IMG/VR virus record: IMGVR_UViG_3300032320_001622 | Location: 1,195-65,194 of that record | Length of the DNA: 64,000 nucleotides | Strand: one strand, 5' to 3' | Source of the DNA: a virus | Part shown: positions 1-64,000 of the stretch, piece by piece | How the letters are laid out: every line of letters begins with the position of its first letter | How positions within the stretch are numbered: the stretch's first letter is position 1 | Notes under the pieces: generated by a model | What the model was told of the DNA's origin: nothing | Seen by the model: the letters and a program-made list of their open reading frames with translations, nothing else | Database searches by the model: none | Made by a program: the position numbers and the translations under genes

Positions 1-159
1 CAATATAATCAGTTTTAATAAATACCCAATTATGGTTGTTGGATTTTGGATTTATTTTATAGCCGTCATAGTTCCAAACATGTTTGCATTTTACTGCAAT
101 ACTATTTCCAGTTATATAAGGATAACTATGATCATCGAAAGATTTCCACTGTGCGTACA

Positions 160-954
160 TTATTCTGTCTCCTGAAATGGATATTTCTGTTTATCTTCTT
201 CACTAAAATCTTGATTAAGTTTTCCTATAAAATCATTATCGTGTACTCTATGACACCAACCACAATATACTAATTTATTGGTTTTTACTGTTCTATATGG
301 ATCGTCAAGTGTAGGGAAATCTTGGTTATTGGGTTTTTCACTAGGTAAATAAGGTCCCAATCTCGGTATGGGAGGAGGAACGCCACCATCATCAAAAAAT
401 TTGTATGCGTCGTGTATAAATGCTTTATTTTTTACTATTGGATAAATTATATCCCATAAGAATTCTTGATCTATATTTTTTCTATTGTTGTTGATTTTTC
501 TGGAATAGTTATTTATTAATTGTTTAATATTTCCCAATATGTTATTTCTAACTCCCCACACACCACCCATTATTTTTACATTATGCGCGCACATATCTCT
601 AACTATATGAAAATCTTTATCGCTGCTTAACCACTGATCCACACATGCTTTGTCTCTCTCATTCAACAAACTATCCGCATCTCTGCTTATCATTGCATCA
701 TTTTTTGTTTTAGCATCTTCTGCGGCATAAAATCGCCAAAACATACCATTCCAATTTTCATCTTGAGATTGAAATATGATTTCGGTGTTATTTCTTTTTT
801 TAAGTTCGTCGATGAATATTTGTTTTACATTTGGAGAAATATAATATCGACATTTCCATTCTGGAAATATATCAGCAGCAATATCTGCATTTTTAATTGC
901 ATTTATGACATATAATGCTTTATTTCCCCAAAGAGAATAACTTATAATTTTCAT
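160..954 (-). CDS. putative glycosyltransferase (KIISYSLWG family)
   Basis: 264 aa; ISYSLWG start, MFWRF and SRDADS (DxD) motifs; paralog of 5016..5972; lies in the GT cluster. Confidence 0.6.
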   Translation of the reverse strand: MKIISYSLWGNKALYVINAIKNADIAADIFPEWKCRYYISPNVKQIFIDELKKRNNTEIIFQSQDENWNGMFWRFYAAEDAKTKNDAMISRDADSLLNERDKACVDQWLSSDKDFHIVRDMCAHNVKIMGGVWGVRNNILGNIKQLINNYSRKINNNRKNIDQEFLWDIIYPIVKNKAFIHDAYKFFDDGGVPPPIPRLGPYLPSEKPNNQDFPTLDDPYRTVKTNKLVYCGWCHRVHDNDFIGKLNQDFSEEDKQKYPFQETE

Positions 955-956
955 GT

Positions 957-1754
957 TTATTTTTTCTTAATAATTAATAATTTAGAAGATCCGATTACTG
1001 GTGATTTATCGTGTCCTCCATGAGACCATAAATGAATATCTTCAATATTATCAACGATATAATCTCTCTGCTCTGTAGTCATATAATCTGATTCTAAGAT
1101 ATTATCTTTTATAAATTTAGTAAAAACATCATCAGTAGAATTGGTGCAATCTTTTCTCTTTTGACCCCAAAACATACCTCCGCGTAAACTATTTCCGCAA
1201 GCAACATCTTCTATGATATAGTACCCCTTAGATTTTACATGAGGAAATAGGTAACCTAAAGATTTTTGTTGATGTTCTTGAAAATGATGACCGTCGTCTA
1301 AGATATAATCAAACATATCTGTACCGAAATGATTAAATGCATTTTTCATTTGTTGATATGAACGCTGATCTGCGGTATAGCATTTTATTCTTTCATTTTC
1401 TAACCAAGAAAAATTGGTATCAAATACTTTACCTTCTTTTAGTAGTTCGATATCATCATTGCTAGGATTTTCACAACTCCCGCTTGGTTTTATCTTAGAA
1501 TGTTTTACAATTCGTCCATTATCTGTACCACAAATCAACCCCCGTTGAAAGTAATTGTGCCACATTTTTATTGAACTTCCCTGATATATACCCATTTCTA
1601 ATATTGAAATGTTTTCTTCTTTTTTATGTTTCATTATTTCGTGATATATTTTTGTATATCCGTGGTCATGCTTATCTGTACCAAAAAGTTTTGCAAGTTC
1701 GCACATAGATGAACGATTCTGTAAAACATCGCAAGTTAAATTACTTAATTTCAT
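957..1754 (-). CDS. class I SAM-dependent O-methyltransferase (sugar methyltransferase-like)
   Basis: GTDK..HGY, ILEMGIYQGSS, ILDDGHH and YIIED motifs. Confidence 0.75.
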   Translation of the reverse strand: MKLSNLTCDVLQNRSSMCELAKLFGTDKHDHGYTKIYHEIMKHKKEENISILEMGIYQGSSIKMWHNYFQRGLICGTDNGRIVKHSKIKPSGSCENPSNDDIELLKEGKVFDTNFSWLENERIKCYTADQRSYQQMKNAFNHFGTDMFDYILDDGHHFQEHQQKSLGYLFPHVKSKGYYIIEDVACGNSLRGGMFWGQKRKDCTNSTDDVFTKFIKDNILESDYMTTEQRDYIVDNIEDIHLWSHGGHDKSPVIGSSKLLIIKKK

Positions 1755-2679
1755 TTTTATCCTTTAAATTTTTAAATTTATCTTCTACTAAATTTTCTAA
1801 AATTTGAAATTTACAACCATCTTCTATTGGTTCATCCCATTTATTGTGCCAATGCCAAGTAAATGCTCCATCAAATAATTCAGAACTTTCATTCCCTTCA
1901 AAATTTTTCTTAAAAGGTTGTATTGTTCTACTCATTCCCCATTCTGTATTAAACCAAGCACAAGGAAATGTTATCCAATTTTTATTTTTGTTCCAAACTT
2001 TGTGATACAATTCTGTTCCCCAGCAAGTTGTATTTGGTTTAGCCGGAGTCAATTCCAATTCTTTTAATAAATCTAATGCTAATGTACTCTTTTGCTTGAG
2101 TCTCATTATAGCACCATTTTGTTTTAATATTGGTTCCCCACCAGTAGGAACAGTCCCAGATGATCCCCACTGATACATGAATTCGTATGGAAGTATTGGT
2201 AAAAAGTCTCGCAACACAACAACATCCATATCAATATATACACCACCATACTTGTATAAACATAGCAATCTAAACAAGTCTCCACCCAAATAACACAACG
2301 GATCATCAACTACACCTTTTACAACTTTAGAATTTTCAAGAGGAGTATTTTTTACTTCCTGTTCAAGATTCCATATCTTAAGTTCTATAAAAGGAAGTAA
2401 TGGTTTTACATATGGATTGTCACTCAAATCCACATTAGACCATAATATTATTTTAGTTTTAGAAAGATCCTGAGTTACTATTGCTGACTTCAGTGGTAAT
2501 GCTTGTTTTCTACCAAATTCTTTTGGTACTCTCCAATAAAAATGAAAAATTGTTTCTTCTTTCCAATCTGGGATTGGAAGAGATTTTGCATACTCTAATG
2601 ACTGAAATACTCGATCAACGGAATCGAATAAATATAGTTCTTTGTTAGTTATTATATCAATCATGGTTTTTCTTTTCAA
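1741..2679 (-). CDS. glycosyltransferase, GT32/DxD sugar-binding type
   Basis: DLFRLLCLYKYGGVYIDMD motif and C-terminal WHWHN. Confidence 0.85.
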   Translation of the reverse strand: MKRKTMIDIITNKELYLFDSVDRVFQSLEYAKSLPIPDWKEETIFHFYWRVPKEFGRKQALPLKSAIVTQDLSKTKIILWSNVDLSDNPYVKPLLPFIELKIWNLEQEVKNTPLENSKVVKGVVDDPLCYLGGDLFRLLCLYKYGGVYIDMDVVVLRDFLPILPYEFMYQWGSSGTVPTGGEPILKQNGAIMRLKQKSTLALDLLKELELTPAKPNTTCWGTELYHKVWNKNKNWITFPCAWFNTEWGMSRTIQPFKKNFEGNESSELFDGAFTWHWHNKWDEPIEDGCKFQILENLVEDKFKNLKDKNEIK

Positions 2680-3238
2680 ATACCATTAAAGTATTCATTA
2701 CATGATTTCCATTTGGTAAAGGACTACCATTTTCATCTCTCAATAAACGCCTAAGTGATAGTGATAATTCTTCTTTGTAGGAAAAATTATATTGTTTAAA
2801 CACATCTATCCAATATTGTGCATTTTGACAATTAACATGATGATAGCCTGGTTGACCAGGAACCGCATGTGTTATAGCAGCAACATTACATTTAGAAAAA
2901 GTTTTCATAAAATTATGAATATACTTTTCTTCTACATGTTCAACAAATTCACAACACCAAGACAAATCAAAATTTGATTTTGGTTCATATTCACTTAAAG
3001 TATAATCGTGTTGAATTATTTTACCAGAAACTTTAGACCTTTTTATTGCTTCAATCCATCCTTCAATCCCCACACCATCAATACCTTTGTCTAAGAAATA
3101 CTTTAAAGAATGACCAGCACCGCAACCAATATCTAAAAAAGTTTTTGGTTTATATATTTCTATCAATTTGTCCCAAACTTGTGGAGCAAATGTTCCAATG
3201 TCACCTTCTATTATACAACCACCTAAATGATGTTCCAT
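2657..3238 (-). CDS. class I SAM-dependent methyltransferase
   Basis: LDIGCGAG motif I, CEFVEH and PGQPGYHHVN motifs. Confidence 0.85.
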   Translation of the reverse strand: MEHHLGGCIIEGDIGTFAPQVWDKLIEIYKPKTFLDIGCGAGHSLKYFLDKGIDGVGIEGWIEAIKRSKVSGKIIQHDYTLSEYEPKSNFDLSWCCEFVEHVEEKYIHNFMKTFSKCNVAAITHAVPGQPGYHHVNCQNAQYWIDVFKQYNFSYKEELSLSLRRLLRDENGSPLPNGNHVMNTLMVFEKKNHD

Positions 3239-3239
3239 A

Positions 3240-3302
3240 TTAATTTACCAACCTTTCGTTATTTGTTTTATTATCAATTACACAACCACCTAAATGTGTC
3301 AT
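3240..3302 (-). pseudogene. 20-aa remnant duplicating the 5' end of the downstream methyltransferase
   Basis: MTHLGGCVID versus MEHHLGGCIIE; CATTTAGGTGGTTGT is repeated at DNA level. Confidence 0.55.
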
Positions 3303-3907
3303 ATAATGCTCCTTCTTTTAGCAAAAAAAGTTCCATTTCTATCAGTATTATCAAATACAACTTCAAATTCATTAGGATTGTTGTAGATATATTTTTTTAT
3401 ATTCAATCCTTTTCTAACACCAGCGTCATCTAAAACAAAATATTTTGTTCTATCTTTTAATATTAAAAATTCACTATATGTCGAAAATTCTCCTCCATCT
3501 AAAAACAATAAATCTATATTTTTTGGAATTGTTTCTAAAATGTAAGGGCAATTATTTAAATTGTTTACATCATTTATAAACCAATCTTTTTCCGATCCTT
3601 GTAAATTATTATCATCTAACTGATCAATATTAATTATCCTACCGAATAACAAATTTGCCCAAGTTGGTAAAATATTTTTCCAATTTTGAATTGCTTTGTT
3701 GTATAATTCTATATTACATTCTAAAGATAAAAATGTTATATTGTTTTTATTGGAATTTAATAACCCCTGAATTAAACAATATGTACTGCCTGTTCCTCTA
3801 CTTGTTCCTATTTCTACTACAGTTAATATCTGTTCATCTTTGCAAATATTGTATAAAAAATTACCAAACTTAGAATCTAATTGTATTTCCCCTTCCGATA
3901 GTATCAT
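3299..3907 (-). CDS. methyltransferase-like protein
   Basis: VEIGTSRGTGST and LFLDGGEFS motifs; start moved to the ATG overlapping the upstream stop. Confidence 0.6.
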   Translation of the reverse strand: MILSEGEIQLDSKFGNFLYNICKDEQILTVVEIGTSRGTGSTYCLIQGLLNSNKNNITFLSLECNIELYNKAIQNWKNILPTWANLLFGRIINIDQLDDNNLQGSEKDWFINDVNNLNNCPYILETIPKNIDLLFLDGGEFSTYSEFLILKDRTKYFVLDDAGVRKGLNIKKYIYNNPNEFEVVFDNTDRNGTFFAKRRSII

Positions 3908-5019
3908 AAATTCACTCCACTCATTATTTTTTCCCACTTATCATAAACTTTTTGTTTTCTTTGAACATTTGCTGCTTTCATATTATTACTTATATTCATT
4001 AACTCATCATTTCTGATAGTAATTAATCTATTTTTAAGTTCATCCCAACTATTAAAGTATTGAATATGTGGCATCCATTCTGTGTCGTAAAAATCTGCTA
4101 ATGGTAACCAGTTTTTGAATTTATTTAAATCTTGATAATGGTTTGGATCGTTTTTGCCAGGCTTAATCACCGATCCTTCTTTCCATTCCGTTGGATAATG
4201 ATGTGGTTGCATATTCCAAGTTTCATTCCAACTGGTTTCTCCTAAAATTTCATTACCGTGCTTTTCTTTCATTTTTAACATCAAATCAACTGAAGGGAAA
4301 AACATTGGTATATTTTGAGTATAATATTCAAACATGGACATTGTTGATACATTATAAGGAACACCAACTATACCTTTATACTGTACTAAATCGCTCCATT
4401 TAAATTTATGTCCTAATGCTTTACTTTTTTCTATCAAGTTTGGTATTTGACCGTTGCAATATTGACCATAATTATTAAATCTAGAATAGTATAAAAAATG
4501 ATCCTTTGTTGGATTATAATGAACATTTGTGTATTCACATATATTTGGTATATGTGTGAAACTTCTATTCAAAAAATATTTACCATATTCTGCATCATAT
4601 TTACTATTTGCAACTAGGTGTATTTGTCCCTTATCAACACCCTCTATCAAAAAATTGTTAAATTTTTCCCATTCTAGTGGTCTAGTGGAAAATGGACATT
4701 CATAACGAATCGACGCAACCACGATAATTGGTTTGTTCCAGTTTTTAAATAATCTAGAAAAAATAGGCGGATGTGTTGTTAAAAATGCATCATATTGATC
4801 CAATTCATTTTTGTAACGATTGTAAAATGCATCACACATTTCTTCACTTATATTATGCCAATTTTCTTGTGTTATGACATCTGTTGCCATTTTACCTCTA
4901 CCGAACACCCAATTGTGTCCAGACATATTCCAACTAGTCACTTCGTGACCTAAATCTGTTAGAATTTTTTCAATGTCGGCTATTACAGAAATGTGTAAAT
5001 CTAAATTAAATATTTTCAT
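3904..5019 (-). CDS. putative glycosyltransferase (GT-B-like)
   Basis: 371 aa in the GT operon; PYNVSTMSMFE..NIPMF resembles a GT-B nucleotide-binding segment. Confidence 0.5.
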   Translation of the reverse strand: MKIFNLDLHISVIADIEKILTDLGHEVTSWNMSGHNWVFGRGKMATDVITQENWHNISEEMCDAFYNRYKNELDQYDAFLTTHPPIFSRLFKNWNKPIIVVASIRYECPFSTRPLEWEKFNNFLIEGVDKGQIHLVANSKYDAEYGKYFLNRSFTHIPNICEYTNVHYNPTKDHFLYYSRFNNYGQYCNGQIPNLIEKSKALGHKFKWSDLVQYKGIVGVPYNVSTMSMFEYYTQNIPMFFPSVDLMLKMKEKHGNEILGETSWNETWNMQPHHYPTEWKEGSVIKPGKNDPNHYQDLNKFKNWLPLADFYDTEWMPHIQYFNSWDELKNRLITIRNDELMNISNNMKAANVQRKQKVYDKWEKIMSGVNL

Positions 5020-5972
5020 GTTATTTTCTCCGAACCATGTTCGTGTTGCACGGGGGACAATCCGTATTTGTATTGATTGATTAAATATTGTTTGTAATAT
5101 TTAAGAATATTTTCTCGTTCTTCTTGCTCATCTTTAGTAAGATACAAATAAGCACATTCATCTTTGGTTAAACTTTCTACCTTACCTATGTAAATGTTGT
5201 CGTGTTTGAGACCGCAATGTATGCATGGATTGTAGCAATCTCCATAATTTCTAGGTATAGGTAACTTTCTCATCTCTTCATTAACATGCGGCAATCTTGT
5301 ATTATCGGGAAACCTTTTATTACCAAAGGCAATATCATCATGTGAAAGCATATTAGGAATATATTTTCCATTAGATTTGCCCATAATAGTTTCTAATGAA
5401 TTTAAATCAATAGAGCACATTCCTTGATCAATTGCACCAACAGCATACAAATATACTGTTGAATTTAAAAAGTCCTGATCTAGACCCTTTCTACCACTAC
5501 CATCTCTCAAACGATTTAGCATATTGTCTATATGGGGTTTGATCCAATTCAAGTATCCATCTCTAACACCCCAGAGTCCACCCATCATTTGAGACTGATG
5601 TACACATGTATCTCTTATAGTGTGTACCTTTTTTGTGCTTTTATTTAGCCAATCATCAACACATGCCTTTTCTCGAATCGACAATCTACTATCAGTATCT
5701 CTACTAATCATTACTGAAACATCATCTTCTGTAGCAGGATAAAAACGATGCAACATCCCACCCCAACCTACATCTTCATCATAAAATGTGATTTCTACAT
5801 TAGGTTGTTTTTTTAATTCATCTACAACCCAAGAAGGTACACTTTTTCTATGAATATAGAAGCGGCAAATCCAATCTGGATAAATCTCTTGTGCATTTTT
5901 TGCATTTGAAATAGCACCAAAAGTATAAAGGGGAGTATTCCCCCATAAGCAATATGATATAATTTTTTTCAT
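5016..5972 (-). CDS. putative glycosyltransferase (paralog of 160..954)
   Basis: KIISYCLWG, SRDTDS and MMGGLWG motifs. Confidence 0.6.
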   Translation of the reverse strand: MKKIISYCLWGNTPLYTFGAISNAKNAQEIYPDWICRFYIHRKSVPSWVVDELKKQPNVEITFYDEDVGWGGMLHRFYPATEDDVSVMISRDTDSRLSIREKACVDDWLNKSTKKVHTIRDTCVHQSQMMGGLWGVRDGYLNWIKPHIDNMLNRLRDGSGRKGLDQDFLNSTVYLYAVGAIDQGMCSIDLNSLETIMGKSNGKYIPNMLSHDDIAFGNKRFPDNTRLPHVNEEMRKLPIPRNYGDCYNPCIHCGLKHDNIYIGKVESLTKDECAYLYLTKDEQEERENILKYYKQYLINQYKYGLSPVQHEHGSEKIT

Positions 5973-6562
5973 TTATTCTTCCTCATAAATTTAACAGTTT
6001 CTGATTTAGAGGAATCAAATTGATAGACATACATTCTCTTTCCGATAAGAGCCTCTGTCTTAAGTAAACCACTATCCCATAATCTATGAGAATAATCCTG
6101 ATCCTCTCCGTGAGAAATTTCAGGATAGCGAACCTTTCTAGCAATCTCCGTCTTTACTGTATTAAGATGGTTTGGTGTTCTGAACTGAGTTCCATCCTTT
6201 TTGAAGTGTCCACCACAGTTGAGGTTGTGGATGAATGGAAGATCATATTTTGGAAGATAACCCACCAACTCGACTACATCTGGTTTACCTTCTAATGCTC
6301 TCAGTGTTTCCGAGATATAAATGTCGGTGATCATATCATCATCGTCAATAAAACACACATACTCTCCCCGAGCCTTGTCTATTACATTATTGCGCTTCTT
6401 ACCAACGGAATTCTGTCCGTTGTCGGATTCGGTAAGGATTTCGATTCTATCTTTTGCATTACAAGCAGAAATCTGTCTGTTTAGTTCAGCGATCAATTTA
6501 CCATAACATTCCGCTCTTTTCGCAGGAAGATGTAGTATTCCTATCGTCCATAATATGCTCAT
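5969..6562 (-). CDS. glycosyltransferase family 2
   Basis: GKKRN...ARGEYVCFIDDDD and GED motifs. Confidence 0.85.
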   Translation of the reverse strand: MSILWTIGILHLPAKRAECYGKLIAELNRQISACNAKDRIEILTESDNGQNSVGKKRNNVIDKARGEYVCFIDDDDMITDIYISETLRALEGKPDVVELVGYLPKYDLPFIHNLNCGGHFKKDGTQFRTPNHLNTVKTEIARKVRYPEISHGEDQDYSHRLWDSGLLKTEALIGKRMYVYQFDSSKSETVKFMRKNK

Positions 6563-7221
6563 TTCGGAAACCCTTTTGCCTTTCTCGCTTCAAATATCAC
6601 TTTGTCACTCTGATAGAATTGCTCTGTGTGTTTTCTCAAGTCATCTTTGATTTCGTGCCAATCGTGCGTTATGACTCTTTTATCTAGATCTATCATCTTA
6701 TTTAGAGATCTTGCAACAACTGTTTGTTCTTCGTCGCAAAATAAACTTACATATTGTGGATGATAGATGTATCCAAATCTCTTGTAATAGGGATTACCTA
6801 TTATAGAAAGAACCATAACTGCTGGATAAGCCTTACTACAGTTGTAATTTATTGAACCATCATAATCTGGAAAATATGTCTCCATATCATTCATAATGAC
6901 ATCATCATATCCTTTTATTCTTGGTGTCATATCATCCGAAACCAAAATACAGACTTTCCAACCATCAGACGGAACATCTCTATTGCAGGCATCTACTTTG
7001 TTTTTACTGACGCCATAATGATACTCCAGATCAACTTTATTCTTCATATGTTCTAAAAACGATCTAATATCTGGATTGTTGCAAGACGCATCATTTTCGT
7101 CCATAGAGACGATGAACTTTACCTTTCTTTTACCCGAGAGTAAATTTACATATTGTGAGAATACCTCCTTAAACTTACTGGGTCTTGCTCTTGTTGGAAA
7201 CTTGATGAGAAGATCAATCAT
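6559..7221 (-). CDS. GT-A fold glycosyltransferase
   Basis: FPTRARP, KVDACN, VSDDM and FCD motifs. Confidence 0.7.
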   Translation of the reverse strand: MIDLLIKFPTRARPSKFKEVFSQYVNLLSGKRKVKFIVSMDENDASCNNPDIRSFLEHMKNKVDLEYHYGVSKNKVDACNRDVPSDGWKVCILVSDDMTPRIKGYDDVIMNDMETYFPDYDGSINYNCSKAYPAVMVLSIIGNPYYKRFGYIYHPQYVSLFCDEEQTVVARSLNKMIDLDKRVITHDWHEIKDDLRKHTEQFYQSDKVIFEARKAKGFPK

Positions 7222-7904
7222 AATAATTCGCTTTCTGGAAAACCTAAAATTTTTCTTTTATCGTATATTTTTTTCGCTTTGATAGTATTTCCTGTAGGAA
7301 TAGTTGGACGAAATTTCTGTTTTTCCCTTGTTCTGTGTGCATGATATTGCGACAAATCTCCCCGTATCCACAGATTTCCGTGTTTTAGTGCCACCTGATA
7401 TAGTTCAGTATCTGCGTACATGTGCCAATATTCTTCCCACAGGGGACCCTTTCCTCTATTCACTCTATTACGAAACTCCTTACCCAACCAAGCACTACCG
7501 CAGATTTGTTCACAAGTATCACAAGCCATGCTACCAAACTTATCTCCGTATGGTTGCATTACACCTAGAGTTCCACCAAAATGTCTCGTAAACTGTAGAT
7601 GTAACTGATGTGCTTCATAGTTAGGATCTGGGTACATATCATCGCCAGCGGCAACAACTATATCCTTTTCCATCAACTGTCCGCAAAGATAGTTCACCGA
7701 CTTAGGCCACCCCCCATATCCACCAATAGTGCTTTCTGGAACCAAAAGATTTACCAGAGATGCATATTGAGAAACATACTTGTCAGGAACAACAGCAGCA
7801 ATCATATATCCTTTCTCTGTCCACTTCGGAAAGGTCTTTCTCGCCATCTCTAGATTTGCACTAGGTAATACCAACCATACTTCATCTGTTTTGTCACTTG
7901 GCAT
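7218..7904 (-). CDS. GT-A fold glycosyltransferase
   Basis: SVN, AGDDMYP, HMYADTEL and QYH motifs. Confidence 0.65.
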   Translation of the reverse strand: MPSDKTDEVWLVLPSANLEMARKTFPKWTEKGYMIAAVVPDKYVSQYASLVNLLVPESTIGGYGGWPKSVNYLCGQLMEKDIVVAAGDDMYPDPNYEAHQLHLQFTRHFGGTLGVMQPYGDKFGSMACDTCEQICGSAWLGKEFRNRVNRGKGPLWEEYWHMYADTELYQVALKHGNLWIRGDLSQYHAHRTREKQKFRPTIPTGNTIKAKKIYDKRKILGFPESELL

Positions 7905-8511
7905 TTACTTTACTCCTTAATTTACGACTTGCCTGTGTGTGCTCTATTACAACTGGTTTCTGTTCTTCAAACCAAGGAGCATCGAATACTCTGCAATATG
8001 TCTGGGGGAAACAGAATGTCTTGAGTCCATTCTTGTCATGCTTGTCCCACACCTTCTGCAAACTCTGCTGTTCCCACACCGTTGGATTTCTCGTTGCTTC
8101 TTCTTTCCAATCGTTTATGAGATCTACTGCTTTGGTGGTATTGTTGAAATACATCGTTCCACCAGCAAGTGCTTCGTTTCCTCTGTCTGCTCCCCAAGGA
8201 CGAAGATGAGTGTTTTGTTTCTTGTTCCAGACATTCGGAATCCAATAGCAACCAAAGTCGTATGCATTCAGTCGTTCAAATAGAGAAGGAACATCCCTGA
8301 ATCTTGCGTCTGCATCCACCCACAACACACCGCACCCAAACTCACTCAACGCTTCCAGTATCACTTCTGCTTTCATCGTGCAGTTGTGAACCCAAGATCC
8401 CTTGCTTGGTTTGGCGTAAGCCTTGACATCAATACCGAACTCGTAAGCAGAACTTACAAGTTGATCTGCTTCATTTTTATATTCTGGAGTATAGAAGGTG
8501 ACTACTTTCAC
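7894..8511 (-). CDS. nucleotide-diphospho-sugar transferase
   Basis: SWVHNCTMK, LWVDADA and WEQ motifs; paralog of 10408..11028. Confidence 0.7.
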   Translation of the reverse strand: MKVVTFYTPEYKNEADQLVSSAYEFGIDVKAYAKPSKGSWVHNCTMKAEVILEALSEFGCGVLWVDADARFRDVPSLFERLNAYDFGCYWIPNVWNKKQNTHLRPWGADRGNEALAGGTMYFNNTTKAVDLINDWKEEATRNPTVWEQQSLQKVWDKHDKNGLKTFCFPQTYCRVFDAPWFEEQKPVVIEHTQASRKLRSKVNAK

Positions 8512-9416
8512 TTTCTCACCTTATCATAGTTTTTAACAAAGTATTCGATGGTGGTTTTTAATCCGTTTTCCAAAGGAGTGAATGTAAAATATGGATTTTC
8601 ATATCGAAACAGAGCATTATTCGTTGGTTTCTTAAGAATACCATCTGGATATGTACGATCATATACAATCCTTCCATCGAAACCCATTATCTCTGCGATC
8701 ATACTCGCAATATCCTTTATCTTATGTGCTGTGCCTGGAGACACTATCATAACATCGCTGTTTAGATCACTGCTTGTTATGATTTTTGCCAGATCAGTAG
8801 CGAACATAAATTCTCTTTCTGGTTCACCCGATCCACCGACGATAAAATCTGTTTTGTTCTGCTTTGCCAAATAGCATTTATGTATTAGGTTCGGTATGAC
8901 ATGACCACTATCGAGATTGTAATTGTCATTTGTTCCATACAAGTTACAAGGAATGATGCAGGTTGTTGCTATGTCATATTGTTCTTTGAGAGCACGGGAT
9001 CCGACTTCCAGCATTCTCTTTGCATAAGCGTAACCATAGTTGGTGTAATGTGGTTCCCCCTTGTGCAAATCACTTTCCTTATAGGGTGTTCGGATGTCAC
9101 TCGGCATGATACAAGAAGACAAAAGAAACACGGAGTTTTGAAGAGAAAACTCCTTGCAAGCCTGAAGAACATTCATATTCATCTGTAGATTTTGTTCCAA
9201 GAAATCATAGTTTCTTGTGCTGTTTGCTTTCACTCCACCGACTAAAGCAGCGCAGTGAACTATTCTTGTTATTCTGTTGAGTTGAACATATCTCTTCAGA
9301 GCACAATAATCAGTGATGTCCAGTGTTTCTTTTGTTGGTTTGAAAGTGACTCCTGAGCGAAAGAATATCTCGCTTCCTAAAAGTCCATAACCACCCGTAA
9401 CCAAAATATTGTTCAT
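8508..9416 (-). CDS. fcl: GDP-L-fucose synthase
   Basis: [29 protein letters not shown] and HVIP motifs; adjacent to gmd; start set at MNNILVTG. Confidence 0.9.
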
Positions 9417-10411
9417 AATATACCTGCTGTTATGGACTCTTTTCTTCCTAACTTGAAGTCGTGATCTACCATCATATTCACAAGACCATTTATATCCACC
9501 CTCGGAATCCAATCAAGTTGTTTCATCGCTTTTGATGGATCTCCAAGCAGTTGATCCACCTCAGCAGGTCTGTAATATTTCGGATCAACCACGACATATT
9601 TTTCGTAATTCATATTGTATCGTTCGAACGCTTTCTTACAAAACTCTCGAACACTTATCATCTTACCAGTGGCAACAATATAATCGTCTGGTTTGTCCTG
9701 CTGTAGCATTCTCCACATCGCTTCAACATAATCACCAGCAAATCCCCAATCGCGCATAGCGTCCAGATTACCGAGATAAAGTTTATCCTGTAGTCCGTGG
9801 TATATTCTACCGACTGCACGGGTGATCTTTCTCGTAACAAATGTTTCGCCGCGGCGAGGACTTTCGTGATTGAACAAAATACCACAGGATGCGTGCAGAT
9901 CATAGGATTCACGGTAGTTTACAGTCAACCAGTGAGCATAAACCTTTGCACAACCATACGGTGATCGTGGATAGAAGGGTGTAGTTTCCTTCTGAGGGAC
10001 TTCCTGTACCTTACCGAACATCTCGCTGGAAGACGCTTGATAATACCGTACTTTCTTACCGTGTCTCTTTTCATACAGACGAATGGCCTCAAGTACATTC
10101 AGGGTTCCAATACCAACAGATTGTCCAGTATACACAGGAGCATCAAACGAAACCTTGACATGACTCTGAGCACCTAGATTGTAGATCTCATCAAAGTGTT
10201 CCGTGTCAATAAGATTTGCTATTGTGTTGTAATCAGTCAGATCTCCGTAATGAAGAAACAACTTCGGATTATTCATCAAATGTTCTATTCTTGCTGTGTT
10301 AAAAGAAGAAGAACGACGAATGATGCCATGAACTTCATATCCTTTTTCGATAAGAAGATCTGCTAGATAAGAACCGTCTTGTCCTGTAATCCCCGTAATC
10401 AGTGCTTTCAT
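9413..10411 (-). CDS. gmd: GDP-mannose 4,6-dehydratase
   Basis: [33 protein letters not shown] and [16 protein letters not shown] motifs. Confidence 0.97.
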
Positions 10412-11028
10412 AATCTATTAACTTTCTGTATCACCGATGCTAGATCATGTAGGATCACAGCATCTTTATCACCATGTAATTTATGTATCTGACAATATGA
10501 ACGGGGCAACCAAAGAGTAGGTGGTTGTACTTCTGCCCATGCTTCCTGTAGCGTCCACTGATCCCATTTATTTCCTTGCGCTGTCCACTTTCTCCATATA
10601 TCCAACATATGCATGATCTGTGTCGTCTTACGAAAGAACATAGTTCCCGACTCAAACCATTTTGGTTCTATATTCCATTTCTTAGGAAGATGTATCGTAT
10701 CTCTACCAACAGGTGTGAAAGATCTTCCTCCTGGCTTGGCATGAATAGCAAAATCATGTTTACAACTGAACAACATCTCTGGGTGTTTCTTTATGATTGC
10801 GTCAGAGTCGACCCATATCAAACAAGAACCGTCTTCTATTTCACTCATTCTATCGTAAATAAAATCGGACTTGTATCCGCAGTTTTTTACCCACGAACCC
10901 AAGTCCTCTGCTTGCCTTATGTCTGATTTTAGAAGATGATAATCACAACTCTTCTTTAACCTCTCTGCCATCTGCGGATATATTCCGTTGAGAGTATAGA
11001 AGCATATGATTTTAGCGTTGTTTTCCAT
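10408..11028 (-). CDS. nucleotide-diphospho-sugar transferase
   Basis: [16 protein letters not shown] and WDQ motifs. Confidence 0.7.
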
Positions 11029-11830
11029 TTTCTATCCTATCCATGACTTTTTGAGTTATGTATGAATATTTACCATCGCTTCTCTTTATCTTAATTATTT
11101 TAGATTTATGTGGTGAAGTATATTGATTTACTGTTATGGGTATGGTTTCATCGGGTATTATGTGTTTTTTTTTAATATCTTCCAGCATATTAGGTTCAAA
11201 TGAGGGAACCATAGAGGAAAAAACAGACCCACATTCCCAAGAATACCACTCAAACCCTTTTCTCTTTGCTAGGGGATACCAACCATCGAAACAAGTTTTG
11301 ACTTGATCTAGAGTTTTCTTGAAGTTGTGTTTCTTCTTTAAATCGAATTCCTGTGCATCATACGAATACTTGGATTCCATACTGTCTGCATGAAGATCAT
11401 TTCCTACAAATATTAGATTGTTTGCTCCTCTTGTATGCGCCCACTGAATTGCCATAGTCACAGATTTATGAGGACCGCGAATAAGAGGTTTTTTAGGATC
11501 GTATAATATAGCATCTACATTATCATTTGCTTTATTCGTCTCATTACAATCCACCAACATAAAATCTTTTCTTGATGAGAACTTGCTTTTATTGTTTCTG
11601 CTGTTTGCTATTACCTTTTTGATGTTCTCGTCTTGCCAAGCAACCTTACCCTCTTCACCGTGCATCTGGTTCAGCATATCCGCAAGAACCCAGTAATCAC
11701 CTTTTTTGAGTGTGCGAATCGCTGTGCTTATGACGACGACAGGGACTCCCAAACTAAAACAGTCCACCTTGTTGAGAGATGGACCAGAACAGGCGATTAC
11801 GCAAACACCATCAGGAAACAGGTTGCTCAT
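11012..11830 (-). CDS. Maf/DUF115-like sugar-transfer protein
   Basis: VIACSGPSL, SVTMAIQWA and IFVGND motifs. Confidence 0.5.
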   Translation of the reverse strand: MSNLFPDGVCVIACSGPSLNKVDCFSLGVPVVVISTAIRTLKKGDYWVLADMLNQMHGEEGKVAWQDENIKKVIANSRNNKSKFSSRKDFMLVDCNETNKANDNVDAILYDPKKPLIRGPHKSVTMAIQWAHTRGANNLIFVGNDLHADSMESKYSYDAQEFDLKKKHNFKKTLDQVKTCFDGWYPLAKRKGFEWYSWECGSVFSSMVPSFEPNMLEDIKKKHIIPDETIPITVNQYTSPHKSKIIKIKRSDGKYSYITQKVMDRIENGKQR

Positions 11831-12467
11831 TTGAGTGATACTCCTTTATAGTATCAAACAAATCCCTGACATAATCCATAGGATTTCTCTGATACACATT
11901 CATCATACCGTCTTCGGAGGACATTATGATTACGATATTATCTATCGCTTTTCCATAACGCTCCTGATACATTATGGCATATGCAGTGGCCTGCATGAAG
12001 TATTCCTTGATGTCGCTGGGTGGTTTTTCCTTAGACGCACTCTTAAAATCAATCACGGAAAGAACACCATCGTATTCTGCAATACAATCGACTCTTCCTG
12101 CCAGTTTTAGTGTGTCCGACCAGAGAGTGGTTTCAAGAAGATGAATGTTGTCGATCTTGTCGATCTCGCTCTCGGCCTGGGAAAAAAGAAACAGATCCGC
12201 GAAGTTTATCTTCTTGCGATCCATTTCCTCGTTGTTGAGATATTTCTCCACCAGAGAATGGAAACGGGTTCCGCGAACCGAAACTCTTTTCGCTTCATCT
12301 GGATTGTTTTTTCGCCACTCTGCAAAGAATGCTTTCTTGGCGTGACCAGTAACAGTAGTAACAGAAGGGTAGCGATTTCCTTCTGGTGTCACATAGAAGC
12401 GTTTACCGTTTTCTTCTATTCTTTGTAATTCTTGTTTTTGTATTTCTGTATGATTAAAATTTCGCAT
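11811..12467 (-). CDS. PD-(D/E)xK exonuclease (T4-like phage type)
   Basis: RFYVTP..YPSVTT, RGTRFH, AGRVD, IDFKS and Q..AY motifs. Confidence 0.85.
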   Translation of the reverse strand: MRNFNHTEIQKQELQRIEENGKRFYVTPEGNRYPSVTTVTGHAKKAFFAEWRKNNPDEAKRVSVRGTRFHSLVEKYLNNEEMDRKKINFADLFLFSQAESEIDKIDNIHLLETTLWSDTLKLAGRVDCIAEYDGVLSVIDFKSASKEKPPSDIKEYFMQATAYAIMYQERYGKAIDNIVIIMSSEDGMMNVYQRNPMDYVRDLFDTIKEYHSNEQPVS

Positions 12468-12486
12468 TCAGACCTCTACTGAGTAT

Positions 12487-13203
12487 TTATCGCTTATTCA
12501 GATCATCTTCAGCATCAACCGTTACTTTTCCAGATTTAACACTACCGCTTACAGGCAGCGCATCACCTTTAGGGTGAAGATATGCGATTGCTTTTGTTGA
12601 CTTTTTATTTCCTGCTCTAGATGCCCAAACACCAATACCATTTGCAGATGGTTGTAGTTCCACATTTGCGTGCGTCTTTCCATTTGGATGTCTAAAATGT
12701 TTGACACCTTGATGCATGGCGATATAACCATTCTTTTCATGGCCAACTACTGTAACACCAGCAACATCTCCTTCATCGTGTTCTCCTTCGAGTATAGCAT
12801 TAATATCGGGAATTCCTAATGTTTTTGCAGCCTTTTCTGTAGTTTGCATTCGTTCTGTTTGAGATCTTATTCTTTCTGCTTTTGCTGCTCCTTCTACTTT
12901 TCCTACCGCTGCTGCTCTGTTTCTTGCTGTTTGTTGTTGGGTTTTACCAATACCTCTTTCAACTTCACGATTGAATGCCAGCAATTGTGTGTCTGGTTCT
13001 CCAGATCCTGGCTTATCTGGTCTTTCCGCTGCCCAACGATACTGTCCTGTGTGATCTACGGCGTCTGTTGATCTTTGCCCTCTTTTCGAAGCAATAAATG
13101 TCCTGCTGCGAACCACATCTCTAGCGGCGGCCTGGGATTTAAATCCTCTCTTATATTCCTGTAGAGAGTGAATGTTTTCCAGTAGTTGTTTGTATTTTTT
13201 CAT
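12487..13203 (-). CDS. hypothetical late protein, candidate head internal protein
   Basis: TATAAATA at 13221-13228 upstream; MKKYKQLLE start; basic composition. Confidence 0.6.
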   Translation of the reverse strand: MKKYKQLLENIHSLQEYKRGFKSQAAARDVVRSRTFIASKRGQRSTDAVDHTGQYRWAAERPDKPGSGEPDTQLLAFNREVERGIGKTQQQTARNRAAAVGKVEGAAKAERIRSQTERMQTTEKAAKTLGIPDINAILEGEHDEGDVAGVTVVGHEKNGYIAMHQGVKHFRHPNGKTHANVELQPSANGIGVWASRAGNKKSTKAIAYLHPKGDALPVSGSVKSGKVTVDAEDDLNKR

Positions 13204-13227
13204 AGTTATTCCTTTTACCTTATTTAT

Positions 13228-13372
13228 AAAGCCACCATCTTCCTTCGAAGATGGTGGCCGGTAGCGAAATTCCGTGTCGGAGGACTATGACCCCCTTCCA
13301 ACGCGCGGTGAATAGCGTAATCACGCTTGCACCGTCCCCACAACCGACTCAGTGAGAAGATTTGGGGCGAAC
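13228..13372 (-). ncRNA. candidate structured ncRNA with pseudoknot, ending in a terminator
   Basis: intergenic; CTAAATA at 13378-13384; three hairpins; GTCGG/CCGAC loop pairing; 12-bp terminal stem followed by TTT. Confidence 0.5.
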
Positions 13373-13386
13373 AGAAGTATTTAGTA

Positions 13387-13887
13387 TTATCCGTATTTGT
13401 CGAATCCTTTTTTACCAGAAACACTAGTATCAAATCTATCAATAATAGCCTTATCTTCCGCTTCTCTTTCTTTTGCCAAACGATCAATAGATACGGCTTT
13501 CATGGTTGCTGCACATTCATTCTTTATTCTGTCTATAGTGGCTCTTATGTTTTTCTCTTTTTGTGCATTTCCTGCTGCATTATTCAATAACTGCTGATAA
13601 TAATCCAATCTTCGAACACAATCTGCTTTTTCAGCAGCAAGTCCAGATTTTTCTTTTGTTGCTTTCTCTGCCCTATTAACCGCAGCGCCAGCAGCACCAG
13701 TTATTGCTTTTAATCCCGAGCCAGGTTTCGCACCACGCTCAAACCCCGCGGCAACAGATCTACTCACCTCGGCTGCTGCTCCGACCTTTGCAAGACCTCT
13801 TGTTGCAACACCAGCAAGACCAGCCAAACCACTCAATATACCTTCATCCAACTCACGCTCTTTAGTGTAATGCAAAAATGTCTTCAT
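13387..13887 (-). CDS. hypothetical late protein
   Basis: TAAATA upstream; MKTFLHYTKE..LDE|G start. Confidence 0.6.
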   Translation of the reverse strand: MKTFLHYTKERELDEGILSGLAGLAGVATRGLAKVGAAAEVSRSVAAGFERGAKPGSGLKAITGAAGAAVNRAEKATKEKSGLAAEKADCVRRLDYYQQLLNNAAGNAQKEKNIRATIDRIKNECAATMKAVSIDRLAKEREAEDKAIIDRFDTSVSGKKGFDKYG

Positions 13888-13913
13888 AGTTTATCCTTTA
13901 TTTGTATTTATCA

Positions 13914-14564
13914 TCAGTGAACAGTACGAAGTTGTTCGTCTAGTTGTATCTGTATTTGATTTCTTGTTTCTTCCATTTTCTCAACAACTATTGGCATATT
14001 CTTTTCCGTTGACTTAGTTTTAGCAGGACTGCCCCACTGAAGCATTAAGAAACCACAAACATTATTCTCACAACGAACAGGAAGAACCATATATGAAACG
14101 ATACTGCCAGAAACCAAAAAGTTCTTAAAATAAGAATCTTTATCTTCTTTTGTCAAATGTAAATGAGCAGCATCTTCCAAAATCTTGCCAATCAGGGGGG
14201 TGAAAAGAGAAATCAACATTCCTTGTAATCTATCACCGTCAGCAGAGACACCTTTGGCAAGAGATTCATGGGTCAGCGACATCTTACGCATAGAAACACC
14301 ATCCATAAAATATTCACCATTATGGAACTGAACAAGTTGCGCTCTCGCTGCATCAGTAGAAAAACGAAGTTCTGTAAGAAGTTCGTGTATCTGACTATGA
14401 ATAAGCCAGTTTGTATTTTTATTTGCTTTTTGTTTATTTTTCTTTATGACGGAACTTTTTCTTTTCCATCCAATCATAAACCCTGAGAGGAGTGCAAATA
14501 ATCCCACACCAATATCAATCCAAGTTGCAAATGGTATACTGGAGAAAAAATTCGTCATTCCCAT
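13914..14564 (-). CDS. T4 T-like holin candidate (TM helix plus GAF-like domain)
   Basis: single N-terminal TM helix, then FHNG motif and a GAF-like sheet pattern. Confidence 0.5.
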   Translation of the reverse strand: MGMTNFFSSIPFATWIDIGVGLFALLSGFMIGWKRKSSVIKKNKQKANKNTNWLIHSQIHELLTELRFSTDAARAQLVQFHNGEYFMDGVSMRKMSLTHESLAKGVSADGDRLQGMLISLFTPLIGKILEDAAHLHLTKEDKDSYFKNFLVSGSIVSYMVLPVRCENNVCGFLMLQWGSPAKTKSTEKNMPIVVEKMEETRNQIQIQLDEQLRTVH

Positions 14565-14634
14565 AAAGCCTTCCTTATGCTAGAAACATATTGATAAGTT
14601 CGACAAAAATGGTTCTTAATATGTATAAACAAAC

Positions 14635-14654
14635 AAACCCCCGTGAGGGGGTTT
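14635..14654 (-). terminator. intrinsic terminator after the tmRNA
   Basis: AAACCCCC-TCAC-GGGGGTTT followed by GTTTGTTT. Confidence 0.7.
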
Positions 14655-14659
14655 GAGCC

Positions 14660-14990
14660 AATTCAGATGCGGGATGGCCAATCCCCACTGCTTCAGGCAG
14701 CACGACGCATAGGTGCGGCGTTTAAAATTGCAACATTTTTTTAACGACACCTATTGCACGGTGACGGACATCTCCCTGTTACTTACTTGACGCCAGTCGA
14801 TTCTGTTCGACCCCGTAGTTAGTTGACACTATGATGGATTACACCATCTATCTTGCTTTGTCGGTCAATTACTAGATAGACCGTTTTACGCAAGCGCATC
14901 TCTTGTCAAGACCGCGTTTCCGTCAGAACGCCAATAGTGTCGAATGGAGTCGAGGGGATTCGCACCCCTGTCCTGATCGTCTTTCTTCTT
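14660..14990 (-). ncRNA. ssrA: circularly permuted (two-piece) tmRNA
   Basis: acceptor piece (AGGGG-TGCGAAT-CCCCT-CGACTCC-A, ending 14945) lies upstream of the coding piece that starts GGGGTCGAACAGAATCGAC at 14814; G3:U70 pair; pk1; tag AAPMRRAA* at 14719-14693. Confidence 0.9.
14824..14941 (-). ncRNA. tRNA-like structured element in the tmRNA intervening segment
   Basis: 8-bp closing stem GACACTAT/ATAGTGTC, D-like hairpin, long variable arm and T-like arm GATGG-TGTAAT-CCATC. Confidence 0.5.
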
Positions 14991-15006
14991 CAGATCATAA
15001 ATGTCA

Positions 15007-15387
15007 TTAGTATGTATTTTCCATTTCTGGCTGAAATGGATTATATTTCTTAGTAGGGTATTGGTGTTTCTTATACAAGGTGCCGTTGTTATTATTCAAC
15101 AACATTTTTGCTTGATTGTTGTTATGCGATTGAAGAACATCGACTTGAAGTTCTAGAACTTCGATCTTCTTTTGAAGACGCTCAATCTCAAGCAAACACT
15201 GATCGTTCTCGTCCTTGATGTCCTGCAACTTGTCTTTGTTGCAAGTCATCAAACTAGACACGATCAGGTTGGGATTATCGCTAATGAAAGTGACAGTATA
15301 TTCCCAGTTGTTGCCTGGACCAAGAAGTTTTCTCACATCACAGGAAAGAAAACCAAACTCATTTTCCGCTGGATTGGGATTGCTCAT
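15007..15387 (-). CDS. hypothetical coiled-coil protein
   Basis: 126-aa ORF with GAGGA RBS, in the run of minus-strand genes. Confidence 0.6.
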   Translation of the reverse strand: MSNPNPAENEFGFLSCDVRKLLGPGNNWEYTVTFISDNPNLIVSSLMTCNKDKLQDIKDENDQCLLEIERLQKKIEVLELQVDVLQSHNNNQAKMLLNNNNGTLYKKHQYPTKKYNPFQPEMENTY

Positions 15388-15492
15388 TTCTTTCCTCTTC
15401 AGCCAAACGCTTCATCGCTTCGTTGTATCGAACAAAGATACGATTCCGAATCTGCTCTAGATGTTGATCGTCATCGTAGTTCTCATCTGGTT

Positions 15493-15747
15493 TCACTGCT
15501 CGACCTCCAAGCGAACCTTGAAGTGTTTTTCCTTTGCTTGTTCCACGATAAGACCAGTAATCTTACCGAAACCAAGATTGTCTCCGACCATGAGCATCGG
15601 ACCACCTTCAGGATCGAAGTAGGCGATCTCTGTGTTCTCATCATTCATTCCAACACGGTAGTAATGCGCTTCACCCTCCATAGTGTACATTCCGTGACCA
15701 TTGTTGGTGATTGTCCTCTTCTTACCGTAACGATCAATCATACTCAT
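15493..15747 (-). CDS. hypothetical protein
   Basis: 84 aa; AAGGA RBS; start overlaps the upstream stop. Confidence 0.65.
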   Translation of the reverse strand: MSMIDRYGKKRTITNNGHGMYTMEGEAHYYRVGMNDENTEIAYFDPEGGPMLMVGDNLGFGKITGLIVEQAKEKHFKVRLEVEQ

Positions 15748-16040
15748 TAGTCCGCCCCTTCCTTGTGCTGCGGAATTCTATACAGAATTGTGTAGCATTT
15801 CGCTTCAGAAATGTCGTCTCTCCATTTTACCCAATATCCACGACGAAGCAACTCTTTCATCGCAGAAATCTGATATTCTCTGAAATGATATTGCACATTT
15901 TGAGAATCATCCTGTATCATTTGTAGAACTTTGTATTCTACATCTGAGAACCATCCTGCGTTCAAGGTGTCTTGTGAATATTGTGAGATGGCATCTTCGG
16001 TCATCTCCTTGAGATATTTCATTTCATATTCTATTGGCAT
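15747..16040 (-). CDS. hypothetical protein
   Basis: 97 aa; AGGAG RBS just after tRNA-Tyr. Confidence 0.65.
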   Translation of the reverse strand: MPIEYEMKYLKEMTEDAISQYSQDTLNAGWFSDVEYKVLQMIQDDSQNVQYHFREYQISAMKELLRRGYWVKWRDDISEAKCYTILYRIPQHKEGAD

Positions 16041-16054
16041 AACAAACTCCTAAG

Positions 16055-16135
16055 TGGTTGCGGAGGGACTCGAACCCCCGAAGCCTATGGCATTTGATTT
16101 ACAATCAAACCTCGTTGCCGCTTGAGTACACAACC
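16055..16135 (-). tRNA. tRNA-Tyr(GTA)
   Basis: cloverleaf; TTTGA-TTGTAAA-TCAAA; long variable arm; GGTTCGAGTCC. Confidence 0.95.
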
Positions 16136-16138
16136 GAA

Positions 16139-16210
16139 CTGATCTGACTGGATTCGAACCAGTAACCTATCCGTTAACAGCGGATTGCACTGCCGTTGTG
16201 CTACAGATCA
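16139..16210 (-). tRNA. tRNA-Asn(GTT)
   Basis: ATCCG-CTGTTAA-CGGAT; GGTTCGAATCC. Confidence 0.95.
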
Positions 16211-16211
16211 A

Positions 16212-16298
16212 CGGAAGATGTGGGATTCGAACCCACGGTACACTTACGCGCACACAGCATTTCCAATGCTGCTCCTTCAACCACTCGGACAACCTTCC
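16212..16298 (-). tRNA. tRNA-Ser(GGA)
   Basis: CAGCA-TTGGAAA-TGCTG; long variable arm; G73. Confidence 0.95.
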
Positions 16299-16303
16299 AA
16301 GAA

Positions 16304-16374
16304 AGCGGACAGCGGGATTCGAACCCGCGAGAAAAGTTTGGAAAACTCTTATGTTGCCACTACATCATGCCCGC
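16304..16374 (-). tRNA. tRNA-Gly(TCC)
   Basis: AGAGT-TTTCCAA-ACTTT; U73. Confidence 0.93.
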
Positions 16375-16377
16375 AAA

Positions 16378-16450
16378 TACTCCCTGACGGATTCGAACCA
16401 TCGACCTTTTCCGTGTAAAGGAAACACTCTAGCCGCTGAGTTAAGGGAGC
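16378..16450 (-). tRNA. tRNA-Val(TAC)
   Basis: TTTCC-TTTACAC-GGAAA. Confidence 0.95.
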
Positions 16451-16459
16451 GCACACTAT

Positions 16460-16672
16460 TTATCGTCCTCTAGAACATTCTCGTTCCAATCGACGCGCAC
16501 CTTCCTTCGTCTTTGCTACGAACAGATCTCCACCTGTCTTGTGTGGAAAGATTTGTCGAGCAACATAACGAAAAGTGTGCTTGTCTGAACACTTGACGCA
16601 GTATTCAGTTTCGGGAAGAAACTCAAGCCGAGCGGCAGGAATACCTTCACCGCATTCTTCACAATTACGCAT
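16460..16672 (-). CDS. DksA/TraR C4-type zinc finger protein
   Basis: CEECGEGIPAARLEFLPETEYCVKC motif. Confidence 0.8.
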   Translation of the reverse strand: MRNCEECGEGIPAARLEFLPETEYCVKCSDKHTFRYVARQIFPHKTGGDLFVAKTKEGARRLERECSRGR

Positions 16673-16865
16673 ATGCAATCTTCTCAAATGAAAACTTGAT
16701 GGTCTTTCGTTCGATGAATGCTTCTCCATCGGCATGCATCTTACGCTGCTTAGTAATGGTCTTTCCTAGACCAAACGGTTTGCAGATGGTGCGATTGTGC
16801 TTTACGACAGCAGCACCTTCGCGTTCTGCTTCTAGATCAAATCTATCAAGAACTCGTTTTGGCAT
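16665..16865 (-). CDS. hypothetical protein, probably leaderless
   Basis: ATG lies 6 nt downstream of TATAAT. Confidence 0.6.
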   Translation of the reverse strand: MPKRVLDRFDLEAEREGAAVVKHNRTICKPFGLGKTITKQRKMHADGEAFIERKTIKFSFEKIAYA

Positions 16866-16871
16866 GTGAGT

Positions 16872-16899
16872 ATTATACTCCCTACAGAAAAGAAGTCAA
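16872..16899 (-). promoter_or_regulatory. sigma70-type early promoter
   Basis: TTGACT-16 bp-TATAAT. Confidence 0.8.
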
Positions 16900-16906
16900 G
16901 AAGAGT

Positions 16907-17119
16907 TTAGATCAAACCATTCTCTTCATCGAACTTAGCAATCCTGTCCATGGCATAATTGCTGAGTTCTTTTTGAGTTTCCTTAAGTTTCCTCTGAAGT
17001 TCCATAATCTCCCCATATGCATCCCCGATCAAGAGAAGAACATCTTTGGGAAGATCGGTTCGCTTGGTGGCGACACGAAGGCGATAGTCGATATGGTCTT
17101 CGTCATCTTGCCGCATCAT
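16907..17119 (-). CDS. hypothetical protein
   Basis: 70 aa; GAGG RBS. Confidence 0.55.
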   Translation of the reverse strand: MMRQDDEDHIDYRLRVATKRTDLPKDVLLLIGDAYGEIMELQRKLKETQKELSNYAMDRIAKFDEENGLI

Positions 17120-17496
17120 TACACCTCATTTACTCTGGGCTTCTTCTCAGCCTCTTCCAATCGCTTCTTTGACTCTTGGAGCGTTCTCTCACGCTCCTCA
17201 TCCAACTTCCTATCAATCGTGTCGAATATCTTGCCCAAATCCTTTGCGTTGATAGTCGCTCCATCGTCTGCATTCTTTGCAGTCTTGTAAAGGATTTCGC
17301 GCATTTGTTCGTACTTCCACCGAATGTGGTCAAGTTGCAGAACCACATTGCAGTCCTGTGGAGTGATCTCGTCCGCTTCGACCATGTGCTTGCAAAGCGT
17401 ATCAATCTTGGCATCACTGATCTCCGTGAATGGAAGAATCGGGGGAGCGGAAACCAATGTCACACAGGCAGCAGCCATAAGTGTTAAATGGTTCAT
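17119..17496 (-). CDS. hypothetical exported protein
   Basis: hydrophobic signal-like N-terminus; ATGA overlap with the upstream gene. Confidence 0.6.
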   Translation of the reverse strand: MNHLTLMAAACVTLVSAPPILPFTEISDAKIDTLCKHMVEADEITPQDCNVVLQLDHIRWKYEQMREILYKTAKNADDGATINAKDLGKIFDTIDRKLDEERERTLQESKKRLEEAEKKPRVNEV

Positions 17497-18122
17497 CGAC
17501 GCCGCCTTCCAACGATACCAGCAACCGCAAGCAGGGCAAGTGCCGATGGTGCAGGAACCACCGTGTATTCGATGTTGTCGATGGCAAGGTTAGAAGAAAG
17601 AGATCCAGTGCTGTATATCTTGATCTCCGTGATGTTGTTCAGCGGACCAGGGTATACCGAAGAGATGTTCAGTTTTACCCGCTGTGCTGTGGTGAGTTGT
17701 GCAGAAAAGGTAAACACACCCTGTCCGTATCGGTAGCCTTCAATGACTACTGTGATTGAAGTCCACGCTGATGTGACTTCAATGCTGTTAAGCATCCAAA
17801 GATCATCACGACGAATGCGGTAGTTCTTGCTCTGCTCTGAACCCCAAGGGGTAAACAAAGCACGATCCCCGATGATTCCCTCATCGTATCCTCCGTATCC
17901 CTGACCACCAACGAGATCGTAGTATGCCCATTGGAAGTTGCCTGGGGCGTATGAACTTGTGAAGTGGAATCCCTCGTATGAGGAGAGGTAATCCCAATAG
18001 AATCCCGTGTTCGGGGGACTGGTCGTGGCAGTGGTGGGCGCAGGAAGGTTCTCAAAGGTGCAGAGAGTCCCAGTTCCGTGTGCTGCCGTTGCGATAAATG
18101 CTGTTGCGATTAGTGTCTTCAT
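17493..18122 (-). CDS. PEP-CTERM-type exosortase substrate
   Basis: signal peptide MKTLIATAFIATAAHG; C-terminus VPAPSALALLAVAGIVGRRRR. Confidence 0.85.
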   Translation of the reverse strand: MKTLIATAFIATAAHGTGTLCTFENLPAPTTATTSPPNTGFYWDYLSSYEGFHFTSSYAPGNFQWAYYDLVGGQGYGGYDEGIIGDRALFTPWGSEQSKNYRIRRDDLWMLNSIEVTSAWTSITVVIEGYRYGQGVFTFSAQLTTAQRVKLNISSVYPGPLNNITEIKIYSTGSLSSNLAIDNIEYTVVPAPSALALLAVAGIVGRRRR

Positions 18123-18138
18123 TGTGTGTTTTCCTTGT

Positions 18139-18441
18139 TCATTTGTAATCCTTGTGGCAGTCCCAGCCGCGCTTCTCAATTTCCTGCGACAGTTCCGCCC
18201 ACGAACACCGCTCCTTTACCCACAAGAGGATTTCCCGCCGCGCCTCGTCGCGCTCGTTTGTAAGTTCAAGAATCTTTTCTGAACGCATATCACACATATT
18301 GATACGCTCAGTCAACTCATTACGAAGTCTTTTAATCTCGTCAATGGCTTCGTCAATGTCTGTGAAATCGCTGTCATTGTACGGTCTATCGTTCATCATC
18401 AAATCCGACAGTTCTGCAAGTCTTTCAATGATGTCGCTCAC
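18139..18441 (-). CDS. hypothetical protein (ERDEARRE...RGWDC family)
   Basis: shares its C-terminal motif with 18665..18943. Confidence 0.65.
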   Translation of the reverse strand: MSDIIERLAELSDLMMNDRPYNDSDFTDIDEAIDEIKRLRNELTERINMCDMRSEKILELTNERDEARREILLWVKERCSWAELSQEIEKRGWDCHKDYK

Positions 18442-18668
18442 TTTCCGTCCTCCTTGTTAGGTGGCAGCACATCCATCACGACGAGATCATCAAGGTCAGT
18501 CCAAAAATAGGTGTTGGCAAGTTCGTTGCGGAACTTTCCAATCCTGCCGTTTGAATTTAGTTCTAGCAGCGTCCATTCATTGCGTTGGATTCTTGTGATT
18601 ATGTCCGTCAGCAGTAGCCGCTTTCCTATTAGTTCTTCCCATTTGTATTTATTCATTTCGTCGCTCAC
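18438..18668 (-). CDS. hypothetical protein
   Basis: GGAGG RBS; GTGA overlaps at both ends. Confidence 0.6.
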   Translation of the reverse strand: MSDEMNKYKWEELIGKRLLLTDIITRIQRNEWTLLELNSNGRIGKFRNELANTYFWTDLDDLVVMDVLPPNKEDGK

Positions 18669-18943
18669 TTGCCGTCCTCCTTGAAGCAGTCCCAGCCGCG
18701 ACGATTTGCCTCCGCGAGTGCATCGTCAAAGACAACAGATCGTCTCTGCCTTCTACACAACTCCCGCCTTGCCTCGTCGCGTTCGGCGCGCAGTTTCTTG
18801 TTCATTTCACCAACAGGCTCACAAGCCATGCAGGAACCTTCGAATCCGTTTTTGAGTTCTTCGATTTGCAGACGCAGAGCCTGGTTTTCTACGACCAACT
18901 CTTGATTACGCATCATAATGTCTTCGATGTTGATGTAGTTCAT
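18665..18943 (-). CDS. hypothetical protein (ERDEARRE...RGWDC family)
   Basis: CxxC plus a coiled coil; paralog of 18139..18441. Confidence 0.65.
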   Translation of the reverse strand: MNYINIEDIMMRNQELVVENQALRLQIEELKNGFEGSCMACEPVGEMNKKLRAERDEARRELCRRQRRSVVFDDALAEANRRGWDCFKEDGK

Positions 18944-18945
18944 AA

Positions 18946-19033
18946 CGGACAGAGAAGGATTCGAACCCTCGAAGGCTTATAAAGCCTTATTCGTTTAGTA
19001 GACGAGCGCATTAGACCACTCTGCCATCTGTCC
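18946..19033 (-). tRNA. tRNA-Ser(ACT), rare A34 anticodon
   Basis: CTCGT-CTACTAA-ACGAA; long variable arm AAGGC..GCCTT; G73. Confidence 0.88.
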
Positions 19034-19037
19034 AAAA

Positions 19038-19111
19038 TGATCGCACGGGGACTCGAACCCCGACTCATCGCCTTGAAAGGGCGAGGATTTAGCCAGTTAA
19101 TCTATGCGACC
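19038..19111 (-). tRNA. tRNA-Glu(TTC)
   Basis: TCGCC-CTTTCAA-GGCGA. Confidence 0.93.
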
Positions 19112-19115
19112 GTAG

Positions 19116-19196
19116 TGGGATTGGTGGGAGTCGAACCCACACGCCTTTCGGCAACGCATTTTGAGTGCGTCGTGGCTGCCATTACACCACAATCCC
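19116..19196 (-). tRNA. tRNA-Leu(CAA)
   Basis: ACGCA-CTCAAAA-TGCGT; variable arm GCC-GAAA-GGC. Confidence 0.93.
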
Positions 19197-19201
19197 GTTT
19201 G

Positions 19202-19750
19202 TTAGAGAACCTTTGAGCAGTAATCGTACATGGCGATTCCGCTTGCTGTTCCCACATTAAGTGATCTTACGCTTCCATACTGTCTAATATACACGATGTC
19301 GTCACACAAGTCAAGTAGTTCTTCGGGAATTCCTACTTGTTCTTGTCCAAAGATCATCAGCGTGTGTTCGTTCTTGGGCCACTGATAGTTGTTGATTGGT
19401 GTGGCGTTTCTTACATTATCAATACCGACGATGCGAACATACTTGTGCTCGTCCACAAGTTCACGAATAGAGTTCTTCACATCGGCAATCTCCTTGACAT
19501 GGCGAAAGTTCATATAGTTATGAGTTCCAACCGTGCCGCGGCGATCATATTGCTTCTTACCGTAGATCCAAACACTCTTTGCAAGAAATGCATTCGTGTT
19601 GCGAATCACAGTAGCAATATTGAAATCGTTGCCAAGATTGCTGCAAAGCACAGTGAAGTTGTTGCGCTTTGTGTCAAGATCAGCAAGAATGGCTTCGTGC
19701 GACCAATAGTGATATGGGTCGATGATGTTGCGAGTTTCTGCGATGATCAT
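19202..19750 (-). CDS. SpoU/TrmH-family (SPOUT) RNA methyltransferase
   Basis: N..TVIR, IFGQE..GI and RSLNVGTASGIAMY knot motifs. Confidence 0.9.
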   Translation of the reverse strand: MIIAETRNIIDPYHYWSHEAILADLDTKRNNFTVLCSNLGNDFNIATVIRNTNAFLAKSVWIYGKKQYDRRGTVGTHNYMNFRHVKEIADVKNSIRELVDEHKYVRIVGIDNVRNATPINNYQWPKNEHTLMIFGQEQVGIPEELLDLCDDIVYIRQYGSVRSLNVGTASGIAMYDYCSKVL

Positions 19751-19881
19751 TTTGATGTAAAGTAAAGAAACACAAGAAAAAGAAAAACAACACCTATTAG
19801 CATCTGAAAAGCAATCAAACCGATGATTGTCTCCAGTGTATACTTGATGTCCTGTATGGACTTTTCTAGATCTTCGTTCAT
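19747..19881 (-). CDS. small membrane protein
   Basis: 44 aa with one TM helix; likely start MNEDLEK. Confidence 0.45.
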   Translation of the reverse strand: MNEDLEKSIQDIKYTLETIIGLIAFQMLIGVVFLFLVFLYFTSK

Positions 19882-19939
19882 AAAGAAGATGATGGCGTTT
19901 CCACCATCATCTCCGTGTGCCAAGGTGAAACTGTCTATT

Positions 19940-20743
19940 TCAGAACTGGAAACCGATGCCAGCAGACACAACCACATTCAGGTCGGCCGATGGAGCATCG
20001 TATACAACTGGGAAATCCACAGATGCATTAAAAGTTGCGTTCTTGCAGAATGTCCAAGAAACTTCTGGTCCTACAAGGAAAGCAGAGTTGCTTCCAAAGT
20101 ATTGCTGCTCTGCATTCACAGAGACAACAAAATCCTTGTCTGCAACATAAGAAAGAGTGGTCACTCCACCATACACATCATCGTTCACAAATCCACCAAA
20201 AACAGGCGAATAGGTGTAGCCATCTACAAACGAATAGGTGAAATTCTGATTAAGAGCAATATTGCCCCAAGCAACACCTGCTTCGCCACCGACATACAGA
20301 ACGACATCGCTGGATGAGTATGCACCCTGAACTGGGACCTTACCACCAACGATGAAATCGAGAGTGGCAAAATCTGTCTTCAGAAAATCACACTTACTAT
20401 CAAGTAGATTGTAGGTGAGGAAGAAATCCACATCACCAATACCAGTACCAGAAACATCATTCACACCATCGTTGAGTTGCCATGCAAACTCGCGTGGATT
20501 AAATGACTTGTTCTGATCATTAAAAAGAGAAACAGAAGCACCCAACTTGATCTTCTCATCAACGGTGTAGGTGAACTTCTCTGTCACGGCAAAGATATTG
20601 CCGTCTTCGAAGTTGTAAAGAGAAACATCCGATGCGAGATCGAACTTAAATCCTTCACAACATTCCTTTGCTGGCTGAGCCTCTTGTGCTGCGGCAACTC
20701 CGCAGGAAAGAACGGCGGCCATATATGCTAAACTATACTTCAT
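19940..20743 (-). CDS. outer-membrane beta-barrel-like protein
   Basis: signal peptide; alternating amphipathic strands; C-terminal GIGFQF; GGAGG RBS before MKYSLAY. Confidence 0.7.
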   Translation of the reverse strand: MKYSLAYMAAVLSCGVAAAQEAQPAKECCEGFKFDLASDVSLYNFEDGNIFAVTEKFTYTVDEKIKLGASVSLFNDQNKSFNPREFAWQLNDGVNDVSGTGIGDVDFFLTYNLLDSKCDFLKTDFATLDFIVGGKVPVQGAYSSSDVVLYVGGEAGVAWGNIALNQNFTYSFVDGYTYSPVFGGFVNDDVYGGVTTLSYVADKDFVVSVNAEQQYFGSNSAFLVGPEVSWTFCKNATFNASVDFPVVYDAPSADLNVVVSAGIGFQF

Positions 20744-20834
20744 TTTGGATCCTCCAATAAGGGATTGATTAAAACGCTTCCTTCCTTGGCAAAAGGAAGC
20801 AGAGACTGTATCTAGGTTAGTTTTCATAAGTCAA

Positions 20835-20909
20835 TACGCCGTCTTGGATTCGAACCAAGTCTTAACCGATTATAAGTCGGTCTGAGGTAACCAAGACCTC
20901 CCACGGCGC
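20835..20909 (-). tRNA. tRNA-Ile(TAT)
   Basis: ACCGA-CTTATAA-TCGGT; A73. Confidence 0.88.
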
Positions 20910-20921
20910 GTTGTTGTATAG

Positions 20922-20949
20922 ATTATACAGCGTTTTCGCTGCTTGTCAA
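20922..20949 (-). promoter_or_regulatory. sigma70-type promoter for tRNA-Ile
   Basis: TTGACA-16 bp-TATAAT. Confidence 0.85.
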
Positions 20950-21369
20950 GTAGTTCTTGAGAATCCAACTAGAAGAGTTCATCTTATAGTCACCACCCAC
21001 TCCAAATTCAAAAGAAAGATTGGAGTCAACTACATCCATCTCAGGAATGTTCGTTGCAGTTCTATCGCCGCCGTTCGCAAAAACGATATGTGTTTCGGGA
21101 AAATATTCACGAACGACGCGAATGGCGTCCTTAGCACTACCATCATCGTCATTAAAACTAATGACCAGATCTACATGCCGAATACTTCCAACGATCTCAA
21201 ATCGTTCAGAGATTGGTAGAAAGAACTTTCCCTTCTTGCGAGTAAGCCAAGCATCGGAATTCACACCGACAACCAACATATCGCCAAGTTCTCTCGCTGC
21301 TCGCATATATGCAATATGCCCACTGTGGAGTGGATCAAAGCCACCAGTGATTAATACGGTCTTCTTCAT
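20923..21369 (-). CDS. cytidylyltransferase-like HIGH nucleotidyltransferase
   Basis: GGFDPLHSGH, VGVNSD..L.RKKG, FANGGDR and SSS motifs. Confidence 0.9.
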   Translation of the reverse strand: MKKTVLITGGFDPLHSGHIAYMRAARELGDMLVVGVNSDAWLTRKKGKFFLPISERFEIVGSIRHVDLVISFNDDDGSAKDAIRVVREYFPETHIVFANGGDRTATNIPEMDVVDSNLSFEFGVGGDYKMNSSSWILKNYLTSSENAV

Positions 21370-21620
21370 CCTTGCACCTCGTAACTGATCTTGCTTTTCT
21401 TGTTGTTGACATGGCCGTTTTCGTTCTTCAGAAGATAGTTGCTCTTCTGACGATCTTCGTCATGCCCAAGGCGATAGTTGACAACCTCAACGCCGAGTTC
21501 ACGCATCTGCTTCTCGGCGATATGATTATCAAAGCAAAACCTTATGATTTCGCTGGCCTTCTTAAGAGCATCTTCTTCACAACCATTAATCGGAATATCA
21601 ATATGAAGTCGATAAGTCAT
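21366..21620 (-). CDS. hypothetical protein
   Basis: 84 aa; GAGG RBS. Confidence 0.6.
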   Translation of the reverse strand: MTYRLHIDIPINGCEEDALKKASEIIRFCFDNHIAEKQMRELGVEVVNYRLGHDEDRQKSNYLLKNENGHVNNKKSKISYEVQG

Positions 21621-21628
21621 TCTTTACC

Positions 21629-21946
21629 TCAGTACGGCCAACGATTCTCCTGCGGAATGTAGCCTAGTTTCACAAGTTCTGTCAAAAATTCATCAATCAT
21701 GCCAATCGGTACTTCAGAAATGGGCCATTTAACTGGAGATTCTGTGTTTTCAGCATCCTCGCAAGGTTTGCAGTTTTGCGATTGCTTGCACTTCTCCATC
21801 TCTGATACGACATGATCTGCTATTCTACAGATATTCATCAGAGTTTCAAGGCTCTTTGCGGATTGGTAGTACAAATCTTTGTTTAGAAGATTCTCTTCCT
21901 TTCGGGCAAGTGTGCGGAGTTCGTAAATCATTTCTGCTACTTTCAT
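21629..21946 (-). CDS. hypothetical protein
   Basis: 105 aa; AGGAGG RBS. Confidence 0.65.
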   Translation of the reverse strand: MKVAEMIYELRTLARKEENLLNKDLYYQSAKSLETLMNICRIADHVVSEMEKCKQSQNCKPCEDAENTESPVKWPISEVPIGMIDEFLTELVKLGYIPQENRWPY

Positions 21947-21961
21947 GGCAGTCCTCCTATG

Positions 21962-22321
21962 TTAGAGGGATATAATACCCTCATCTGTAGTATATTTAAT
22001 ACTTTCGAAGGCTTCCATACACCAAGGCAGACACAATTCGCAGGGTTTTGCCATACGAAGGTTTCCGTCCCTGTTAAATCGAATGTTCAGCAGATGGAGT
22101 TTCTTTCCCTTCAACTTTTGAGGAACCTTACGATATGCATCGAATTCCGAGTGCATTTCTTCAAAAGGATAGCCAATTTTCTTGGCCTCTGGATGGGTCT
22201 TAAAACGATTACATCCAACCGAAATCAATCGGTTCTTATGAAAGATGAGAGAAAGATGCTTCTTCTGTCGCGGAATCTGCATACAGAGAGGAAACATTTT
22301 TTCGAGATATTGTTCCATCAT
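21962..22321 (-). CDS. cytidine/adenosine deaminase-fold protein
   Basis: HSE and KPCELC zinc-binding motifs. Confidence 0.75.
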   Translation of the reverse strand: MMEQYLEKMFPLCMQIPRQKKHLSLIFHKNRLISVGCNRFKTHPEAKKIGYPFEEMHSEFDAYRKVPQKLKGKKLHLLNIRFNRDGNLRMAKPCELCLPWCMEAFESIKYTTDEGIISL

Positions 22322-22327
22322 AACAAG

Positions 22328-22401
22328 CGTCCCTGGCAGGATTCGAACCTGCGACTTACTGCTTAGAAGGCAGTTACTCTATCCAACTGAGTTACAGAGA
22401 C
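22328..22401 (-). tRNA. tRNA-Arg(TCT)
   Basis: ACTGC-CTTCTAA-GCAGT. Confidence 0.95.
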
Positions 22402-22435
22402 AAAGTGATGTTGGCGGATTTCTCCGCCAAACATC

Positions 22436-22792
22436 TTAGGTTGCAAGAGTGAGTTCGGGAGCGGGAGCCTGAATACCCTGCGATGGAAGAACGAGTCCGT
22501 TTCCATACTGGGCATTATACTGGTTCACGATCTCAATTCTAGGCTCAGCCACAAACATAATCTTGTCTGTGTTGATGGTCACACCATCCTTCTCGGCGGT
22601 AGTGTACATCAGCCACGGAGCCATACCGAGTCCCTTCTCGGCAGCAACAAGAACCGCTGGATTCTTGATGTTTACCGTAGACGAACTCCACACATTCTCA
22701 CTTACCTTTCCTACGACCTGCTCGCCTGTTGCCAGCGCGACGATCATCACCTTCTCCTCCGAGTCCTTCACTTCCTTCTTTGCCTTGCTCAT
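22436..22792 (-). CDS. Sm-like domain protein of T4-like phages
   Basis: LATGEQVVGKV..IKNP..GMAPW..Y...YG pattern. Confidence 0.55.
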   Translation of the reverse strand: MSKAKKEVKDSEEKVMIVALATGEQVVGKVSENVWSSSTVNIKNPAVLVAAEKGLGMAPWLMYTTAEKDGVTINTDKIMFVAEPRIEIVNQYNAQYGNGLVLPSQGIQAPAPELTLAT

Positions 22793-22910
22793 TACGAACC
22801 TTGCCTTTCTTGGTTTTCTTACCAAAGATTTTGTCCCAGTTGTCAGACCACTTTTGATAATCAACGGGTCTGTATGAATCGCCTTTGCCGGCGCCATGAA
22901 TACCTTCCAT
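22698..22910 (-). CDS. small phage protein
   Basis: GKGDSYRPVD..KW.DNWDKIFGKK motif; AGGAG RBS. Confidence 0.55.
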   Translation of the reverse strand: MEGIHGAGKGDSYRPVDYQKWSDNWDKIFGKKTKKGKVRNEQGKEGSEGLGGEGDDRRAGNRRAGRRKGK

Positions 22911-22924
22911 ACTTTACTCCTACA

Positions 22925-22996
22925 AGCCACCTGTGAGATTCGAACTCACGACCTTCGCATTACAAATACGATACACTACCACTGTGTTAAGGTGGC
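22925..22996 (-). tRNA. tRNA-Thr(TGT)
   Basis: TCGTA-TTTGTAA-TGCGA. Confidence 0.93.
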
Positions 22997-22999
22997 GAA

Positions 23000-23070
23000 C
23001 TACCCCGCTTGGATTCGAACCAAGAAAAAGAGATCCAAAGTCTCCTGTGATACCGTTTCACCACGGGGTA
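23000..23070 (-). tRNA. tRNA-Gln(TTG)
   Basis: GGAGA-CTTTGGA-TCTCT; U1-A72; G73. Confidence 0.93.
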
Positions 23071-23127
23071 AAGGAAAATGGGGAGTATTACATCCCCACC
23101 TTCCTCAAAGTCACCGAGTTATTTATC

Positions 23128-23385
23128 TCAGCGACCACCAACCGTGTAGTTGGACGGACCAACAAGGCGAACGCGCTTAAGGCTGTAGCGAGTATCACCA
23201 TCACGGGTGCTGGAAGTCACGATACGCCAGTTTCCGTAACGCTCTACCTGCTCCTTGATGGAACTGATGGTGGCGCGGAAGTTGCGGCAACCGAACATAT
23301 CGGAAGCCTCGGAAGCGGTCAGACCGCGGCCGGTGTTGAGAAACTCGATGATCTGTGACTTCATGCTCTGAACTGTGGTTGGCAT
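23128..23385 (-). CDS. winged helix-turn-helix protein
   Basis: GLTASEASDMFGCRNFRATISSIK followed by a wing ending TRY. Confidence 0.65.
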   Translation of the reverse strand: MPTTVQSMKSQIIEFLNTGRGLTASEASDMFGCRNFRATISSIKEQVERYGNWRIVTSSTRDGDTRYSLKRVRLVGPSNYTVGGR

Positions 23386-23472
23386 ATTACCAATTCCTCT
23401 TACATTTTGCGACTCTTAGAAGATACAAGAACAAACCGAGCCGCGTGGTCTAGAACTTGTTGTTTGAATCCA

Positions 23473-23829
23473 TTATAACAGACCAAAACTTTTAATCAAG
23501 GCAGTATTGGAATGTTCTATCTGATGACAATTTGCACATAAAAGTTCACATTTTTTTATTTCTTCCCAACGATCACTAGTCAATAGTTTATTACCATTAA
23601 CTTCGTGCGATTTTTTGTCGGGATCTGTGTGATGAAAATGAAATACGCCTGGATGTCCTACGAACCCACAACGATTACATTTTCCTCCTAGTGCTTCTAC
23701 TAACTCAATCTTCGATTTCCATCTTCTTTTAGACACTGCACAAGAACCGCAAATAGTTCTGTTTGAGTTTTTTGTGCTTCTAGATGGATGTGGTTTAAAT
23801 TCTTTTTTACAGTGTTTGCATATGCACAT
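23473..23829 (-). CDS. HNH endonuclease with zinc fingers (possibly homing)
   Basis: CxxC pairs, GGKCNRCG, FHH and LLCANCH motifs; AT-rich; lies among tRNA genes. Confidence 0.85.
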   Translation of the reverse strand: MCICKHCKKEFKPHPSRSTKNSNRTICGSCAVSKRRWKSKIELVEALGGKCNRCGFVGHPGVFHFHHTDPDKKSHEVNGNKLLTSDRWEEIKKCELLCANCHQIEHSNTALIKSFGLL

Positions 23830-23863
23830 ATTAGCACCCTCCGCTAATATGTAGCATTTAGAA

Positions 23864-23935
23864 TGCCTCGGGTGGGTACTGCCCCCACATTCTTCACCTT
23901 AAAAGGGTGCTGCATTACTAGTCTGCCACCGAGGC
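23864..23935 (-). tRNA. tRNA-Lys(TTT) with atypical D and T loops
   Basis: acceptor GCCTCGG/CCGAGGC; GCACC-CTTTTAA-GGTGA; T arm GTGGG-GGCAGTA-CCCAC. Confidence 0.85.
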
Positions 23936-23946
23936 GAGAAGACAAC

Positions 23947-23975
23947 ATTATACACGGTAGTAGTCCTGTTGTCAA
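23947..23975 (-). promoter_or_regulatory. sigma70-type promoter for tRNA-Lys
   Basis: TTGACA-17 bp-TATAAT. Confidence 0.85.
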
Positions 23976-24165
23976 CGGTTTTTAGGAGATCCGTAAACTC
24001 GCAAACGGTTTTTGTTCGACGCGAAAGAGACCGTAAACTTTCCGCGTCGTGACGAGTTCAAAGCACTCGACTGGCTCTTTAAGACCTTCTCAATCTCAGC
24101 AATAGGTCTAGGGTTGCCGGCGTTCCGGCGTGGCCCGATGGTTTGTCTCCGCAAGAAGACAAACC
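23976..24165. ncRNA. candidate multi-hairpin ncRNA
   Basis: five consecutive stems in a gap with no convincing ORF, downstream of the promoter at 24245-24272. Confidence 0.4.
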
Positions 24166-24244
24166 CAAATATAAAATAATTCTAATATATCTCAACCAAC
24201 GAGTTTAAATACTATGCATGGGAAACCTCCGCGTTCGTCCTTAT

Positions 24245-24272
24245 AGTATATCGTGTTTTGTAGGGAAGTCAA
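24245..24272 (-). promoter_or_regulatory. sigma70-type promoter
   Basis: TTGACT-16 bp-TATACT. Confidence 0.7.
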
Positions 24273-24279
24273 ACGACTG

Positions 24280-24543
24280 TCAGAGATTTTCGTCAGAAAG
24301 TTCTGGCCACAAACTCAACTGGGATGGTTCGTGCTTCACCGTTTCATATGAAGAAATAACGGCGTCTAGCAAGTCCCGTATGGCCTTGATCTCGCCGATG
24401 CTATAACAATCGGCAAGTTCTGGCGTGTCAAAGTTGAAGAAACAATATCCTGTTCCTCCTAACCACGGCTCCTGTACTAGTTCGATTCGGGGTTTCACTG
24501 GTAGATCATTAAAGAAGTCGGATGTATAGATGGTCTTTTTCAT
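24280..24543 (-). CDS. hypothetical protein
   Basis: 87 aa directly after a promoter. Confidence 0.6.
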   Translation of the reverse strand: MKKTIYTSDFFNDLPVKPRIELVQEPWLGGTGYCFFNFDTPELADCYSIGEIKAIRDLLDAVISSYETVKHEPSQLSLWPELSDENL

Positions 24544-24564
24544 AGTTTATACCTGACACAGAGG

Positions 24565-24592
24565 ATTATACAATCGCTTTTCTACAAGTCAA
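24565..24592 (-). promoter_or_regulatory. sigma70-type promoter
   Basis: TTGACT-16 bp-TATAAT. Confidence 0.8.
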
Positions 24593-25077
24593 GCCTTCTC
24601 GTCTGGGTTTTCCGCAGGCTCTTCTTCCTGTCCACCTGTGATCTGTTGCATCAACTCCATTACTTGATCTTCTTCCATACCCTGAGAGATCAAATACTGA
24701 GCGACTTCTTCTGGCTTCATTCCCTGTGCCATCAACTCCTGCGCCATCTGAACTGGATCTTGCATGGCACGAATGGTTTCTTCAGGTGATTGTGTACCAT
24801 CATTCATCATAGAAGGATCTTGCATCTCTTCTGGTGGTAGTTCCTCTGGATCTTGTTTGCCTACGACCGAGGATCTCTTCATCTTGACGACAGAATGATA
24901 TTTACCCTTCTTACCTATATTCTTCTTCTTAAGAGCCTCAACTTCCTTGGCTTGTTTGCCCAGTTGGAAGTTTGTCTGTGGAAACAGTTTTGCCAGTCTC
25001 GATTCCGATTCCGACACCTCTACTATCATTTTTACCTGTTCGTAGAGTTCCAAGTATCTTTGCTCTTTTGGTTTCAT
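24589..25077 (-). CDS. hypothetical protein with Q/E/M-rich C-terminus
   Basis: 162 aa; repeated QGMxxEEV helices. Confidence 0.6.
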   Translation of the reverse strand: MKPKEQRYLELYEQVKMIVEVSESESRLAKLFPQTNFQLGKQAKEVEALKKKNIGKKGKYHSVVKMKRSSVVGKQDPEELPPEEMQDPSMMNDGTQSPEETIRAMQDPVQMAQELMAQGMKPEEVAQYLISQGMEEDQVMELMQQITGGQEEEPAENPDEKA

Positions 25078-25179
25078 TTAGTTTACCTTTTTGTTGTCTG
25101 AAAGTGTATGCCAACAAGATGTCCGCCATCTCACCGTGTTTCTTTACAAACTCCTGATATTCCTTGGTGTGCTTCATAT

Positions 25180-25560
25180 TTATAGCGATGCTCTGGTTAT
25201 TCCCAGTATCTTCTGTAACTGTAGATCGCACTGTGCTTGTCTTTGCATTCCAGGCCAGTAGATATAATCCTTGTCCTTGTTCTTCTTGAGATTGAGTAAC
25301 AAAGGTATTATGTTCTTCTCTATCTCCTCCATACGCGCTTTAACCAACTGATCGTATTGAGCCTTGACGGCGACAGCGCCTTCGCAAGTAGAGTTCATTT
25401 CCAATATCAGATCCAGTTTTTCCTTGATGGTGTTTATCTCTGGATTTGCTTGAGGAACAACAATAGAGGAGAGTTCGTCTTGATTTACAGCACTAAAGCC
25501 AAAATCGTCACTCTCCAACCCGTATTTCTGAAAGATGTCGTCTGGTATGCCTGGAACCAT
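25180..25560 (-). CDS. conserved-looking T4-like hypothetical protein
   Basis: DFGFSAV and PLLLNLKKN.DK.YIYWP motifs; CTAAATA upstream. Confidence 0.65.
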   Translation of the reverse strand: MVPGIPDDIFQKYGLESDDFGFSAVNQDELSSIVVPQANPEINTIKEKLDLILEMNSTCEGAVAVKAQYDQLVKARMEEIEKNIIPLLLNLKKNKDKDYIYWPGMQRQAQCDLQLQKILGITRASL

Positions 25561-25584
25561 AATAATCTCCTTTATTGTATTTAG

Positions 25585-25608
25585 AAAAAACCCCCGCTTG
25601 CGCGGGGG
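25585..25608 (-). terminator. intrinsic terminator
   Basis: CCCCCGC-GCAA-GCGGGGG followed by TTTTTT. Confidence 0.8.
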
Positions 25609-25634
25609 CCGAGTTGCACTAAAGGACGGGGAAC

Positions 25635-25772
25635 TTAGCGCGAACTCTTGTTTTTATTGTCTAAATCACGCTTTCTGTTGGCTTCCTTCATACGAATAAG
25701 TTCTTTCTTCTTTCGCATATTTGGTTGCTGTATGCCACCGACACCCTTGCCTTGATTTGTATTTCTGCCCAT
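25635..25772 (-). CDS. small basic protein (45 aa)
   Basis: MGRNTNQGKG..; AGGAG RBS; below the ORF-track size cutoff. Confidence 0.5.
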   Translation of the reverse strand: MGRNTNQGKGVGGIQQPNMRKKKELIRMKEANRKRDLDNKNKSSR

Positions 25773-25786
25773 AATAAACTCCTTTG

Positions 25787-28700
25787 TTACCAATCACCTA
25801 ACTCAATCACGCTTCTCGTTAATACATCCGTAGATGATCCATAAACAGGATTGGTACAATCACCTGCGGTCGGAGGACAGAAGGAACTGCAATAGCCAGA
25901 AATAAATGTAATGAATCTACTAAAACTAGATCGCCTTACATTAGTATCCCAGTAATCCTTTCCTGCCTGTGTCCAGAAACCAAGAGAAGCATTTCCTGCT
26001 CCATATGTAGTTGGGTTCTGCAAGAACACCGTGGGATTGAACAAAGATCTTACTTCTATGACCGAGTTAGGTATTCTCCAGTAATTGGTCAAAGGATCGG
26101 TGCCTTGACCGTTATATACTGGATGGAACCATACTGATCCCATATATCTATTGAAATTGAAGGAAATTATATTTTCAAAATCAAATACAACACCATTCAC
26201 AGAATTGTATTTTCTGTAATGATCACACAATCTATAAAATTCAAACATAGAACCACTTGGAGTCAAAACACCTATGGCTGAATAACCATCTGCTTCTATG
26301 AGAGTTCTAGTTTGACCTTCGTATCTGTATGTAAGTTGTACCTGATATGGATCTATAGTGAAACCGATAACAGTGCTTGGTAGTGGATAAAAAGGATCAT
26401 ACAATCTCATCGTAAGAGGAGTTTCTTGATTCGTAATGTGATTTGTAAAATTTGGATTTCCACTATCAGGATTGGAGTACCACAACCAGTATTCTCCACA
26501 AACCATAGGATTCGTTCTCCATTCGTTTATGGATTCCGTACCTACTGTTCCTCCTTGCGGAGATTGTGTCAAAGTTCTCTGTCCTCTTGCTTCGAAGAAA
26601 TGAACGATGCCGTTATTCTTCAGCCTGTTCATAATATACCAATCACCCAATTCTAAGGCATCTGTTTTATAAGCAGTAGATGAACGATATAGATGTAGTG
26701 TCTGTGGTGTAGCACAAGCAACAGCAGATCCTACGCTTATATAAAGTTTTCCGCTATTGGGTGTTCTGCCCTTTGCTTCTATCAAATCGTCTATGATTTC
26801 ATCAAGTTGTTTGTAATAGTTGATGTCTCTTTCTTCGTTTGTAGAACCTAAAGATTGCCAATAAGCATTTGTATAGTTTCTAAGTTTGGATACGCCTCTA
26901 GTCGATGTCATGTAGAAATGTACATTACAGGGTTCCGTTATTGCATCTTTACCAACTGGAGTCATATTACCTTCCAGCAAGGCTCTGACTGCATATTTAA
27001 ATCCTTTCCATCTAGCAGGAGCGGTTTTGTTGTTGCCAGTATAAGTTGCGTATATTTGTTTCCACTGCTGCGGCTTCCAGAAAGGTTGCTCTTCTTCTGC
27101 TCCCCAAGGTCCATAGAACGAAAACGCTCTACTGCCCCATTTATAGATGTCTATTGTCGTTTCGTATATAATGTTGTGCCAAGGACTGGAGTTTTCTGGT
27201 CTTGCTGGATCTCCTTCCCACGCATATGCTCTAGTACCAGATGGGTATGGGTTTCCTTGATAAGCCGAGATAGCAATACTTGTCCAGGCATTCCAAGTTA
27301 TATCACCACCAGCACTTCCGATGCCTATCTCGGCAAACATTCTTTTATTGTCTTCGGCTGGAACTTCATAAGAAACAACACTCGGAACATAATCTGGTTT
27401 TCCTGCAACGCTTCTCTCTATCCATACACCTCTAGAACCAGATGGTATGTTTATTGTTTGTGGAAGATCCGTCTGAGATGGATCGTTTAGTGTATAGTTG
27501 CTATATTGTGGTGGTGCAGTCAATCTCCATATCCACTTGTTTAGAGAAGGGATATATCCACCGCTTATCAAGTAACTTTCGGCAGCATCTTTTAGATTTA
27601 TTCTTTCTACAGAAGTTCCAGTGCTACCTGTACTGTTCGAAGCAGGAATTGCATGGTTGTTTCCACTTATGGTTTTCCATGTATCCAGCACTGTCTGAAC
27701 TGTTTGCATTTCTTGTGCAGTATGGATTTCAGTAAATATATTGAAGAATTTTGCTCCATGTAGACAGAGATGATACATCATTTCGTACCAGTAACTCGAA
27801 TCCTCGTTGTATCTACTTGCGTTAAAAGTATTGCCTGGTGTTGATACTATTGGAAAGAAATTATTGTATGATGTAGAATCTGTTCTGAGCATCGCTCTTG
27901 CTTTTTGTACATCCTGAATGAATGACATATGTGCTCGACTAAAGAACGATGATACACCATCACCCAGTGCAGAAAACGCAAATCTCTGATCGTCTGTGGT
28001 TGGGTTCGTATGATATCCGTAAGAATAGTACAGATTATTCTGACCATAGAAATGTAAACTAGCACCATAGTTGCTTATAGTATCTTTTGGCATATAATGC
28101 CCATTCATATCAACAGCATACTTGCTTTCCGTTACGGAGATAGGTGCAAGTTCGCTCTGAAACACTTTAACCGTACTTAGTGATTTTTCAGACAACGCAT
28201 TTATGATTGCGTCTTTGCGAAGTGTTCCGAAGTTGTATGTGTAGAGAGCAGCGTCGAATGCATAATATGCCTTTCGAATATCATCTGACTGCCCCCAAGG
28301 AGGATTAAAATCCTGTCTTGTGGTTACTGTTGTGTAGTAACTAAGTATCTGTGATGCAGTTCTTGTATCGGATTGATTACCTATCAGATCCCTGAACTTC
28401 TGCACAACTTCCTGTGAAAAGGTTCTACCGTTTTGATTTGTTACACTTGTGAAACGAGCATCACTTACTATTGATACTGTTCTTCTTGGATCGGGAATAG
28501 ATTGCCAAGTTTCATAGTTGTTGGGTAAACCATTTACATCAAATGTACTTTCATATGTGTTATAGTTGCTACCTAGTGCAAAAGTAGTATAACCCTCAGT
28601 ATCATCCCAGAAATAATCAAACAACACATTATCGCTCTTGCATCTGTCCAAAAACAACTTAAATGATGTCTTTGTATCTGCGTTTGATTGTGTCCCCCAC

Positions 28701-29230
28701 GGTGATAGAAACTTTACTGGAGAAGGATCACCATAACCGCTCACACCACCCGTATAGGTTGTTGCATCCGATGTCGTCTTGTAATGATCATCATATGTCT
28801 TAAAATATGATGGATTTTGCCAGTAGTAATCATACATTACTCTTCTACCGACAGGAACTCTCGTACACATCGTCTTGTAGATTTGGTATTCGTTGTCTGG
28901 TAGACCTGCTGTACTGTTGGGTTCTCTTATTGTTTTTGTTGGACCAAAACGAAGCAACTCAACAATACCCGAATGTTGATAAACCAAATCAGGTGAAACA
29001 TTTGATGGGAGATCCCACCAAGTCGCCCAGACTTGATATGTTAGAGAGGGATGGGAGGGAGTTGGTTCTCCACCACCTCCCCCACCACCCGAACCACCAC
29101 CTCTTCCTTTGTTTCTTTCTGCTTGCTGTCTTGCTTCGTGATAGATCAAAGGATCTGGAACAGAGTTTCTTTGTGCTTCTGTTCCTTCTGTATTCGAAAT
29201 GCTTGTTGGTTTTCTGTAGTAAGAAGACAT
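25787..29230 (-). CDS. large hypothetical protein, possibly virion-associated or carbohydrate-active
   Basis: about 1147 aa from MSSYYRK; Gly linker followed by two W/Y-rich domains. Confidence 0.6.
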   Translation of the reverse strand: MSSYYRKPTSISNTEGTEAQRNSVPDPLIYHEARQQAERNKGRGGGSGGGGGGGEPTPSHPSLTYQVWATWWDLPSNVSPDLVYQHSGIVELLRFGPTKTIREPNSTAGLPDNEYQIYKTMCTRVPVGRRVMYDYYWQNPSYFKTYDDHYKTTSDATTYTGGVSGYGDPSPVKFLSPWGTQSNADTKTSFKLFLDRCKSDNVLFDYFWDDTEGYTTFALGSNYNTYESTFDVNGLPNNYETWQSIPDPRRTVSIVSDARFTSVTNQNGRTFSQEVVQKFRDLIGNQSDTRTASQILSYYTTVTTRQDFNPPWGQSDDIRKAYYAFDAALYTYNFGTLRKDAIINALSEKSLSTVKVFQSELAPISVTESKYAVDMNGHYMPKDTISNYGASLHFYGQNNLYYSYGYHTNPTTDDQRFAFSALGDGVSSFFSRAHMSFIQDVQKARAMLRTDSTSYNNFFPIVSTPGNTFNASRYNEDSSYWYEMMYHLCLHGAKFFNIFTEIHTAQEMQTVQTVLDTWKTISGNNHAIPASNSTGSTGTSVERINLKDAAESYLISGGYIPSLNKWIWRLTAPPQYSNYTLNDPSQTDLPQTINIPSGSRGVWIERSVAGKPDYVPSVVSYEVPAEDNKRMFAEIGIGSAGGDITWNAWTSIAISAYQGNPYPSGTRAYAWEGDPARPENSSPWHNIIYETTIDIYKWGSRAFSFYGPWGAEEEQPFWKPQQWKQIYATYTGNNKTAPARWKGFKYAVRALLEGNMTPVGKDAITEPCNVHFYMTSTRGVSKLRNYTNAYWQSLGSTNEERDINYYKQLDEIIDDLIEAKGRTPNSGKLYISVGSAVACATPQTLHLYRSSTAYKTDALELGDWYIMNRLKNNGIVHFFEARGQRTLTQSPQGGTVGTESINEWRTNPMVCGEYWLWYSNPDSGNPNFTNHITNQETPLTMRLYDPFYPLPSTVIGFTIDPYQVQLTYRYEGQTRTLIEADGYSAIGVLTPSGSMFEFYRLCDHYRKYNSVNGVVFDFENIISFNFNRYMGSVWFHPVYNGQGTDPLTNYWRIPNSVIEVRSLFNPTVFLQNPTTYGAGNASLGFWTQAGKDYWDTNVRRSSFSRFITFISGYCSSFCPPTAGDCTNPVYGSSTDVLTRSVIELGDW

Positions 29231-29283
29231 TAGTTCCAGTAATCCTTTGAAGAAGTTTAATATTCTCTCAAAAATATTAGAAA

Positions 29284-30597
29284 TCACTGTATTCCTAAGA
29301 TAGTTGCGTTTGTCTTTTGTCCGGTCACGAATGCTCCAGGCACGCTGCTTCCAAGAATACCACACTCATCAATGACAAAAAGACCAGCCAAGGATGGATC
29401 ATTTTGTTCCAACATAGACACAGTTGTGAAATCAAAATCAGAAACTACTTTGAAGTTCAGAGTGACTATGAGGTTTTCTTTGTCGATGAATGTCTGATCT
29501 CCTAGCATTGAAAGCCAATTGTGTGCTGCGTTTCCGTCTTTTGGTACAGATGATTCGTTTATACTTCCTGCTCCAGCCATATACATTGAACTTGACTGTG
29601 ATGCTCTTGCTCCTGTCTTATTCAATCCCATAAATTCCAACTTGGTTGTATCCCAAGAGAATAATGTGCATACGCTAGAAATTCTCTGAGGAAGAGTTTC
29701 GTTCTTTACTAGAATCTTTACTGGAACAATGTCACCAACTTTGAATTTGGTTGTAGGAGCAGAAAGGGTGTGAGAAACTTTGTATTCTGCACCAACACCA
29801 AACTTGATTGCGTTTACACCATTTCTTGTTTCACTCAGAACATTTGTTCCGATTGTTGGACTACCATCAATCTTTGTTTTTGTTTCAACACCATTCACTG
29901 TTACGCTTGGTAAAATCTTGATGTCAGTCAATTGACTAGTAGGATAGTAGAAATCACCCTTTACCTTGAAACGAAGAGTACCCATCAATCTAAAAGAGTT
30001 TGCCCACATATAACCATCAAAATTCCACTGATAGTACATTGGTTTCAACGCAGGAATTCTTTTTTCGGGCACAGGGAGTGCTTCGGCATGAAACAACAAA
30101 GTTCCGTCTTGTGGTAATGCTGATTCGTTTACTCCACCAGATTTCTCAGGTGCAACTAGTCCACTTTTTGTTGCATTCATAACAGTGGTGTCGTATCCAA
30201 ATCCACCCACTGCTGGAGGAAGCAATTCAAAGATATTGCTGTCCCAAGATACAATGAAGTCTCCACCACGGAATATGCTCCACATGCTCACGGTCTTGCC
30301 GTTTACGACTTTGGTTTTTGAGATGGGTTGAGCAAGAATGCGTACTTCTACAGTGTCACCTTTCTTGGCAACTGTTCCATTTTTGTTCTTGCCATCCCAA
30401 TCTTTATTTGACCACTGTGATTCGAGTAATATTCGATAAGTCATCGAAGGATCAATGAAGTATGGAGTAAAAACTGTTGCTGGTGGAACAGGAACCAACT
30501 CAATAGTGCCATCTGGTTGTGGAACTTTTGTTGCTGCCTGAGCAAAAACAGAACTAGTGACGATCAAACTTGCAAATAGTGATAAAATATATTTCAT
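29284..30597 (-). CDS. secreted protein with two cohesin-like domains
   Basis: signal peptide; duplicated GD.V.V.I...SWD...E...NES..P.DG...TL.FKV unit. Confidence 0.6.
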   Translation of the reverse strand: MKYILSLFASLIVTSSVFAQAATKVPQPDGTIELVPVPPATVFTPYFIDPSMTYRILLESQWSNKDWDGKNKNGTVAKKGDTVEVRILAQPISKTKVVNGKTVSMWSIFRGGDFIVSWDSNIFELLPPAVGGFGYDTTVMNATKSGLVAPEKSGGVNESALPQDGTLLFHAEALPVPEKRIPALKPMYYQWNFDGYMWANSFRLMGTLRFKVKGDFYYPTSQLTDIKILPSVTVNGVETKTKIDGSPTIGTNVLSETRNGVNAIKFGVGAEYKVSHTLSAPTTKFKVGDIVPVKILVKNETLPQRISSVCTLFSWDTTKLEFMGLNKTGARASQSSSMYMAGAGSINESSVPKDGNAAHNWLSMLGDQTFIDKENLIVTLNFKVVSDFDFTTVSMLEQNDPSLAGLFVIDECGILGSSVPGAFVTGQKTNATILGIQ

Positions 30598-30684
30598 AAG
30601 AAATCTCCTTTTCTCTATTTAGGTAAAAAGAAACGCCCTCTTTCAAGGGCGTCGGACCTGAGATGCGATCTCAAGTGGGGTTAT

Positions 30685-31083
30685 TTACTGAATTTTTATA
30701 ATCTTTGGTTTCTTTTCTTCGGGTACGATTGTCGCAATCACAATTCGAAGAATACCATCCTTGAACTCTGCCTTTTCCACTATAGCATACTCTGAGAGAG
30801 CGAACTTCTTCTCGAAAGAACGAAGAGCGATTCCCTTGTATGTGTAGTTTTCTGATTGTTGTTTTGATTCCTTTTTGGCAGAAACCTTGAGTGTGCTATT
30901 CTCCACCATTACCTCGATGTTGTCTTTCGAGTAACCAGCGAGAGCAAATTCAAGAATCGTGTTTTCGCCATCCTTGTATGTGTCGAATGGCGGGTAGTTT
31001 GGATTGTTGTCCCACAATCCTCTGGATCTATTCAGATCACGATCAAACCCAATCAAATAATCTAACAATGTCGGTGCTGTCAT
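30685..31083 (-). CDS. small heat shock protein (Hsp20/IbpA-like)
   Basis: NYPPF, FALAGYSK, KGIA.RSF and DGIL motifs; AGGAG RBS. Confidence 0.93.
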   Translation of the reverse strand: MTAPTLLDYLIGFDRDLNRSRGLWDNNPNYPPFDTYKDGENTILEFALAGYSKDNIEVMVENSTLKVSAKKESKQQSENYTYKGIALRSFEKKFALSEYAIVEKAEFKDGILRIVIATIVPEEKKPKIIKIQ

Positions 31084-31172
31084 TTTTGTCTCCTTTTTAA
31101 GCAAGACCTTGTACGATGGCCACCCCCGAAGGCGATGGCATAGTATGTATACGCGCCAAAAGAAACAACCCC

Positions 31173-31466
31173 TCATTTCTGAGGGGTGTATCGAATGATT
31201 ACATTACCTTGCCAGATGCGTATGCTCTCTAGATCGGGATACTCGTCCTCCAGCAACTCCAACAACGCTTTCTCAAGTTCCTTGCGTGTCTTGCGATCCA
31301 TTTTGGGAGGTTGGCCCACCTCCGCCCTTCCCTCCAGAGCGGTTCCAAGGTTGAACTTGGGTGGAAGATAGTTTCCATGTTCAAACAGCAAATCCTGCAC
31401 AGGAAGAATGATCGTCTCCGCTGATGCAGATGCGGTGAGAAAGAGTGCCACTAGAAATGCTTTCAT
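31173..31466 (-). CDS. hypothetical exported protein
   Basis: signal peptide MKAFLVALFLTASASA. Confidence 0.55.
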   Translation of the reverse strand: MKAFLVALFLTASASAETIILPVQDLLFEHGNYLPPKFNLGTALEGRAEVGQPPKMDRKTRKELEKALLELLEDEYPDLESIRIWQGNVIIRYTPQK

Positions 31467-32095
31467 TTCTTTTTTCCTTGAATCTCTAAATGCGTGTCGT
31501 ATGCGGAATCATCCTCACCTGTATATGGGTGCATTTGTATACCTTTGGCTTTTGCCTTGCGTCTTACTGCACCACTACCAGATGACCATATGTCACCAGT
31601 ATGTAACTCACTTGCCCGACCCAGATCTCGCCTTTTACCACCATATGAATGGTGTATGGCACGAACCTCACCTCCGATGTCACGATCTTTCATCAAAGAT
31701 TGCCAAATAGAAGCACCACCAACACTTTGCTCACGCCCACTTGTTACAGTGTACCCCAACCCGTGAAGATGCTTGTATGCCGCCACAGCAAGCGAATGTC
31801 CAATCTTCTTCTTGGTATGATCCTTGTGTATTGCAGTCAATCCAACTTGAAGGTGACTGCTCTTGTGTGGTGTATCATTCGATATGTGTCCAACCACCTT
31901 CTTGGACGGATCGTGGGTGATGTAGAAATTTCCACTGGACTTGTGAATGGAATAATCCTTGTGTATCTTTCCAAGGTTCTTCTTGGGTCCGTAGGTGAAC
32001 TCGTCTTGCGCGTCTTTGAGTTCACTCTTATTCATGCGACCAATGTCAGAGGTGAGTTCGATGTCTTCGGAGATGTATTGTTTGAAAGATTTCAT
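31463..32095 (-). CDS. candidate head internal protein, GNAT-like
   Basis: MKSFKQYISE targeting-like start; QSVGGASIW motif; His/Lys-rich. Confidence 0.55.
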   Translation of the reverse strand: MKSFKQYISEDIELTSDIGRMNKSELKDAQDEFTYGPKKNLGKIHKDYSIHKSSGNFYITHDPSKKVVGHISNDTPHKSSHLQVGLTAIHKDHTKKKIGHSLAVAAYKHLHGLGYTVTSGREQSVGGASIWQSLMKDRDIGGEVRAIHHSYGGKRRDLGRASELHTGDIWSSGSGAVRRKAKAKGIQMHPYTGEDDSAYDTHLEIQGKKK

Positions 32096-32808
32096 GTTCC
32101 GCTCCTTGCCTTGCTGATCTCAATCGCTGCCAATTGTCTCATAGCCTTTTTTCTGCTGCTGTGCCTGCCAAATACTTTTTTCTCACTCTCCCCGCCTTTT
32201 TTTCCTTTCACCACCCACTGCTCTCCTTCTTTCTCAACCGTCTCTGCAACAGTCTCTCCCCCGACAATGAATGGTTTTCCTGCCAGACGAGACTTGAAAT
32301 CACCCGCTTCAATCGCAGGCCCAGACTTCAGTCCAGCACCACCGATGCGTGATCTCTTGCCTTTCGGAACCCAATTCGACTCGCCTGTTCCGTGAAAGAC
32401 GCTGCCGTGCTTTCGTGACACCGTGAGAACCGTGTCCTGTCCGTACATCTCTCCGTGCTTCTTCATATCGCTCATAAACTCTGAATGCAGGGAAGAAGGA
32501 TTCCATTCCTTGTGTCCAGCCATCAGTGATCCCGAGTGAACCATGAAAGACTTCTCTTTCACAGGTCTTCTCTCGCCATTGTGATCTTCGATGTACTCAC
32601 CTTTCACTGCAATCGGTGCATACCCGTGCTGTATGAGACTCTTCTTGAGTTGCTTGGTTCTTCTGTTGTTGTCAGATGGACTGAGATTTGCACGACTTGC
32701 AGAGATGAAACCAACCATGTGTCCTGCACCGATGTGAGTGTGCAGACGGGAAAGAGATCTCTTTGCTGCTTCGGATAATTCCGTGGTATAGTGTCTGAAA
32801 GATTTCAT
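32092..32808 (-). CDS. candidate head internal protein
   Basis: start MKSFRHYTTELSE after CTAAATA; ISASR..N..R..L, G.Y.E, E.SF and YGQD motifs. Confidence 0.65.
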   Translation of the reverse strand: MKSFRHYTTELSEAAKRSLSRLHTHIGAGHMVGFISASRANLSPSDNNRRTKQLKKSLIQHGYAPIAVKGEYIEDHNGERRPVKEKSFMVHSGSLMAGHKEWNPSSLHSEFMSDMKKHGEMYGQDTVLTVSRKHGSVFHGTGESNWVPKGKRSRIGGAGLKSGPAIEAGDFKSRLAGKPFIVGGETVAETVEKEGEQWVVKGKKGGESEKKVFGRHSSRKKAMRQLAAIEISKARSGT

Positions 32809-33107
32809 AGGAGTCCCTTTTTCTGTATTTAGAATAATACGGGAGTGGGGGATCCTATTGGAAAAATTTACAGTTTTGGGGGGTATGGGTCCCAAGGGGA
32901 AAGTCTGTAGGATTTGGGGGGTAGGGGTGTCAGTCGAGGGTCTGGCGAGGAAAACGGTCCCCCTCATTACTAGGGGGTGAAAGACCCCCCACCCCATGCC
33001 GATGGCACTGTTGCCGCTTCCGTGTCTCGCGGGGTATGCTTTCGCTGTCCACCTAGCGATTTCGGAATGTCATTCACAACGGGAAGATTTCACAATAAGC
33101 AAAGACC

Positions 33108-33140
33108 AAAAGAAACCCACGATGTGATTCGTGGGCTTCT
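33108..33140 (-). terminator. terminator closing the leftward early operon
   Basis: AGAAGCCCACGA..TCGTGGGTTTCT followed by a T-run. Confidence 0.7.
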
Positions 33141-33161
33141 CAAAGGAATGAACTGTGTTGG

Positions 33162-33617
33162 TTACGCTTCTAGTGCGTAGTTCGTTGTGGGTTCGGCGTA
33201 ATACTGATTAGTGCCGAACATCCGATCATCGGCGTACTTCCTGGCATCAGTGAACATTGCCCGACGAGTTTCCTTGTTGAGCAGATACCCGGCGGCATAC
33301 TCAACACCGCTGATGTAGTGCTCGAGGCGTTCGTTGATGGCTCTCACTGCTTCTAGATCGCTCTTGGTGAGTTCCGCTTCATCACGCTGCTGCTTGGCGG
33401 CATCTAGATTGACGGCAGCGGCAACCAGAAGTTCCTTCTGCCGATTCAGTTGATGCTCGAGGTCTAGCACCATGTTACGCAGTTCGTACACCTCTCGTGG
33501 CGTCCAATTGGCGCCACAGGTGCAATTGATCGGATTGGCGTAGACGCAGACGCAATCCCATCCAGGCTGGTAGATGGAAAGTTCTTCGGTAGTCAAAGTG
33601 TCGGGGTGCTTGCACAT
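33162..33617 (-). CDS. hypothetical protein (Cys motif plus coiled coil)
   Basis: 151 aa; AAGGA RBS. Confidence 0.6.
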   Translation of the reverse strand: MCKHPDTLTTEELSIYQPGWDCVCVYANPINCTCGANWTPREVYELRNMVLDLEHQLNRQKELLVAAAVNLDAAKQQRDEAELTKSDLEAVRAINERLEHYISGVEYAAGYLLNKETRRAMFTDARKYADDRMFGTNQYYAEPTTNYALEA

Positions 33618-33638
33618 TCGTTCATTCCTTCTAAAGAA

Positions 33639-33710
33639 ACCGTACCTGTTGGGGTTGCACCAACACAGCCTCCAAGGGAGGCATGCTCTCGTAGTTACAT
33701 CAAGGTCGGT
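33639..33710 (-). ncRNA. tRNA-like element (non-canonical cloverleaf)
   Basis: ACCG-ACCT/AGGT-A-CGGT stem; D arm ATGT/GCAT; GCCTCC-CTT-GGAGGC; T arm GTTGG-TGCAACC-CCAAC. Confidence 0.55.
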
Positions 33711-33793
33711 AGATCGGCGAGGTGTCCCTTACGCGGGGTTCGCATTTGGCAACGGTCCTGTTGTCACGACTTACTTAGTCCACGATCTGATGT

Positions 33794-33967
33794 TTAGAAG
33801 TCCTTGAAGCCGAACAGGCTCTTGTTGCTGTCACGACGATCCTGCTCGTCGTTGTAGCGCACCCAATCCTCACGGGTGCGAAAGCCATCGGTCGGGGGAG
33901 CGTCCTGCATGGCATCATCGCAGAGACGCTGAAAGTCGGGATTGCCGGTGTATCGGTTGTCAGCCAT
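33794..33967 (-). CDS. small hypothetical protein (57 aa)
   Basis: MADNRYTGNPDF..; AAGGA RBS; not in the ORF track. Confidence 0.5.
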   Translation of the reverse strand: MADNRYTGNPDFQRLCDDAMQDAPPTDGFRTREDWVRYNDEQDRRDSNKSLFGFKDF

Positions 33968-34184
33968 TGTGCTTTCCTTGATTGATGATCTTGGTGAGAT
34001 TGTCGATGACCTTGTACGATGCGTCGCGTTCCTTGATGAGTTCGTTCACCGCGCGGTCGAGATCACGAATCGTCTCGGCAGCGGTGAGGAGTTCCGTCCT
34101 CATGTAGTCGGGAAGTTTGACATGATCCTGTTCGCTGTTGGCGATGGTCGTCAGCCAGTGAATCGTTTCTTGGGTGTTGCTCAC
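33960..34184 (-). CDS. hypothetical protein
   Basis: GTG start overlaps the lysozyme stop; GAGGA RBS. Confidence 0.55.
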   Translation of the reverse strand: MSNTQETIHWLTTIANSEQDHVKLPDYMRTELLTAAETIRDLDRAVNELIKERDASYKVIDNLTKIINQGKHNG

Positions 34185-34591
34185 AAGTGTTTCCTCACCT
34201 TCTGCCAATACTTGATGGTGGACTTCTTCTTCGCACCACTCGGTCCACCGTTGTGAGTCCTGGCAACGGTCTGATCGTTCCAGGTCTTCACATAGCGGCA
34301 GAGGTATGCACGAACCACCTGTCGTGCGTAGGTTTCGTCCTTGCAATCGGTGTAAGTACCACCGATGCTCGGATCATGTTCAAGTGCGTCTTGCCAATAC
34401 GCACGGGAGATTTGAAACGGGCCGATGCTGCGTCCGTTGTCTCCAACCGCTTCGGAGGGGTTCTCTTCCCCGCCGGTTTCGACGATGCGAATGGCGTCGA
34501 GAACACGGTCGAGATCGTAGTCAGCCGGAGGAGCGGCGACAGCGCCGTAGATGCAGGACAGAGTACCGATGATGGATGCGATGTAGTTCAT
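34181..34591 (-). CDS. lysozyme-like protein (destabilase/transglycosylase fold) with signal peptide
   Basis: AIRIVETGG, GD.G.SIGPFQI..YW.DA and HNGGP motifs. Confidence 0.8.
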   Translation of the reverse strand: MNYIASIIGTLSCIYGAVAAPPADYDLDRVLDAIRIVETGGEENPSEAVGDNGRSIGPFQISRAYWQDALEHDPSIGGTYTDCKDETYARQVVRAYLCRYVKTWNDQTVARTHNGGPSGAKKKSTIKYWQKVRKHL

Positions 34592-34593
34592 GT

Positions 34594-35319
34594 TCAGTAG
34601 TTCCCGTTCTCGAGGTCGTTGATGATGTCACCGATGGCGTTCTCGTTCGCCTGACGCTCCATGCGCTGCCGACGCTCCTCGCGCTTCCTCGCCCCTTCCT
34701 GCTCCAAGATCCTCCCCTGCGCGTCGGCCAGTCCCTTCGTGTAGGAAGCAGTCCTAGCCAGGTAGACGACCGAACCCTCAAGTTCGCGCACCGTGTCGCG
34801 CAACTGGTCGATCTGCGTGTCACGCGCAGCGAGAAGAGCACGAAGAGCATCACGCTCCTGGGTCGCTTGCAGAGCAGCATTCTGCCAGTCGTTGCGCTCC
34901 ATCGAAACCGCTTCGACAGCAGCCTGGAGGGAAGCACGATCCTCCTGCTCGTCGTCCTGGCCGGTGGTCTGGGTCGAGAGATTGCGAAGTGCAATCTCCG
35001 CGAGTTCCAGGTCAGCCTGCTCGGCAGGAGTGAACTCGTCACGGTCGCAACCGTCGAGTCGAATCGCTGCCACACGATCCGCGAGACGAGTCAGACCGCA
35101 CTCGCGGAAATCGCTGCACCACCCGAGGTAGTCCGACACCCCCTCCGAGTAGAAGTGCGACCAGTTGCGCCGTTCGCAGAAGTGCGCGTTGAACCGATCA
35201 CACTCGGCTTCGTTAGCGGTGCGAGAAACCTGTTCCGTGTTCTTGCTGTTCTTCATGGTGTTCGTTCCCTTGCTGTTGCTGTTGTTGATGGCGAGATCGT
35301 CGTTGTAGATGCTGTTCAT
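34594..35319 (-). CDS. hypothetical coiled-coil protein
   Basis: GC-rich coding pattern; start uncertain (35319 or 35256). Confidence 0.55.
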   Translation of the reverse strand: MNSIYNDDLAINNSNSKGTNTMKNSKNTEQVSRTANEAECDRFNAHFCERRNWSHFYSEGVSDYLGWCSDFRECGLTRLADRVAAIRLDGCDRDEFTPAEQADLELAEIALRNLSTQTTGQDDEQEDRASLQAAVEAVSMERNDWQNAALQATQERDALRALLAARDTQIDQLRDTVRELEGSVVYLARTASYTKGLADAQGRILEQEGARKREERRQRMERQANENAIGDIINDLENGNY

Positions 35320-35321
35320 GG

Positions 35322-35729
35322 TCAGATGTCCTCGTTCTCGTCCTCGAACGAGTCGAGGATGACATTGTGAACGGTGGTGGTGAGGTTCTCCCAATCCGAA
35401 TCCGCCGGACGGTTGGTGTTGTACTGCCGCTTGACCTCGCTCCACTCGTCGTCGGTCAGGGGACGCTCGCTCACCGAGTCCGCATCGGCGCGAGAGAAGC
35501 GGATGTTGCAATCCTCTTCGTCCTCGGCGAACACGGCGACTGCGACATCGCGCGGCGTCTGATCGGTCAGGCCGATATCGGCAACGGGGATCAAGTCCCC
35601 CGCGTCGATGCGGTCGTTGCAGAGGTCATCGAACTGCTTGTCGTTGATGACCAGGATGCTGCATCCGCTGAGAGTGTTCCAGGTCTGTCCGTCCGAGAGG
35701 ACAACGATAGTGTGAGTCTTGCTGCTCAT
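35322..35729 (-). CDS. acidic hypothetical protein
   Basis: start MSSKTHT after AAGGA. Confidence 0.6.
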   Translation of the reverse strand: MSSKTHTIVVLSDGQTWNTLSGCSILVINDKQFDDLCNDRIDAGDLIPVADIGLTDQTPRDVAVAVFAEDEEDCNIRFSRADADSVSERPLTDDEWSEVKRQYNTNRPADSDWENLTTTVHNVILDSFEDENEDI

Positions 35730-35781
35730 GTTCATTCCTTTGTTGTGTTGCGAGCGGGAAGGCCGGTGTGGGTTGTACAGT

Positions 35782-36132
35782 TCAGAGGACGCTGGTCTTG
35801 CCAGCAGCGTCATCGAGGTCGAAGATCGCCTCGTTGCGCGAGTCCTCGAGGTCGCACTCGATGTTGGTGAGGTCGCTGCCGATGTTGTTGAGCGTGTCGC
35901 GGATCTTGTTGAGCGCGTCGATGAGCGCGTTCGCGGTGATCTCTCCCTCGGAGTAGCGAACGGTGACCTTGTCGAGAGCGGTCGTCGCAGCGTACAGACG
36001 GTTGTCCGCCTTGGTGATCTTACCGCAGTTGACGGTGCTGCAAGCGATCAGACGATTAGCGACGCGGCGGACAGCGGCGACGGTGTTGGGGGTGCGGGGG
36101 GTGTTGTTACGGTTGTTCTTGCGAGTAGCCAT
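35782..36132 (-). CDS. hypothetical protein, leaderless
   Basis: ATG lies 6 nt after the -10 TAGGCT; no SD sequence. Confidence 0.65.
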   Translation of the reverse strand: MATRKNNRNNTPRTPNTVAAVRRVANRLIACSTVNCGKITKADNRLYAATTALDKVTVRYSEGEITANALIDALNKIRDTLNNIGSDLTNIECDLEDSRNEAIFDLDDAAGKTSVL

Positions 36133-36135
36133 AGG

Positions 36136-36250
36136 TATAGCCTACCATAGATCGGCGGGAAGTGCAACGGGAATACCCGATTTTCCCGTAAGTCGTGCTA
36201 TTACAAGGACTTACAACTTGTGGATAAGTGCGGACAGCGGCTTATCGGAC
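36136..36250 (-). promoter_or_regulatory. composite early promoter module
   Basis: TTGCAC-17-TAGGCT; GTAAGTC-N13-GACTTAC; DnaA box at 36219-36227; 23-bp motif shared with 40310-40332. Confidence 0.75.
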
Positions 36251-36359
36251 GGTATTCTGTCAATCTAGCACACACTCAACAACACATCGCGGGGAGCCGT
36301 GCAGGTTCAAGGTCTGCCGTGCTCCCCGCGATTGGGGCTACCACCGTGTTGTTGTTAGA

Positions 36360-36644
36360 TCAACCGCGCACCGGCGACGGAGTGCCATCAGCGTACTTGC
36401 CGTGGCAGTAGTCGAAGTCGTTGAACACACCGGCGAAGTCCGACTGAGCAACCTGACGGTCGAAGCGCGAGAGGATGTTCATCTTGCGAGCCGTCATGCG
36501 AATGTGACGAGCGGCAGCGAAGATGTCGCTTGCACCCTGCTCACCCGCATCGCTGAGAGCGAGAGCGAGATTGTCGAGAGTGTTCACGAGGCCAGTGGAG
36601 AGGGTGCTGAACGAGTTGGTGTTGGTCTTGGTCTTGAGAGTCAT
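36360..36644 (-). CDS. hypothetical protein
   Basis: 94 aa with biased codon usage. Confidence 0.6.
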   Translation of the reverse strand: MTLKTKTNTNSFSTLSTGLVNTLDNLALALSDAGEQGASDIFAAARHIRMTARKMNILSRFDRQVAQSDFAGVFNDFDYCHGKYADGTPSPVRG

Positions 36645-36705
36645 GTGTCTGTCTTTCTATCTGAGTGAGAAGTGAATGGGAGGAAACGAGAAACGAAGAC
36701 GGGGT

Positions 36706-36957
36706 TTACTTGCTCTTGCGAGGCATGCGGTCGTTGATGTCGTCGATGTTGCGCCACATCGCGGAGTTCTCATCGGTGATGCGACGGTCGAGCGCCTCCT
36801 CAACCTTGTCGATGTGGCGGTACACATCATCGAAGCGGTTGTCGAGCGCGTTCTGATCACGCTCCTTGGCAGCGATCCACGACTTCAGGAAGAAGTAGAG
36901 GCAGCCAATCGAGGTGACGATGAGAGCGATTGCGATGGGGAGGGGAATCTTGTCCAT
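36706..36957 (-). CDS. membrane-anchored coiled-coil protein
   Basis: N-terminal TM helix; downstream of promoter 36987-37015. Confidence 0.6.
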   Translation of the reverse strand: MDKIPLPIAIALIVTSIGCLYFFLKSWIAAKERDQNALDNRFDDVYRHIDKVEEALDRRITDENSAMWRNIDDINDRMPRKSK

Positions 36958-36986
36958 GTGTTTGTTCCTAACCTTTCTGTCCTACA

Positions 36987-37015
36987 AGTATACACGAAGT
37001 TTGAGGGGTTGTCAA
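36987..37015 (-). promoter_or_regulatory. sigma70-type promoter
   Basis: TTGACA-17 bp-TATACT. Confidence 0.8.
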
Positions 37016-37050
37016 GTCTGTCGAGCGCAGTCCGCGCGTTTTTGTTTGGC

Positions 37051-37389
37051 TCAGTCGAATGCTTCGTCGTTATCGTACTCGTCACGCGCCACGCCAAACA
37101 TCTGTTCGAAGCCGAGATTAGAGATCGAAGAGATCAGCAATTGCTCCTGCTCCTCGGTCAACATTGGCAGACACTCGCTAAGTGGTCGCAGCGAGGTGCC
37201 GCTGGTGTACTCTTCCCAGCCCTTCTTCTCCACGGTGATGATGTGCTTCTTGCCAGTGACGATGCAGCGTTTGGTGATCTCGACCGGCTCCACGAACGGG
37301 TACGGCGTCGGTCGAAGTTTGGCTTCCTCCTCTGCTTGCTTGATGAGCGATGCTTCGGCGATACGGGTTGCGAGTTGTGCGTCAGTCAT
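37051..37389 (-). CDS. hypothetical protein
   Basis: 112 aa from MTDAQLAT. Confidence 0.6.
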   Translation of the reverse strand: MTDAQLATRIAEASLIKQAEEEAKLRPTPYPFVEPVEITKRCIVTGKKHIITVEKKGWEEYTSGTSLRPLSECLPMLTEEQEQLLISSISNLGFEQMFGVARDEYDNDEAFD

Positions 37390-37443
37390 GGAAAGGGTTA
37401 TGTGAGATTTCTCCCACATGCCCCGAATGCCCTTACGGGCGCG

Positions 37444-37734
37444 TTATGGAGTGGCGCTCGACGCTGCCGAAGTCGCAGCGGTCGGAATCTTGCGCGGAGC
37501 GCCACGAGTGTCGTTGGACACGGAGAGCGTGGTGAGGTCGTTCGACAACTCGGGGAATGAGTATGTCGCGCGTCCTGACTTGCGCTGCGGATCTCCTGTG
37601 ATCCAAACGGGAATGACCGAGTAACCCAGTGCAGTCTTGGCAAGGAGCAACTCCTTGCGGGTGAACTTGGTCTGGCCAGGGAACATCTTTGAGAGCGTGA
37701 AGAGGAACTCGATTTGGTTCTTGGTGTAGGTCAT
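37444..37734 (-). CDS. stand-alone paralog of the AAA ATPase N-terminal domain
   Basis: FTRKEL..IPVWITGDPQRKSGRATYSFPEL; start MTYTK after AAGGA. Confidence 0.65.
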   Translation of the reverse strand: MTYTKNQIEFLFTLSKMFPGQTKFTRKELLLAKTALGYSVIPVWITGDPQRKSGRATYSFPELSNDLTTLSVSNDTRGAPRKIPTAATSAASSATP

Positions 37735-37755
37735 GTTCTTGTCCTTTGCTCCTAA

Positions 37756-37783
37756 AGTATACTTCATTTAGAGCATTAGTCAA
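37756..37783 (-). promoter_or_regulatory. sigma70-type promoter
   Basis: TTGACT-16 bp-TATACT. Confidence 0.75.
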
Positions 37784-37804
37784 GGGGAACCCAAGATTTT
37801 TTAA

Positions 37805-38218
37805 TCAATCCTTGGGCCAGAGATCCTCGCCAGTGTTGGGATCGCGGAAGTCGTCGTATCCCACCTCACCGTAGCCATCGCCGAAGTCCTGCTCCTCGTC
37901 ATGCCGGTCCTGCTTCGGCGTGTTCATCAGGTCCTGAATCAACTTCTCGACCGCTTCGTTGCCGCCGAAGAACTTGTCCATCAGTTCGCCGATCATCTCG
38001 TCGTTGTGCTTGCCGACGATGGTTTCGACCTCTTCGAAGGTACGAGCGCGAAGCACATCGTTCACCGAAGTGATCAGTTTCACATCACGCTCCTCGCACT
38101 TCACCTTGGCAACAGCCAGACGGTTGAGAAGGTACGAGATCGTCGGAAGGATCGCGTTGAGTTGTGCCAGGTAGAGGTGGCGCTCGTTGGTGATGCGATT
38201 GAGTTCACGAGTGTTCAC
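37805..38218 (-). CDS. hypothetical protein
   Basis: 137 aa; GTG start; AAGGA RBS. Confidence 0.6.
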   Translation of the reverse strand: MNTRELNRITNERHLYLAQLNAILPTISYLLNRLAVAKVKCEERDVKLITSVNDVLRARTFEEVETIVGKHNDEMIGELMDKFFGGNEAVEKLIQDLMNTPKQDRHDEEQDFGDGYGEVGYDDFRDPNTGEDLWPKD

Positions 38219-38385
38219 GAGAGCATTTCCTTTTCGAGAGAAGCGAGGTGGTCGAAGCCGGTGGGAGTGAGGTTGTTGTTGTCGTCCAGCAGATCATCGA
38301 AGATGACCAGTTGGTCGAACTCGTCCTCGTCGATGCAGTCGAGGCAGAGTTCATCGAGTTCGTCGTTGTAGGTAGGTTCATCCAT
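38215..38385 (-). CDS. very acidic 56-aa protein
   Basis: MDEPTYNDELDELCLDCIDEDEFD..; overlaps both neighbours; GAGGAG upstream. Confidence 0.55.
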   Translation of the reverse strand: MDEPTYNDELDELCLDCIDEDEFDQLVIFDDLLDDNNNLTPTGFDHLASLEKEMLS

Positions 38386-38704
38386 TTGCAGGGATCTCCT
38401 CGGCGGACTGCGCCGGAGTGGTGGTGTTGCCGATGATCTCAGGACAGAAATACTTACCGCGTTCGAGGCGACGAGCCGGATCCTTCATCAGCCAACGAGG
38501 CAGACGAAGCCCCTTCTTCGCACGAATGGCAACGCACTCGCTGCGAGTCAGGAAGTCCTTGTTTCCGAACCCGCACTCCCAAGCGGCAGTGATGTACGCC
38601 GGATCAGCGGGGAGAGGATTGGGATGATTGTCCCAAATGGGGAACGAGATCGGCTTGCCACAAGCGTAGGTGGGAGCGGGGAGTTGAGTGATGGTGTGTG
38701 ACAT
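38378..38704 (-). CDS. stand-alone paralog of the AAA ATPase N-terminal domain
   Basis: LTRSEC..LPRWLMKDPARRLERGKYFCPEI; AGGAG RBS. Confidence 0.7.
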   Translation of the reverse strand: MSHTITQLPAPTYACGKPISFPIWDNHPNPLPADPAYITAAWECGFGNKDFLTRSECVAIRAKKGLRLPRWLMKDPARRLERGKYFCPEIIGNTTTPAQSAEEIPANG

Positions 38705-38734
38705 TGGGTGTTTCTCCTGTGTGTTCGTGGAAGT

Positions 38735-40123
38735 TTAGGCGACGACCGGATTCCAACCCTTCCAGTAGGTCGTATCAGTCGAGTAGATCTGGCCGGTGAT
38801 GTGCCAGCACTTGTTGGTCGGATCCCACAGACCACCCTTGCTCTTCACCTCGAGGCGCGAAGCGAAGGGAACGGTGAGGTTGATGCGAGCAGCGACGGTC
38901 ATCGGATCGACAGCGCCAGCAGCCGGGGTAGCAGCGACGGAAGCACCACCATCAGCGACCACCTCCGCATCGACCTTGGTGTACAGGTTGATGAACGCTT
39001 CCTGCGTATCGGCGGTGAACCGCGCGATGGTCTGCTTGATCGCCTTCATCTTGTCACCGAAGATGCTGTAGTTGTCCACGATGGCGCACAGACGACGAGT
39101 GGTGATCATGTCGTCGATGCCACCGGCGGTGAAGGTCTTGCGGACGATCTCCGACCACTTCGTGAGGTTGTCCGCGAACTTCTCGTCGCGGCAGTTGAAG
39201 TTGTCCATCAGGTTGAGGACGATCTTGCGCTCCTGCGCGCGCGACGGGTACTCCTGCTCAAGCGTGATCTTGAAACGCTCAAGGAACGCTTCGTTCTGAA
39301 TGCGAGTACCGGCGAAACGCTCGGAGTTCTCACCACCCTGACCCTTCGTGTTCGCGGTCGCGACGACGGTGAAACCGGCAGCGGGGATCACCTTCTCGTT
39401 GATCTTCTTGAGGTAGACACCCTTACCCTCAAGCACCGGCTGGAGGCACATCATCTTGTCGGTGCCGAGATCGACCTCGTCAAGCAGGAGGACAGCGCCG
39501 CGCTTCATCGCAAGCGTAACCGGTCCGTCCTGCCAGACAGTCTCACCGTTGACGAGACGGAAACCGCCGAGGAGATCGTCCTCATCGGTCGTAGCGATGA
39601 TGTTGACGCGCAGACACTCGCGCTTGAGACGAGCACACACCTGCTCGACCATCGTCGTCTTGCCGTTGCCGGAGAGGCCGGTGATGTAGATCGGGTAGAA
39701 GCGACCCGAACCGATGATCGTCTCGATGTCCTTGAAGTGACCGTACGGGACATAGAGCGAATCCTTCTCGGGGATCAGCGAAGCACCCGACACCGTGTTC
39801 GCAGCGGTCGGAACGACACGCGACGAGAGAGTGGTCGCAGCCGGAGCGACAGCGGCGACAGGAGCGGGAGCAGCAACAACGGCAGCGGGAGCAGCCGGAG
39901 TAGCGACGCTGCCACCGTTCGACTTGTGCATCGCGGTGAGTTCAGGGCAGTGATACTTGCCGTGACCAGCGCGACGCGAGTCGTCCTTCATCAGCCAAGC
40001 AGGCATCGGGATGCTGTGCTTCGCCTTGAGCGCCTTGATCTGAGCGCGCGAGAGCGGCGAAGTGTAGCCAGCGTTGAAGGCGAGCGTAACGAAACGATTG
40101 ATCTTGTCTTGCATGGTAGCCAT
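38735..40123 (-). CDS. MoxR/CobS-like AAA+ ATPase with C-terminal DUF5710-like domain
   Basis: Walker A GLSGNGKT, Walker B LLLDEVD, TANTKG, AFLERF and TRRL motifs; C-terminal NLTVPF...KSKGGLWDP..K.W. Confidence 0.9.
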   Translation of the reverse strand: MATMQDKINRFVTLAFNAGYTSPLSRAQIKALKAKHSIPMPAWLMKDDSRRAGHGKYHCPELTAMHKSNGGSVATPAAPAAVVAAPAPVAAVAPAATTLSSRVVPTAANTVSGASLIPEKDSLYVPYGHFKDIETIIGSGRFYPIYITGLSGNGKTTMVEQVCARLKRECLRVNIIATTDEDDLLGGFRLVNGETVWQDGPVTLAMKRGAVLLLDEVDLGTDKMMCLQPVLEGKGVYLKKINEKVIPAAGFTVVATANTKGQGGENSERFAGTRIQNEAFLERFKITLEQEYPSRAQERKIVLNLMDNFNCRDEKFADNLTKWSEIVRKTFTAGGIDDMITTRRLCAIVDNYSIFGDKMKAIKQTIARFTADTQEAFINLYTKVDAEVVADGGASVAATPAAGAVDPMTVAARINLTVPFASRLEVKSKGGLWDPTNKCWHITGQIYSTDTTYWKGWNPVVA

Positions 40124-40202
40124 AGTTCTGTTTCCTCTGTCGTGTAGACTGCGTTTGCGTTTGTTGCGTTTAGAGCAGTCGGGGAGAGATCGTGTCCGAG
40201 AC

Positions 40203-40471
40203 TATAGCCTACCATATGGCTGAGCCGATGCAAGCGCATAAGCCGATAAACAGCAAAGATTTACGCAAATAGTCGTAAGTCCTTGTGGCGCAAGGTATTA
40301 TCGGCGCCTGTGCAGACAGCGGATTATCGGACATAGGCTGGAGGAATTATACGGACTTTGGCGGGGTTTGTTCCCAACTTATCCACAATCCCATAATACC
40401 CTGTGGCATAAGGACTTACGACATAATCGCTCGTAAGTGCTTGCAATTGCATGGGTTTATGGTAGGCTATA
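40203..40471. promoter_or_regulatory. symmetric divergent promoter region
   Basis: two TTGCAW-16-TAGGCT promoters in opposite orientation; 26/30 inverted repeat (40272-40301 and 40393-40422); DnaA box TTATCCACA at 40379-40387. Confidence 0.8.
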
Positions 40472-40477
40472 GGTGCT

Positions 40478-42805
40478 ATGACTACTTTCACCGATTCGAA
40501 CGCTCTCCCCACTCGCACCGCCGCTGTCCGCGCTGGCGCTACTGATGCTCTCGCGCGTCTCATGTCGACCGAGAACATCACGGTCGTGCGCGATCCCGCT
40601 TCGCCGACTGCTACCTTCAACACCAAGACTCGCGTGCTCACGCTTCCGGTCTACAAGACCGAGATGAGCAAGTCGGTTGCTGACGGTCTGATCGGACACG
40701 AGGTCGGACACGCTCTCTTCACTCCGTCTGACGAAGCCACCATTCGTGGTGCGATGAACAGCATCGACCCCAACAACCCGGCTGTCGTTCACGATTACCT
40801 GAATGTGATCGAGGATGCGCGTATCGAGCGCATGATGAAGGCGAAGTTCCCCGGTCTTCGTCGTACCTTCGTTGAGATGTACGCGGAGATGACCGAGCAG
40901 GACTTCTTCCAGGTCGCTGACAAGAACATCGACGAACTCCCGCTCGTTGATCGTCTCAACCTCCACTTCAAGGCCGGCATCAACGGTCACATGGTGATTC
41001 CGTTCACCACCGAGGAGGAAGCGTTCGTCAAGATGATCGACGCTGCGCGTTCGTTCGATGATGTCGTCAACGCTGCGCGTGAACTCTACGACTATGTGAC
41101 TCAGCCGAAGCAGGAGCAGAAGCCTCAGCAGTCGCAGAGCAGCAAGGGTGCTTCGGGCACCGGCAACGACGACGGTGCTGACGGTTCCGCTTCGGGCAAC
41201 GATCAGCAGGACGGCGATCAGGGTTCGGGTGATGCTGACGGCAGCAACGGTGCCGGTGAGCAGGATCAGGATCAGACTGCTACTCCCACCATGCAGTCGG
41301 AGAACGGCACCAACACGATGGATCAGACGGGCGAGAACCCCGAGACTGATTCCAAGACTGAGGGTTCTGCCAGCAACGGTGCGGGTATCGGCGAGAACAA
41401 GCAGAACGCTCCGGCTTCCACGACCAACAGCGCGATGAGCAAGAACATCGCGCAGCAGCGTGATCTCAACGCGAAGAAGACGGCGTTCTACCGTCTTCCG
41501 ACGATCAACCTCGACAAGGTCATCGTGGATGTTGCTCGCATTCACAAGGACATCACCGCTGTCCGCAACAATCTCGCCAGTGGTGGTCGTGTCAGTGCGC
41601 GTCACGATGCTGCGAAGAACATGGCTAAGTTCACCGAGAACTCGCGTGAGTATGTGCAGACTCTCGTTCGTGAGTTCGAGCGCAAGATGGCTGCTGACGA
41701 GCAGCGTCGTACCTTCGTCTCGCGCACCGGCTCGCTCGATATGTCGCGCGTTCACACCTACCGCTTCAGCGACGATCTGTTCCTCAAGTCGTCGTGGGTT
41801 GCTGAGGGCAAGAACCACGGCATGGTGATGTTCATCGACTGGTCGGGTTCGATGTCCCGTACCCTTGAGAACACGATGTATCAGATGATGAACCTCATCC
41901 TGTTCTGCAACGCGCTTCGCATTCCGTTCGAGGTGTATGCGTTCAGCACCGCGACTCCGAACTTCGATGATGTCGGTTACTTCGGTACTGACTACTACAA
42001 CGCTTACGCATCCAACTGCGCTGCGGTGTGCAAGGAGTACACCACCGTCGAGACGACCCCCACCGCCAGTGGTAAGAAGCAGTATCAGATCGAGTACGGC
42101 GATTACGCTGTCTGCACCCCGTTCTCGCTTCTCAACCTCTGCTCGTCGCGTCTCAACAAGAAGGCGATGCGCGAAGCACTTGAGAACCTGATGTTCCTTG
42201 CGAAGAACCCCAACAACGGCCCTGCGTACATGGGACTCGGTGGTACTCCGCTTGACGAGTGCATCATGGCTGCCATTCCCGTGGTGAACAAGTTCCGCGA
42301 GTCCACCAAGACGCAGATCGTCAACACGATCCTGCTCACCGATGGTGCGGGTGGTTCGGTTCCGTTCAAGGGACACAACTACGGCGATCCCGTCACGGTT
42401 CGTGCTGCGAGTGGACACACCTACACTTCGAATCAGAATCAGGATTCGTCGTCGTTCCTTCGCAACATCTTCCGTGCCGAGACCAAGTCTTCTCTCACCG
42501 GCTTCTACCTTGTCGAGTCGGCTTACGCGAGCGGGATCATGTACGATTACTTCCCGAACGCGAAGGATCGCAAGGAAGCGGAGACTTCGTTCGCTTCCGA
42601 CAAGTACGCGGTCGTTTCCGACATCAAGCGTTTGGGTTACGACAACTACTTCCTGCTCGACTCGTCGGTGAAGTCCGCGTCGAACAAGGATGTCGTCACC
42701 GGCAACGCGGAGGAGTCGTTCATGCGTACTGCTGCCAGCAAGAAGTCCACTCGCGCGGTGCTGTCCAAGTTCACCGACACCATCGCAAAGGACTTCAAGT
42801 ACTGA
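40478..42805 (+). CDS. CobT-like protein: metallopeptidase-like N-domain plus vWA domain
   Basis: HEVGH and NVIEDARIE motifs; acidic low-complexity linker; MIDAS DWSGS; GGTPL and LTDG motifs. Confidence 0.88.
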   Translation: MTTFTDSNALPTRTAAVRAGATDALARLMSTENITVVRDPASPTATFNTKTRVLTLPVYKTEMSKSVADGLIGHEVGHALFTPSDEATIRGAMNSIDPNNPAVVHDYLNVIEDARIERMMKAKFPGLRRTFVEMYAEMTEQDFFQVADKNIDELPLVDRLNLHFKAGINGHMVIPFTTEEEAFVKMIDAARSFDDVVNAARELYDYVTQPKQEQKPQQSQSSKGASGTGNDDGADGSASGNDQQDGDQGSGDADGSNGAGEQDQDQTATPTMQSENGTNTMDQTGENPETDSKTEGSASNGAGIGENKQNAPASTTNSAMSKNIAQQRDLNAKKTAFYRLPTINLDKVIVDVARIHKDITAVRNNLASGGRVSARHDAAKNMAKFTENSREYVQTLVREFERKMAADEQRRTFVSRTGSLDMSRVHTYRFSDDLFLKSSWVAEGKNHGMVMFIDWSGSMSRTLENTMYQMMNLILFCNALRIPFEVYAFSTATPNFDDVGYFGTDYYNAYASNCAAVCKEYTTVETTPTASGKKQYQIEYGDYAVCTPFSLLNLCSSRLNKKAMREALENLMFLAKNPNNGPAYMGLGGTPLDECIMAAIPVVNKFRESTKTQIVNTILLTDGAGGSVPFKGHNYGDPVTVRAASGHTYTSNQNQDSSSFLRNIFRAETKSSLTGFYLVESAYASGIMYDYFPNAKDRKEAETSFASDKYAVVSDIKRLGYDNYFLLDSSVKSASNKDVVTGNAEESFMRTAASKKSTRAVLSKFTDTIAKDFKY

Positions 42806-42857
42806 TCGTAGGGGAATGGTGGACGCGCTGTCCGCCAATCGTGTAGTCATAGCCGAA

Positions 42858-42894
42858 GCCCCAGTGGTGTTTCCCCCGCCACTGGGGTTTCTTT
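42858..42894 (+). terminator. intrinsic terminator
   Basis: CCCCAGTGGTG..CGCCACTGGGG followed by TTTCTTT. Confidence 0.7.
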
Positions 42895-42944
42895 ATAGGT
42901 ATTGGCCAGATACACGACGATACATACCAGCGGAGGATCGCTTT

Positions 42945-43382
42945 ATGTCCAACGCCAAGCAGATTCCCAAGTTTCTACACCATGTTCGCTCTCAATGCCG
43001 CAAACTGAATGTAAAGTTTCGTCTGAGTAAGTCGGACGGAATAAACTCAGGTGATGGTGAAGAGCGTCTACGCGGCATCTTCATCACGCCAACGACCAAC
43101 AAATCAGGCAGTCTTCGTGTTGCAGTGAACAATCGTCGAGTATCCGAGTGGATCGTCGATGTGGCACACGAATATGTGCATATGATGCAGTGGTTTCGTG
43201 GAGATGCTCTGTACGAAGATCACTTTCGAGGGGATGTTTCGTACGCCAAACTGGAAGCAGCCACTGAAAAAGAAGCCATCATTCTCCTGAAAGCATGGGG
43301 AATACAGGTAGGCACGCACCAGATCAAGCGTTCCAAGCGTTACATCGCCAAACTCCGCATCGAAGAGAAGCAATCGGTGTGA
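42945..43382 (+). CDS. HExxH metallopeptidase-like protein
   Basis: AHEYVHMMQW with a downstream E; GGAGG RBS before MSNAK. Confidence 0.65.
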   Translation: MSNAKQIPKFLHHVRSQCRKLNVKFRLSKSDGINSGDGEERLRGIFITPTTNKSGSLRVAVNNRRVSEWIVDVAHEYVHMMQWFRGDALYEDHFRGDVSYAKLEAATEKEAIILLKAWGIQVGTHQIKRSKRYIAKLRIEEKQSV

Positions 43383-43739
43383 AGTTCGGCGGTGGACTGC
43401 GCTAATATACTGCCAAATACATACAAAATCCCTCGCAAGCAGCAGATTTTGTGTATTTGCTTTGTATATTAGCGCAGTCTACACGGCTTTGCCGCGGCTT
43501 TGCCGTGCTTTCGAGACCGATTCGGATCGTCTCGAAGTCCCCCAGACAAATTACTCACTAACTCGAACTGAGTTTCGAGCGGAAGATTTCGTGGCATTCA
43601 ATTGCCACGGAATTCACCACCAGACACGCGACTGGGAACCCCCATAAGATCCATAAGATCGGTTGTGGAGCGTAGAAACTCCTCAAAACTCTCATAAATA
43701 CTGTCATATCAGTGAAATTTGTCAATATTGGAGCAAATA

Positions 43740-44027
43740 ATGCCATTTTACGACTACAAATGTGAGAAATGTGATCATCTATTCGAAGAAATGCTCAAAG
43801 TGGCCGATAGAAAGAAGCCCGAGCGGAAGAAATGCCCTGGTTGTGGTGCGTCTGGGTGTGTGAAGCAGCATATATCTGGTGGCACTGGTATGGCAATCGA
43901 CACAAATCACCGTGTAGATGGGAATGCCACTGGGGCGTTCAAGGATGTGATGGAAAGAGTGATTCAATCAGACGGCATCAGAGGGTCAAAGCGTGAGAAG
44001 TATTACCGTACCAGATGGGGAATGTGA
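43740..44027 (+). CDS. FmdB-family zinc ribbon protein
   Basis: MPFYDYKCEKC..FE...CPGC motif. Confidence 0.8.
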   Translation: MPFYDYKCEKCDHLFEEMLKVADRKKPERKKCPGCGASGCVKQHISGGTGMAIDTNHRVDGNATGAFKDVMERVIQSDGIRGSKREKYYRTRWGM

Positions 44028-44087
44028 CCGTTTCTGGCCGCCAGACCCCCATTTAAAAATACATTTAAAACCAAAAACCACTACATT

Positions 44088-44264
44088 ATGACCAACCAAC
44101 CACCCCCACAACAACCAAAGAGAACACCCAGAATACTCGACATCGAAGATACGGTATTGATACTTCTCATCATTTTCTTCTTCTGTATCTTTCCACCTGT
44201 ATCCGTTCTTCTATTGGCAATATGGATCATAGATGAGATAAGAACCAGATGATACTGGCATTGA
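44088..44264 (+). CDS. small membrane protein
   Basis: 58 aa with a long hydrophobic stretch; not in the ORF track. Confidence 0.4.
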
Positions 44265-44338
44265 TTCTTTCCTATGCATGGCCGTATCTCGATTCCAGAA
44301 TGAAAATCACAACGAAGATTCCCAGAACGGCGTATTGC

Positions 44339-44438
44339 CGATTCGAAGTTCGATACGAAGTTGGTCAGTTCGATACGAAGATTTGTCAAGTGAAAGTTGG
44401 CGATTTCGAAACGAAGTTGTGAAAGGCGATACGAAGTT
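44339..44438 (+). repeat. five direct repeats of CGATACGAAGTT
   Basis: copies at 44339, 44351, 44371, 44407 and 44427, each with at most 1 mismatch. Confidence 0.8.
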
Positions 44439-44474
44439 TCACAAAACATAAATAGAAAAAACAGGAGATAGTTT

Positions 44475-44846
44475 ATGAACATTCCACATCTGCAAGAGAC
44501 AGCAAAACACTACGCCAACTTGGCTGAACAATACCGTTCACAGTTGGCGAAAGAACAAGAACTGAACGAAGATCTACTTTCCTTGATCGACGCTTTATGT
44601 GAAGAACTCGGTATTGATGTCGAGGCTTTGTTTGAGGATGAGCAAACAAATGCAAGAGAAAAGGAAATGCTTGGTAAGATTAACTCTACCACGGATGCAT
44701 ATCACGCAGAAAAGCCTGGTGCGGAGAGGAAACTGCAAAATCTACTCAAGCAGGATGCGCTAGAGCGAGGGTCACCACATCTAATTGTTAAAGGTGGGGC
44801 GCGAAAAGGTCGCGGCACCGCATCAAAGCCAAGCCGCAAGAAATGA
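44475..44846 (+). CDS. hypothetical late protein
   Basis: TAAATA and AGGAG upstream; shares NE.L...D.LCE..G.D.E.L.E module with 45088. Confidence 0.65.
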   Translation: MNIPHLQETAKHYANLAEQYRSQLAKEQELNEDLLSLIDALCEELGIDVEALFEDEQTNAREKEMLGKINSTTDAYHAEKPGAERKLQNLLKQDALERGSPHLIVKGGARKGRGTASKPSRKK

Positions 44847-45091
44847 ACTGGCTACACTCCATCACCCTCGCGTATCTACAGGAAAGAACACTTGAGACAT
44901 TGGCCAAGAAGCACGATGTCTCGGTGGAAGACCTGAAGAAGCAACTTGAGATGGGCGTGGAGGTCGAGAAGGAACACACGGACGACGAAGACAAGGCCAG
45001 AAGCATAGCGATGGATCACTTGGAGGAAGTCCCGAACTACTACAGCAAACTCAAGAAATATGTCGAACCAAAGAAAAAGGAAACCAAATGA
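44843..45091 (+). CDS. DUF5661-like protein
   Basis: QLEMGVEVEKEHT....A..IAMDHL.E.P.YYSKL motif. Confidence 0.7.
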   Translation: MNWLHSITLAYLQERTLETLAKKHDVSVEDLKKQLEMGVEVEKEHTDDEDKARSIAMDHLEEVPNYYSKLKKYVEPKKKETK

Positions 45092-45870
45092 GTTACACAA
45101 ATAACTGGACACAAATCATTCGTCAACTTATGACGGAAAGCCACACAAAAGAAGAGTTGATGAAACTCTCCAACGCTGAATTAAAGAAACTTCACGGTGA
45201 ATACACGGACAAGGGCGATGAAGATTCTCAAAAGGAAGCAAAGGCCATCAAGAACATTCTCGATGAGCGTGGCGATGACAAGGAAGAGAAGGAAGAGGAC
45301 AAAGAAGATATGAAGCAGCAGAATGAAGAACTCATGCTGATGCTTGATGTTCTCTGTGAGATGGTTGGCGTGGATATGGAAACTTTGGTCGAAGAGACAA
45401 GAAAAGAGATGGAGAATCTTGCTCATGCACATGGCTGGGATCAAAAATCACCAGAGGGTGCTACAGGAGCAAATGAGCGTATTGCAAGAGTAAGAGCAAA
45501 TATGAAGCGTTTGGGAAAGAGAAATACAAGAGATGCCATTCCTGCTGGAATGAAAACTGCTCTGGATATAGAACTGTCTGGAGATGATGTTCACGAAAGA
45601 TCTGCCAAAAAGGGCGGTGGTGTTGTAAACGATCCAAAAGCATTTGCAAGAACACAGCGTTCCATAGAGAAAATTGGAGATGATGTACAACTCAGAGATT
45701 TTGCCAAAATAACACTTCCCAAGAAGAATACAAAGAAAGTCAACGAAAGTAAGATAAAAGAAACAGTAAAGAAAGTAATCAAAACAGGTAAGAAGGTTGC
45801 AGGAAAAGTAGGTAAAGCGATGATTGATGATCAAAGAGCAAAAGGTATCTACGATCAACCAAAATATTAA
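45088..45870 (+). CDS. hypothetical late protein
   Basis: 260 aa, highly charged; followed by a terminator. Confidence 0.65.
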   Translation: MSYTNNWTQIIRQLMTESHTKEELMKLSNAELKKLHGEYTDKGDEDSQKEAKAIKNILDERGDDKEEKEEDKEDMKQQNEELMLMLDVLCEMVGVDMETLVEETRKEMENLAHAHGWDQKSPEGATGANERIARVRANMKRLGKRNTRDAIPAGMKTALDIELSGDDVHERSAKKGGGVVNDPKAFARTQRSIEKIGDDVQLRDFAKITLPKKNTKKVNESKIKETVKKVIKTGKKVAGKVGKAMIDDQRAKGIYDQPKY

Positions 45871-45875
45871 AAAAG

Positions 45876-45897
45876 AACCCCGCGAAAGCGGGGTTTT
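45876..45897. terminator. bidirectional terminator
   Basis: AACCCCGC-GAAA-GCGGGGTT between convergent genes. Confidence 0.8.
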
Positions 45898-46063
45898 ACT
45901 TTGGCTTCTTCTTTTCCTTGTCGTGAACGCTTGGTGTTGGTTCCTTGCTCTTGACAGGATCTACTTGACCTGGTGTATCCGCCACATACTTCTTGCGTAG
46001 TTCGTGGGTTCCCCAGTATCCTGCGCCTGGTGGTTCGTGAATGAATGACTTAAATGTTTTCAT
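45896..46063 (-). CDS. small candidate head protein
   Basis: MKTFKSFIHE start; WGT.EL...Y...TPGQ motif. Confidence 0.55.
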   Translation of the reverse strand: MKTFKSFIHEPPGAGYWGTHELRKKYVADTPGQVDPVKSKEPTPSVHDKEKKKPK

Positions 46064-46065
46064 AA

Positions 46066-46080
46066 CTAAATAGTATTTAG
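46066..46080. promoter_or_regulatory. face-to-face T4-like late promoters
   Basis: palindrome CTAAATA-G-TATTTAG between divergent genes. Confidence 0.65.
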
Positions 46081-46095
46081 TAAAATGGAGATAAT

Positions 46096-46935
46096 ATGGA
46101 TTCATTTCTAGAACATTTAACCGAAATGGCCCTAAAAGACAAAGATTGGCATAAGGGAGAAAAAGGAATCAAGAGAGTCCTTTCGTCTCTGGGTCATGTA
46201 CAGTGCGGGGAAAAGGGTGGTTGCGGACACGAGGTCGATGCTAATGTCCATAAACTAGAAAAAGACGGCACAACAACCCCAATTGGTGTAAGTATAGGGC
46301 AAAGAGGCAAAGATGTAGCACAAGCATCCATAACAATAGATGAAAATGGAAATTGGACACATTCCGCATCATCTGAGGTATTTAATAATCATTTGTCCAA
46401 GATAGGTCTTGCTAAAAAACTCCACAAGAACTACGGATCTGGATGGAAACCGGCAACTATCAAAAAGGGTAAGGAAAAGAAGCACGCAACCGCTGCTGCT
46501 CATGCCATATCGAAGCACGGTGAAATGAAAATAGATGTCCCCGATTCTCTTGTAGGTGATCATCAGGTTGGACACCACGGAGCACATTATCATATTCAAA
46601 GAGTAAAGACAAAACAAGGAGAGAAGGCTCTTCTGTATAGAACCACAAACTCAAATCCTTTGAAGATCAAGGACAAAAACGGAAAACATCCTCCAATATT
46701 CTCAAAAGGTGCATCGACTTACATAAGAATAAGAGCAAAAGAGGGCAATAGAAGCAAAAAAACTGGATACTACAAGACCAGGGGAGTTGCCGCACTCAAG
46801 GTGAAAGAAGAAGATGTAAAGGAGTCACCGATTGACCTGTTCAGATCACACGAAACCATACACTCATCCTCTGGAATATTCACGAATGATAATGACAGAG
46901 CAAAAGCAAAAGCACACGAAAAGAGAAAGAAATAA
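46096..46935 (+). CDS. candidate head internal protein, His/Lys-rich
   Basis: MDSFLEHLTE start. Confidence 0.6.
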   Translation: MDSFLEHLTEMALKDKDWHKGEKGIKRVLSSLGHVQCGEKGGCGHEVDANVHKLEKDGTTTPIGVSIGQRGKDVAQASITIDENGNWTHSASSEVFNNHLSKIGLAKKLHKNYGSGWKPATIKKGKEKKHATAAAHAISKHGEMKIDVPDSLVGDHQVGHHGAHYHIQRVKTKQGEKALLYRTTNSNPLKIKDKNGKHPPIFSKGASTYIRIRAKEGNRSKKTGYYKTRGVAALKVKEEDVKESPIDLFRSHETIHSSSGIFTNDNDRAKAKAHEKRKK

Positions 46936-47246
46936 TGTTTGATCATAATCCTTTCAGAGAAGTTATAGAAGAAATAAAGAAGCAAAGAACATCATTTGTT
47001 TTCAATACAAAAGATGATGTTATTAAACACCTGAACCTTGTTCCATCTGAAGACGGAGACGGATATAGACACGCATCTGGTAATGGTGGTAAGTATTCGG
47101 AAGAGGATGTAGAGCATATGCTCCATCACGGAACACTGAAACCAACCGAACCAAGACCAGAACCAGAGCACACCAGGCATATTCCAACCAAAGAACTAAT
47201 AAACAGAGTTTTACAACAGAAAGAAAGACAAAATGCACAACAATAA
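46935..47246 (+). CDS. hypothetical protein
   Basis: TAATG overlap with the upstream gene. Confidence 0.6.
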   Translation: MFDHNPFREVIEEIKKQRTSFVFNTKDDVIKHLNLVPSEDGDGYRHASGNGGKYSEEDVEHMLHHGTLKPTEPRPEPEHTRHIPTKELINRVLQQKERQNAQQ

Positions 47247-48030
47247 TCCATTTCACGATGTAAAATATTCATCCATAACTGAAGGAGCAGTCAAGGGATT
47301 GCTCAACGATATGGGTTACTTCATGCGCGACGACGGTAAATGGGAACATGACAAGTCAAAAGAGGTTCTGACCGACGAAGAAGCACAACAGAAAGCCTCA
47401 AGAGTTCACAATAGAAGAAATAAGGCAAATCCATACCAAAGAGCAAGAGAGCGTTCTGCAAAGAACGATCCTGAGAAGAGATTGTCTATGAAGCGTGCAG
47501 AGAGAAGACGCGAACAGAAAGACGAATCATTTGATCTCTTTCCAAAGGACACAGATAGATTGCTACGCGAACATATTCGTGCAGAGTATGAAGCACGCGG
47601 CATCTACCCAACAGCAAGAGAAGTCCAAGAGACATACAATCAAGTTATGGATCTTATCGAAAGAAGAAAGACCCCACAACAAGTAGATGCAAGCCTGATG
47701 CTTCGTCAGGGAGCATCATCAAAACAAGTAAAAGACACCATCGGTAAAAAGAGAACACCTGAAGGCAAATCTGGAAACGCTTTGCTTCGACGAGCACTCT
47801 CAAATGCTGAATATCAGGGAATGATGCAGGGACACATTACCGATGACAATAGTCAACCATTATTGCCTAGAATAGAAGCACACAAAGATAGAAGAGGCGT
47901 TCCAACAAAGATTTCGCCTTCTTCTCCAGCAAGAAAACAATCCAAAGCAGAAAAAGATACTAGATTCCTAATGGGACAAGGATTTTCTCCAGATCACCTT
48001 AGGCGTATAATGAGCGATTCAGGCAGATGA
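47233..48030 (+). CDS. hypothetical basic protein
   Basis: 265 aa within the operon. Confidence 0.6.
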   Translation: MHNNNPFHDVKYSSITEGAVKGLLNDMGYFMRDDGKWEHDKSKEVLTDEEAQQKASRVHNRRNKANPYQRARERSAKNDPEKRLSMKRAERRREQKDESFDLFPKDTDRLLREHIRAEYEARGIYPTAREVQETYNQVMDLIERRKTPQQVDASLMLRQGASSKQVKDTIGKKRTPEGKSGNALLRRALSNAEYQGMMQGHITDDNSQPLLPRIEAHKDRRGVPTKISPSSPARKQSKAEKDTRFLMGQGFSPDHLRRIMSDSGR

Positions 48031-48926
48031 AGAACTTTAGTGAATTTTTATCCGAAGCAAACAAGAAGGCAGAGAAACCAAAGATTCTAAAGCGCCTCGA
48101 GGGTCAACTCGAAGACAAAGGATTTAGTGCTGGTTCTGCCGCTGCTATTGCTCGTTCCACTCTTCAGAAGTCGGGATCCCTCAAGAAAGGTTCGCAGAAA
48201 CTGACCAAGAAGGGAAAGAAGCGTCAGAAGATGGGTGCTGCTGGTCGTGCAAAGGATCGTGCTGCAAAGAAATCTGGTCGTAAAGCATCAGAGTACAAGT
48301 ACAATCCAAGAAACAATCAAGCAACACTCAGAGAAAGCATAAACTTCGACGGACTTCTCACCGAAACCCGTCATATCTTCTCCGACTTTGATGAGACACT
48401 GGCAACCGATAATGCAAGAGTGAAGATTGGCAGCAAATCACTCAGTGCTGCTGAGTTCTCTGCATACAAACCAGAACCAGGCGATCCGAAACCAGATTTC
48501 TCCGAGTTCTCCAGAACCAATCAACCAGTTGTAAAAAACAAACACTTCTCTTTCAAAGTGTTCAAGAATGCTGCAAGAAAACTGGCAAAGAGGAAGGAAG
48601 CAGGAGAAAAGGATCTACCTGTAATGGGAATCATAACAGCAAGACCACCACAAGTCACCCCACACATTCGTCAGTGGCTAAAGGATAATGGTGTACATAA
48701 CGCAGATGATATTCATATTCATGCGGTTGGTTCTAATGATCCAAAAGCAAAGGTAGAAGCACTCCGAACTCATATACACTCTGGTTCTATAAAGCCAGGA
48801 GATCAAGTACATTTCTTCGATGATCACCACCCAAATGTCGAAGCAATTCACGGTATGCGCCAAGATCATCCAGATATAAATATTAGATCAGTCCATGTTG
48901 GGCCACAAAGAAAGAAAGGCAAGTAG
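48027..48926 (+). CDS. basic domain fused to a HAD-family phosphatase, candidate internal protein
   Basis: MKNFSEFLSE start; DFDETL (motif I), ITAR (II), K (III) and FFDD (IV). Confidence 0.75.
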   Translation: MKNFSEFLSEANKKAEKPKILKRLEGQLEDKGFSAGSAAAIARSTLQKSGSLKKGSQKLTKKGKKRQKMGAAGRAKDRAAKKSGRKASEYKYNPRNNQATLRESINFDGLLTETRHIFSDFDETLATDNARVKIGSKSLSAAEFSAYKPEPGDPKPDFSEFSRTNQPVVKNKHFSFKVFKNAARKLAKRKEAGEKDLPVMGIITARPPQVTPHIRQWLKDNGVHNADDIHIHAVGSNDPKAKVEALRTHIHSGSIKPGDQVHFFDDHHPNVEAIHGMRQDHPDINIRSVHVGPQRKKGK

Positions 48927-48928
48927 TC

Positions 48929-49741
48929 ATGCACCTATCAAGAGACACACACAATCTTCTCAACGAGTCCATTCGTTCTCTTTCTCTGGAAGAGGAATAC
49001 GATATTCTCACAGAGGAACAGTTTAATGAAGCATATGAGGATTATATCGACTTCTTGGTAGAAAACTACACCGACGAAGAACTCGAAAACATGACAGAGG
49101 AAGAACTGATGGAAGGCTTCCTGTCGCGTGTTGCTGGTGCTGCGGGAACTGCTGTTCACCGTACCAAGAATGCATTTAAGGGAATGGGTAAAACATGGGA
49201 TGACATGAAGACTCAATATCAGCGTGGTGCTGCTGGAGAACTTACTTGGACAGGTGCTGAGAAATATCCAGTAAAGAAAGAAGAAGAAAAACCAGAGTCA
49301 AAACCAACAGGCACAACACCACCTCCACCACCAGATGCCAAGAAAACAAAAATAAAACTGACACCAGAACAAAAGAATAAACTGGCAACAGATCCTCGTC
49401 ATGATGCTCTAAGAAAGAGAAGAGAAGCAAGAAAGCAATCAGGAGATGATTTGGCTATGTCTCTCAGTCAAAGATTGCAATCCAAGGGACTGATCAGCGA
49501 TAAAGGCAAGAAAACACCAGCAGGCAAAGCAGCAGCAGCAAATGTTAAGGACAGATCAGTAAAAGCGTCATCAACAATCAAAGATACTCTTCTCAACAAT
49601 AAGCGAGGAGCCGCTTTCTCTAAGTGTGTAGAACGAGGAGGAAGCGAAGAAAAATGCACAAAATATGCGTCAAGTATAATGGCTTCCAAAGAATATTACA
49701 GCGATCTACGACAACGATTACTAGAAAACTACAAAAAATAA
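48929..49741 (+). CDS. hypothetical protein with acidic leader and basic C-terminal part
   Basis: LME|GFLS junction. Confidence 0.6.
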   Translation: MHLSRDTHNLLNESIRSLSLEEEYDILTEEQFNEAYEDYIDFLVENYTDEELENMTEEELMEGFLSRVAGAAGTAVHRTKNAFKGMGKTWDDMKTQYQRGAAGELTWTGAEKYPVKKEEEKPESKPTGTTPPPPPDAKKTKIKLTPEQKNKLATDPRHDALRKRREARKQSGDDLAMSLSQRLQSKGLISDKGKKTPAGKAAAANVKDRSVKASSTIKDTLLNNKRGAAFSKCVERGGSEEKCTKYASSIMASKEYYSDLRQRLLENYKK

Positions 49742-49798
49742 CAGAACACCCCCGAGAAATCGGGGGTTTTCATTTCCTAAATAATGTAAAGGTGAAAT

Positions 49799-52321
49799 AT
49801 GGCCAAAAAGAAACCAACTCCCATTTACTCTAACGGATTTAAGATGAGAAGAAACAGAGATATTCATATTGATGCTCAGAAGTATGGTATTTCCAAGGAA
49901 AGTATGTCTTTCTTTGGATTTATGGATAAGATCTCAAATATCTCAGAGGATGCACAGGTAAGGGAGTATTCACCACAGGCACTCGGACGCAAGAGAAATA
50001 TGTTTCTCAACACACTCGCTCTGGACGAAAAGAAGTTCCAAGAGTGGGTTCAGAACCGTCTATACCGCATCGCCTACGACAACAAGCGTTCTATCTCCGA
50101 CTTCACTCCAAAGGACATAGAGATTGGTCTGAGTAAATGGGAAGGATTGCTGCGTAATGGTGATCCTGGCTTCGGTAAGTATCAATCTCAGTTTACTGCA
50201 TATAAAGAGAGATTTATGAAAGCAGCGGCCACCATATTGGCTAATGCACCATCTGGTAAGGGTTCTCGAGGCGTGGAACCACACGAAGCACCATCCCTGC
50301 ACCCAAGTGGTCAATCTATGACCCCCACAGCACTCAAGCAACAGGGAGGTTCTGTTGATCCAGAGCAGGGTGGATCCATGGCCGCGGGTGGTTCTGGTGT
50401 AGATCCACAGATGCAAGTCACTCCCGAGGAAGACACAGTTGCTGCTATGATTGCAGATATGCAAAAAGCATTATCTATGAAAGAGAAGCAGTTTGCTGGG
50501 CATGTCGAGAACAAACTCCTCAACAACGATCTAGATCCATCTACTGTAAATGCAGCAGAGTTGGAGAAGAGTTTGGATGACGATTTCCAGAACCTACTTG
50601 ACGCCATTCCTGCGGACTCCACGATAAACGAACAAGAAGCGGAGATCGAAGAGATCTATGGACAATACAAGGAACGCTTCCTTCAGACCGCTTCCAAGAT
50701 GGTCGCAAAAACAGGAAAGAAGATAGAGAAGGCAAACAAGAAACAAGCAGCGAAAGCGAAATCAATCGGTGCAAAGGCTGCCGACTATGAAGCAGCACTT
50801 TCTCTCGGTATGACTACATTCACTGGTCAAGATCTCGAAAGCACGGGAATGGACGATAGCCATGTAGATCTGATGAGAAAGAACCCAGAACTATATGCTG
50901 CTGGAAAGAGAATGGCAAACACCATCATCTCTATGCATCCTCTTCTCAAAGGTGCTGGTGTTCGTTGGATGGGCAAGGAAACAAGCACAGACGAAGTTCA
51001 TCCAAACTGGGAAGGAACTGATGGAACATCCAAGACAGATGTTATGTTTGATCTTGGCGATAAGAGAGTAAAGTTTAAGAACGGTAAGTTCGTTGCTTGT
51101 AGTGAGAAAGACAAAGACGAAAACTGCTCATCGAAGATCAAAATGTCTATGAAACTCGGTGACTCGCAGTTTGCTTCTGGTGGTGACAAGGAAACTATGT
51201 CAACATTCAATAGAACACTTGACAACCTAAAAGGTAAGGACTTTGATCTTTCCGATCCAAGAAAACTATCACATCGTTTGATTGCTGATGGTATGGATCC
51301 ACAAGAGGCAAAGGAAAAAGCACAAGCAATAGTAGAGAAAACACAGATGCTTCGTCAAGGATTCGAAGCACTTACCACTTTCCACACATACAAAGGAACA
51401 GTATCTGACTATCAGAAGGGTGGAGTGTATTCCGATAGACCAGAGAAAGAGTTCAAGGAATCGAAGAAATTGGTTGATGCTGCCGACAAGTTTGCAAGAG
51501 AAGTATCCGCCCATGTCGCCGAGATGGCAAATCTGTTTCCATCCTTTGCTTCGGAGTTTGTGTATGTGACTATGACAGGTGATGGTAAGTTCAAGGAAGG
51601 TTCTGATAGACAGGCCAACTATATCATCTCCACAGATCACGCAGGAGACAAAGTAATCATTCTGCCTGCATCACGCGACCTCGCATCTCGTATTGCAAGT
51701 GAGATACAGATCGTTGCAAAGGCTAAATCATCCAGCGTCAAGTCCAAGAAGGATCCACTAGTAGAGAAGTACATGGCCAAGGGAATGACAAAGGAAGAAG
51801 CAGACAAGAAAGCATCTCTCGAATCACCATATCGTGTATGGCAAGTTGTCCGTGTTCTTGCTTCTTCGAGAGCACAGAAAGTCCTATCAGATCCAGCAAC
51901 GGCAGCACAAGTTCTTCAGAACAGTCGTCTTTTGGACTTCGTGAATGCCATGAGTTTTCTCAAGGAACAAGAAGAGGAAATGCCCGAAGAAGAAATGACG
52001 GACGAAGAGATGCCAATGGAGGAAGACACACTCGATCCCGATACTAGGGATTATGTGGATGCGGCAATCGACTATGCTTTCAGTTCATTTCAGAACATGA
52101 TCAAGTTCTTCGGTGTCGAGTTCAACGGTGTATCCAGCAACGACTACAACCTATACAATATGTTCGCAGCAGATCAACCAGTGGATATGGTTACACAAAT
52201 AAATAACAGAGTCGATATGAACAACCAGATCGGTGATGAAATACAGCAGATGAGATTGCAACAGGAGTCAAAGGACTTCTTTACAATAAGAAACAAGATG
52301 AGGGAGATCTATAACTTATGA
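49799..52321 (+). CDS. large hypothetical late protein, possible PD-(D/E)xK-like domain
   Basis: 840 aa; SKTDV...SMK..SQF.SG pattern; CTAAATA upstream. Confidence 0.55.
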   Translation: MAKKKPTPIYSNGFKMRRNRDIHIDAQKYGISKESMSFFGFMDKISNISEDAQVREYSPQALGRKRNMFLNTLALDEKKFQEWVQNRLYRIAYDNKRSISDFTPKDIEIGLSKWEGLLRNGDPGFGKYQSQFTAYKERFMKAAATILANAPSGKGSRGVEPHEAPSLHPSGQSMTPTALKQQGGSVDPEQGGSMAAGGSGVDPQMQVTPEEDTVAAMIADMQKALSMKEKQFAGHVENKLLNNDLDPSTVNAAELEKSLDDDFQNLLDAIPADSTINEQEAEIEEIYGQYKERFLQTASKMVAKTGKKIEKANKKQAAKAKSIGAKAADYEAALSLGMTTFTGQDLESTGMDDSHVDLMRKNPELYAAGKRMANTIISMHPLLKGAGVRWMGKETSTDEVHPNWEGTDGTSKTDVMFDLGDKRVKFKNGKFVACSEKDKDENCSSKIKMSMKLGDSQFASGGDKETMSTFNRTLDNLKGKDFDLSDPRKLSHRLIADGMDPQEAKEKAQAIVEKTQMLRQGFEALTTFHTYKGTVSDYQKGGVYSDRPEKEFKESKKLVDAADKFAREVSAHVAEMANLFPSFASEFVYVTMTGDGKFKEGSDRQANYIISTDHAGDKVIILPASRDLASRIASEIQIVAKAKSSSVKSKKDPLVEKYMAKGMTKEEADKKASLESPYRVWQVVRVLASSRAQKVLSDPATAAQVLQNSRLLDFVNAMSFLKEQEEEMPEEEMTDEEMPMEEDTLDPDTRDYVDAAIDYAFSSFQNMIKFFGVEFNGVSSNDYNLYNMFAADQPVDMVTQINNRVDMNNQIGDEIQQMRLQQESKDFFTIRNKMREIYNL

Positions 52322-52818
52322 AGCGAAATGTCGTGCTCTTAAATGCGTCTTGTGAAGTTATTAATGTGATTGATTGGTTTAGAGCAGTGAGATTGATTAT
52401 GAGTGGGAAAGCAGTCAAGTCATACAACTGTCAACACTTATATGAAATACAAACGACATCAGGTGTGTATCATCTTCCAAACTCAATAACGCTTATTGAT
52501 TATGTCAGAATACCTTTCAGAAAGGTTTCACTGACAAGAAAGAACATATTCTTCCGCGACAACTACACTTGTCAATATTGTGGTGATAGAAGTATAAAGA
52601 AGATGACACTTGACCATGTTCTCCCAAGGAGTCGTGACGGAAAAGACACTTGGGAAAATCTCGTTACTTGTTGTAAGAGATGTAATGTAAAGAAACGAGA
52701 TAGAACACCAGAAGAGGCAAAAATGAACTTGCTTCGAAAACCAGAGAGATTAAAGAAAGACATAACATACGCAGAAGTAGAAAGAATTCTACAAGGAGAG
52801 AAAAATGAAAACGAGTGA
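52318..52818 (+). CDS. HNH endonuclease
   Basis: RDNYTCQYCG..TLDHV.PRS..G...WENLVTCC..CN motif. Confidence 0.92.
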   Translation: MKRNVVLLNASCEVINVIDWFRAVRLIMSGKAVKSYNCQHLYEIQTTSGVYHLPNSITLIDYVRIPFRKVSLTRKNIFFRDNYTCQYCGDRSIKKMTLDHVLPRSRDGKDTWENLVTCCKRCNVKKRDRTPEEAKMNLLRKPERLKKDITYAEVERILQGEKNENE

Positions 52819-53092
52819 TCGAGCAGCATACAGTCATATAGAGGCAATCACAAGCGCACCAGGCTCTTCAACTGTATTACAATACAGAGGACTGTTTATA
52901 AATTGCACAGCCAACGGTAGTGTTGCCATAACAGGAAGCACTTGGGAAAAGGTAGAGGGAACAACTGGAACATACAAGACGGTTACATTTACCGTAAGTA
53001 TGTTGGCAAACACCAATACAGTTCTTCCTTTGTCCCTAAGAACAATCAATACACTAACTCTGACTAACTGCACTCTATTTGGAATGAGATGA
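52805..53092 (+). CDS. small beta-rich protein, possibly structural
   Basis: 95 aa; Thr-rich. Confidence 0.55.
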   Translation: MKTSDRAAYSHIEAITSAPGSSTVLQYRGLFINCTANGSVAITGSTWEKVEGTTGTYKTVTFTVSMLANTNTVLPLSLRTINTLTLTNCTLFGMR

Positions 53093-54237
53093 TGTATTCC
53101 TTCTACCAATATCTTCTAGAAGCAAAGGCTCACGCCACCACTGGTCATCTGGAGCATGTTGGCGATCTCCTCTATCACGGAGATCCGCACTCTGCTATAG
53201 AGCATATGGAGCATACACATAATCGTTTTCAGGGTCATCACAACGATAATCATAAGTTGTCCCTGAAAGTTGATGGTGGTATGAGTATAGTTGTTGGTAG
53301 AAACCACAAAGGACAGCACTTTGTATCATACAAGACAGGTTCCGAGCAGTTCACCTCTCACGAACAGATTGCCGCAACAGGAAAAGAACACTATGTTCGT
53401 GAACTTTCTCCTGTTCTAAAACACGCAAAGAAGATGGAAGGACTGAAGCCTGGAACTGCCTTCCAAGCAGATATTGTACATAACTCGGAAGAACACTCCG
53501 AAGTCGCTCAACCCAACGCGATCAAGTACAAAGTACCAAAGAACAAGAAACTGGTTCTTGCTGCTCACTCGCAGTACAAGGTAGGTAAAGAAGGAGAGTT
53601 GACCAAGACGACAAGTCATCCAGATGTTCATTCTATGACATCGAAAGACACTCACGCTCCAGATCTTGCGATGGGCAAGAATGTTCACCTCAAACTGGAT
53701 TCCAAGAGACACAAGAAAATATCTCATCATCTTGGTCAAGCAAGAAAACTTCTGACACCAGAAACTTCCGAGTTTGCTAAAACACTACCACAACAAGGCA
53801 AGTTTCACGAGTTCCTTAAGCAATACTCGAACCACGAAGCAAGAACAACTGGCAAGAGATCTGTCAAAGCGATGACCAAGCACATCGACACCTATATGTC
53901 GAAATCCGCTCAATCCAAACTAAAACCAGATACTCAAAAGAAACTCCGTGGTTCTCTGAATGACTTTATTTCTAATAATAAACACCATTTTGATACATTA
54001 TTTAAAGTCCACGATCATATAAATCAAGCCAAACATCATCTTTTGGACGAGTTGGAACAAAACCACAAGCATCATTTCGACATTCATACACATGGCGGTG
54101 AAGAACACGAAGGTATGGTGTCTAGTTTGGGTAGACCTGGAAAGAATGAAGTTCAGGCCAAACTGGTAAGAGAAGGACCTGGAGGGTTCCCAGAAAAGAA
54201 CACAGCAAACGCGGCAATAAGATTTGGTAAATCCTAA
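53089..54237 (+). CDS. ATP-dependent ligase/nucleotidyltransferase-like protein (DUF6267-like), candidate internal protein
   Basis: HLEH, KVDG (motif I), FQAD (III), EGMV (IV) and KLV (V); MYSFYQYLLE start. Confidence 0.6.
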   Translation: MMYSFYQYLLEAKAHATTGHLEHVGDLLYHGDPHSAIEHMEHTHNRFQGHHNDNHKLSLKVDGGMSIVVGRNHKGQHFVSYKTGSEQFTSHEQIAATGKEHYVRELSPVLKHAKKMEGLKPGTAFQADIVHNSEEHSEVAQPNAIKYKVPKNKKLVLAAHSQYKVGKEGELTKTTSHPDVHSMTSKDTHAPDLAMGKNVHLKLDSKRHKKISHHLGQARKLLTPETSEFAKTLPQQGKFHEFLKQYSNHEARTTGKRSVKAMTKHIDTYMSKSAQSKLKPDTQKKLRGSLNDFISNNKHHFDTLFKVHDHINQAKHHLLDELEQNHKHHFDIHTHGGEEHEGMVSSLGRPGKNEVQAKLVREGPGGFPEKNTANAAIRFGKS

Positions 54238-54257
54238 ATACAAAAAAGGAGCATCAA

Positions 54258-54314
54258 ATGGGATGTAACTGTGGTAAAACAAAACCAAAACCAAAGCCAA
54301 AATCAACCAAGTGA
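54258..54314 (+). CDS. 18-aa peptide MGCNCGKTKPKPKPKSTK
   Basis: own CTAAATA (54234-54240) and AAGGAG RBS. Confidence 0.55.
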   Translation: MGCNCGKTKPKPKPKSTK

Positions 54315-54326
54315 GGTATATATTTT

Positions 54327-54692
54327 ATGAACAGAAATACATTAATGAGCGACTTTCGTAAGAAATTCGGTGGTGAGTATGTGAGAGAAAACGGAAGATG
54401 GTATTGGGTGAACGGTCAACAAAAGAACCTAGTTTCTAACAGTTGGCTACTCGGTATGTTGAGAGGTTCAGACACACCAAAACAGGAGGTTCAGCCATAT
54501 GAGGTTTCGCAACACACGCAGGAAACTTTGGTTAAAGATACAAGACACGAAGCACCTGTGGAAGAACAAGAACCCGAGAATGAAACCTCAGAATTGTCCC
54601 AAGAGGAACTGAAAAGACAGTTGCAGAACCAGAAGAGAAGAGAGAAGAGAGCACAAAGAAAACTAGAAAAGCAAAAGAACGATGAACAATAA
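54327..54692 (+). CDS. hypothetical protein
   Basis: 121 aa; GAGG RBS. Confidence 0.6.
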   Translation: MNRNTLMSDFRKKFGGEYVRENGRWYWVNGQQKNLVSNSWLLGMLRGSDTPKQEVQPYEVSQHTQETLVKDTRHEAPVEEQEPENETSELSQEELKRQLQNQKRREKRAQRKLEKQKNDEQ

Positions 54693-54870
54693 CGCAACAG
54701 ATCTAATAAACGAAAGTCGCAGAGTTTATACCAAAAGTATTCTCCGTGAACAGGTTTCTCGTTATGTTACTGAAACTCTTATGCATATAGAAACAAATCT
54801 CAAGAGAGAACTCACTCAGGACGAGATAGAGAACATTCTCATACACCTAGCCGATGAAAACATTAACTGA
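54682..54870 (+). CDS. hypothetical protein
   Basis: 62 aa; overlaps both neighbours. Confidence 0.5.
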   Translation: MNNNATDLINESRRVYTKSILREQVSRYVTETLMHIETNLKRELTQDEIENILIHLADENIN

Positions 54871-55924
54871 ACTACTAGAAGCATCAAAACCCAAGCAATT
54901 AGTTGCTACTATGGGTCGTCTGCAACCTCCAACAAGAGGTCACGAACTTCTTGTCGATAAAGTAAAACATCTGGCTAGTGAAATGGGCGCAGATCACAGG
55001 ATCTTTCCCAGCACAAAGGAAGGCGGAGATACACCAAAGGAAGAAAAGAAAAATCCTCTTCCATTCAAGACAAAGGTGAAGTATCTCAAGAAGTTCTTTC
55101 CCAAGACAAACATTCACAGCGAACCAAATGTTCACAATCCATTTCACCTTCTACAGCACGCTCACGATAATGGCTACCACCATGTCCATCTAGTCGTAGG
55201 TGGAGCAGAGGGTCAAAAGGGTGAAAGATTTGATGAGTTTGGTAAGCAGTTCGAAAAATACAAGACACCGAAGGGGACATACAAAATACCACACGAAAAA
55301 GGTGGTCATTTTGAGATTGGCTTAACTCTGCATTCGGCAGGAAAGAGAGATGAAAAATCCTCTGGTGTCGAAGGACTGTCTGGTAGCAAGGTGAGAGACA
55401 CGATATTATCGTCCGATCATACGAACCCAAAGCATGTGGCAAAAGTTCACTCTATGTTGCCATCTGGAGCAAAACCAGAACACGCTGCTGCTTTAATCAA
55501 GGATATAAAGCACCACACAGAGAGAATGGCTAGAGAAAGAGAAGAAGCCAAAGCAGCAAGAAAAGCAGCAAAGAAAACAGTAGTGAAAGAAAGTATTCTT
55601 CCAGATCCCATTCTGGACACGATTCTTGAGATGTTCCTTGCCGAAAAAGAAAGCAAGGAAACCCGTCGCAAGCGTGATCGTAGAATGTACGGACATGGCA
55701 AATCTCTCAGCGAACTGACACCAAAACAGCGTCAAAACCGCAAGAAGAAGAGCAAGAGAACAGTTGCCAGAAGAAAAGCGAACCGCGAAGGACGCACCAA
55801 GAAGGGTGACAGTTCTGTGGAACTAGATCACAAGAACGGAAACGCTATGGATAATGGTTCGCACAATCTGCGAGTAGTTTCCAGACATCACAACAGATCT
55901 AGAAACAACAACAAAAATCACTAA
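54854..55924 (+). CDS. cytidylyltransferase-like HIGH NTase fused to a C-terminal HNH-like domain
   Basis: GRLQPPTRGH, KNPL and SAG.RD...G.SGSK.R motifs; C-terminal DHKNGN..NLR....NRS. Confidence 0.8.
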   Translation: MKTLTELLEASKPKQLVATMGRLQPPTRGHELLVDKVKHLASEMGADHRIFPSTKEGGDTPKEEKKNPLPFKTKVKYLKKFFPKTNIHSEPNVHNPFHLLQHAHDNGYHHVHLVVGGAEGQKGERFDEFGKQFEKYKTPKGTYKIPHEKGGHFEIGLTLHSAGKRDEKSSGVEGLSGSKVRDTILSSDHTNPKHVAKVHSMLPSGAKPEHAAALIKDIKHHTERMAREREEAKAARKAAKKTVVKESILPDPILDTILEMFLAEKESKETRRKRDRRMYGHGKSLSELTPKQRQNRKKKSKRTVARRKANREGRTKKGDSSVELDHKNGNAMDNGSHNLRVVSRHHNRSRNNNKNH

Positions 55925-55942
55925 ATACGCCGAGAGGTTTAT

Positions 55943-56362
55943 ATGAAAAGTTTCAAGGAACTCAGAAATCTTACCGAAAAGAAATCCCTCAAGAAGGCTT
56001 GTTGGGATGGTTATGAAGCGATAGGGATGAAGGAAAAGGACGGAAGACAGGTTCCTAACTGCGTTCCTATCAAAGAAAGCAAGGAAGACATGGCTTGCAA
56101 CAAGCCAACTCGTTCCTCCAAGGCAGGAAAGAAGATGATGGTGAAGGCTTGTGAAGGTGGTAAGGAAAAACTTGTTCATTTCGGAGCATCTGGATATGGT
56201 CACAACTATAGTCCTGCTGCTCGTAAATCTTTCAGAGCAAGACATAAGTGTGGAGAAAAGAAATCAAAACTATCTGCTCAATATTGGGCTTGTAGAAAAC
56301 TATGGGCAGGGAAAAAGGGATCAAAGAAGTCCTGTCCACCAGGCAGAAAATGTAAATACTGA
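55943..56362 (+). CDS. basic Cys-rich virion-type protein (DUF6321-like)
   Basis: CWDGY..G.K.K.G..VPNCVP and KLVHFG..RKSFRARHKC..YWAC modules. Confidence 0.65.
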   Translation: MKSFKELRNLTEKKSLKKACWDGYEAIGMKEKDGRQVPNCVPIKESKEDMACNKPTRSSKAGKKMMVKACEGGKEKLVHFGASGYGHNYSPAARKSFRARHKCGEKKSKLSAQYWACRKLWAGKKGSKKSCPPGRKCKY

Positions 56363-56374
56363 AAAGGAAAAAAG

Positions 56375-56929
56375 ATGAACTATCATAAACTAAGAAATAT
56401 TCTAGGAAACTTAAAAGAACAAGCAGCAAACTCAACATACGCTGCTCCTGACAACGGTGCATCTTTAACCGATGGTTCTATCGCTGCATTTAAGGTAGAG
56501 GATCCAGAGGTTCTTGCTCGTATAAACGCATTCCTCAAGGTATTCTGCACAGAAAGACACCAAGATCCAAAGTATGCTCTCGTAGTCCTGAGAACCAAAC
56601 TCAACACATTGGGTCTTGACTTCTCCTACGATGGACGCAGACCACTGAGTCCAAAGGAGTCCTTTCACTTGACACAGTTCGGAGGTAGAACAGGTGTAGA
56701 CGAGAAGGGCAACCAACTCAACGACTGTGGCATCTCACACAGAACTGGTGGAAGAAGTATGGAACTTTCCGTAGAAATCTCTCCTCTGAATGTAGGAACA
56801 GATGCAAAGGAACCAGGTCCTTACTACATTCATGCCAAGATACAGTTTGCAGGAAACGACAGTATGAACAAAGGAGACACCTCTCCGATCTCAAAGGGAG
56901 AAGCAGCAGATAGCCTAAAATCGGAGTGA
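56375..56929 (+). CDS. conserved-looking T4-like hypothetical protein
   Basis: 184 aa; AAGGA RBS. Confidence 0.6.
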   Translation: MNYHKLRNILGNLKEQAANSTYAAPDNGASLTDGSIAAFKVEDPEVLARINAFLKVFCTERHQDPKYALVVLRTKLNTLGLDFSYDGRRPLSPKESFHLTQFGGRTGVDEKGNQLNDCGISHRTGGRSMELSVEISPLNVGTDAKEPGPYYIHAKIQFAGNDSMNKGDTSPISKGEAADSLKSE

Positions 56930-57312
56930 TAATGGACTTTATTCGAATAAATGATGCAAACTATGTGATGTATGCGATGAAGAATTATCAGAATCCTCAG
57001 TGCAGTAGTGTCGAGGAGTTTCACGAAGATCTGAACCGTATAAAGTATCTAAAAAGATTATTCAGAAAATACAAGACAACTGGTATACTGAGGGAAAGAC
57101 TGATACTGAATCACATAATAATCTTCTATAACATATTTGGTATAGAAGCAGCAACTAGATTATTGTTCAGTAGAATAGAAGACGATCTCCATCCATACCT
57201 GAAGACATTCATAGTATTTTTAAACAGTTTACCTAAAACAATACCAGAATATGATCTCTTGACAATACCGATGGATACAAGAATAATAGCAAAGTTGAGA
57301 AAAATAAAATGA
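56926..57312 (+). CDS. conserved T4-like phage protein
   Basis: AMKNY.NPQC...EF.EDL.RIKYLKRL..RLILNH...YN.FG motif. Confidence 0.7.
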   Translation: MIMDFIRINDANYVMYAMKNYQNPQCSSVEEFHEDLNRIKYLKRLFRKYKTTGILRERLILNHIIIFYNIFGIEAATRLLFSRIEDDLHPYLKTFIVFLNSLPKTIPEYDLLTIPMDTRIIAKLRKIK

Positions 57313-57923
57313 AACCCATAAAAGAAGGCGTAGATGTCGATAGTGCGTTTCTCAAGAACTTTATGATGGACGCAATCAAGAACCCAAAGAAGTTCTACGC
57401 TGTTCTTACGCTCGCAGGAATCAACTCAGTAGAAGCAACCAAGATCGTCTACAATCTAAAGCATCCTAGATTGACTTCCAGTAACTTTGCAACAAAGATG
57501 AAGATGCTTGCTCTTCTTCAGAACATCATAGAACTCATTACTCACGACAGAATACTCTATTCCAGAGTGAGAAGTATGGCAATGAGTGGTGATTTTGAGA
57601 GGGTTGTGAAGAATGTCGTCAATCCAGAGAAGGTAAGAAAACACCCCAAAGGACGACTAAATATAGTTGACGAAGATGCTGCTCCTGGCGCTATAGCACC
57701 CACGAATTCTTCACCAGTAGGTCAAACCTCCATAGGAAACGCAGAAATCGCTTTTGTTGCTCCTAGCAGCGAAAACCCACCCGCTCCCTTGCGTGGAGTT
57801 CCTGTCCGTAGAAGAAATATACCAAAAAACATTATGGATAGATTAAAGGATCTATTCAGAAAACAAACAAAGAAACCAACAGGCGGACTGGCGCCAAACA
57901 TCGTGACACAAATGGGCCAGTAA
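57309..57923 (+). CDS. hypothetical protein
   Basis: 204 aa within the operon. Confidence 0.6.
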   Translation: MKPIKEGVDVDSAFLKNFMMDAIKNPKKFYAVLTLAGINSVEATKIVYNLKHPRLTSSNFATKMKMLALLQNIIELITHDRILYSRVRSMAMSGDFERVVKNVVNPEKVRKHPKGRLNIVDEDAAPGAIAPTNSSPVGQTSIGNAEIAFVAPSSENPPAPLRGVPVRRRNIPKNIMDRLKDLFRKQTKKPTGGLAPNIVTQMGQ

Positions 57924-57959
57924 AAACCCATTATACATACTACAAAGGAGTTTACTATT

Positions 57960-58139
57960 ATGGAAAACAGAAATACAACAATCGCAGGTATTGGCGCAAT
58001 TCTCGTAGCAGTTGGTGCAGCACTCAAGGCTTACTTTGATGGTGACGCCGCAACAACCGTAGATATTGCTACCACAGTTGCAGCAGTAATTGCTGGTGTT
58101 GGTCTTATCATGGCCAAAGATGCTAAGAACACCCAATGA
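57960..58139 (+). CDS. holin-like two-TM protein (59 aa)
   Basis: TTIAGIGAILVAVG..AVIAGVGLIMAKD; AGGAG RBS; not in the ORF track. Confidence 0.6.
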   Translation: MENRNTTIAGIGAILVAVGAALKAYFDGDAATTVDIATTVAAVIAGVGLIMAKDAKNTQ

Positions 58140-58330
58140 TCGACAAGATCGTAATAGCAATAGTTTTAGCATTATTATCATGGTTGGAGAAACGAATTGA
58201 ACAAGGTAAAATTGCAATCGACGCTGACTTGGATATTGATCGTCTCCGTAATGCTGGTTCTCGGATTGATGCTTGGGTGCGCGAGAACAGTGCTGGTGAC
58301 GGAGGGAAGTCCAGTACGCCTGGGTCCTGA
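58136..58330 (+). CDS. i-spanin-like protein
   Basis: N-terminal TM helix; ATGA overlap with the holin-like gene. Confidence 0.5.
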   Translation: MIDKIVIAIVLALLSWLEKRIEQGKIAIDADLDIDRLRNAGSRIDAWVRENSAGDGGKSSTPGS

Positions 58331-58472
58331 CATCAAAGGAAGAGTATACACTCTACAGAATGGTGTTTGGGTACTGAGCGACAACACAGCACCTCTACAA
58401 GAAGGTTGGTACTTAGTTCCCCCATCATTCGTTTCGGAAAACAAACCTCTAAAACCTAGCGACAAAGATTAA
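58197..58472 (+). CDS. o-spanin-like lipoprotein (start uncertain)
   Basis: lipobox LMLG-C; overlaps the previous gene in another frame. Confidence 0.55.
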   Translation: MNKVKLQSTLTWILIVSVMLVLGLMLGCARTVLVTEGSPVRLGPDIKGRVYTLQNGVWVLSDNTAPLQEGWYLVPPSFVSENKPLKPSDKD

Positions 58473-58475
58473 GAG

Positions 58476-58498
58476 AACACCCCCGAAAGGGGGTGTTT
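58476..58498. terminator. bidirectional terminator
   Basis: AACACCCCC-GAAA-GGGGGTGTT between convergent genes. Confidence 0.8.
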
Positions 58499-59064
58499 CA
58501 TTTGGTCGATCCTTGTTCTCTTTTGATCTTCTCAAATAGAAACTTGCAAAGATAATAAGAGTCAACTATGTCAGAGACAGGATTTCCTATATCCTTCTTC
58601 TCAGGACAGATCATATCCTTGATTGGTTCTTTGGTGTCTAAAACAAATGCTTCATACATCATAGATTTATCTGCATTTCCCTTACCAGTGGCGTACTTCT
58701 TCACTTCAGATGGGGTGAATACAGTAACAGGAAGTCCTATCTGATACATCTTGTACTTAAGAACTCCTGTGTTTTCTGCGATATGAAATACTCTTCCCTG
58801 TGCAGAATAAGCATAACCTTCTAGCGCAACAGCATCGCACCCTAGCACCGTTTCAAGTGCCCAATCTGCAATCGACTCGTAGCGTTCCATTTCTTGGTTC
58901 CAATCTATGAAACGCTCACCGAAGATATTACCATATGGTTTTTCTGTGTATTTCTTTATATCAGTGAGAAAGTAGAAGGTACAGTCGTCATAGTTAAACA
59001 CCTCTCCGTTAAACACACATATCGAAGGGCCGTTTAGAGAGTAATCTATTCCTGCTATGAGCAT
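58498..59064 (-). CDS. RuvC-like nuclease/resolvase
   Basis: GIDYS, EGYAY, IAENTG.LK, KK.ATGKGNADK and D..D motifs. Confidence 0.8.
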   Translation of the reverse strand: MLIAGIDYSLNGPSICVFNGEVFNYDDCTFYFLTDIKKYTEKPYGNIFGERFIDWNQEMERYESIADWALETVLGCDAVALEGYAYSAQGRVFHIAENTGVLKYKMYQIGLPVTVFTPSEVKKYATGKGNADKSMMYEAFVLDTKEPIKDMICPEKKDIGNPVSDIVDSYYLCKFLFEKIKREQGSTK

Positions 59065-59076
59065 AGTACCTCCAGA

Positions 59077-59187
59077 AAAAAACACACGCGGACGCTTAAA
59101 CGCAAAATGGCTTGTTTGCTAAAACCACTTTATGTGAAGTTAAAGGGTTTTCATTTTGGTATGTTTGAGCGATAATGTCCGCGTGTG
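59077..59187. ncRNA. candidate rod-like small RNA or attenuator
   Basis: about 105-nt interrupted hairpin closed by 11 bp CACACGCGGAC/GTCCGCGTGTG. Confidence 0.5.
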
Positions 59188-59195
59188 CCTTGTAT

Positions 59196-59390
59196 TTATG
59201 CAAGAATGCTTATTGCAGCATCTATTTTTGTTTCTAGATTTATGATTTTGGCTCCAACCGCTTTGCAGCAAATCTTCACATTTGGATCTTTTTGCCAAAG
59301 TGGAGTGTTGCTCAAAATGTCGATAAGAACAGTAAGTGCGTTTTCTTCGGTGATTTCGATGTTGTTTTCTGGTGTGTCTATTGAGTCCAT
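59196..59390 (-). CDS. hypothetical protein
   Basis: 64 aa; CTAAATA upstream. Confidence 0.5.
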   Translation of the reverse strand: MDSIDTPENNIEITEENALTVLIDILSNTPLWQKDPNVKICCKAVGAKIINLETKIDAAISILA

Positions 59391-59474
59391 TTTTTATCTC
59401 TTTCTAAAAAGTTAATGTTTTATTATTTCCCTTTCAGGTATTTAGACAAATATAAATAACGACGAGGGAATAGA

Positions 59475-60611
59475 ATGGAACCACTCTCAATCATCACACT
59501 CTTAGCACTAACCACCATAACTTTCTTTGTCTGGAAGGCCACTATGTCTAGAATACTCAAGAAACTACAGGAGCAACACGCCCTCAGAAATCCCAATCCA
59601 AACAACTATAAGTTTCTGTTCGTTATAAAGGAAAGATCCGTATACGGAACAAAGACAAAGGCATATGGATTGTTCAACTCCTGTAAGTTTGTTTGCAACA
59701 GATTAAGATCAAAAGACATACAAGCGGATGTAGTGCAAGTAATAGACAACAACTGCATAGACAAGTATGTTTCAGAGTATAAACCAACTCACTGCTTCAT
59801 AGAGGCTCTGTGGGTTGTACCTTCCAAGTTCGAAGTGTTGGCAAAACTTCATCCAAATGTAAAGTGGGTCGTCAGATTGCACTCGATGGTTCCTTTCCTA
59901 ACAAGCGAAGGAATGGCTTTCGAATGGCTAAACGAGTATATCGAACTGAGAAAGAAAGGTATAAACATTTCCATCAGTTGCAACAACAGAGAAATGTATG
60001 AAGAACTTTCTCACATATATGGTGATGCGGTTTCCTGCACACCAAATATCTACGATCCAGGCTATGAATTTTCAAAGGTAAACACCAGCAAAGATATTCT
60101 TGACATCGGATGCTTTGGTGCTCTTCGTGTTCTCAAAAATCACACACAGCAGGCACTTTGGGCAATAGAATTTGCCGATAAGATCAACAAGAAGATGAAT
60201 TTCCATGTCAACATATCTGAGCACGAACAAAGAGAAGCAGGACCAGTATTGCGTAATCTTCGTGCAATATTCAAGAACACGACACATTCCTTGGTAGAAC
60301 ATCCTTGGTATGAACATAAGGATTTCTTGGAACTCGTATCTACTATGGATATTGGAATGCAGATCTCCTACACGGAATCATTTAATGTCGTTGCCGCGGA
60401 TTTCGTTCAGTGTGGAGTACCGATAGTTGTATCAAGAGACATCAAGTTTGTCCACCCAAACTGCTGCGTTTCACCATCAAACGACAAACAAATAGAAGCG
60501 GCAATGAAATACGCATACTGCGACAGAAGAGTAGCCGAGGAGAATAAAAAACTACTGGAAGACCATAATAGAATGGCCTTCCAGCAGTGGTTAGAATATA
60601 TCAGAAATTGA
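59475..60611 (+). CDS. glycosyltransferase family 4-like, membrane-anchored
   Basis: N-terminal TM helix; GCFGALR.LKN and SYTESFN.V.AD...GVP motifs; TATAAATA upstream. Confidence 0.75.
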   Translation: MEPLSIITLLALTTITFFVWKATMSRILKKLQEQHALRNPNPNNYKFLFVIKERSVYGTKTKAYGLFNSCKFVCNRLRSKDIQADVVQVIDNNCIDKYVSEYKPTHCFIEALWVVPSKFEVLAKLHPNVKWVVRLHSMVPFLTSEGMAFEWLNEYIELRKKGINISISCNNREMYEELSHIYGDAVSCTPNIYDPGYEFSKVNTSKDILDIGCFGALRVLKNHTQQALWAIEFADKINKKMNFHVNISEHEQREAGPVLRNLRAIFKNTTHSLVEHPWYEHKDFLELVSTMDIGMQISYTESFNVVAADFVQCGVPIVVSRDIKFVHPNCCVSPSNDKQIEAAMKYAYCDRRVAEENKKLLEDHNRMAFQQWLEYIRN

Positions 60612-60620
60612 TTGTTCTAA

Positions 60621-61286
60621 TCAGCGTCTACGACGAACAGTAAGACCGGCAAATCCGAGTAAGGAAATTGCGCCTGGTGTCGGAGCCGAGAGTACAAATG
60701 CTCCGCCCGCAGTATTACCAATAAAGTTGGGAAGCGGTCTCCAATCACCCCACTTGTATTGTCCATTTTCATCAGTAAACCAGAAATTATTCACATCGTC
60801 TCCTTGTGACCAAACAAACTGATCACCAGCAGCGTCATTAAGTTGTGCTCCAATATTCATAAAATATTCTCCAGAAGTGATTTGGAAAGAAAATGGAACA
60901 TAAAACTCGTATATCGCTTCACCGAAGAAATTAGTCTCTCCAGTAGCAACTGCCGAGATGTTTTCCAAATCAATATTTTGATTTGTCACTTGTGACTCGA
61001 AGTTTGCATCCCAAACAACAATCTGGAAAGAATCAACATTTGACAAACCCTGTCCATTAAATCCATTCATAGAACCCCACCATCGCAAAGATGATGTTGT
61101 GTATGAATCCTCCAATTCAAATCCTTGAGCACCACTTTGTGCATAAGTATATGCTCCCTTGGAGTCCAAAGCATCAGAATAGAATCCAACAGTATCTACT
61201 ACTGGATTATTCGCCACAATAAATTCTGCATTTGCTTCTGATACAAATACAAATGTGGCTCCCAACATAATAATAACATTCTTCAT
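60621..61286 (-). CDS. PEP-CTERM-type exosortase substrate
   Basis: signal peptide; C-terminus APTPGAISLLGFAGLTVRRRR. Confidence 0.8.
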   Translation of the reverse strand: MKNVIIMLGATFVFVSEANAEFIVANNPVVDTVGFYSDALDSKGAYTYAQSGAQGFELEDSYTTSSLRWWGSMNGFNGQGLSNVDSFQIVVWDANFESQVTNQNIDLENISAVATGETNFFGEAIYEFYVPFSFQITSGEYFMNIGAQLNDAAGDQFVWSQGDDVNNFWFTDENGQYKWGDWRPLPNFIGNTAGGAFVLSAPTPGAISLLGFAGLTVRRRR

Positions 61287-61352
61287 AACACTCTCCTTGT
61301 ATTCCCATAATAAAACACAAGCGAATCGGAATACGGGAAGACGCTTGTGGGT

Positions 61353-63275
61353 TTAATTCGTAAGATCAACCACTTCGCATCCATCAGCACTGCATGCCAT
61401 GGTCTGCGAACTCTTGGTTGTATCGGTCTTCTCGTAGTTCTTGAGAAGTGACCAATCTACATTCTTAGGCATCTTTGCGAGTGCCTCTTCGTACTGCTGC
61501 TTGCTGCACTCCTGATATGGTGCTTGCTGATACGAATGATCAGAATGTGGCAAGAACGAAATACCACTGATCTCGTCAAAGTGCTTGTATACCCAAGCAC
61601 CAACATCCATCCATTCGTGATCCTTTACAGTCACCGTAATAGATGGCTTATGCTCACACCAGTAACGCTGATATGTCAACCACAACTCAAGGTGTTCGAT
61701 TGCAGACATATCGTTACGAGTGACAGATCCCTCTGCTTTCATCGGGAACGAGAAGACCATAGTATGATCTGGTTTCATCACGCAAGGTTCTGCGGGGAAC
61801 CCAAGATCAATCATCATCTGACAGAGTGGATCCTTGCGATCTGCACGAACAGTACGAATGTAATATTCACTGTGACGGGCGTGAATACCAGATGCAGCGT
61901 CGGTCAACTGAGAAACAGTCCCTGATGGTTTGACGCAAGTGATTGCAGCAGCGGGATTGATTTTCAGTCTCTTTGCCCATTCCTTGTTCGTGTCGATTGC
62001 TTCCGTCTTGAGTTGCGAAAGCATCGCTCCAAGAATTTCGTGATTATCACAACTCATATCTTTATTATCAAGAATACCAGTCAGAGAGACACCAAGGAGT
62101 GCTTCCTCTTCGCAGTTCTTCTTCCAATCACTGGAGAGATATGGGAAATGCGTGAGTGATGCTTGCCATGTACCTAGAATGGTCGCAAGACGAACCTTTC
62201 TTCTCAAGGACTCGACAGTATCCTGTGGACGAACTATAACTTCAGTGAGGTTGCAAAATTCACGGTCGCGTAGAATAATCTCACTGCAAGGATTTGTGCC
62301 AAACTCATAAGACGCATCACGGCGATCTCCAAGTTTAGATACAGTTCTGCGACAAGCATCGCGGTTAAAAATACCGCGTTCTCCGCTCTTGCTCTTATAG
62401 AGCGACAACCACTCCTCAATAAAGACACCAATTTCGGGTTTCTCCTTGTATGCTACACTGTTGTTTGCGAGTGCTCTTTGCGGGTTGTCAGTCCACCACG
62501 CGCCAGTCTTAGCATCACGCATTCTTTCATCGGTGAGATTCGACAGGCTAATAAGAGCAGATCTACGCACTCCTCCGACCACGACAATTTCTGCAATCTT
62601 ACAGACAATATCGTGGCACTCAATAGATGTGAGTTTCCTGCCGGCGGCTCTTCGGAAAGTATCACTTGTGAATCTGAAAAGATCTTCGAGAGGTTTAGGT
62701 CCTGACGCTCTTCCACCGAATGTCTTGAGGCGCGCGCCAGCAGGACGAACCTTTGAGATGTCCCATCTTGGAATTTGACCTCCAATAAGCAGGGAGACAA
62801 GTTCTTTGTAAGCCTTAGCCCAACCAGCCTTGCTGTCTTGGACAACGATGATCGTATCCGAGTCAGTAAAGTGTTCAGCGATTGTAGGTAGTTTCTCGAC
62901 ATATTGACGCTCCACGCTAAAACCTACACCTGTGCCACACATCAGAATGTAGAGGATTTCATCGAATGCTCTTACGCGATTTACAGCCACATATGAGCAG
63001 TTGTAGCCAGCAGTGTTGTCTCTTTCCAGTGCTTCTCCTGCTGTCATCAAAGCACGCATACTTGGCATTATTTCTTGATTAAGAACCGCTTGTTCCAGTT
63101 CGTTTCTCAACTCACCAGACAATATAAACTTTTGATTTACCTTGAGATGGTTCTCAAAGAAATCGAAATAACGCTTCACGGTTTCTTCCCAAGATTCTCT
63201 TCGGTTTTCCTTCTCAAGCCATCTTGAGTAACGAGAAAGGTGAATGAAATCTTGGTAGGGTGTAGGTAAACTCAT
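61353..63275 (-). CDS. nrdJ: class II (adenosylcobalamin-dependent) ribonucleotide reductase
   Basis: PSMR, VVVGGVRRSA, TNPCSEI and TCVKPSGT motifs; C-terminal CSADGC. Confidence 0.92.
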   Translation of the reverse strand: MSLPTPYQDFIHLSRYSRWLEKENRRESWEETVKRYFDFFENHLKVNQKFILSGELRNELEQAVLNQEIMPSMRALMTAGEALERDNTAGYNCSYVAVNRVRAFDEILYILMCGTGVGFSVERQYVEKLPTIAEHFTDSDTIIVVQDSKAGWAKAYKELVSLLIGGQIPRWDISKVRPAGARLKTFGGRASGPKPLEDLFRFTSDTFRRAAGRKLTSIECHDIVCKIAEIVVVGGVRRSALISLSNLTDERMRDAKTGAWWTDNPQRALANNSVAYKEKPEIGVFIEEWLSLYKSKSGERGIFNRDACRRTVSKLGDRRDASYEFGTNPCSEIILRDREFCNLTEVIVRPQDTVESLRRKVRLATILGTWQASLTHFPYLSSDWKKNCEEEALLGVSLTGILDNKDMSCDNHEILGAMLSQLKTEAIDTNKEWAKRLKINPAAAITCVKPSGTVSQLTDAASGIHARHSEYYIRTVRADRKDPLCQMMIDLGFPAEPCVMKPDHTMVFSFPMKAEGSVTRNDMSAIEHLELWLTYQRYWCEHKPSITVTVKDHEWMDVGAWVYKHFDEISGISFLPHSDHSYQQAPYQECSKQQYEEALAKMPKNVDWSLLKNYEKTDTTKSSQTMACSADGCEVVDLTN

Positions 63276-63297
63276 AATAACTCCTTATGTGTAGAAT

Positions 63298-63326
63298 ATC
63301 ATACAACAAGGTCTAACCCTTGTCAA
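63298..63326 (-). promoter_or_regulatory. sigma70-type promoter for nrdJ
   Basis: TTGACA-17 bp-TATGAT. Confidence 0.75.
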
Positions 63327-63347
63327 TCATCGAGCGAAATATTTAGT

Positions 63348-63575
63348 TCAGAAAGATCCACCATCCAGATTTCCTTGGTTCGTCCAAAGAGATCCGTTGT
63401 ATTTTAAGATTTCATCAGGTGATGGAGAAACAATCTCAACATCACTCAGATCTGTGAGTGCAATACTTGCAGTTGTAGAACTTTTTACAGTCCAGGCAGT
63501 ACCGTTCCACTCCCATGTAATAGCACCAACCGTATAGGTTTGACCAACATAAGGTGTGTTTGGAAATCCTGCCAT
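63348..63575 (-). CDS. small tail-fibre-associated repeat protein
   Basis: FPNTP.VGQ.Y....W.WNGTAW, LTDLSDV..L.YNG..W and DGG.F motifs. Confidence 0.6.
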   Translation of the reverse strand: MAGFPNTPYVGQTYTVGAITWEWNGTAWTVKSSTTASIALTDLSDVEIVSPSPDEILKYNGSLWTNQGNLDGGSF

Positions 63576-63593
63576 TTATTATTCCTTATTGAA

Positions 63594-64000
63594 TTACCTG
63601 CTAATTTCTTCCCAGTCCATTGAAGCAAAAACTTTACTGGTATTTTGAGATGCTGTTACAAGTAACACTAATTCATATTGTGTATTTGTAAATGTATTTC
63701 TTTCAAGTTGAAATTTGAATAATGCTTCTTTTAGAATGTTTACAGAGTTTCCTGTGTTTGCAGTAGAACTAAAAAAGCCGCTCGCAAGAATTCGTCCGTT
63801 TGTAGCACTGGTCGCGCCTAAATTATACTCTACAGCACTGTTGGGTGCAGCAGAGATCCAAGATCCACCAGTTGTACCAGCACTAGCCACAACTTGCCAA
63901 TTGTATTTTTCACCAGTGGTATCTGCCAACAACGAAAGTGCCGTCATAATTACAACAGCATCAACACTAGTAGATTTTAATCGCAACGAAATTACTGGAT
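63594..64000 (-). CDS. putative virion structural protein (5' end outside the window)
   Basis: open to the window edge; C-terminal ASMDWEE. Confidence 0.5.
   Translation of the reverse strand, partial: PVISLRLKSTSVDAVVIMTALSLLADTTGEKYNWQVVASAGTTGGSWISAAPNSAVEYNLGATSATNGRILASGFFSSTANTGNSVNILKEALFKFQLERNTFTNTQYELVLLVTASQNTSKVFASMDWEEISR

Follow-up and report, generated by a model that had tools for sequence, protein, structure and literature searches.

One described counterpart of the element analysed here is the intervening sequence of permuted tmRNA genes, which are represented by Rfam model RF04321 and occur in Alpha- and Betaproteobacteria, cyanobacteria and aquatic phages such as Melnitz. 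According to the account in PMC11915505, the sequence between the acceptor and coding pieces is removed by tRNA-processing enzymes and is absent from the mature tmRNA. The same account mentions one spacer with an intact tRNA-Ala, termed 'unique', and another with a repetitive element; its supplementary tables aside, it describes no structured RNA family other than tRNA that is conserved and covaries in the spacer. A literature search for structured or tRNA-like RNAs in tmRNA spacers returned only these cases, and further phage spacers may be tabulated in the supplements of PMC11915505 and PMC9004378.

Two other systems are relevant for comparison. Phage T4 produces two small stable RNAs, RNAC (species 1; 139 nt) and RNAD (species 2; 119 nt), which record AF158101 annotates right behind tRNA-Arg, the gaps being 1 nt and 6 nt. 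A reading of the rnaC sequence places a canonical T arm in its 3' part, followed directly by a 3' strand. PMC3014915 and PMC9697503 describe these RNAs as co-located with tRNAs and their roles as still unknown. In eukaryotes, mascRNA and menRNA are cut from MALAT1 and NEAT1 by RNase P and RNase Z and are then CCA-tailed (for mascRNA, PMC8457004 and PMC11693755).

The window, i.e., the whole 64,000-nt stretch of viral DNA that was analysed, carries a permuted tmRNA gene on its minus strand. ARAGORN calls a tmRNA* at 14602-15036, and RF04321 matches 14693-15005 (-) with 63.1 bits against a gathering score of 47. In the RF04321 alignment, the intervening segment appears as an insertion in the acceptor-stem loop; it follows the 3' end of the acceptor piece and precedes G1 of the coding piece in this model-confirmed tmRNA, the same slot as in the described genes. 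The acceptor piece terminates in ...CGACUCC-A at 14945, with no encoded CCA, and the coding piece starts with GGGGUCG at 14814. Read from the sequence, the spacer covers 14944-14815 (-) and is 130 nt long, the length given in the original prediction. The tmRNA acceptor stem covaries in relatives (GGGGUCG/CGACUCC versus GGGACCG/CGGUUCC) with G3:U70 retained, and tails resembling ...AAAC(C)UAC precede G1 in relatives with and without the nested element. The terminator scan detected no minus-strand terminator inside the spacer. From the acceptor piece to the terminator, the parts of the locus are as follows.

14945..15005, minus strand: tmRNA acceptor piece, the 3' half of the tRNA-like domain (RF04321 alignment and sequence)
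14968-14954, minus strand: T arm of the acceptor piece, with GGGG at 14968-14965, loop UGCGAAU at 14964-14958 and CCCC at 14957-14954
14952-14946, minus strand: acceptor 3' strand CGACUCC, followed by the discriminator A at 14945
14942..14944, minus strand: UUC linker from the tmRNA discriminator to the first base of the element
14824..14941, minus strand: nested tRNA-shaped RNA element, 118 nt (MFE fold, RNAalifold, covariation, model R1)
14941-14934 with 14832-14825, minus strand: closing stem of the element, 8 bp, GACACUAU/AUAGUGUC (MFE fold)
14931-14914, minus strand: D-like hairpin of the element
14912-14898, minus strand: hairpin in the anticodon position, 5 bp, with the conserved 5-nt loop GACAA
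14894-14852, minus strand: long variable arm CUUGC/GCAAG, with the inner helix CGGUC/GACCG at 14883-14879 and 14866-14862
14848-14833, minus strand: T-like hairpin GAUGG-UGUAAU-CCAUC, 5 bp, flush with the closing stem
14824, minus strand: unpaired A of the element
14815..14823, minus strand: single-stranded tail ACUAACUAC, the 5' leader of the coding piece (sequence)
14626..14814, minus strand: tmRNA coding piece (ARAGORN, Rfam alignment, terminator scan)
from 14814, minus strand: 5' acceptor strand GGGGUCG
about 14719-14693, minus strand: tag frame AAPMRRAA* (ARAGORN)
14655-14634, minus strand: intrinsic terminator and U tract (terminator scan)

The minimum free energy of 14941-14824 is -38.3 kcal/mol (z = -4.52), a value equalled by none of 200 shuffled sequences. 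For the full 130-nt spacer the fold is somewhat less extreme (z = -3.32, equalled by one shuffle in 200). The computed structure reproduces the closing stem, D-like hairpin, anticodon-position arm, long arm and flush T-like hairpin that had been proposed from the letters, and it is retained when the whole 393-nt precursor is folded. A covariance model of the element, R1, scores it at 156 bits and finds it only once, both in the window and in the record as a whole. The element is a single-copy sequence, and its structure is under selection, as the comparison with homologues demonstrates.

The tmRNA region compared with isolated phages by blastn in distant mode produced no match, and PHROGs was uninformative for the genes adjoining the tmRNA. 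An 840-aa neighbour protein matched only four Melnitz records among isolated phages, with 28% identity over 18% of the query. The 80 loci gathered through a 216-aa neighbour were mostly without a nearby tmRNA (ARAGORN tmRNA in 4 of 84 loci), and none of five larger related records exceeded the RF04321 cut-off. Many matches to a pattern of the tRNA-like domain turned out on inspection to be ordinary tRNAs or other sequence and were dropped. Metagenome and genome scans yielded 146 loci, of which 123 were dropped for want of a matching acceptor 3' strand within 450 nt and 23 were kept. Among the loci kept, L129 and L170 belong to another tmRNA type, with an encoded CCA and a 28-nt spacer, and L268 is apparently a chance match. 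Model R1 detected no element in 81 related loci and one copy in 100 loci (L134, cut off by the contig end); loci L209-L268 were screened by regular expression instead of R1. In three element-less records R1 found no copy elsewhere, but these records are 17-27% complete, and absence from these phages is consequently not established.

The same element was recovered in 23 distinct versions, all from uncultured phages, and these make up the covariation alignment (A3). Across A3, 98.7% of cells are paired. Compensatory changes on both sides occur in 14 of the 33 proposed pairs, compared with 3.0 +/- 1.4 in shuffles (none of 500 attains 14) and with one to four pairs in slid controls. The covariation that the original prediction had asked of homologous spacers is thus present, and it falls in five of the six helices. 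There are five distinct closing helices and four distinct T-like helices among the versions, every one of them paired. The hairpin in the anticodon position is the exception, with zero compensatory changes, one-sided wobble-compatible changes only, and one break. The signal comes mostly from five divergent sequences (L092, L211, L269, L270 and L100). The RNAalifold consensus is the same as the MFE fold, minus the 8th closing pair, and divergent versions give the same fold independently (z = -3.93 for L092 and -3.09 for L270). In the alignment and folds, every helix is kept in all versions.

Conservation of the element also exceeds that of its host gene. Within window-type pairs, identity is 92.7% for the element and 80.1% for the mature tmRNA, although the near-identity of these copies could reflect recent horizontal spread and not constraint at every base. 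The element exceeds the tmRNA in 131 of 153 such pairs; between the window and L096 it is 100% identical against 71% for the tmRNA. This higher conservation extends to the loops, and the unpaired stretches GACAA (the loop) and GUAAAA are invariant. Conservation of the spacer in relatives, on which the original prediction had made its case depend, favours the tRNA-like RNA reading.

These data bear directly on the idea of a neutral leftover that folds by chance, be it a tRNA pseudogene in decay or a remnant of the permutation event. Genuine tRNAs do enter the slot, such as the tRNA-Pro in L002 and, according to the account in PMC11915505, the tRNA-Ala in one permuted tmRNA spacer, and the L092 version is called a tRNA by ARAGORN at a 90% threshold. 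However, compensatory changes in five of six helices largely refute a neutral reading, and a leftover would not be expected to surpass a functional tmRNA in conservation while keeping every helix in all versions. This explanation is therefore very improbable. Descent of the element from a tRNA gene is possible, but the element is not decaying.

A 26-codon frame opening with an AUG inside the element raises the question of a small protein gene. The frame MRLRKTVYLVIDRQSKIDGVIHHSVN is open in the window, yet the start codon is missing in L102, L104 and the L092 frame, the frame is shifted or shortened in L001, L137, L211 and L270, and the position of the stop varies. Substitutions track helices and not codons. 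Comparison of the frame across versions refutes the mini-ORF as a protein gene, and virtually no credence can be given to this reading.

The resemblance to tRNA is real in outline and limited in detail. MFE folding, RNAalifold and pair counts agree on the helix order of a tRNA cloverleaf with the T arm stacked on the acceptor stem, and the T-like loop has U in first position, A in fifth position and a closing G-C pair. Helix order and the flush stack of T-like hairpin and closing stem are shared with class II tRNAs, including bacterial tRNA-Sec. On the other hand, the anticodon-position loop is the 5-nt GACAA without U33, where a tRNA would have a 7-nt loop with U33, and the D-like stem has 5 bp. 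GG, which would form the G18-G19 elbow, is present in the D-like loop of only 10 of 23 versions and is thus not conserved. The closing stem measures 8 bp in the window, 7 bp in L092, 6 bp in L270 and 5 bp in L211. Its 8th pair is standard in 18 of 23 homologues and broken in 5, and with the omission of this pair by RNAalifold the conserved closing stem is at most 7 bp. The stack of closing stem and T-like stem ranges over 10-13 bp instead of a constant 12, which makes ruler-type recognition by RNase P or RNase Z less convincing.

Model searches give the same picture. Rfam produced no match at E<=10 on the window spacer 14816-14944, with tRNA, tRNA-Sec, riboswitch and ribozyme models included (the threshold of the tRNA model RF00005 is 29 bits), and on the L092 spacer it gave noise only and no tRNA match. 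At default settings ARAGORN called none of 21 versions a tRNA; at 90% thresholds it called one, L092, with the whole element as the tRNA, and none of 420 shuffles. The element is tRNA-shaped, yet it is not a tRNA by model. Of the earlier claim of a tRNA-like RNA, the part that stands is a selected, cloverleaf-shaped RNA, also found alone in the tRNA cluster of L270. The part that does not is the 8/5 geometry of tRNA-Sec: there is neither a conserved 8-bp acceptor stem on a 5-bp T stem nor a tRNA-Sec model match.

The absence of model matches is also relevant to a new ligand-binding aptamer or self-cleaving ribozyme that would control or perform the cleavage of the precursor. A junction of several helices in which some unpaired stretches (GACAA and GUAAAA) are invariant is what such an RNA might look like, and a glutamine riboswitch within the tmRNA gene is reported for the related marine phage Melnitz in the account of PMC9004378. 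Nevertheless, no riboswitch or ribozyme family was found at E<=10 on the window spacer, L092 and L270 yield noise-level partial matches only, and most copies are without a downstream gene to regulate. Moreover, element-less tmRNA genes exist, which means that cleavage is independent of the element. An aptamer or ribozyme is decidedly improbable.

The distribution of the element separates it from the tmRNA. Among 37 distinct tmRNA genes of the family, 22 have the element; in the other 15 just a loop of 6-13 nt, such as the 11-nt loop of L106, takes its place. The two kinds interleave on the tmRNA tree. The tmRNA does not need the element. In L002, a single tmRNA spacer contains the element and then an intact tRNA-Pro(UGG) of 66.1 bits. 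L109 and L116 keep the element intact despite deletion of the coding piece of their tmRNA. L270 has the element outside the tmRNA, as the last member of a Gly-Thr-Tyr tRNA cluster; the tmRNA of this phage, with a different spacer, lies about 700 nt downstream. There the element begins 3 nt (UUC) past the 3' end of a tRNA-like, non-tmRNA fold. Fold A of L270 gave no tRNA match at E<=10 and only a noise-level RAGATH-21 match, with z = -0.5. The element occurs independently of the tmRNA, and the histories of the two are uncoupled.

A processing aid was among the original suggestions. It can be pictured as a cis-acting role: the spacer would clamp the two tmRNA halves, or would attract RNase P or 3' processing to give the acceptor piece a short and precise 3' trailer, and would have no function after excision. 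This role is attractive in that the element always starts exactly 3 nt past a tRNA-like 3' end and that, in the precursor fold, the closing stem draws both acceptor strands together. Furthermore, the tmRNA has no encoded CCA, so exact 3' processing is needed. Such a clamp is nonetheless difficult to reconcile with 15 of 37 tmRNA genes that manage with short loops, with the L270 element outside a tmRNA, or with L109 and L116, where the element persists despite deletion of the coding piece. Conservation beyond that of the tmRNA, loops included, likewise exceeds a clamp's needs. The processing aid is therefore unlikely. The suggestion that the element is a relic of the permutation is disfavoured as well by selection on the element, its presence outside the tmRNA and its separate history.

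The intervening segment is instead probably a separate, selected passenger small-RNA gene, freed by tRNA-processing enzymes. The cloverleaf-shaped, conserved RNA that is cut from this two-piece tmRNA precursor is most likely a separate RNA gene inside the tmRNA gene. The gene product would be about 90-120 nt long, with the layout of a long-variable-arm tRNA, and would be co-transcribed with the permuted tmRNA. The cuts that release it would be those by which the tmRNA and the phage tRNAs mature. An RNase P cut at tmRNA G1 (14814), and probably also at G1 of the element (14941), would set the ends of the element, and the short tails would then be trimmed from the 3' side. The tmRNA loop would serve only as a convenient expression slot, with the element as its passenger. 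This processing route is suggested by the form of the element, by its 3-nt linker and by the tRNA-Pro next to it in L002; the released RNA may be stable. All 23 versions, L270 included, have a linker of 3 nt (UUC in 22, UUA in L002), and this U-rich spacing matches the tRNA-tRNA junctions in the window, which are 0-4 nt and U-rich.

By position and shape, the passenger RNA would be grouped with the stable non-tRNA RNAs of phage tRNA clusters, i.e., T4 RNAC and RNAD. Like them, it is encoded right after a tRNA-like 3' end (3 nt in the window, the cluster end in L270), and its size is similar. The likeness does not extend to homology with rnaC or rnaD: R1 reaches 7.7 bits on rnaC, a score that true tRNAs and antisense noise also give, and at most 8.1 bits across the T4 tRNA region. 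The global folds differ, and the T4 RNAs are not inside a tmRNA gene. With mascRNA and menRNA, the likeness concerns the proposed production, namely a tRNA-shaped module in a longer functional transcript, whose excision would also form the end of its neighbour. The eukaryotic RNAs differ in their length of about 58 nt and in having no long variable arm, and their processing is shown by experiment, while that of the element is inferred.

A more tentative, and rather doubtful, extension makes the element the first member of a new family of phage RNAs that mimic tRNAs and work in trans once released. Such an RNA might be a decoy or inhibitor of host tRNA-targeting defence nucleases or might bind a tRNA-handling host factor; it would be a functional counterpart of T4 RNAC/RNAD, with the tmRNA loop and tRNA clusters as interchangeable launch pads. 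Some host tRNA-targeting defence nucleases cut the variable loop of the long-arm tRNA-Tyr. If the element were a decoy against tRNA-directed defences, an RNA-based counter-defence would be added to the picture of phage tRNAs.

The two-piece tmRNA spacer is usually seen as discarded sequence, and in this case it contains an RNA whose conservation exceeds that of the tmRNA. Rfam 15 does not include the element, which in abundant freshwater phages shifts between tRNA clusters and the loops of tmRNA genes. It offers a tractable case of one stable-RNA gene nested in another and supports the view of phage tRNA-processing units as general expression slots. It may also provide a second system, after T4 RNAC/RNAD, for probing non-decoding tRNA-like phage RNAs.

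The element also appears in RNA libraries from three studies, with one contig in each (X2, X3 and X5; 194-212 nt) covering 14796-14968. These are assembled contigs, from which RNA ends and levels are not readable, and their own ends probably reflect strain branching. Each has about 20 extra letters on either side, matching a relative of the L095/L101 type. By their sequence, the contigs carry the uncut order of acceptor piece, element and coding piece, which could represent either precursor RNA or DNA carry-over.

The window lies on a 65-kb fragment recorded for an uncultured virus, with completeness put at about 29%. ARAGORN and Rfam place 12–13 tRNA genes and one tmRNA gene on its minus strand. 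The thirteenth tRNA (23864–23935, minus strand) reaches 48 bits in Rfam and is without an ARAGORN call, and the tRNA-Ser gene with anticodon ACT called by ARAGORN at 18945–19034 (minus strand) also occurs in a related phage locus, L002, at 888–979. The tmRNA is permuted, with two mature parts, the acceptor piece and the coding piece, on either side of an intervening segment (spacer). The following features were assigned:

14602–15036, minus strand: permuted tmRNA (ARAGORN)
14693–15005, minus strand: permuted tmRNA (Rfam RF04321, 63.1 bits; gathering score 47)
ending at 14945, minus strand: 3' end of the acceptor piece, ...CGACUCC-A (sequence reading)
14944–14815, minus strand: intervening segment, 130 nt (sequence reading)
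starting at 14814, minus strand: 5' end of the coding piece, GGGGUCG (sequence reading)
14655–14634, minus strand: strong terminator closing the transcription unit (terminator scan)

The limits of the spacer follow from the end of the acceptor piece and the start of the coding piece, and in the RF04321 alignment some 130 nt are inserted into the acceptor-stem loop. The terminator scan found no terminator-like site on the minus strand within the spacer. UUCG directly follows the discriminator A at 14945, so the tmRNA encodes no CCA; the phage tRNAs do not encode it either. The acceptor stem is genuine; in relatives, GGGGUCG/CGACUCC becomes GGGACCG/CGGUUCC with G3:U70 retained. The tag frame is short (14693–14719) and ends in ...AAPMRRAA, while many relatives end in ...PMRMAA.

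The spacer was originally predicted to contain a nested, tRNA-shaped RNA, and the minimum free energy fold of 14941–14824 (minus strand) agrees with the predicted structure. The fold reaches -38.3 kcal/mol against a shuffle mean of -25.8 (z = -4.52; 0 of 200 shuffles as good) and is retained when the whole 393-nt precursor is folded. Its helices, named after tRNA arms and all on the minus strand, are:

closing (acceptor-like) stem: 8 bp, GACACUAU/AUAGUGUC
D-like hairpin: stem GCGUU/AACGC
anticodon-position hairpin: 5 bp, loop GACAA
long variable arm: CUUGC/GCAAG with inner helix CGGUC/GACCG
last (T-like) hairpin: GAUGG-UGUAAU-CCAUC, flush with the 3' strand of the closing stem

According to the covariance model R1, the element is present in a single copy in the window and in its record. 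A 26-codon frame was considered as a small protein gene and rejected, as the frame is not conserved among versions.

Relatives were collected through the upstream 126-aa neighbour gene, IMG/VR exact-pattern scans, one metagenome scan and one genome scan, giving 46 instances of this phage tmRNA family with 27 distinct spacers; L269 and L270 came from two additional IMG/VR scans for motifs of the element. The 19-nt pattern taken from the coding piece also matched another, probably bacterial type of permuted tmRNA (L129, L170), in which CCA is encoded and the 28-nt spacer looks unstructured. The resulting alignment, A3, holds 23 distinct element versions (97–136 nt including flanks), mostly close to that of the window. 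Five are informative:

L269: closing stem GGUGCUAU/AUAGUACC
L092: closing stem GAUGCUG/CAGCAUC; T-like hairpin GUGGG-UGCAAAU-CCCAC; short variable arm CCCG/CGGG
L211: helices GCUGA/UCAGC and GAAGG/CCUUC
L270: helices GGUAAU/AUUACC, CCAGC/GCUGG and AUGGG/CCCAU
L100: inner helix CGGUU/AACCG

With the predicted structure imposed on A3, standard pairs occupy 98.7% of 745 cells. Both-sided changes occur in 14 of 33 pairs, compared with 3.0 ± 1.4 in shuffles (0 of 500 reach 14), a support that comes mainly from the five divergent sequences and is limited in weight by this. When the 3' partners were moved by 1–3 columns as a control, only 1–4 pairs showed such changes. Compensatory changes affect 7/8 pairs of the closing stem, 3/5 of the T-like helix, 2/5 of the outer variable helix and 1/5 each of the inner variable and D-like helices. 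In the anticodon-position helix the count is 0/5, the changes in A3 being solely G-U to G-C and U-G to C-G, plus one U.U break. Pairing is nevertheless preserved in all five distinct closing helices and all four distinct T-like helices. Applied to a 21-sequence alignment with no imposed structure, RNAalifold returned the same helices, with a closing stem of 7 bp.

The element is a tRNA by topology, not by model. Its helix order is that of a tRNA with a long variable arm, the T-like hairpin stacks on the closing stem, and every version has a T-like loop with U first, A at the fifth position and a G-C closing pair. The window spacer was searched on its own against Rfam, because overlapping matches of the tmRNA clan would otherwise be suppressed, and gave no match at E<=10; the L092 spacer gave only noise. 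ARAGORN called 0 of 21 element versions by default. At 90% thresholds it called only L092, whose whole element was read as a tRNA with poor pairing in the anticodon arm (0 of 420 shuffles called), and at 70% the matches were inconsistent, with 78 of 420 shuffles also called. The anticodon-position loop has 5 nt without U33, and GG is present in the D-like loop of 10 of 23 versions. Because the closing stem varies from 5 to 8 bp, the closing-plus-T stack measures 10–13 bp instead of being constant at 12 or 13. Consequently, the proposed likeness to the 8/5 geometry of tRNA-Sec fails.

Among 20 genes with complete flanks, conservation is higher in the element than in the mature parts of the tmRNA. 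Window-type copies share 92.7% identity in the element and 80.1% in the tmRNA, and the element is the more conserved partner in 131 of 153 window-type pairs. This conservation and the covariation contradict a reading of the element as a pseudogene or, as was also proposed, a relic of the permutation. Together with the fold, they show the nested tRNA-shaped RNA to be genuine. The window and L096 are 100% identical in the element and 71% in the tmRNA, while L092 and L172 show the reverse pattern (tmRNA 94%, element 52%). Since identities diverge both ways, the history of the element is decoupled from that of the host tmRNA gene. The halves of the tRNA-like domain that flank the spacer are the most conserved tmRNA parts, and they may have acted as recombination arms for spacer exchange between phages.

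The distribution of the element bears on the suggestion that it aids tmRNA processing in cis. Among the family's 37 distinct tmRNA genes, it is present in 22, and 15 have only a loop of 6, 11, 12 or 13 nt. On a tree of the mature parts (35 genes, about 230 columns; without the truncated L109 and L116), genes with and without the element interleave, a patchiness that probably reflects repeated loss or exchange. One of the short loops, UUCGAC, still contains the three bases with which the element starts, as would be expected of a remnant of its deletion. In L109 (105–235) and L116 (about 2680–2810), two contigs from different samples, the coding piece is entirely deleted while the promoter side, acceptor piece and element are intact; just past the element, the sequence passes directly into the terminator region known from L172. 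In L270 the element lies outside any tmRNA and adopts the same cloverleaf, here with a closing stem of 6 bp (z = -3.09). The 15 element-less genes, L109/L116 and L270 all contradict a processing aid, and the element is dispensable for the tmRNA.

The order in L270 is a tRNA-Gly, -Thr, -Tyr cluster, a 96-nt tRNA-like fold (1607–1702, minus strand), 3 nt (UUC) and the element. The 96-nt fold, preceded by a CTAAATA motif, combines an acceptor-like stem of 7 bp with a GGG-UGCAAGU-CCC hairpin (z -0.5), with no ARAGORN or Rfam identification beyond a noise-level RAGATH-21 match. The permuted tmRNA of L270 itself lies about 700 nt beyond the element. Its spacer (732–829, minus strand; about 96 nt) is different and folds well (z -2.5), so phage tmRNA loops host more than one kind of structured insert. 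The 205-nt spacer of L002 contains the element, 6 nt, an intact tRNA-Pro(UGG) (4552–4626, same contig as L007 and L120; Rfam 66.1 bits and ARAGORN) and 5 nt before tmRNA G1. The linker from the preceding tRNA-like 3' end to the element is 3 nt in 23/23 versions (UUC in 22, UUA in L002); true tRNA-tRNA junctions in the window are U-rich and 0–4 nt long. The idea of the loop as a slot agrees with the data for both tRNA-Pro and the element.

The 5' end of tmRNA is made by RNase P, and a tmRNA or tRNA without encoded CCA requires 3' trimming and CCA addition. The 3' side of the element would be freed by an RNase P cut at 14815|14814, and its 5' side either by RNase P cleavage at the stem of the element itself (14942|14941) or by tmRNA 3' processing; the closing stem would then shield both ends. 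According to PMC11915505, the enzymes that process tRNAs also split the precursors of permuted tmRNAs, so release would be automatic for whatever lies in the loop. That this phage lineage makes use of it is shown by the tRNA-Pro of L002, and the element is inferred to be a small-RNA gene carried as a passenger. A riboswitch or ribozyme is unlikely, having no model support, and most copies are without a gene to regulate. The loops GACAA and GUAAAA are invariant, which suggests a specific partner. Because host defences cleaving tRNA-Tyr, including in the variable loop, exist (PMC13096335 and PMC12673091), the proposed role as a nuclease decoy is conceivable.

The element is best placed among the tRNA-like stable RNAs of phage tRNA units, as a new family at a new location. 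By position and size its nearest analogues are T4 RNAC and RNAD, which follow tRNA-Arg in the T4 record with gaps of 1 and 6 nt and whose roles are still described as unknown in the accessible parts of PMC3014915 and PMC9697503. A search of the T4 tRNA region with model R1 found no homology. For a tRNA in a permuted-tmRNA spacer, PMC11915505 gives a single case, an intact tRNA-Ala among 97,179 surveyed tmRNA sequences, termed a 'unique feature'; it also reports a repetitive element in another such spacer, and its main text describes no conserved non-tRNA structured RNA there. By mode of production, mascRNA is the closest case, as far as accessible descriptions go.

Upstream of the tmRNA, some 10 nt ahead of the acceptor piece's conserved start, T4-late-promoter-like sequences occur as TATAAATA in L087, L089 and L115 and as CATAAATA in L106 and L122. 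The window clade has a diverged ATACATAC at this promoter-like position (15005–15025).

Follow-up and report, generated by a model that had tools for sequence, protein, structure and literature searches.

A conserved ligase-like enzyme and HIGH-motif adenylyltransferase pair in a marine T4-like myovirus, with candidate head delivery

Genes for a ligase-like enzyme of the DUF6267 type and a HIGH-motif adenylyltransferase form a conserved unit in phages, to which a putative HAD-type phosphatase gene is linked only within the clade of the virus analyzed here, a marine T4-like myovirus represented by 64,000 nt of IMGVR_UViG_3300032320_001622 (positions 1,195 to 65,194; hereafter the window). The conserved unit is the enzyme pair and not the three-enzyme set. 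We give about an even chance to the stretch (Table 1) being a piece of a late-expressed block that codes for head-targeted enzymes. Its conserved core would be the DUF6267-type enzyme and the NMNAT/PPAT-like adenylyltransferase, the latter bearing a very conserved basic HNH_3-like tail in this lineage, and the phosphatase domain, standing behind a shared basic module, would be an addition of this clade. All three proteins had been put forward as enzymatic cargo in an earlier, sequence-only reading, and structure comparison, Foldseek searches and alignments recovered the proposed folds or motifs in each of them.

Table 1. Features of the analyzed stretch (window coordinates)
Feature	Position	Strand	Basis or context
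CTAAATA late-promoter-like motif	46066..46072	+	30 nt before gene 46096-46935; heads run including HAD gene
299-aa two-module protein, predicted C-terminal HAD-type phosphatase domain	48027..48926	+	motifs, phrog_415, alignment
270-aa protein	48929..49741	+	no Pfam/PHROG match; relatives in L014, L015
CTAAATA	49777..49783	+	22 nt before 840-aa gene
840-aa protein	49799..52321	+	directly upstream, same run of genes
Stand-alone HNH endonuclease, 166 aa	52318..52818	+	HNH_5 1.1e-14, HNH 6.5e-14, phrog_16726 6.2e-33
382-aa predicted ligase-superfamily nucleotidyltransferase, divergent DUF6267-type	53089..54237	+	motifs, family alignment, AF2 model
CTAAATA	54234..54240	+	end of ligase-like gene; heads run ending in nucleotidyltransferase gene
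NMNAT/PPAT-like HIGH-motif nucleotidyltransferase domain, aa 1-255	54854..55618	+	phrog_3041 5.4e-35, phrog_395 1.7e-23
Basic HNH_3-like tail, aa 256-356 of 356-aa nucleotidyltransferase	55619..55924	+	Pfam HNH_3, alignment
CTAAATA	55921..55927	+	22 nt before next tagged gene, 55943-56362

Linkage of the enzyme pair

A tblastn search with a natural fusion protein matched 561 phage records, and in at least 316 of these, mostly from T4-like cyanophages, the two genes are adjacent, adjacency being defined as two neighboring pieces that cover at least 80% of the fusion query. Fusions also account for 11 of the 75 representatives of the DUF6267 family, in addition to one truncated case and one weak N-terminal case, and the Pfam architecture of P0104 combines DUF6267 with CTP_transf_like. 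The gene order is syntenic with that of P-HM2, HTVC008M and S-SZBM1.

Late-promoter-like motifs, capsid tags and virion delivery

The window contains 14 copies of CTAAATA versus 6.9 expected, about twice the number expected by chance, and this count was reached by 2 of 100 shuffles. The motif lies 22-30 nt ahead of gene starts, and its position is conserved in three relatives, L014, L015 and L002: in L015 it also stands 30 nt ahead of the orthologue of gene 46096-46935, the copy before the 840-aa gene is kept in L014 (4993 before 5015) and L015 (4730 before 4752), the copy at the end of the ligase-like gene in L014 (9402) and L002 (2539), and the copy before gene 55943-56362 in L014 (11161) and L015 (11077). 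The latter gene encodes a tagged 139-aa protein that matches phrog_220, ‘minor head protein and DNA pilot’ (7.4e-15). The run headed by the motif at 49777 comprises the genes for the 840-aa protein, the HNH endonuclease, a 95-aa protein and the ligase-like protein.

The N-terminal peptides of all three enzymes fit the T4 capsid-targeting rule as given in an excerpt of PMC9026906, in which residues 4 and 7 serve targeting and residues 8 and 10 processing. In the HAD protein these residues are F4, F7, L8 and E10 of a tag-like peptide (aa 1-10), the tag of the nucleotidyltransferase spans aa 1-9, and that of the ligase-like protein forms a low-confidence helix apart from the fold in the AF2 model. 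The pattern is found on 30 of the 75 DUF6267 representatives and on 25 of 57 homologues of the nucleotidyltransferase, as compared with 9 of 569 Met positions across the window. Since each enzyme starts with such a T4-type tag, all three are probably carried in the head and injected with the DNA. The distribution of [LI]xE sites is consistent with proteolytic trimming, which we infer together with packaging: a single site falls within the three catalytic domains versus 5.6 expected (1.6% of shuffles reach this), seven control proteins show no such depletion, and the remaining sites lie at module borders, with E10, E103 and E113 as the only ones of the HAD protein and E259 and E264 preceding the HNH_3-like tail of the nucleotidyltransferase. 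A gp21-type protease is encoded in all four complete genomes tested (T4 and three DUF6267 carriers); none of the four fragments tested carries a prohead protease gene, the present contig being about 29% complete.

Homologues of the nucleotidyltransferase are known from virions. Mass spectrometry of S-SZBM1 particles (Table 1 of that study) detected SZBM1_140, which matches the window protein at E 1.6e-17, and the portions consulted of the reports on S-CREM2, S-SCSM1 and S-CBWM1 list homologues in the respective virion proteomes; in the S-CREM2 text, as far as consulted, the authors caution that such enzymes are possibly contaminants of CsCl-purified particles. Delivery of the three enzymes in the virion along with the DNA, as proposed earlier, is therefore plausible from the tags, the CTAAATA motifs and the adenylyltransferase homologues in four virion proteomes. 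The DUF6267 homologue SZBM1_141 is absent from the one cyanophage virion table covered in full, that of S-SZBM1, which includes the nucleotidyltransferase.

A scheme in which these late-block, head-targeted enzymes act on broken nucleic-acid ends appears to us about as probable as not. The three proteins would enter the prohead on the scaffolding core, where a gp21-type protease would trim them after the tag glutamate and probably also cut the [LI]xE sites flanking the basic modules; the trimmed proteins would be ejected along with the DNA and, inside the cell, would work on broken ends of DNA or RNA. There, the phosphatase may remove 3'-phosphates, the ligase-like enzyme may join 3'-OH/5'-phosphate breaks via a lysyl-AMP intermediate, and the adenylyltransferase may supply the adenylyl donor (an NAD-type dinucleotide), by synthesis or regeneration, or have another role in the same pathway.

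An alternative is that the two enzymes work in replication or repair within the cell and are not cargo, with DUF6267 as the nick-sealing ligase that is otherwise missing from T4-like cyanophages and pelagiphages, the adenylyltransferase in support, and N-terminal peptides of other or no role. In P-HM2, HTVC008M and S-SZBM1, the pair indeed lies inside the replication module, flanked by gp41 helicase/MazG on one side and gp61 primase/NrdA on the other; these three complete genomes yielded no match to PF01068, PF01653 or PF09414 (T4, the positive control for PF01068, matched at 9.3e-35), and each matches DUF6267 at E 1e-126 to 1e-137. Consistent with this alternative, the DUF6267 proteins of P-HM2 and S-SZBM1 are untagged and SZBM1_141 is missing from the virion table. 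We nevertheless consider it unlikely, because the window genes stand behind a late-type motif beside other tagged proteins, a substantial part of the DUF6267 representatives carry the tag, adenylyltransferase homologues have repeatedly been detected in virion proteomes according to the portions of those reports consulted, and the ligase-like protein lacks an OB domain and has RNA, not DNA, ligases as its best structural neighbors; moreover, the missing-ligase test rests on three genomes. The cargo and intracellular readings are compatible across different lineages.

The ligase-like protein

Motifs KVDG, FQAD, EGMV and KLV, reported earlier for the 382-aa protein, were located by a translation check at aa 60-63, 125-128, 341-344 and 358-360, respectively, and are conserved in the 75-cluster family. 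They provide motif I (K60-V-D-G63), motif III (Q126/D128), motif IV (E341-G-M-V344) and motif V (K358), along with H160; a helical insertion (aa 205-325) separates motifs IIIa and IV. In a 40-sequence alignment of the DUF6267 family, G63, H160, G342 and K358 are invariant, K60, D62, Q126, D128, E341 and V344 are at least 90% conserved, and motifs I, III, IV and V constitute the most conserved columns at a mean column identity of 25%, so that the motifs reflect family conservation and not chance. Pfam DUF6267 is matched by 34 of the 40 aligned sequences; the window protein gave no match to this model at E <= 0.1 and no ligase match in Pfam or NCBIfam.

The AF2 model (pLDDT 93.7) places the motif residues on the expected strands. 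In a wide VIA-align search, the top 12 matches were all ligases, led by Naegleria RNA ligase (5cot; Z 9.0, rmsd 4.0, 187 residues aligned) and including Trl1 (6n0t; Z 8.1), T4 Rnl2 (1s68; Z 7.8) and T4 Rnl1 (9do4; Z 7.5), scores to be read against the fact that unmatched models often reach Z 7-9 as their best score. A BFVD search returned the protein’s own family first and then named RNA ligases at E 1.9e-4 to 1e-2, and Foldseek found no ligase match in the PDB better than E 0.015. Similarity to Rnl1 and Rnl2 is seen at the level of fold and not of sequence: when the family profile was compared with T4 Rnl2 and Rnl1 by hhalign, the probabilities were just 0.07% and 1.8%. By structure comparison, the protein has the nucleotidyltransferase fold known from ATP-dependent ligases, and Lys60 is predicted to accept the nucleotidyl group.

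The HAD-type phosphatase and tRNA repair

The 299-aa protein comprises a basic helical module (aa 1-113) and the putative HAD domain (aa 115-299). The DxDxT signature noted earlier is present as DFDET at aa 120-124 (nt 48384-48398) and is followed by TAR (aa 204-206) and FFDD (aa 263-266); D120, D122, T124, T204, D265 and D266 are invariant in all nine aligned sequences, which include a distant 183-aa stand-alone homologue. Residues 200-275 match phrog_415, ‘polynucleotide kinase’ (E 9.6e-7), and the closest clusters in the Atlas are viral HAD-like, one of them with HAD_SAK_1 in 48% of its members; no Pfam match at E <= 5, PDB profile match or GenBank phage match was obtained for the domain. 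The C-terminal phosphatase assignment, drawn from motifs and weak profile matches, is accordingly the less firmly supported one. Parts of 12 other modular phage proteins, some larger and some smaller, share 46-63% identity with the N-terminal module; four of these proteins carry DUF5661 and/or DUF6321.

The sequence-only reading had likened the set to T4 Pnk and Rnl1, such that cuts in the anticodon loop would be mended by the HAD phosphatase together with the ligase-like enzyme, a repair that would complement the phage tRNA and tmRNA genes, of which the window has 12 and one, respectively. The RNA ligases among the structural neighbors, with T4 Rnl1, Rnl2 and the fungal tRNA ligase Trl1, suit this proposal, as do the phrog_415 and HAD_SAK_1 matches and a Zeta_toxin/AAA_33-type P-loop kinase encoded between the DUF6267 and nucleotidyltransferase genes of HTVC008M. 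The analogy is nonetheless unsupported in several respects and we regard it as improbable: no 5'-kinase domain was found among the 20 proteins scanned in the 44-61 kb block, linkage of the phosphatase to the other two enzymes is confined to this clade, and the ligase-like protein shows no sequence-level similarity to Rnl1/Rnl2 and lacks the C-terminal tRNA-binding domain of T4 Rnl1, having a helical domain inserted between its motifs instead. The T4 model also assigns no role to the HIGH nucleotidyltransferase and thereby leaves its conserved partnership with the ligase-like enzyme unexplained.

The adenylyltransferase and NAD+ synthesis

The ‘HIGH’ motif of the nucleotidyltransferase is the variant T-R-G-H (aa 27-30), the second motif is S-G-S-K-V-R181, and G21, P25, T27, H30, R165 and R181 are invariant in all 27 aligned sequences. 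Foldseek with the model (pLDDT 80) recovered NadD, PPAT and FAD synthetase from E 1.4e-5, with 98 matches at E <= 0.001, in agreement with the suggested NMNAT-like fold. The HNH noted earlier as fused to this protein is an HNH_3-like tail, matching Pfam HNH_3 at E 0.0011 and 19 bits, below the 24.8-bit cut-off. With about 46 of ~90 columns invariant in the 27-sequence alignment, the tail is much more conserved than the enzyme domain of the same protein; it occurs once within the window.

The main function might instead be injected synthesis of NAD+ or another dinucleotide cofactor, sustaining the metabolism of the host or its NAD+-dependent ligase, or countering NAD-depleting defences; the ligase-like protein would then use that product as adenylyl donor or perform a side reaction. 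In the sections consulted of two cyanophage papers (PMC9602691, PMC10665884), the virion enzyme is interpreted as an NMNAT-like protein that influences NAD+ levels. NadD/NMNAT are the closest solved folds, the P-HM2 homologue has a weak NCBIfam NMNAT match (E 0.0028), and fusion to a ligase-fold domain would suit donor channelling. Against this, PPAT and FAD synthetase score about equal to NadD, and the block yielded no NMN-producing enzyme. To our knowledge, DUF6267 also has no recognisable NMN-binding Ia domain as in NAD-dependent ligases, and we rate this explanation slightly below tRNA repair.

That the ligase-like protein merely keeps the fold, as a catalytically inert or non-ligase protein of the head interior, is very improbable: it is histidine-rich (10.7%) and basic, as internal head proteins are, the motif I lysine is absent from one of 40 aligned members, and a full-text literature search for ‘DUF6267’ returned no mention of the name and no biochemistry on any member, but the lysine is kept in the other 39 and conservation is focused on the motifs, the pattern expected from selection on catalysis.

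Neighboring genes

The 270-aa protein is 31% identical to its relative in L014 and 63% to that in L015, and a G+C-rich hairpin with a T-run lies 3' of its gene (about 49749-49770). For the 840-aa protein there was no usable family match, the 12 matches found being close relatives only; a weak BLASTP match (E 5.6e-5) to the gene that lies upstream of DUF6267 in HTVC008M was not reproduced by a profile search. The stand-alone HNH endonuclease, distinct from the HNH_3-like tail fused to the nucleotidyltransferase, shares 87-95% identity with its counterparts in L014 and L015, while for the flanking genes identity in L014 is 38-39%.

The ligase-like protein, a divergent member of the DUF6267 family

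Translation of the window confirmed the motifs that a sequence-only reading had named in three candidate enzymes, a HAD-type phosphatase, a ligase-like protein and a HIGH-motif nucleotidyltransferase, at the places stated for them. A phmmer search of 1.84 billion representative sequences with the ligase-like protein yielded 75 proteins at E <= 0.001, including 17 at E <= 1e-30. In an alignment of the query with 39 full-length representatives (40 sequences), where mean column identity is only 25%, G63, H160, G342 and K358 are invariant, and K60, D62, Q126, D128, E341 and V344 are conserved in at least 90% of the sequences. The Pfam family DUF6267 (PF19782) matches 34 of the 40 aligned sequences (best 2.6e-118) and misses the window protein itself (profile cut-off 27 bits), which therefore represents a divergent branch of the family.

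In the AlphaFold model computed from this alignment (pLDDT 93.7, pTM 0.90), motif I (K60-V-D62-G63, with K in 39/40 sequences) falls on a strand-turn-strand element, the motif III residues Q126 and D128 lie on strand 123-132, H160 on strand 155-165, motif IV (E341-G342-x-V344) on strand 342-347 and K358, corresponding to motif V, on strand 355-360. We infer this assignment of residues to ligase motifs from their order and the predicted secondary structure. Between motifs IIIa and IV, the model has an inserted helical domain of some 120 residues (aa 205-325), and it lacks an OB domain.

Coordinates of the features discussed (window positions)
Feature	Position	Strand	Description
Tagged gene	13203 (start)	-	
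Tagged gene	32095 (start)	-	
82-aa protein	44843-45091	+	
Tagged gene	46096 (start)	+	
Enzyme stretch	48027-55924	+	run of plus-strand genes
HAD protein	48027-48926	+	299 aa
Basic module of HAD protein	48027-48365	+	aa 1-113
840-aa protein	49799-52321	+	
Stand-alone HNH endonuclease	52318-52818	+	
Ligase-like protein	53089-54237	+	382 aa
CTAAATA motif	54234		
18-codon open frame	54258-54314	+	
Gene following the open frame	54327		
Nucleotidyltransferase	54854-55924	+	356 aa; enzyme domain aa 1-255, HNH_3-like tail aa 256-356
139-aa protein	55943-56362	+	two-residue-longer tag

Comparison of the model with the PDB by Foldseek returned mostly ligases in the top rows, none of them below E 0.015. 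In a wide VIA-align search, which is independent of Foldseek and covered 48,161 chains, ranks 1-12 are all ligases (Z 9.0-6.5, where Z 7-8 is a typical best score for unmatched models), among them, as the best match, the RNA ligase of Naegleria gruberi (5cot; Z 9.0, rmsd 4.0, 187 residues), the ligase domain of fungal Trl1 (6n0t, Z 8.1), T4 Rnl2 (1s68, Z 7.8), T4 Rnl1 (9do4, Z 7.5) and archaeal Rnl3 (Z 7.5), with DNA ligases and capping enzymes next (Z 6.8-4.7). Because unmatched models commonly reach such scores, the ligase call has been weighted on the uniform identity of the top rows and on motif conservation. A viral structure library (BFVD) returned members of the family itself first, including a 591-aa protein of phage S-PM2 named "cytidyltransferase-like domain-containing", followed by named RNA ligases (E 1.9e-4 to 1e-2). 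The model thus supports a nucleotidyltransferase fold of the ligase-like protein at moderate strength.

With the RNA ligases that lack an OB domain (5cot, 1s68, 2hvq, 9do4, 6n0t), the predicted structure shares the nucleotidyltransferase fold over 175-207 aligned residues (Z 9.0-7.5, to be read with the same caution), the motif order I (KxDG), III, IIIa, IV (EGxV) and V (K), and the missing OB domain. Unlike these enzymes, the ligase-like protein carries its helical domain as an insertion rather than an attachment at one end, shows a conserved HLxHxED before motif I together with the invariant His160, and has no similarity to them at the sequence level. Searches of Pfam, including DNA_ligase_A_M, RNA_ligase and RNA_lig_T4_1, gave no match at E <= 0.1, and profile searches of the contig with PF01068 and PF09414 found nothing in the ligase-like gene (the PF09511 profile was applied to T4 only). 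Comparison of the DUF6267-type family profile with T4 Rnl2 and Rnl1 by hhalign detected no similarity (probability 0.07% and 1.8%, respectively), and PDB sequences were matched at chance level only, both by the single sequence and by the 40-sequence family profile. An NCBIfam search added no name, tblastn against GenBank phages produced no match, and a full-text literature search found nothing on DUF6267. Membership in the ligase superfamily, as proposed from the sequence, is supported by the predicted fold, which resembles those of Rnl1 and Rnl2, and not by sequence-level similarity to these two enzymes.

As to composition, histidine makes up 10.7% of the ligase-like protein and 7.3% of the nucleotidyltransferase, compared with 1.3-2.2% in three neighbouring proteins.

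Pairing and fusion with a predicted adenylyltransferase

The ligase-like protein and the nucleotidyltransferase match different parts of the same profile, PHROG 455 (764 positions), the former at positions 138-298 and the latter at 421-579, so that natural fusions were suspected. One such fusion is a 651-aa protein (P0104) in which DUF6267 is followed by CTP_transf_like, and a local HMM of the window-type domain placed the nucleotidyltransferase directly behind the DUF6267 core of 11 representatives out of 75; in addition, one match was truncated and another, weak one was N-terminal. When the fusion protein was used as a tblastn query, 561 phage records were matched, and at least 316 of these contain two adjacent pieces that cover at least 80% of the query; the latter are mostly Synechococcus and Prochlorococcus myoviruses but also include Pelagibacter phage HTVC008M.

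The same predicted folds in the same order are found in the DUF6267 and "cytidylyltransferase" genes of P-HM2, HTVC008M and S-SZBM1 (SZBM1_141 and SZBM1_140), and fused in S-PM2. The P-HM2 pair consists of PHM2_162 (T4-like GC 71, hypothetical) and PHM2_163 (T4-like GC 190, cytidyltransferase) and is located between gp41/MazG and gp61/NrdA; HTVC008M and S-SZBM1 are laid out alike. By BLASTP, the window genes are connected to the module through matches of the nucleotidyltransferase to HTVC008M_64 (5e-21), PHM2_163 (2.5e-19) and SZBM1_140 (1.6e-17), of the ligase-like protein to PHM2_162 (1.5e-5), and of a downstream 128-aa gene to PHM2_170 and SZBM1_135 (both ~1e-30). A phrog_407 neighbour gene (39-40% identity) is likewise shared by the window and the cyanophage and pelagiphage loci. 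In the window, the two genes of the pair are separated by two small genes.

In HTVC008M, a P-loop kinase of the Zeta_toxin/AAA_33 type (3.1e-13 and 3.8e-11; positions 8721-9383 of its locus, L004) is encoded between the DUF6267 and nucleotidyltransferase genes, and an NT5C-type HAD nucleotidase a few genes downstream, which gives that phage a set of kinase, phosphatase and ligase-like protein.

The nucleotidyltransferase and its HNH_3-like tail

The partner protein matches PHROG "cytidyltransferase" families at 5.4e-35 and 1.7e-23. G21, P25, T27, H30, R165 and R181 are invariant in all 27 aligned sequences; T27-R-G-H30 constitutes the (H/T)xGH motif and R181 belongs to the second, SxxxxR-type motif. 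Foldseek comparison of the model (pLDDT 80.1) retrieved NadD/NMNAT, PPAT and FAD synthetase from E 1.4e-5 at probability 1.00, with 98 matches at E <= 0.001, so the anticipated NMNAT-type fold was recovered, beside PPAT and FAD synthetase, and the HIGH-motif nucleotidyltransferase fold of the modelled protein is secure. The window enzyme shares the Rossmann-like fold and both motifs with these proteins and differs from them in its low identity (9-16%), its basic tail and its N-terminal tag. Pfam PF01467 (CTP_transf_like) does not match the window protein itself; the fusion P0104 (1.5e-7) and, below the cut-off, the HTVC008M homologue (6.3e-4) are matched. Against PDB sequences, the nucleotidyltransferase sequence gave chance-level matches only.

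The last ~100 residues are strongly basic and resemble HNH_3 (PF13392, E 0.0011, 19 bits, below the cut-off of 24.8 bits), and a PF13392 match is precomputed for 11 of the 57 nucleotidyltransferase homologues. D325, H326, N328, N330, N334, N338 and N347 of this tail are invariant in the 27-sequence alignment, and about 46 of its columns do not vary even though the proteins compared fall to 34-48% overall identity with the window protein, which makes the tail far more conserved than the enzyme domain. The proposed fusion to an HNH domain corresponds to this basic, HNH_3-like tail, which falls short of the family threshold. The extension varies between phages, being replaced by DUF5824 in HTVC008M and missing from P-HM2.

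Two further explanations of the tail were rejected. It is not a module common to several cargo proteins of the phage, with one occurrence in the window, nor is it identical with the stand-alone HNH endonuclease, which is encoded by a separate gene and belongs to a distinct HNH subfamily.

Putative head-targeting peptides

Capsid-targeting sequences of phage T4 are textbook knowledge. According to a review of T4 head assembly (PMC9026906), the propeptides of internal proteins are 10-19 residues long, and in IPIII the first ten residues are enough to direct loading into the head. Targeting acts mainly via residues 4 and 7 and processing via residues 8 and 10, and gp21 cuts after glutamate. The N-termini of the HAD protein (MKNFSEFLSE; F4, F7, L8, E10), the ligase-like protein ((M)MYSFYQYLLE; F4, Y7, L8, E10 as numbered from the second Met) and the nucleotidyltransferase (MKTLTELLE; L4, L7, L8, E9) follow this rule. 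They resemble the ~ten-residue peptides of T4 internal proteins and Alt, which capsid-targeting sequences bring into the head and the gp21 prohead protease cleaves, in the hydrophobic or aromatic residues 4 and 7, L/I at 8 and E at 9-11. The genes of the block also vary (39-97% identity among relatives), as is said of T4 internal proteins. Unlike in T4, the candidate tags precede nucleotidyl-transfer and phosphatase enzymes.

The same pattern begins three further genes of the window and, in a two-residue-longer variant, the gene of the 139-aa protein (see the table). One fixed regular expression finds it in 30/75 DUF6267 representatives and 25/57 nucleotidyltransferase homologues, against a background of 9/569 Met positions in the six-frame translated window. 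The model of the ligase-like protein shows its tag as a helix of low confidence set apart from the fold. Inside the three catalytic domains, [LI]xE occurs once against 5.6 expected, a level reached by 1.6% of shuffles, and seven other window proteins show no such depletion; the sites that are left are found where modules meet, namely E103 and E113 in the HAD protein and, ahead of the HNH_3-like tail, E259 and E264. The motif CTAAATA stands 22-30 nt ahead of four gene or operon starts in the block, at positions kept in three related loci (L014, L015 and L002), and is about twofold in excess over the window (14 vs 6.9 expected).

Table 1 of the S-SZBM1 virion study lists SZBM1_140 (cytidylyltransferase), SZBM1_139 and SZBM1_136, and a cytidylyltransferase or NMNAT-like protein is likewise reported from particles of S-CREM2, S-SCSM1 and S-CBWM1, with a caution by authors about contamination. 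Published virion mass spectrometry supports packaging of partner homologues in other phages. Against packaging, the DUF6267 homologue SZBM1_141 is absent from the S-SZBM1 table, and neither it nor PHM2_162 is tagged, in contrast to the window protein, which lies beyond the reach of the Pfam DUF6267 model. Also against it, a gp21-type prohead protease was found in 0/4 of the searched 29%-complete contig and related fragments, although it is present in 4/4 complete genomes (T4 and the three that carry DUF6267). The cytidylyltransferase described in PMC12801897, a TagD-type enzyme, was set aside as not relevant.

The HAD protein

The HAD protein comprises two modules, a basic helical one (aa 1-113) and one with the HAD motifs (aa 115-299), in which motif I (D120-F-D122-E-T124), motif II (T204) and motif IV (D265-D266) are invariant in 9/9 aligned sequences, including a distant stand-alone homologue of 183 aa. 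Profile support for the assignment is weak. The PHROG family phrog_415 "polynucleotide kinase" matches the protein at 9.6e-7 over aa 200-275 only; the HAD domain has no Pfam match at E <= 5, and the distant homologue P0171 matches Acid_phosphat_B (0.0042) and HAD-IA (2.1e-4) below the respective cut-offs. In the Atlas, the closest clusters consist of viral proteins, part of which bear the labels DUF2608, HAD_SAK_1 or Acid_phosphat_B. The HAD family profile found no match in the PDB and the single sequence only chance-level ones; tblastn with the HAD domain and P0171 found none in GenBank phages, and a literature search on the HAD "Swiss Army Knife", RNA repair and RNA ligases returned nothing relevant. 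The gene accompanies the ligase-like/adenylyltransferase pair in close relatives only.

Possible function of the pair

We give about even odds to a head-delivered set for end healing and sealing that would be built around the ligase-like/adenylyltransferase pair, the fold assignments being much more certain than packaging, and packaging more certain than the substrate. The pair may act on RNA or on DNA. RNA is suggested by the nearest folds, RNA ligases without an OB domain, by the investment of the phage in tRNAs and a tmRNA, and by the Zeta_toxin/AAA_33-type kinase between the pair genes of HTVC008M with the NT5C-type HAD enzyme downstream. DNA is suggested by the position of the pair in the cyanophage replication module, by the DNA-type HNH_3-like tail of the window partner, and by the three complete DUF6267-carrying genomes (P-HM2, HTVC008M and S-SZBM1), all of which are without a match to PF01068, PF01653 and PF09414 (T4 matches PF01068 at 9.3e-35); a literature search on the DNA ligase (gp30) of T4-like cyanophages found nothing.

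The analogy drawn earlier with T4 Pnk and Rnl1, which repair PrrC-cut tRNA, extends to a HAD phosphatase-type domain, a ligase-fold enzyme and tRNA genes in one T4-like phage; it fails on the kinase, because none was matched in the 20 scanned proteins of the 44-61 kb block, and it leaves the conserved partner without a role. Moreover, the ligase-like protein is outside the Rnl1 family, and the window HAD and ligase-like genes each follow a CTAAATA motif of their own, with a linkage that is limited to the clade. Neither T4 Pnk nor Rnl1 is known to be a virion protein.

A fuller version of the end-healing and sealing set, which we regard as speculative and improbable as a whole, would see in DUF6267 a hitherto unrecognised polynucleotide ligase family with an obligate NMNAT-like partner, injected as cargo in lineages like this one. 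The RNA-ligase-type core would act with the inserted helical domain (between motifs IIIa and IV) binding nucleic acid, and the dedicated NMNAT-like adenylyltransferase, sometimes part of the same polypeptide, would make or recycle the adenylyl donor, so that sealing could persist when host ATP/NAD pools or the host ligase are disabled. The pair would then supply the ligase function that has long been missing from marine T4-like phages. Injected together with a 3'-phosphatase and with an HNH tail that nicks or binds DNA, it might repair host RNA or the incoming genome during the first seconds of infection.

New findings are the ligase fold predicted for DUF6267 and the helical domain inserted into it, the near-obligate pairing or fusion of this family with an adenylyltransferase, the putative head tags on the phosphatase and both other enzymes, and, in this lineage, the HNH_3-like tail; the virion association of the NMNAT-like enzyme has already been published. 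T4-like cyanophages and pelagiphages are among the most abundant marine viruses, and hundreds of their sequenced genomes contain the pair, currently annotated as "hypothetical protein" and "cytidylyltransferase". A ligase fold for DUF6267 offers a directly testable hypothesis, which is sharper because no other ligase could be recognised in the three complete genomes of the group. Should the tags function as in T4, enzymes that process nucleic-acid ends would be injected along with the phage DNA, the virion-delivered counter-defence repertoire would extend past T4 IPI and Alt, and the recurrence of the NMNAT-like enzyme in cyanophage particle proteomes would be explained.

Genomic setting and other features of the locus

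The parent contig, an IMG/VR virus record, comprises 65,194 bases, of which the window covers 1195-65194, and its completeness is estimated at 29% (CheckV). The window contains 12 tRNA genes and one tmRNA gene, and further encodes CobS/CobT-like proteins, sugar-nucleotide epimerases and ribonucleotide reductase. Its G+C content is strikingly mosaic for one phage contig, with 0.29 at the left end (a sugar-modifying gene cluster), 0.59 at ~34-40 kb and ~0.42 thereafter.

At the DNA level, blastn found nothing similar to the whole enzyme stretch in GenBank phages. The gene order is complete in the related loci L014 and L015, and L002 stops short of the HAD position. Identities to the window proteins in L014 are 91% for the HAD protein, 39% for the 840-aa protein, 53% for the ligase-like protein and 44% for the nucleotidyltransferase, and in L015 97% for the nucleotidyltransferase and 52% for the ligase-like protein, a mosaic expected for recombining, fast-evolving accessory genes.

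The stand-alone HNH endonuclease, with an IscB/Cas9-like HNH core (NCBIfam 9e-16), lies between the 840-aa gene and the ligase-like gene run. It is 87-95% identical in L014 and L015, whereas its flanking genes in L014 reach only 38-39%, and it looks like an inserted homing-type gene, mobile or recently spread. The 840-aa protein is kept only in close relatives (12 were found by homologue search); its first 135 residues include strongly conserved parts, and an acidic low-complexity stretch lies near aa 725-745. It has no family or fold match, and the Atlas gave no usable one. A correspondence between this protein and the conserved gene that precedes DUF6267 in P-HM2 was considered and dropped, since a profile built from its 12 relatives missed the upstream genes of cyanophages and pelagiphages.

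The space between the two genes of the pair contains an open frame of 18 codons (MGCNCGKTKPKPKPKSTK), which begins 24 nt past a CTAAATA motif and may encode a leader peptide or micro-protein. For the tagged 139-aa protein behind the nucleotidyltransferase, the best profile is phrog_220 "minor head protein and DNA pilot" (7.4e-15), with a weak match to DUF5754. A homologue of this protein follows the nucleotidyltransferase in HTVC008M as well, and SZBM1_139, which was detected in S-SZBM1 virions, is matched by a short segment of the window protein.

The basic module of the HAD protein recurs inside 12 metagenomic proteins of differing size (46-63% identity), four of which also carry DUF5661 and/or DUF6321. 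These larger proteins (P0159-P0170) contain small conserved modules in varied combinations, joined by short SSYEPEG-like linkers, and the 82-aa protein of the window aligns to their DUF5661-bearing part. The varied combinations and the linkers suggest that this phage group builds modular, possibly cleavable, polyproteins.
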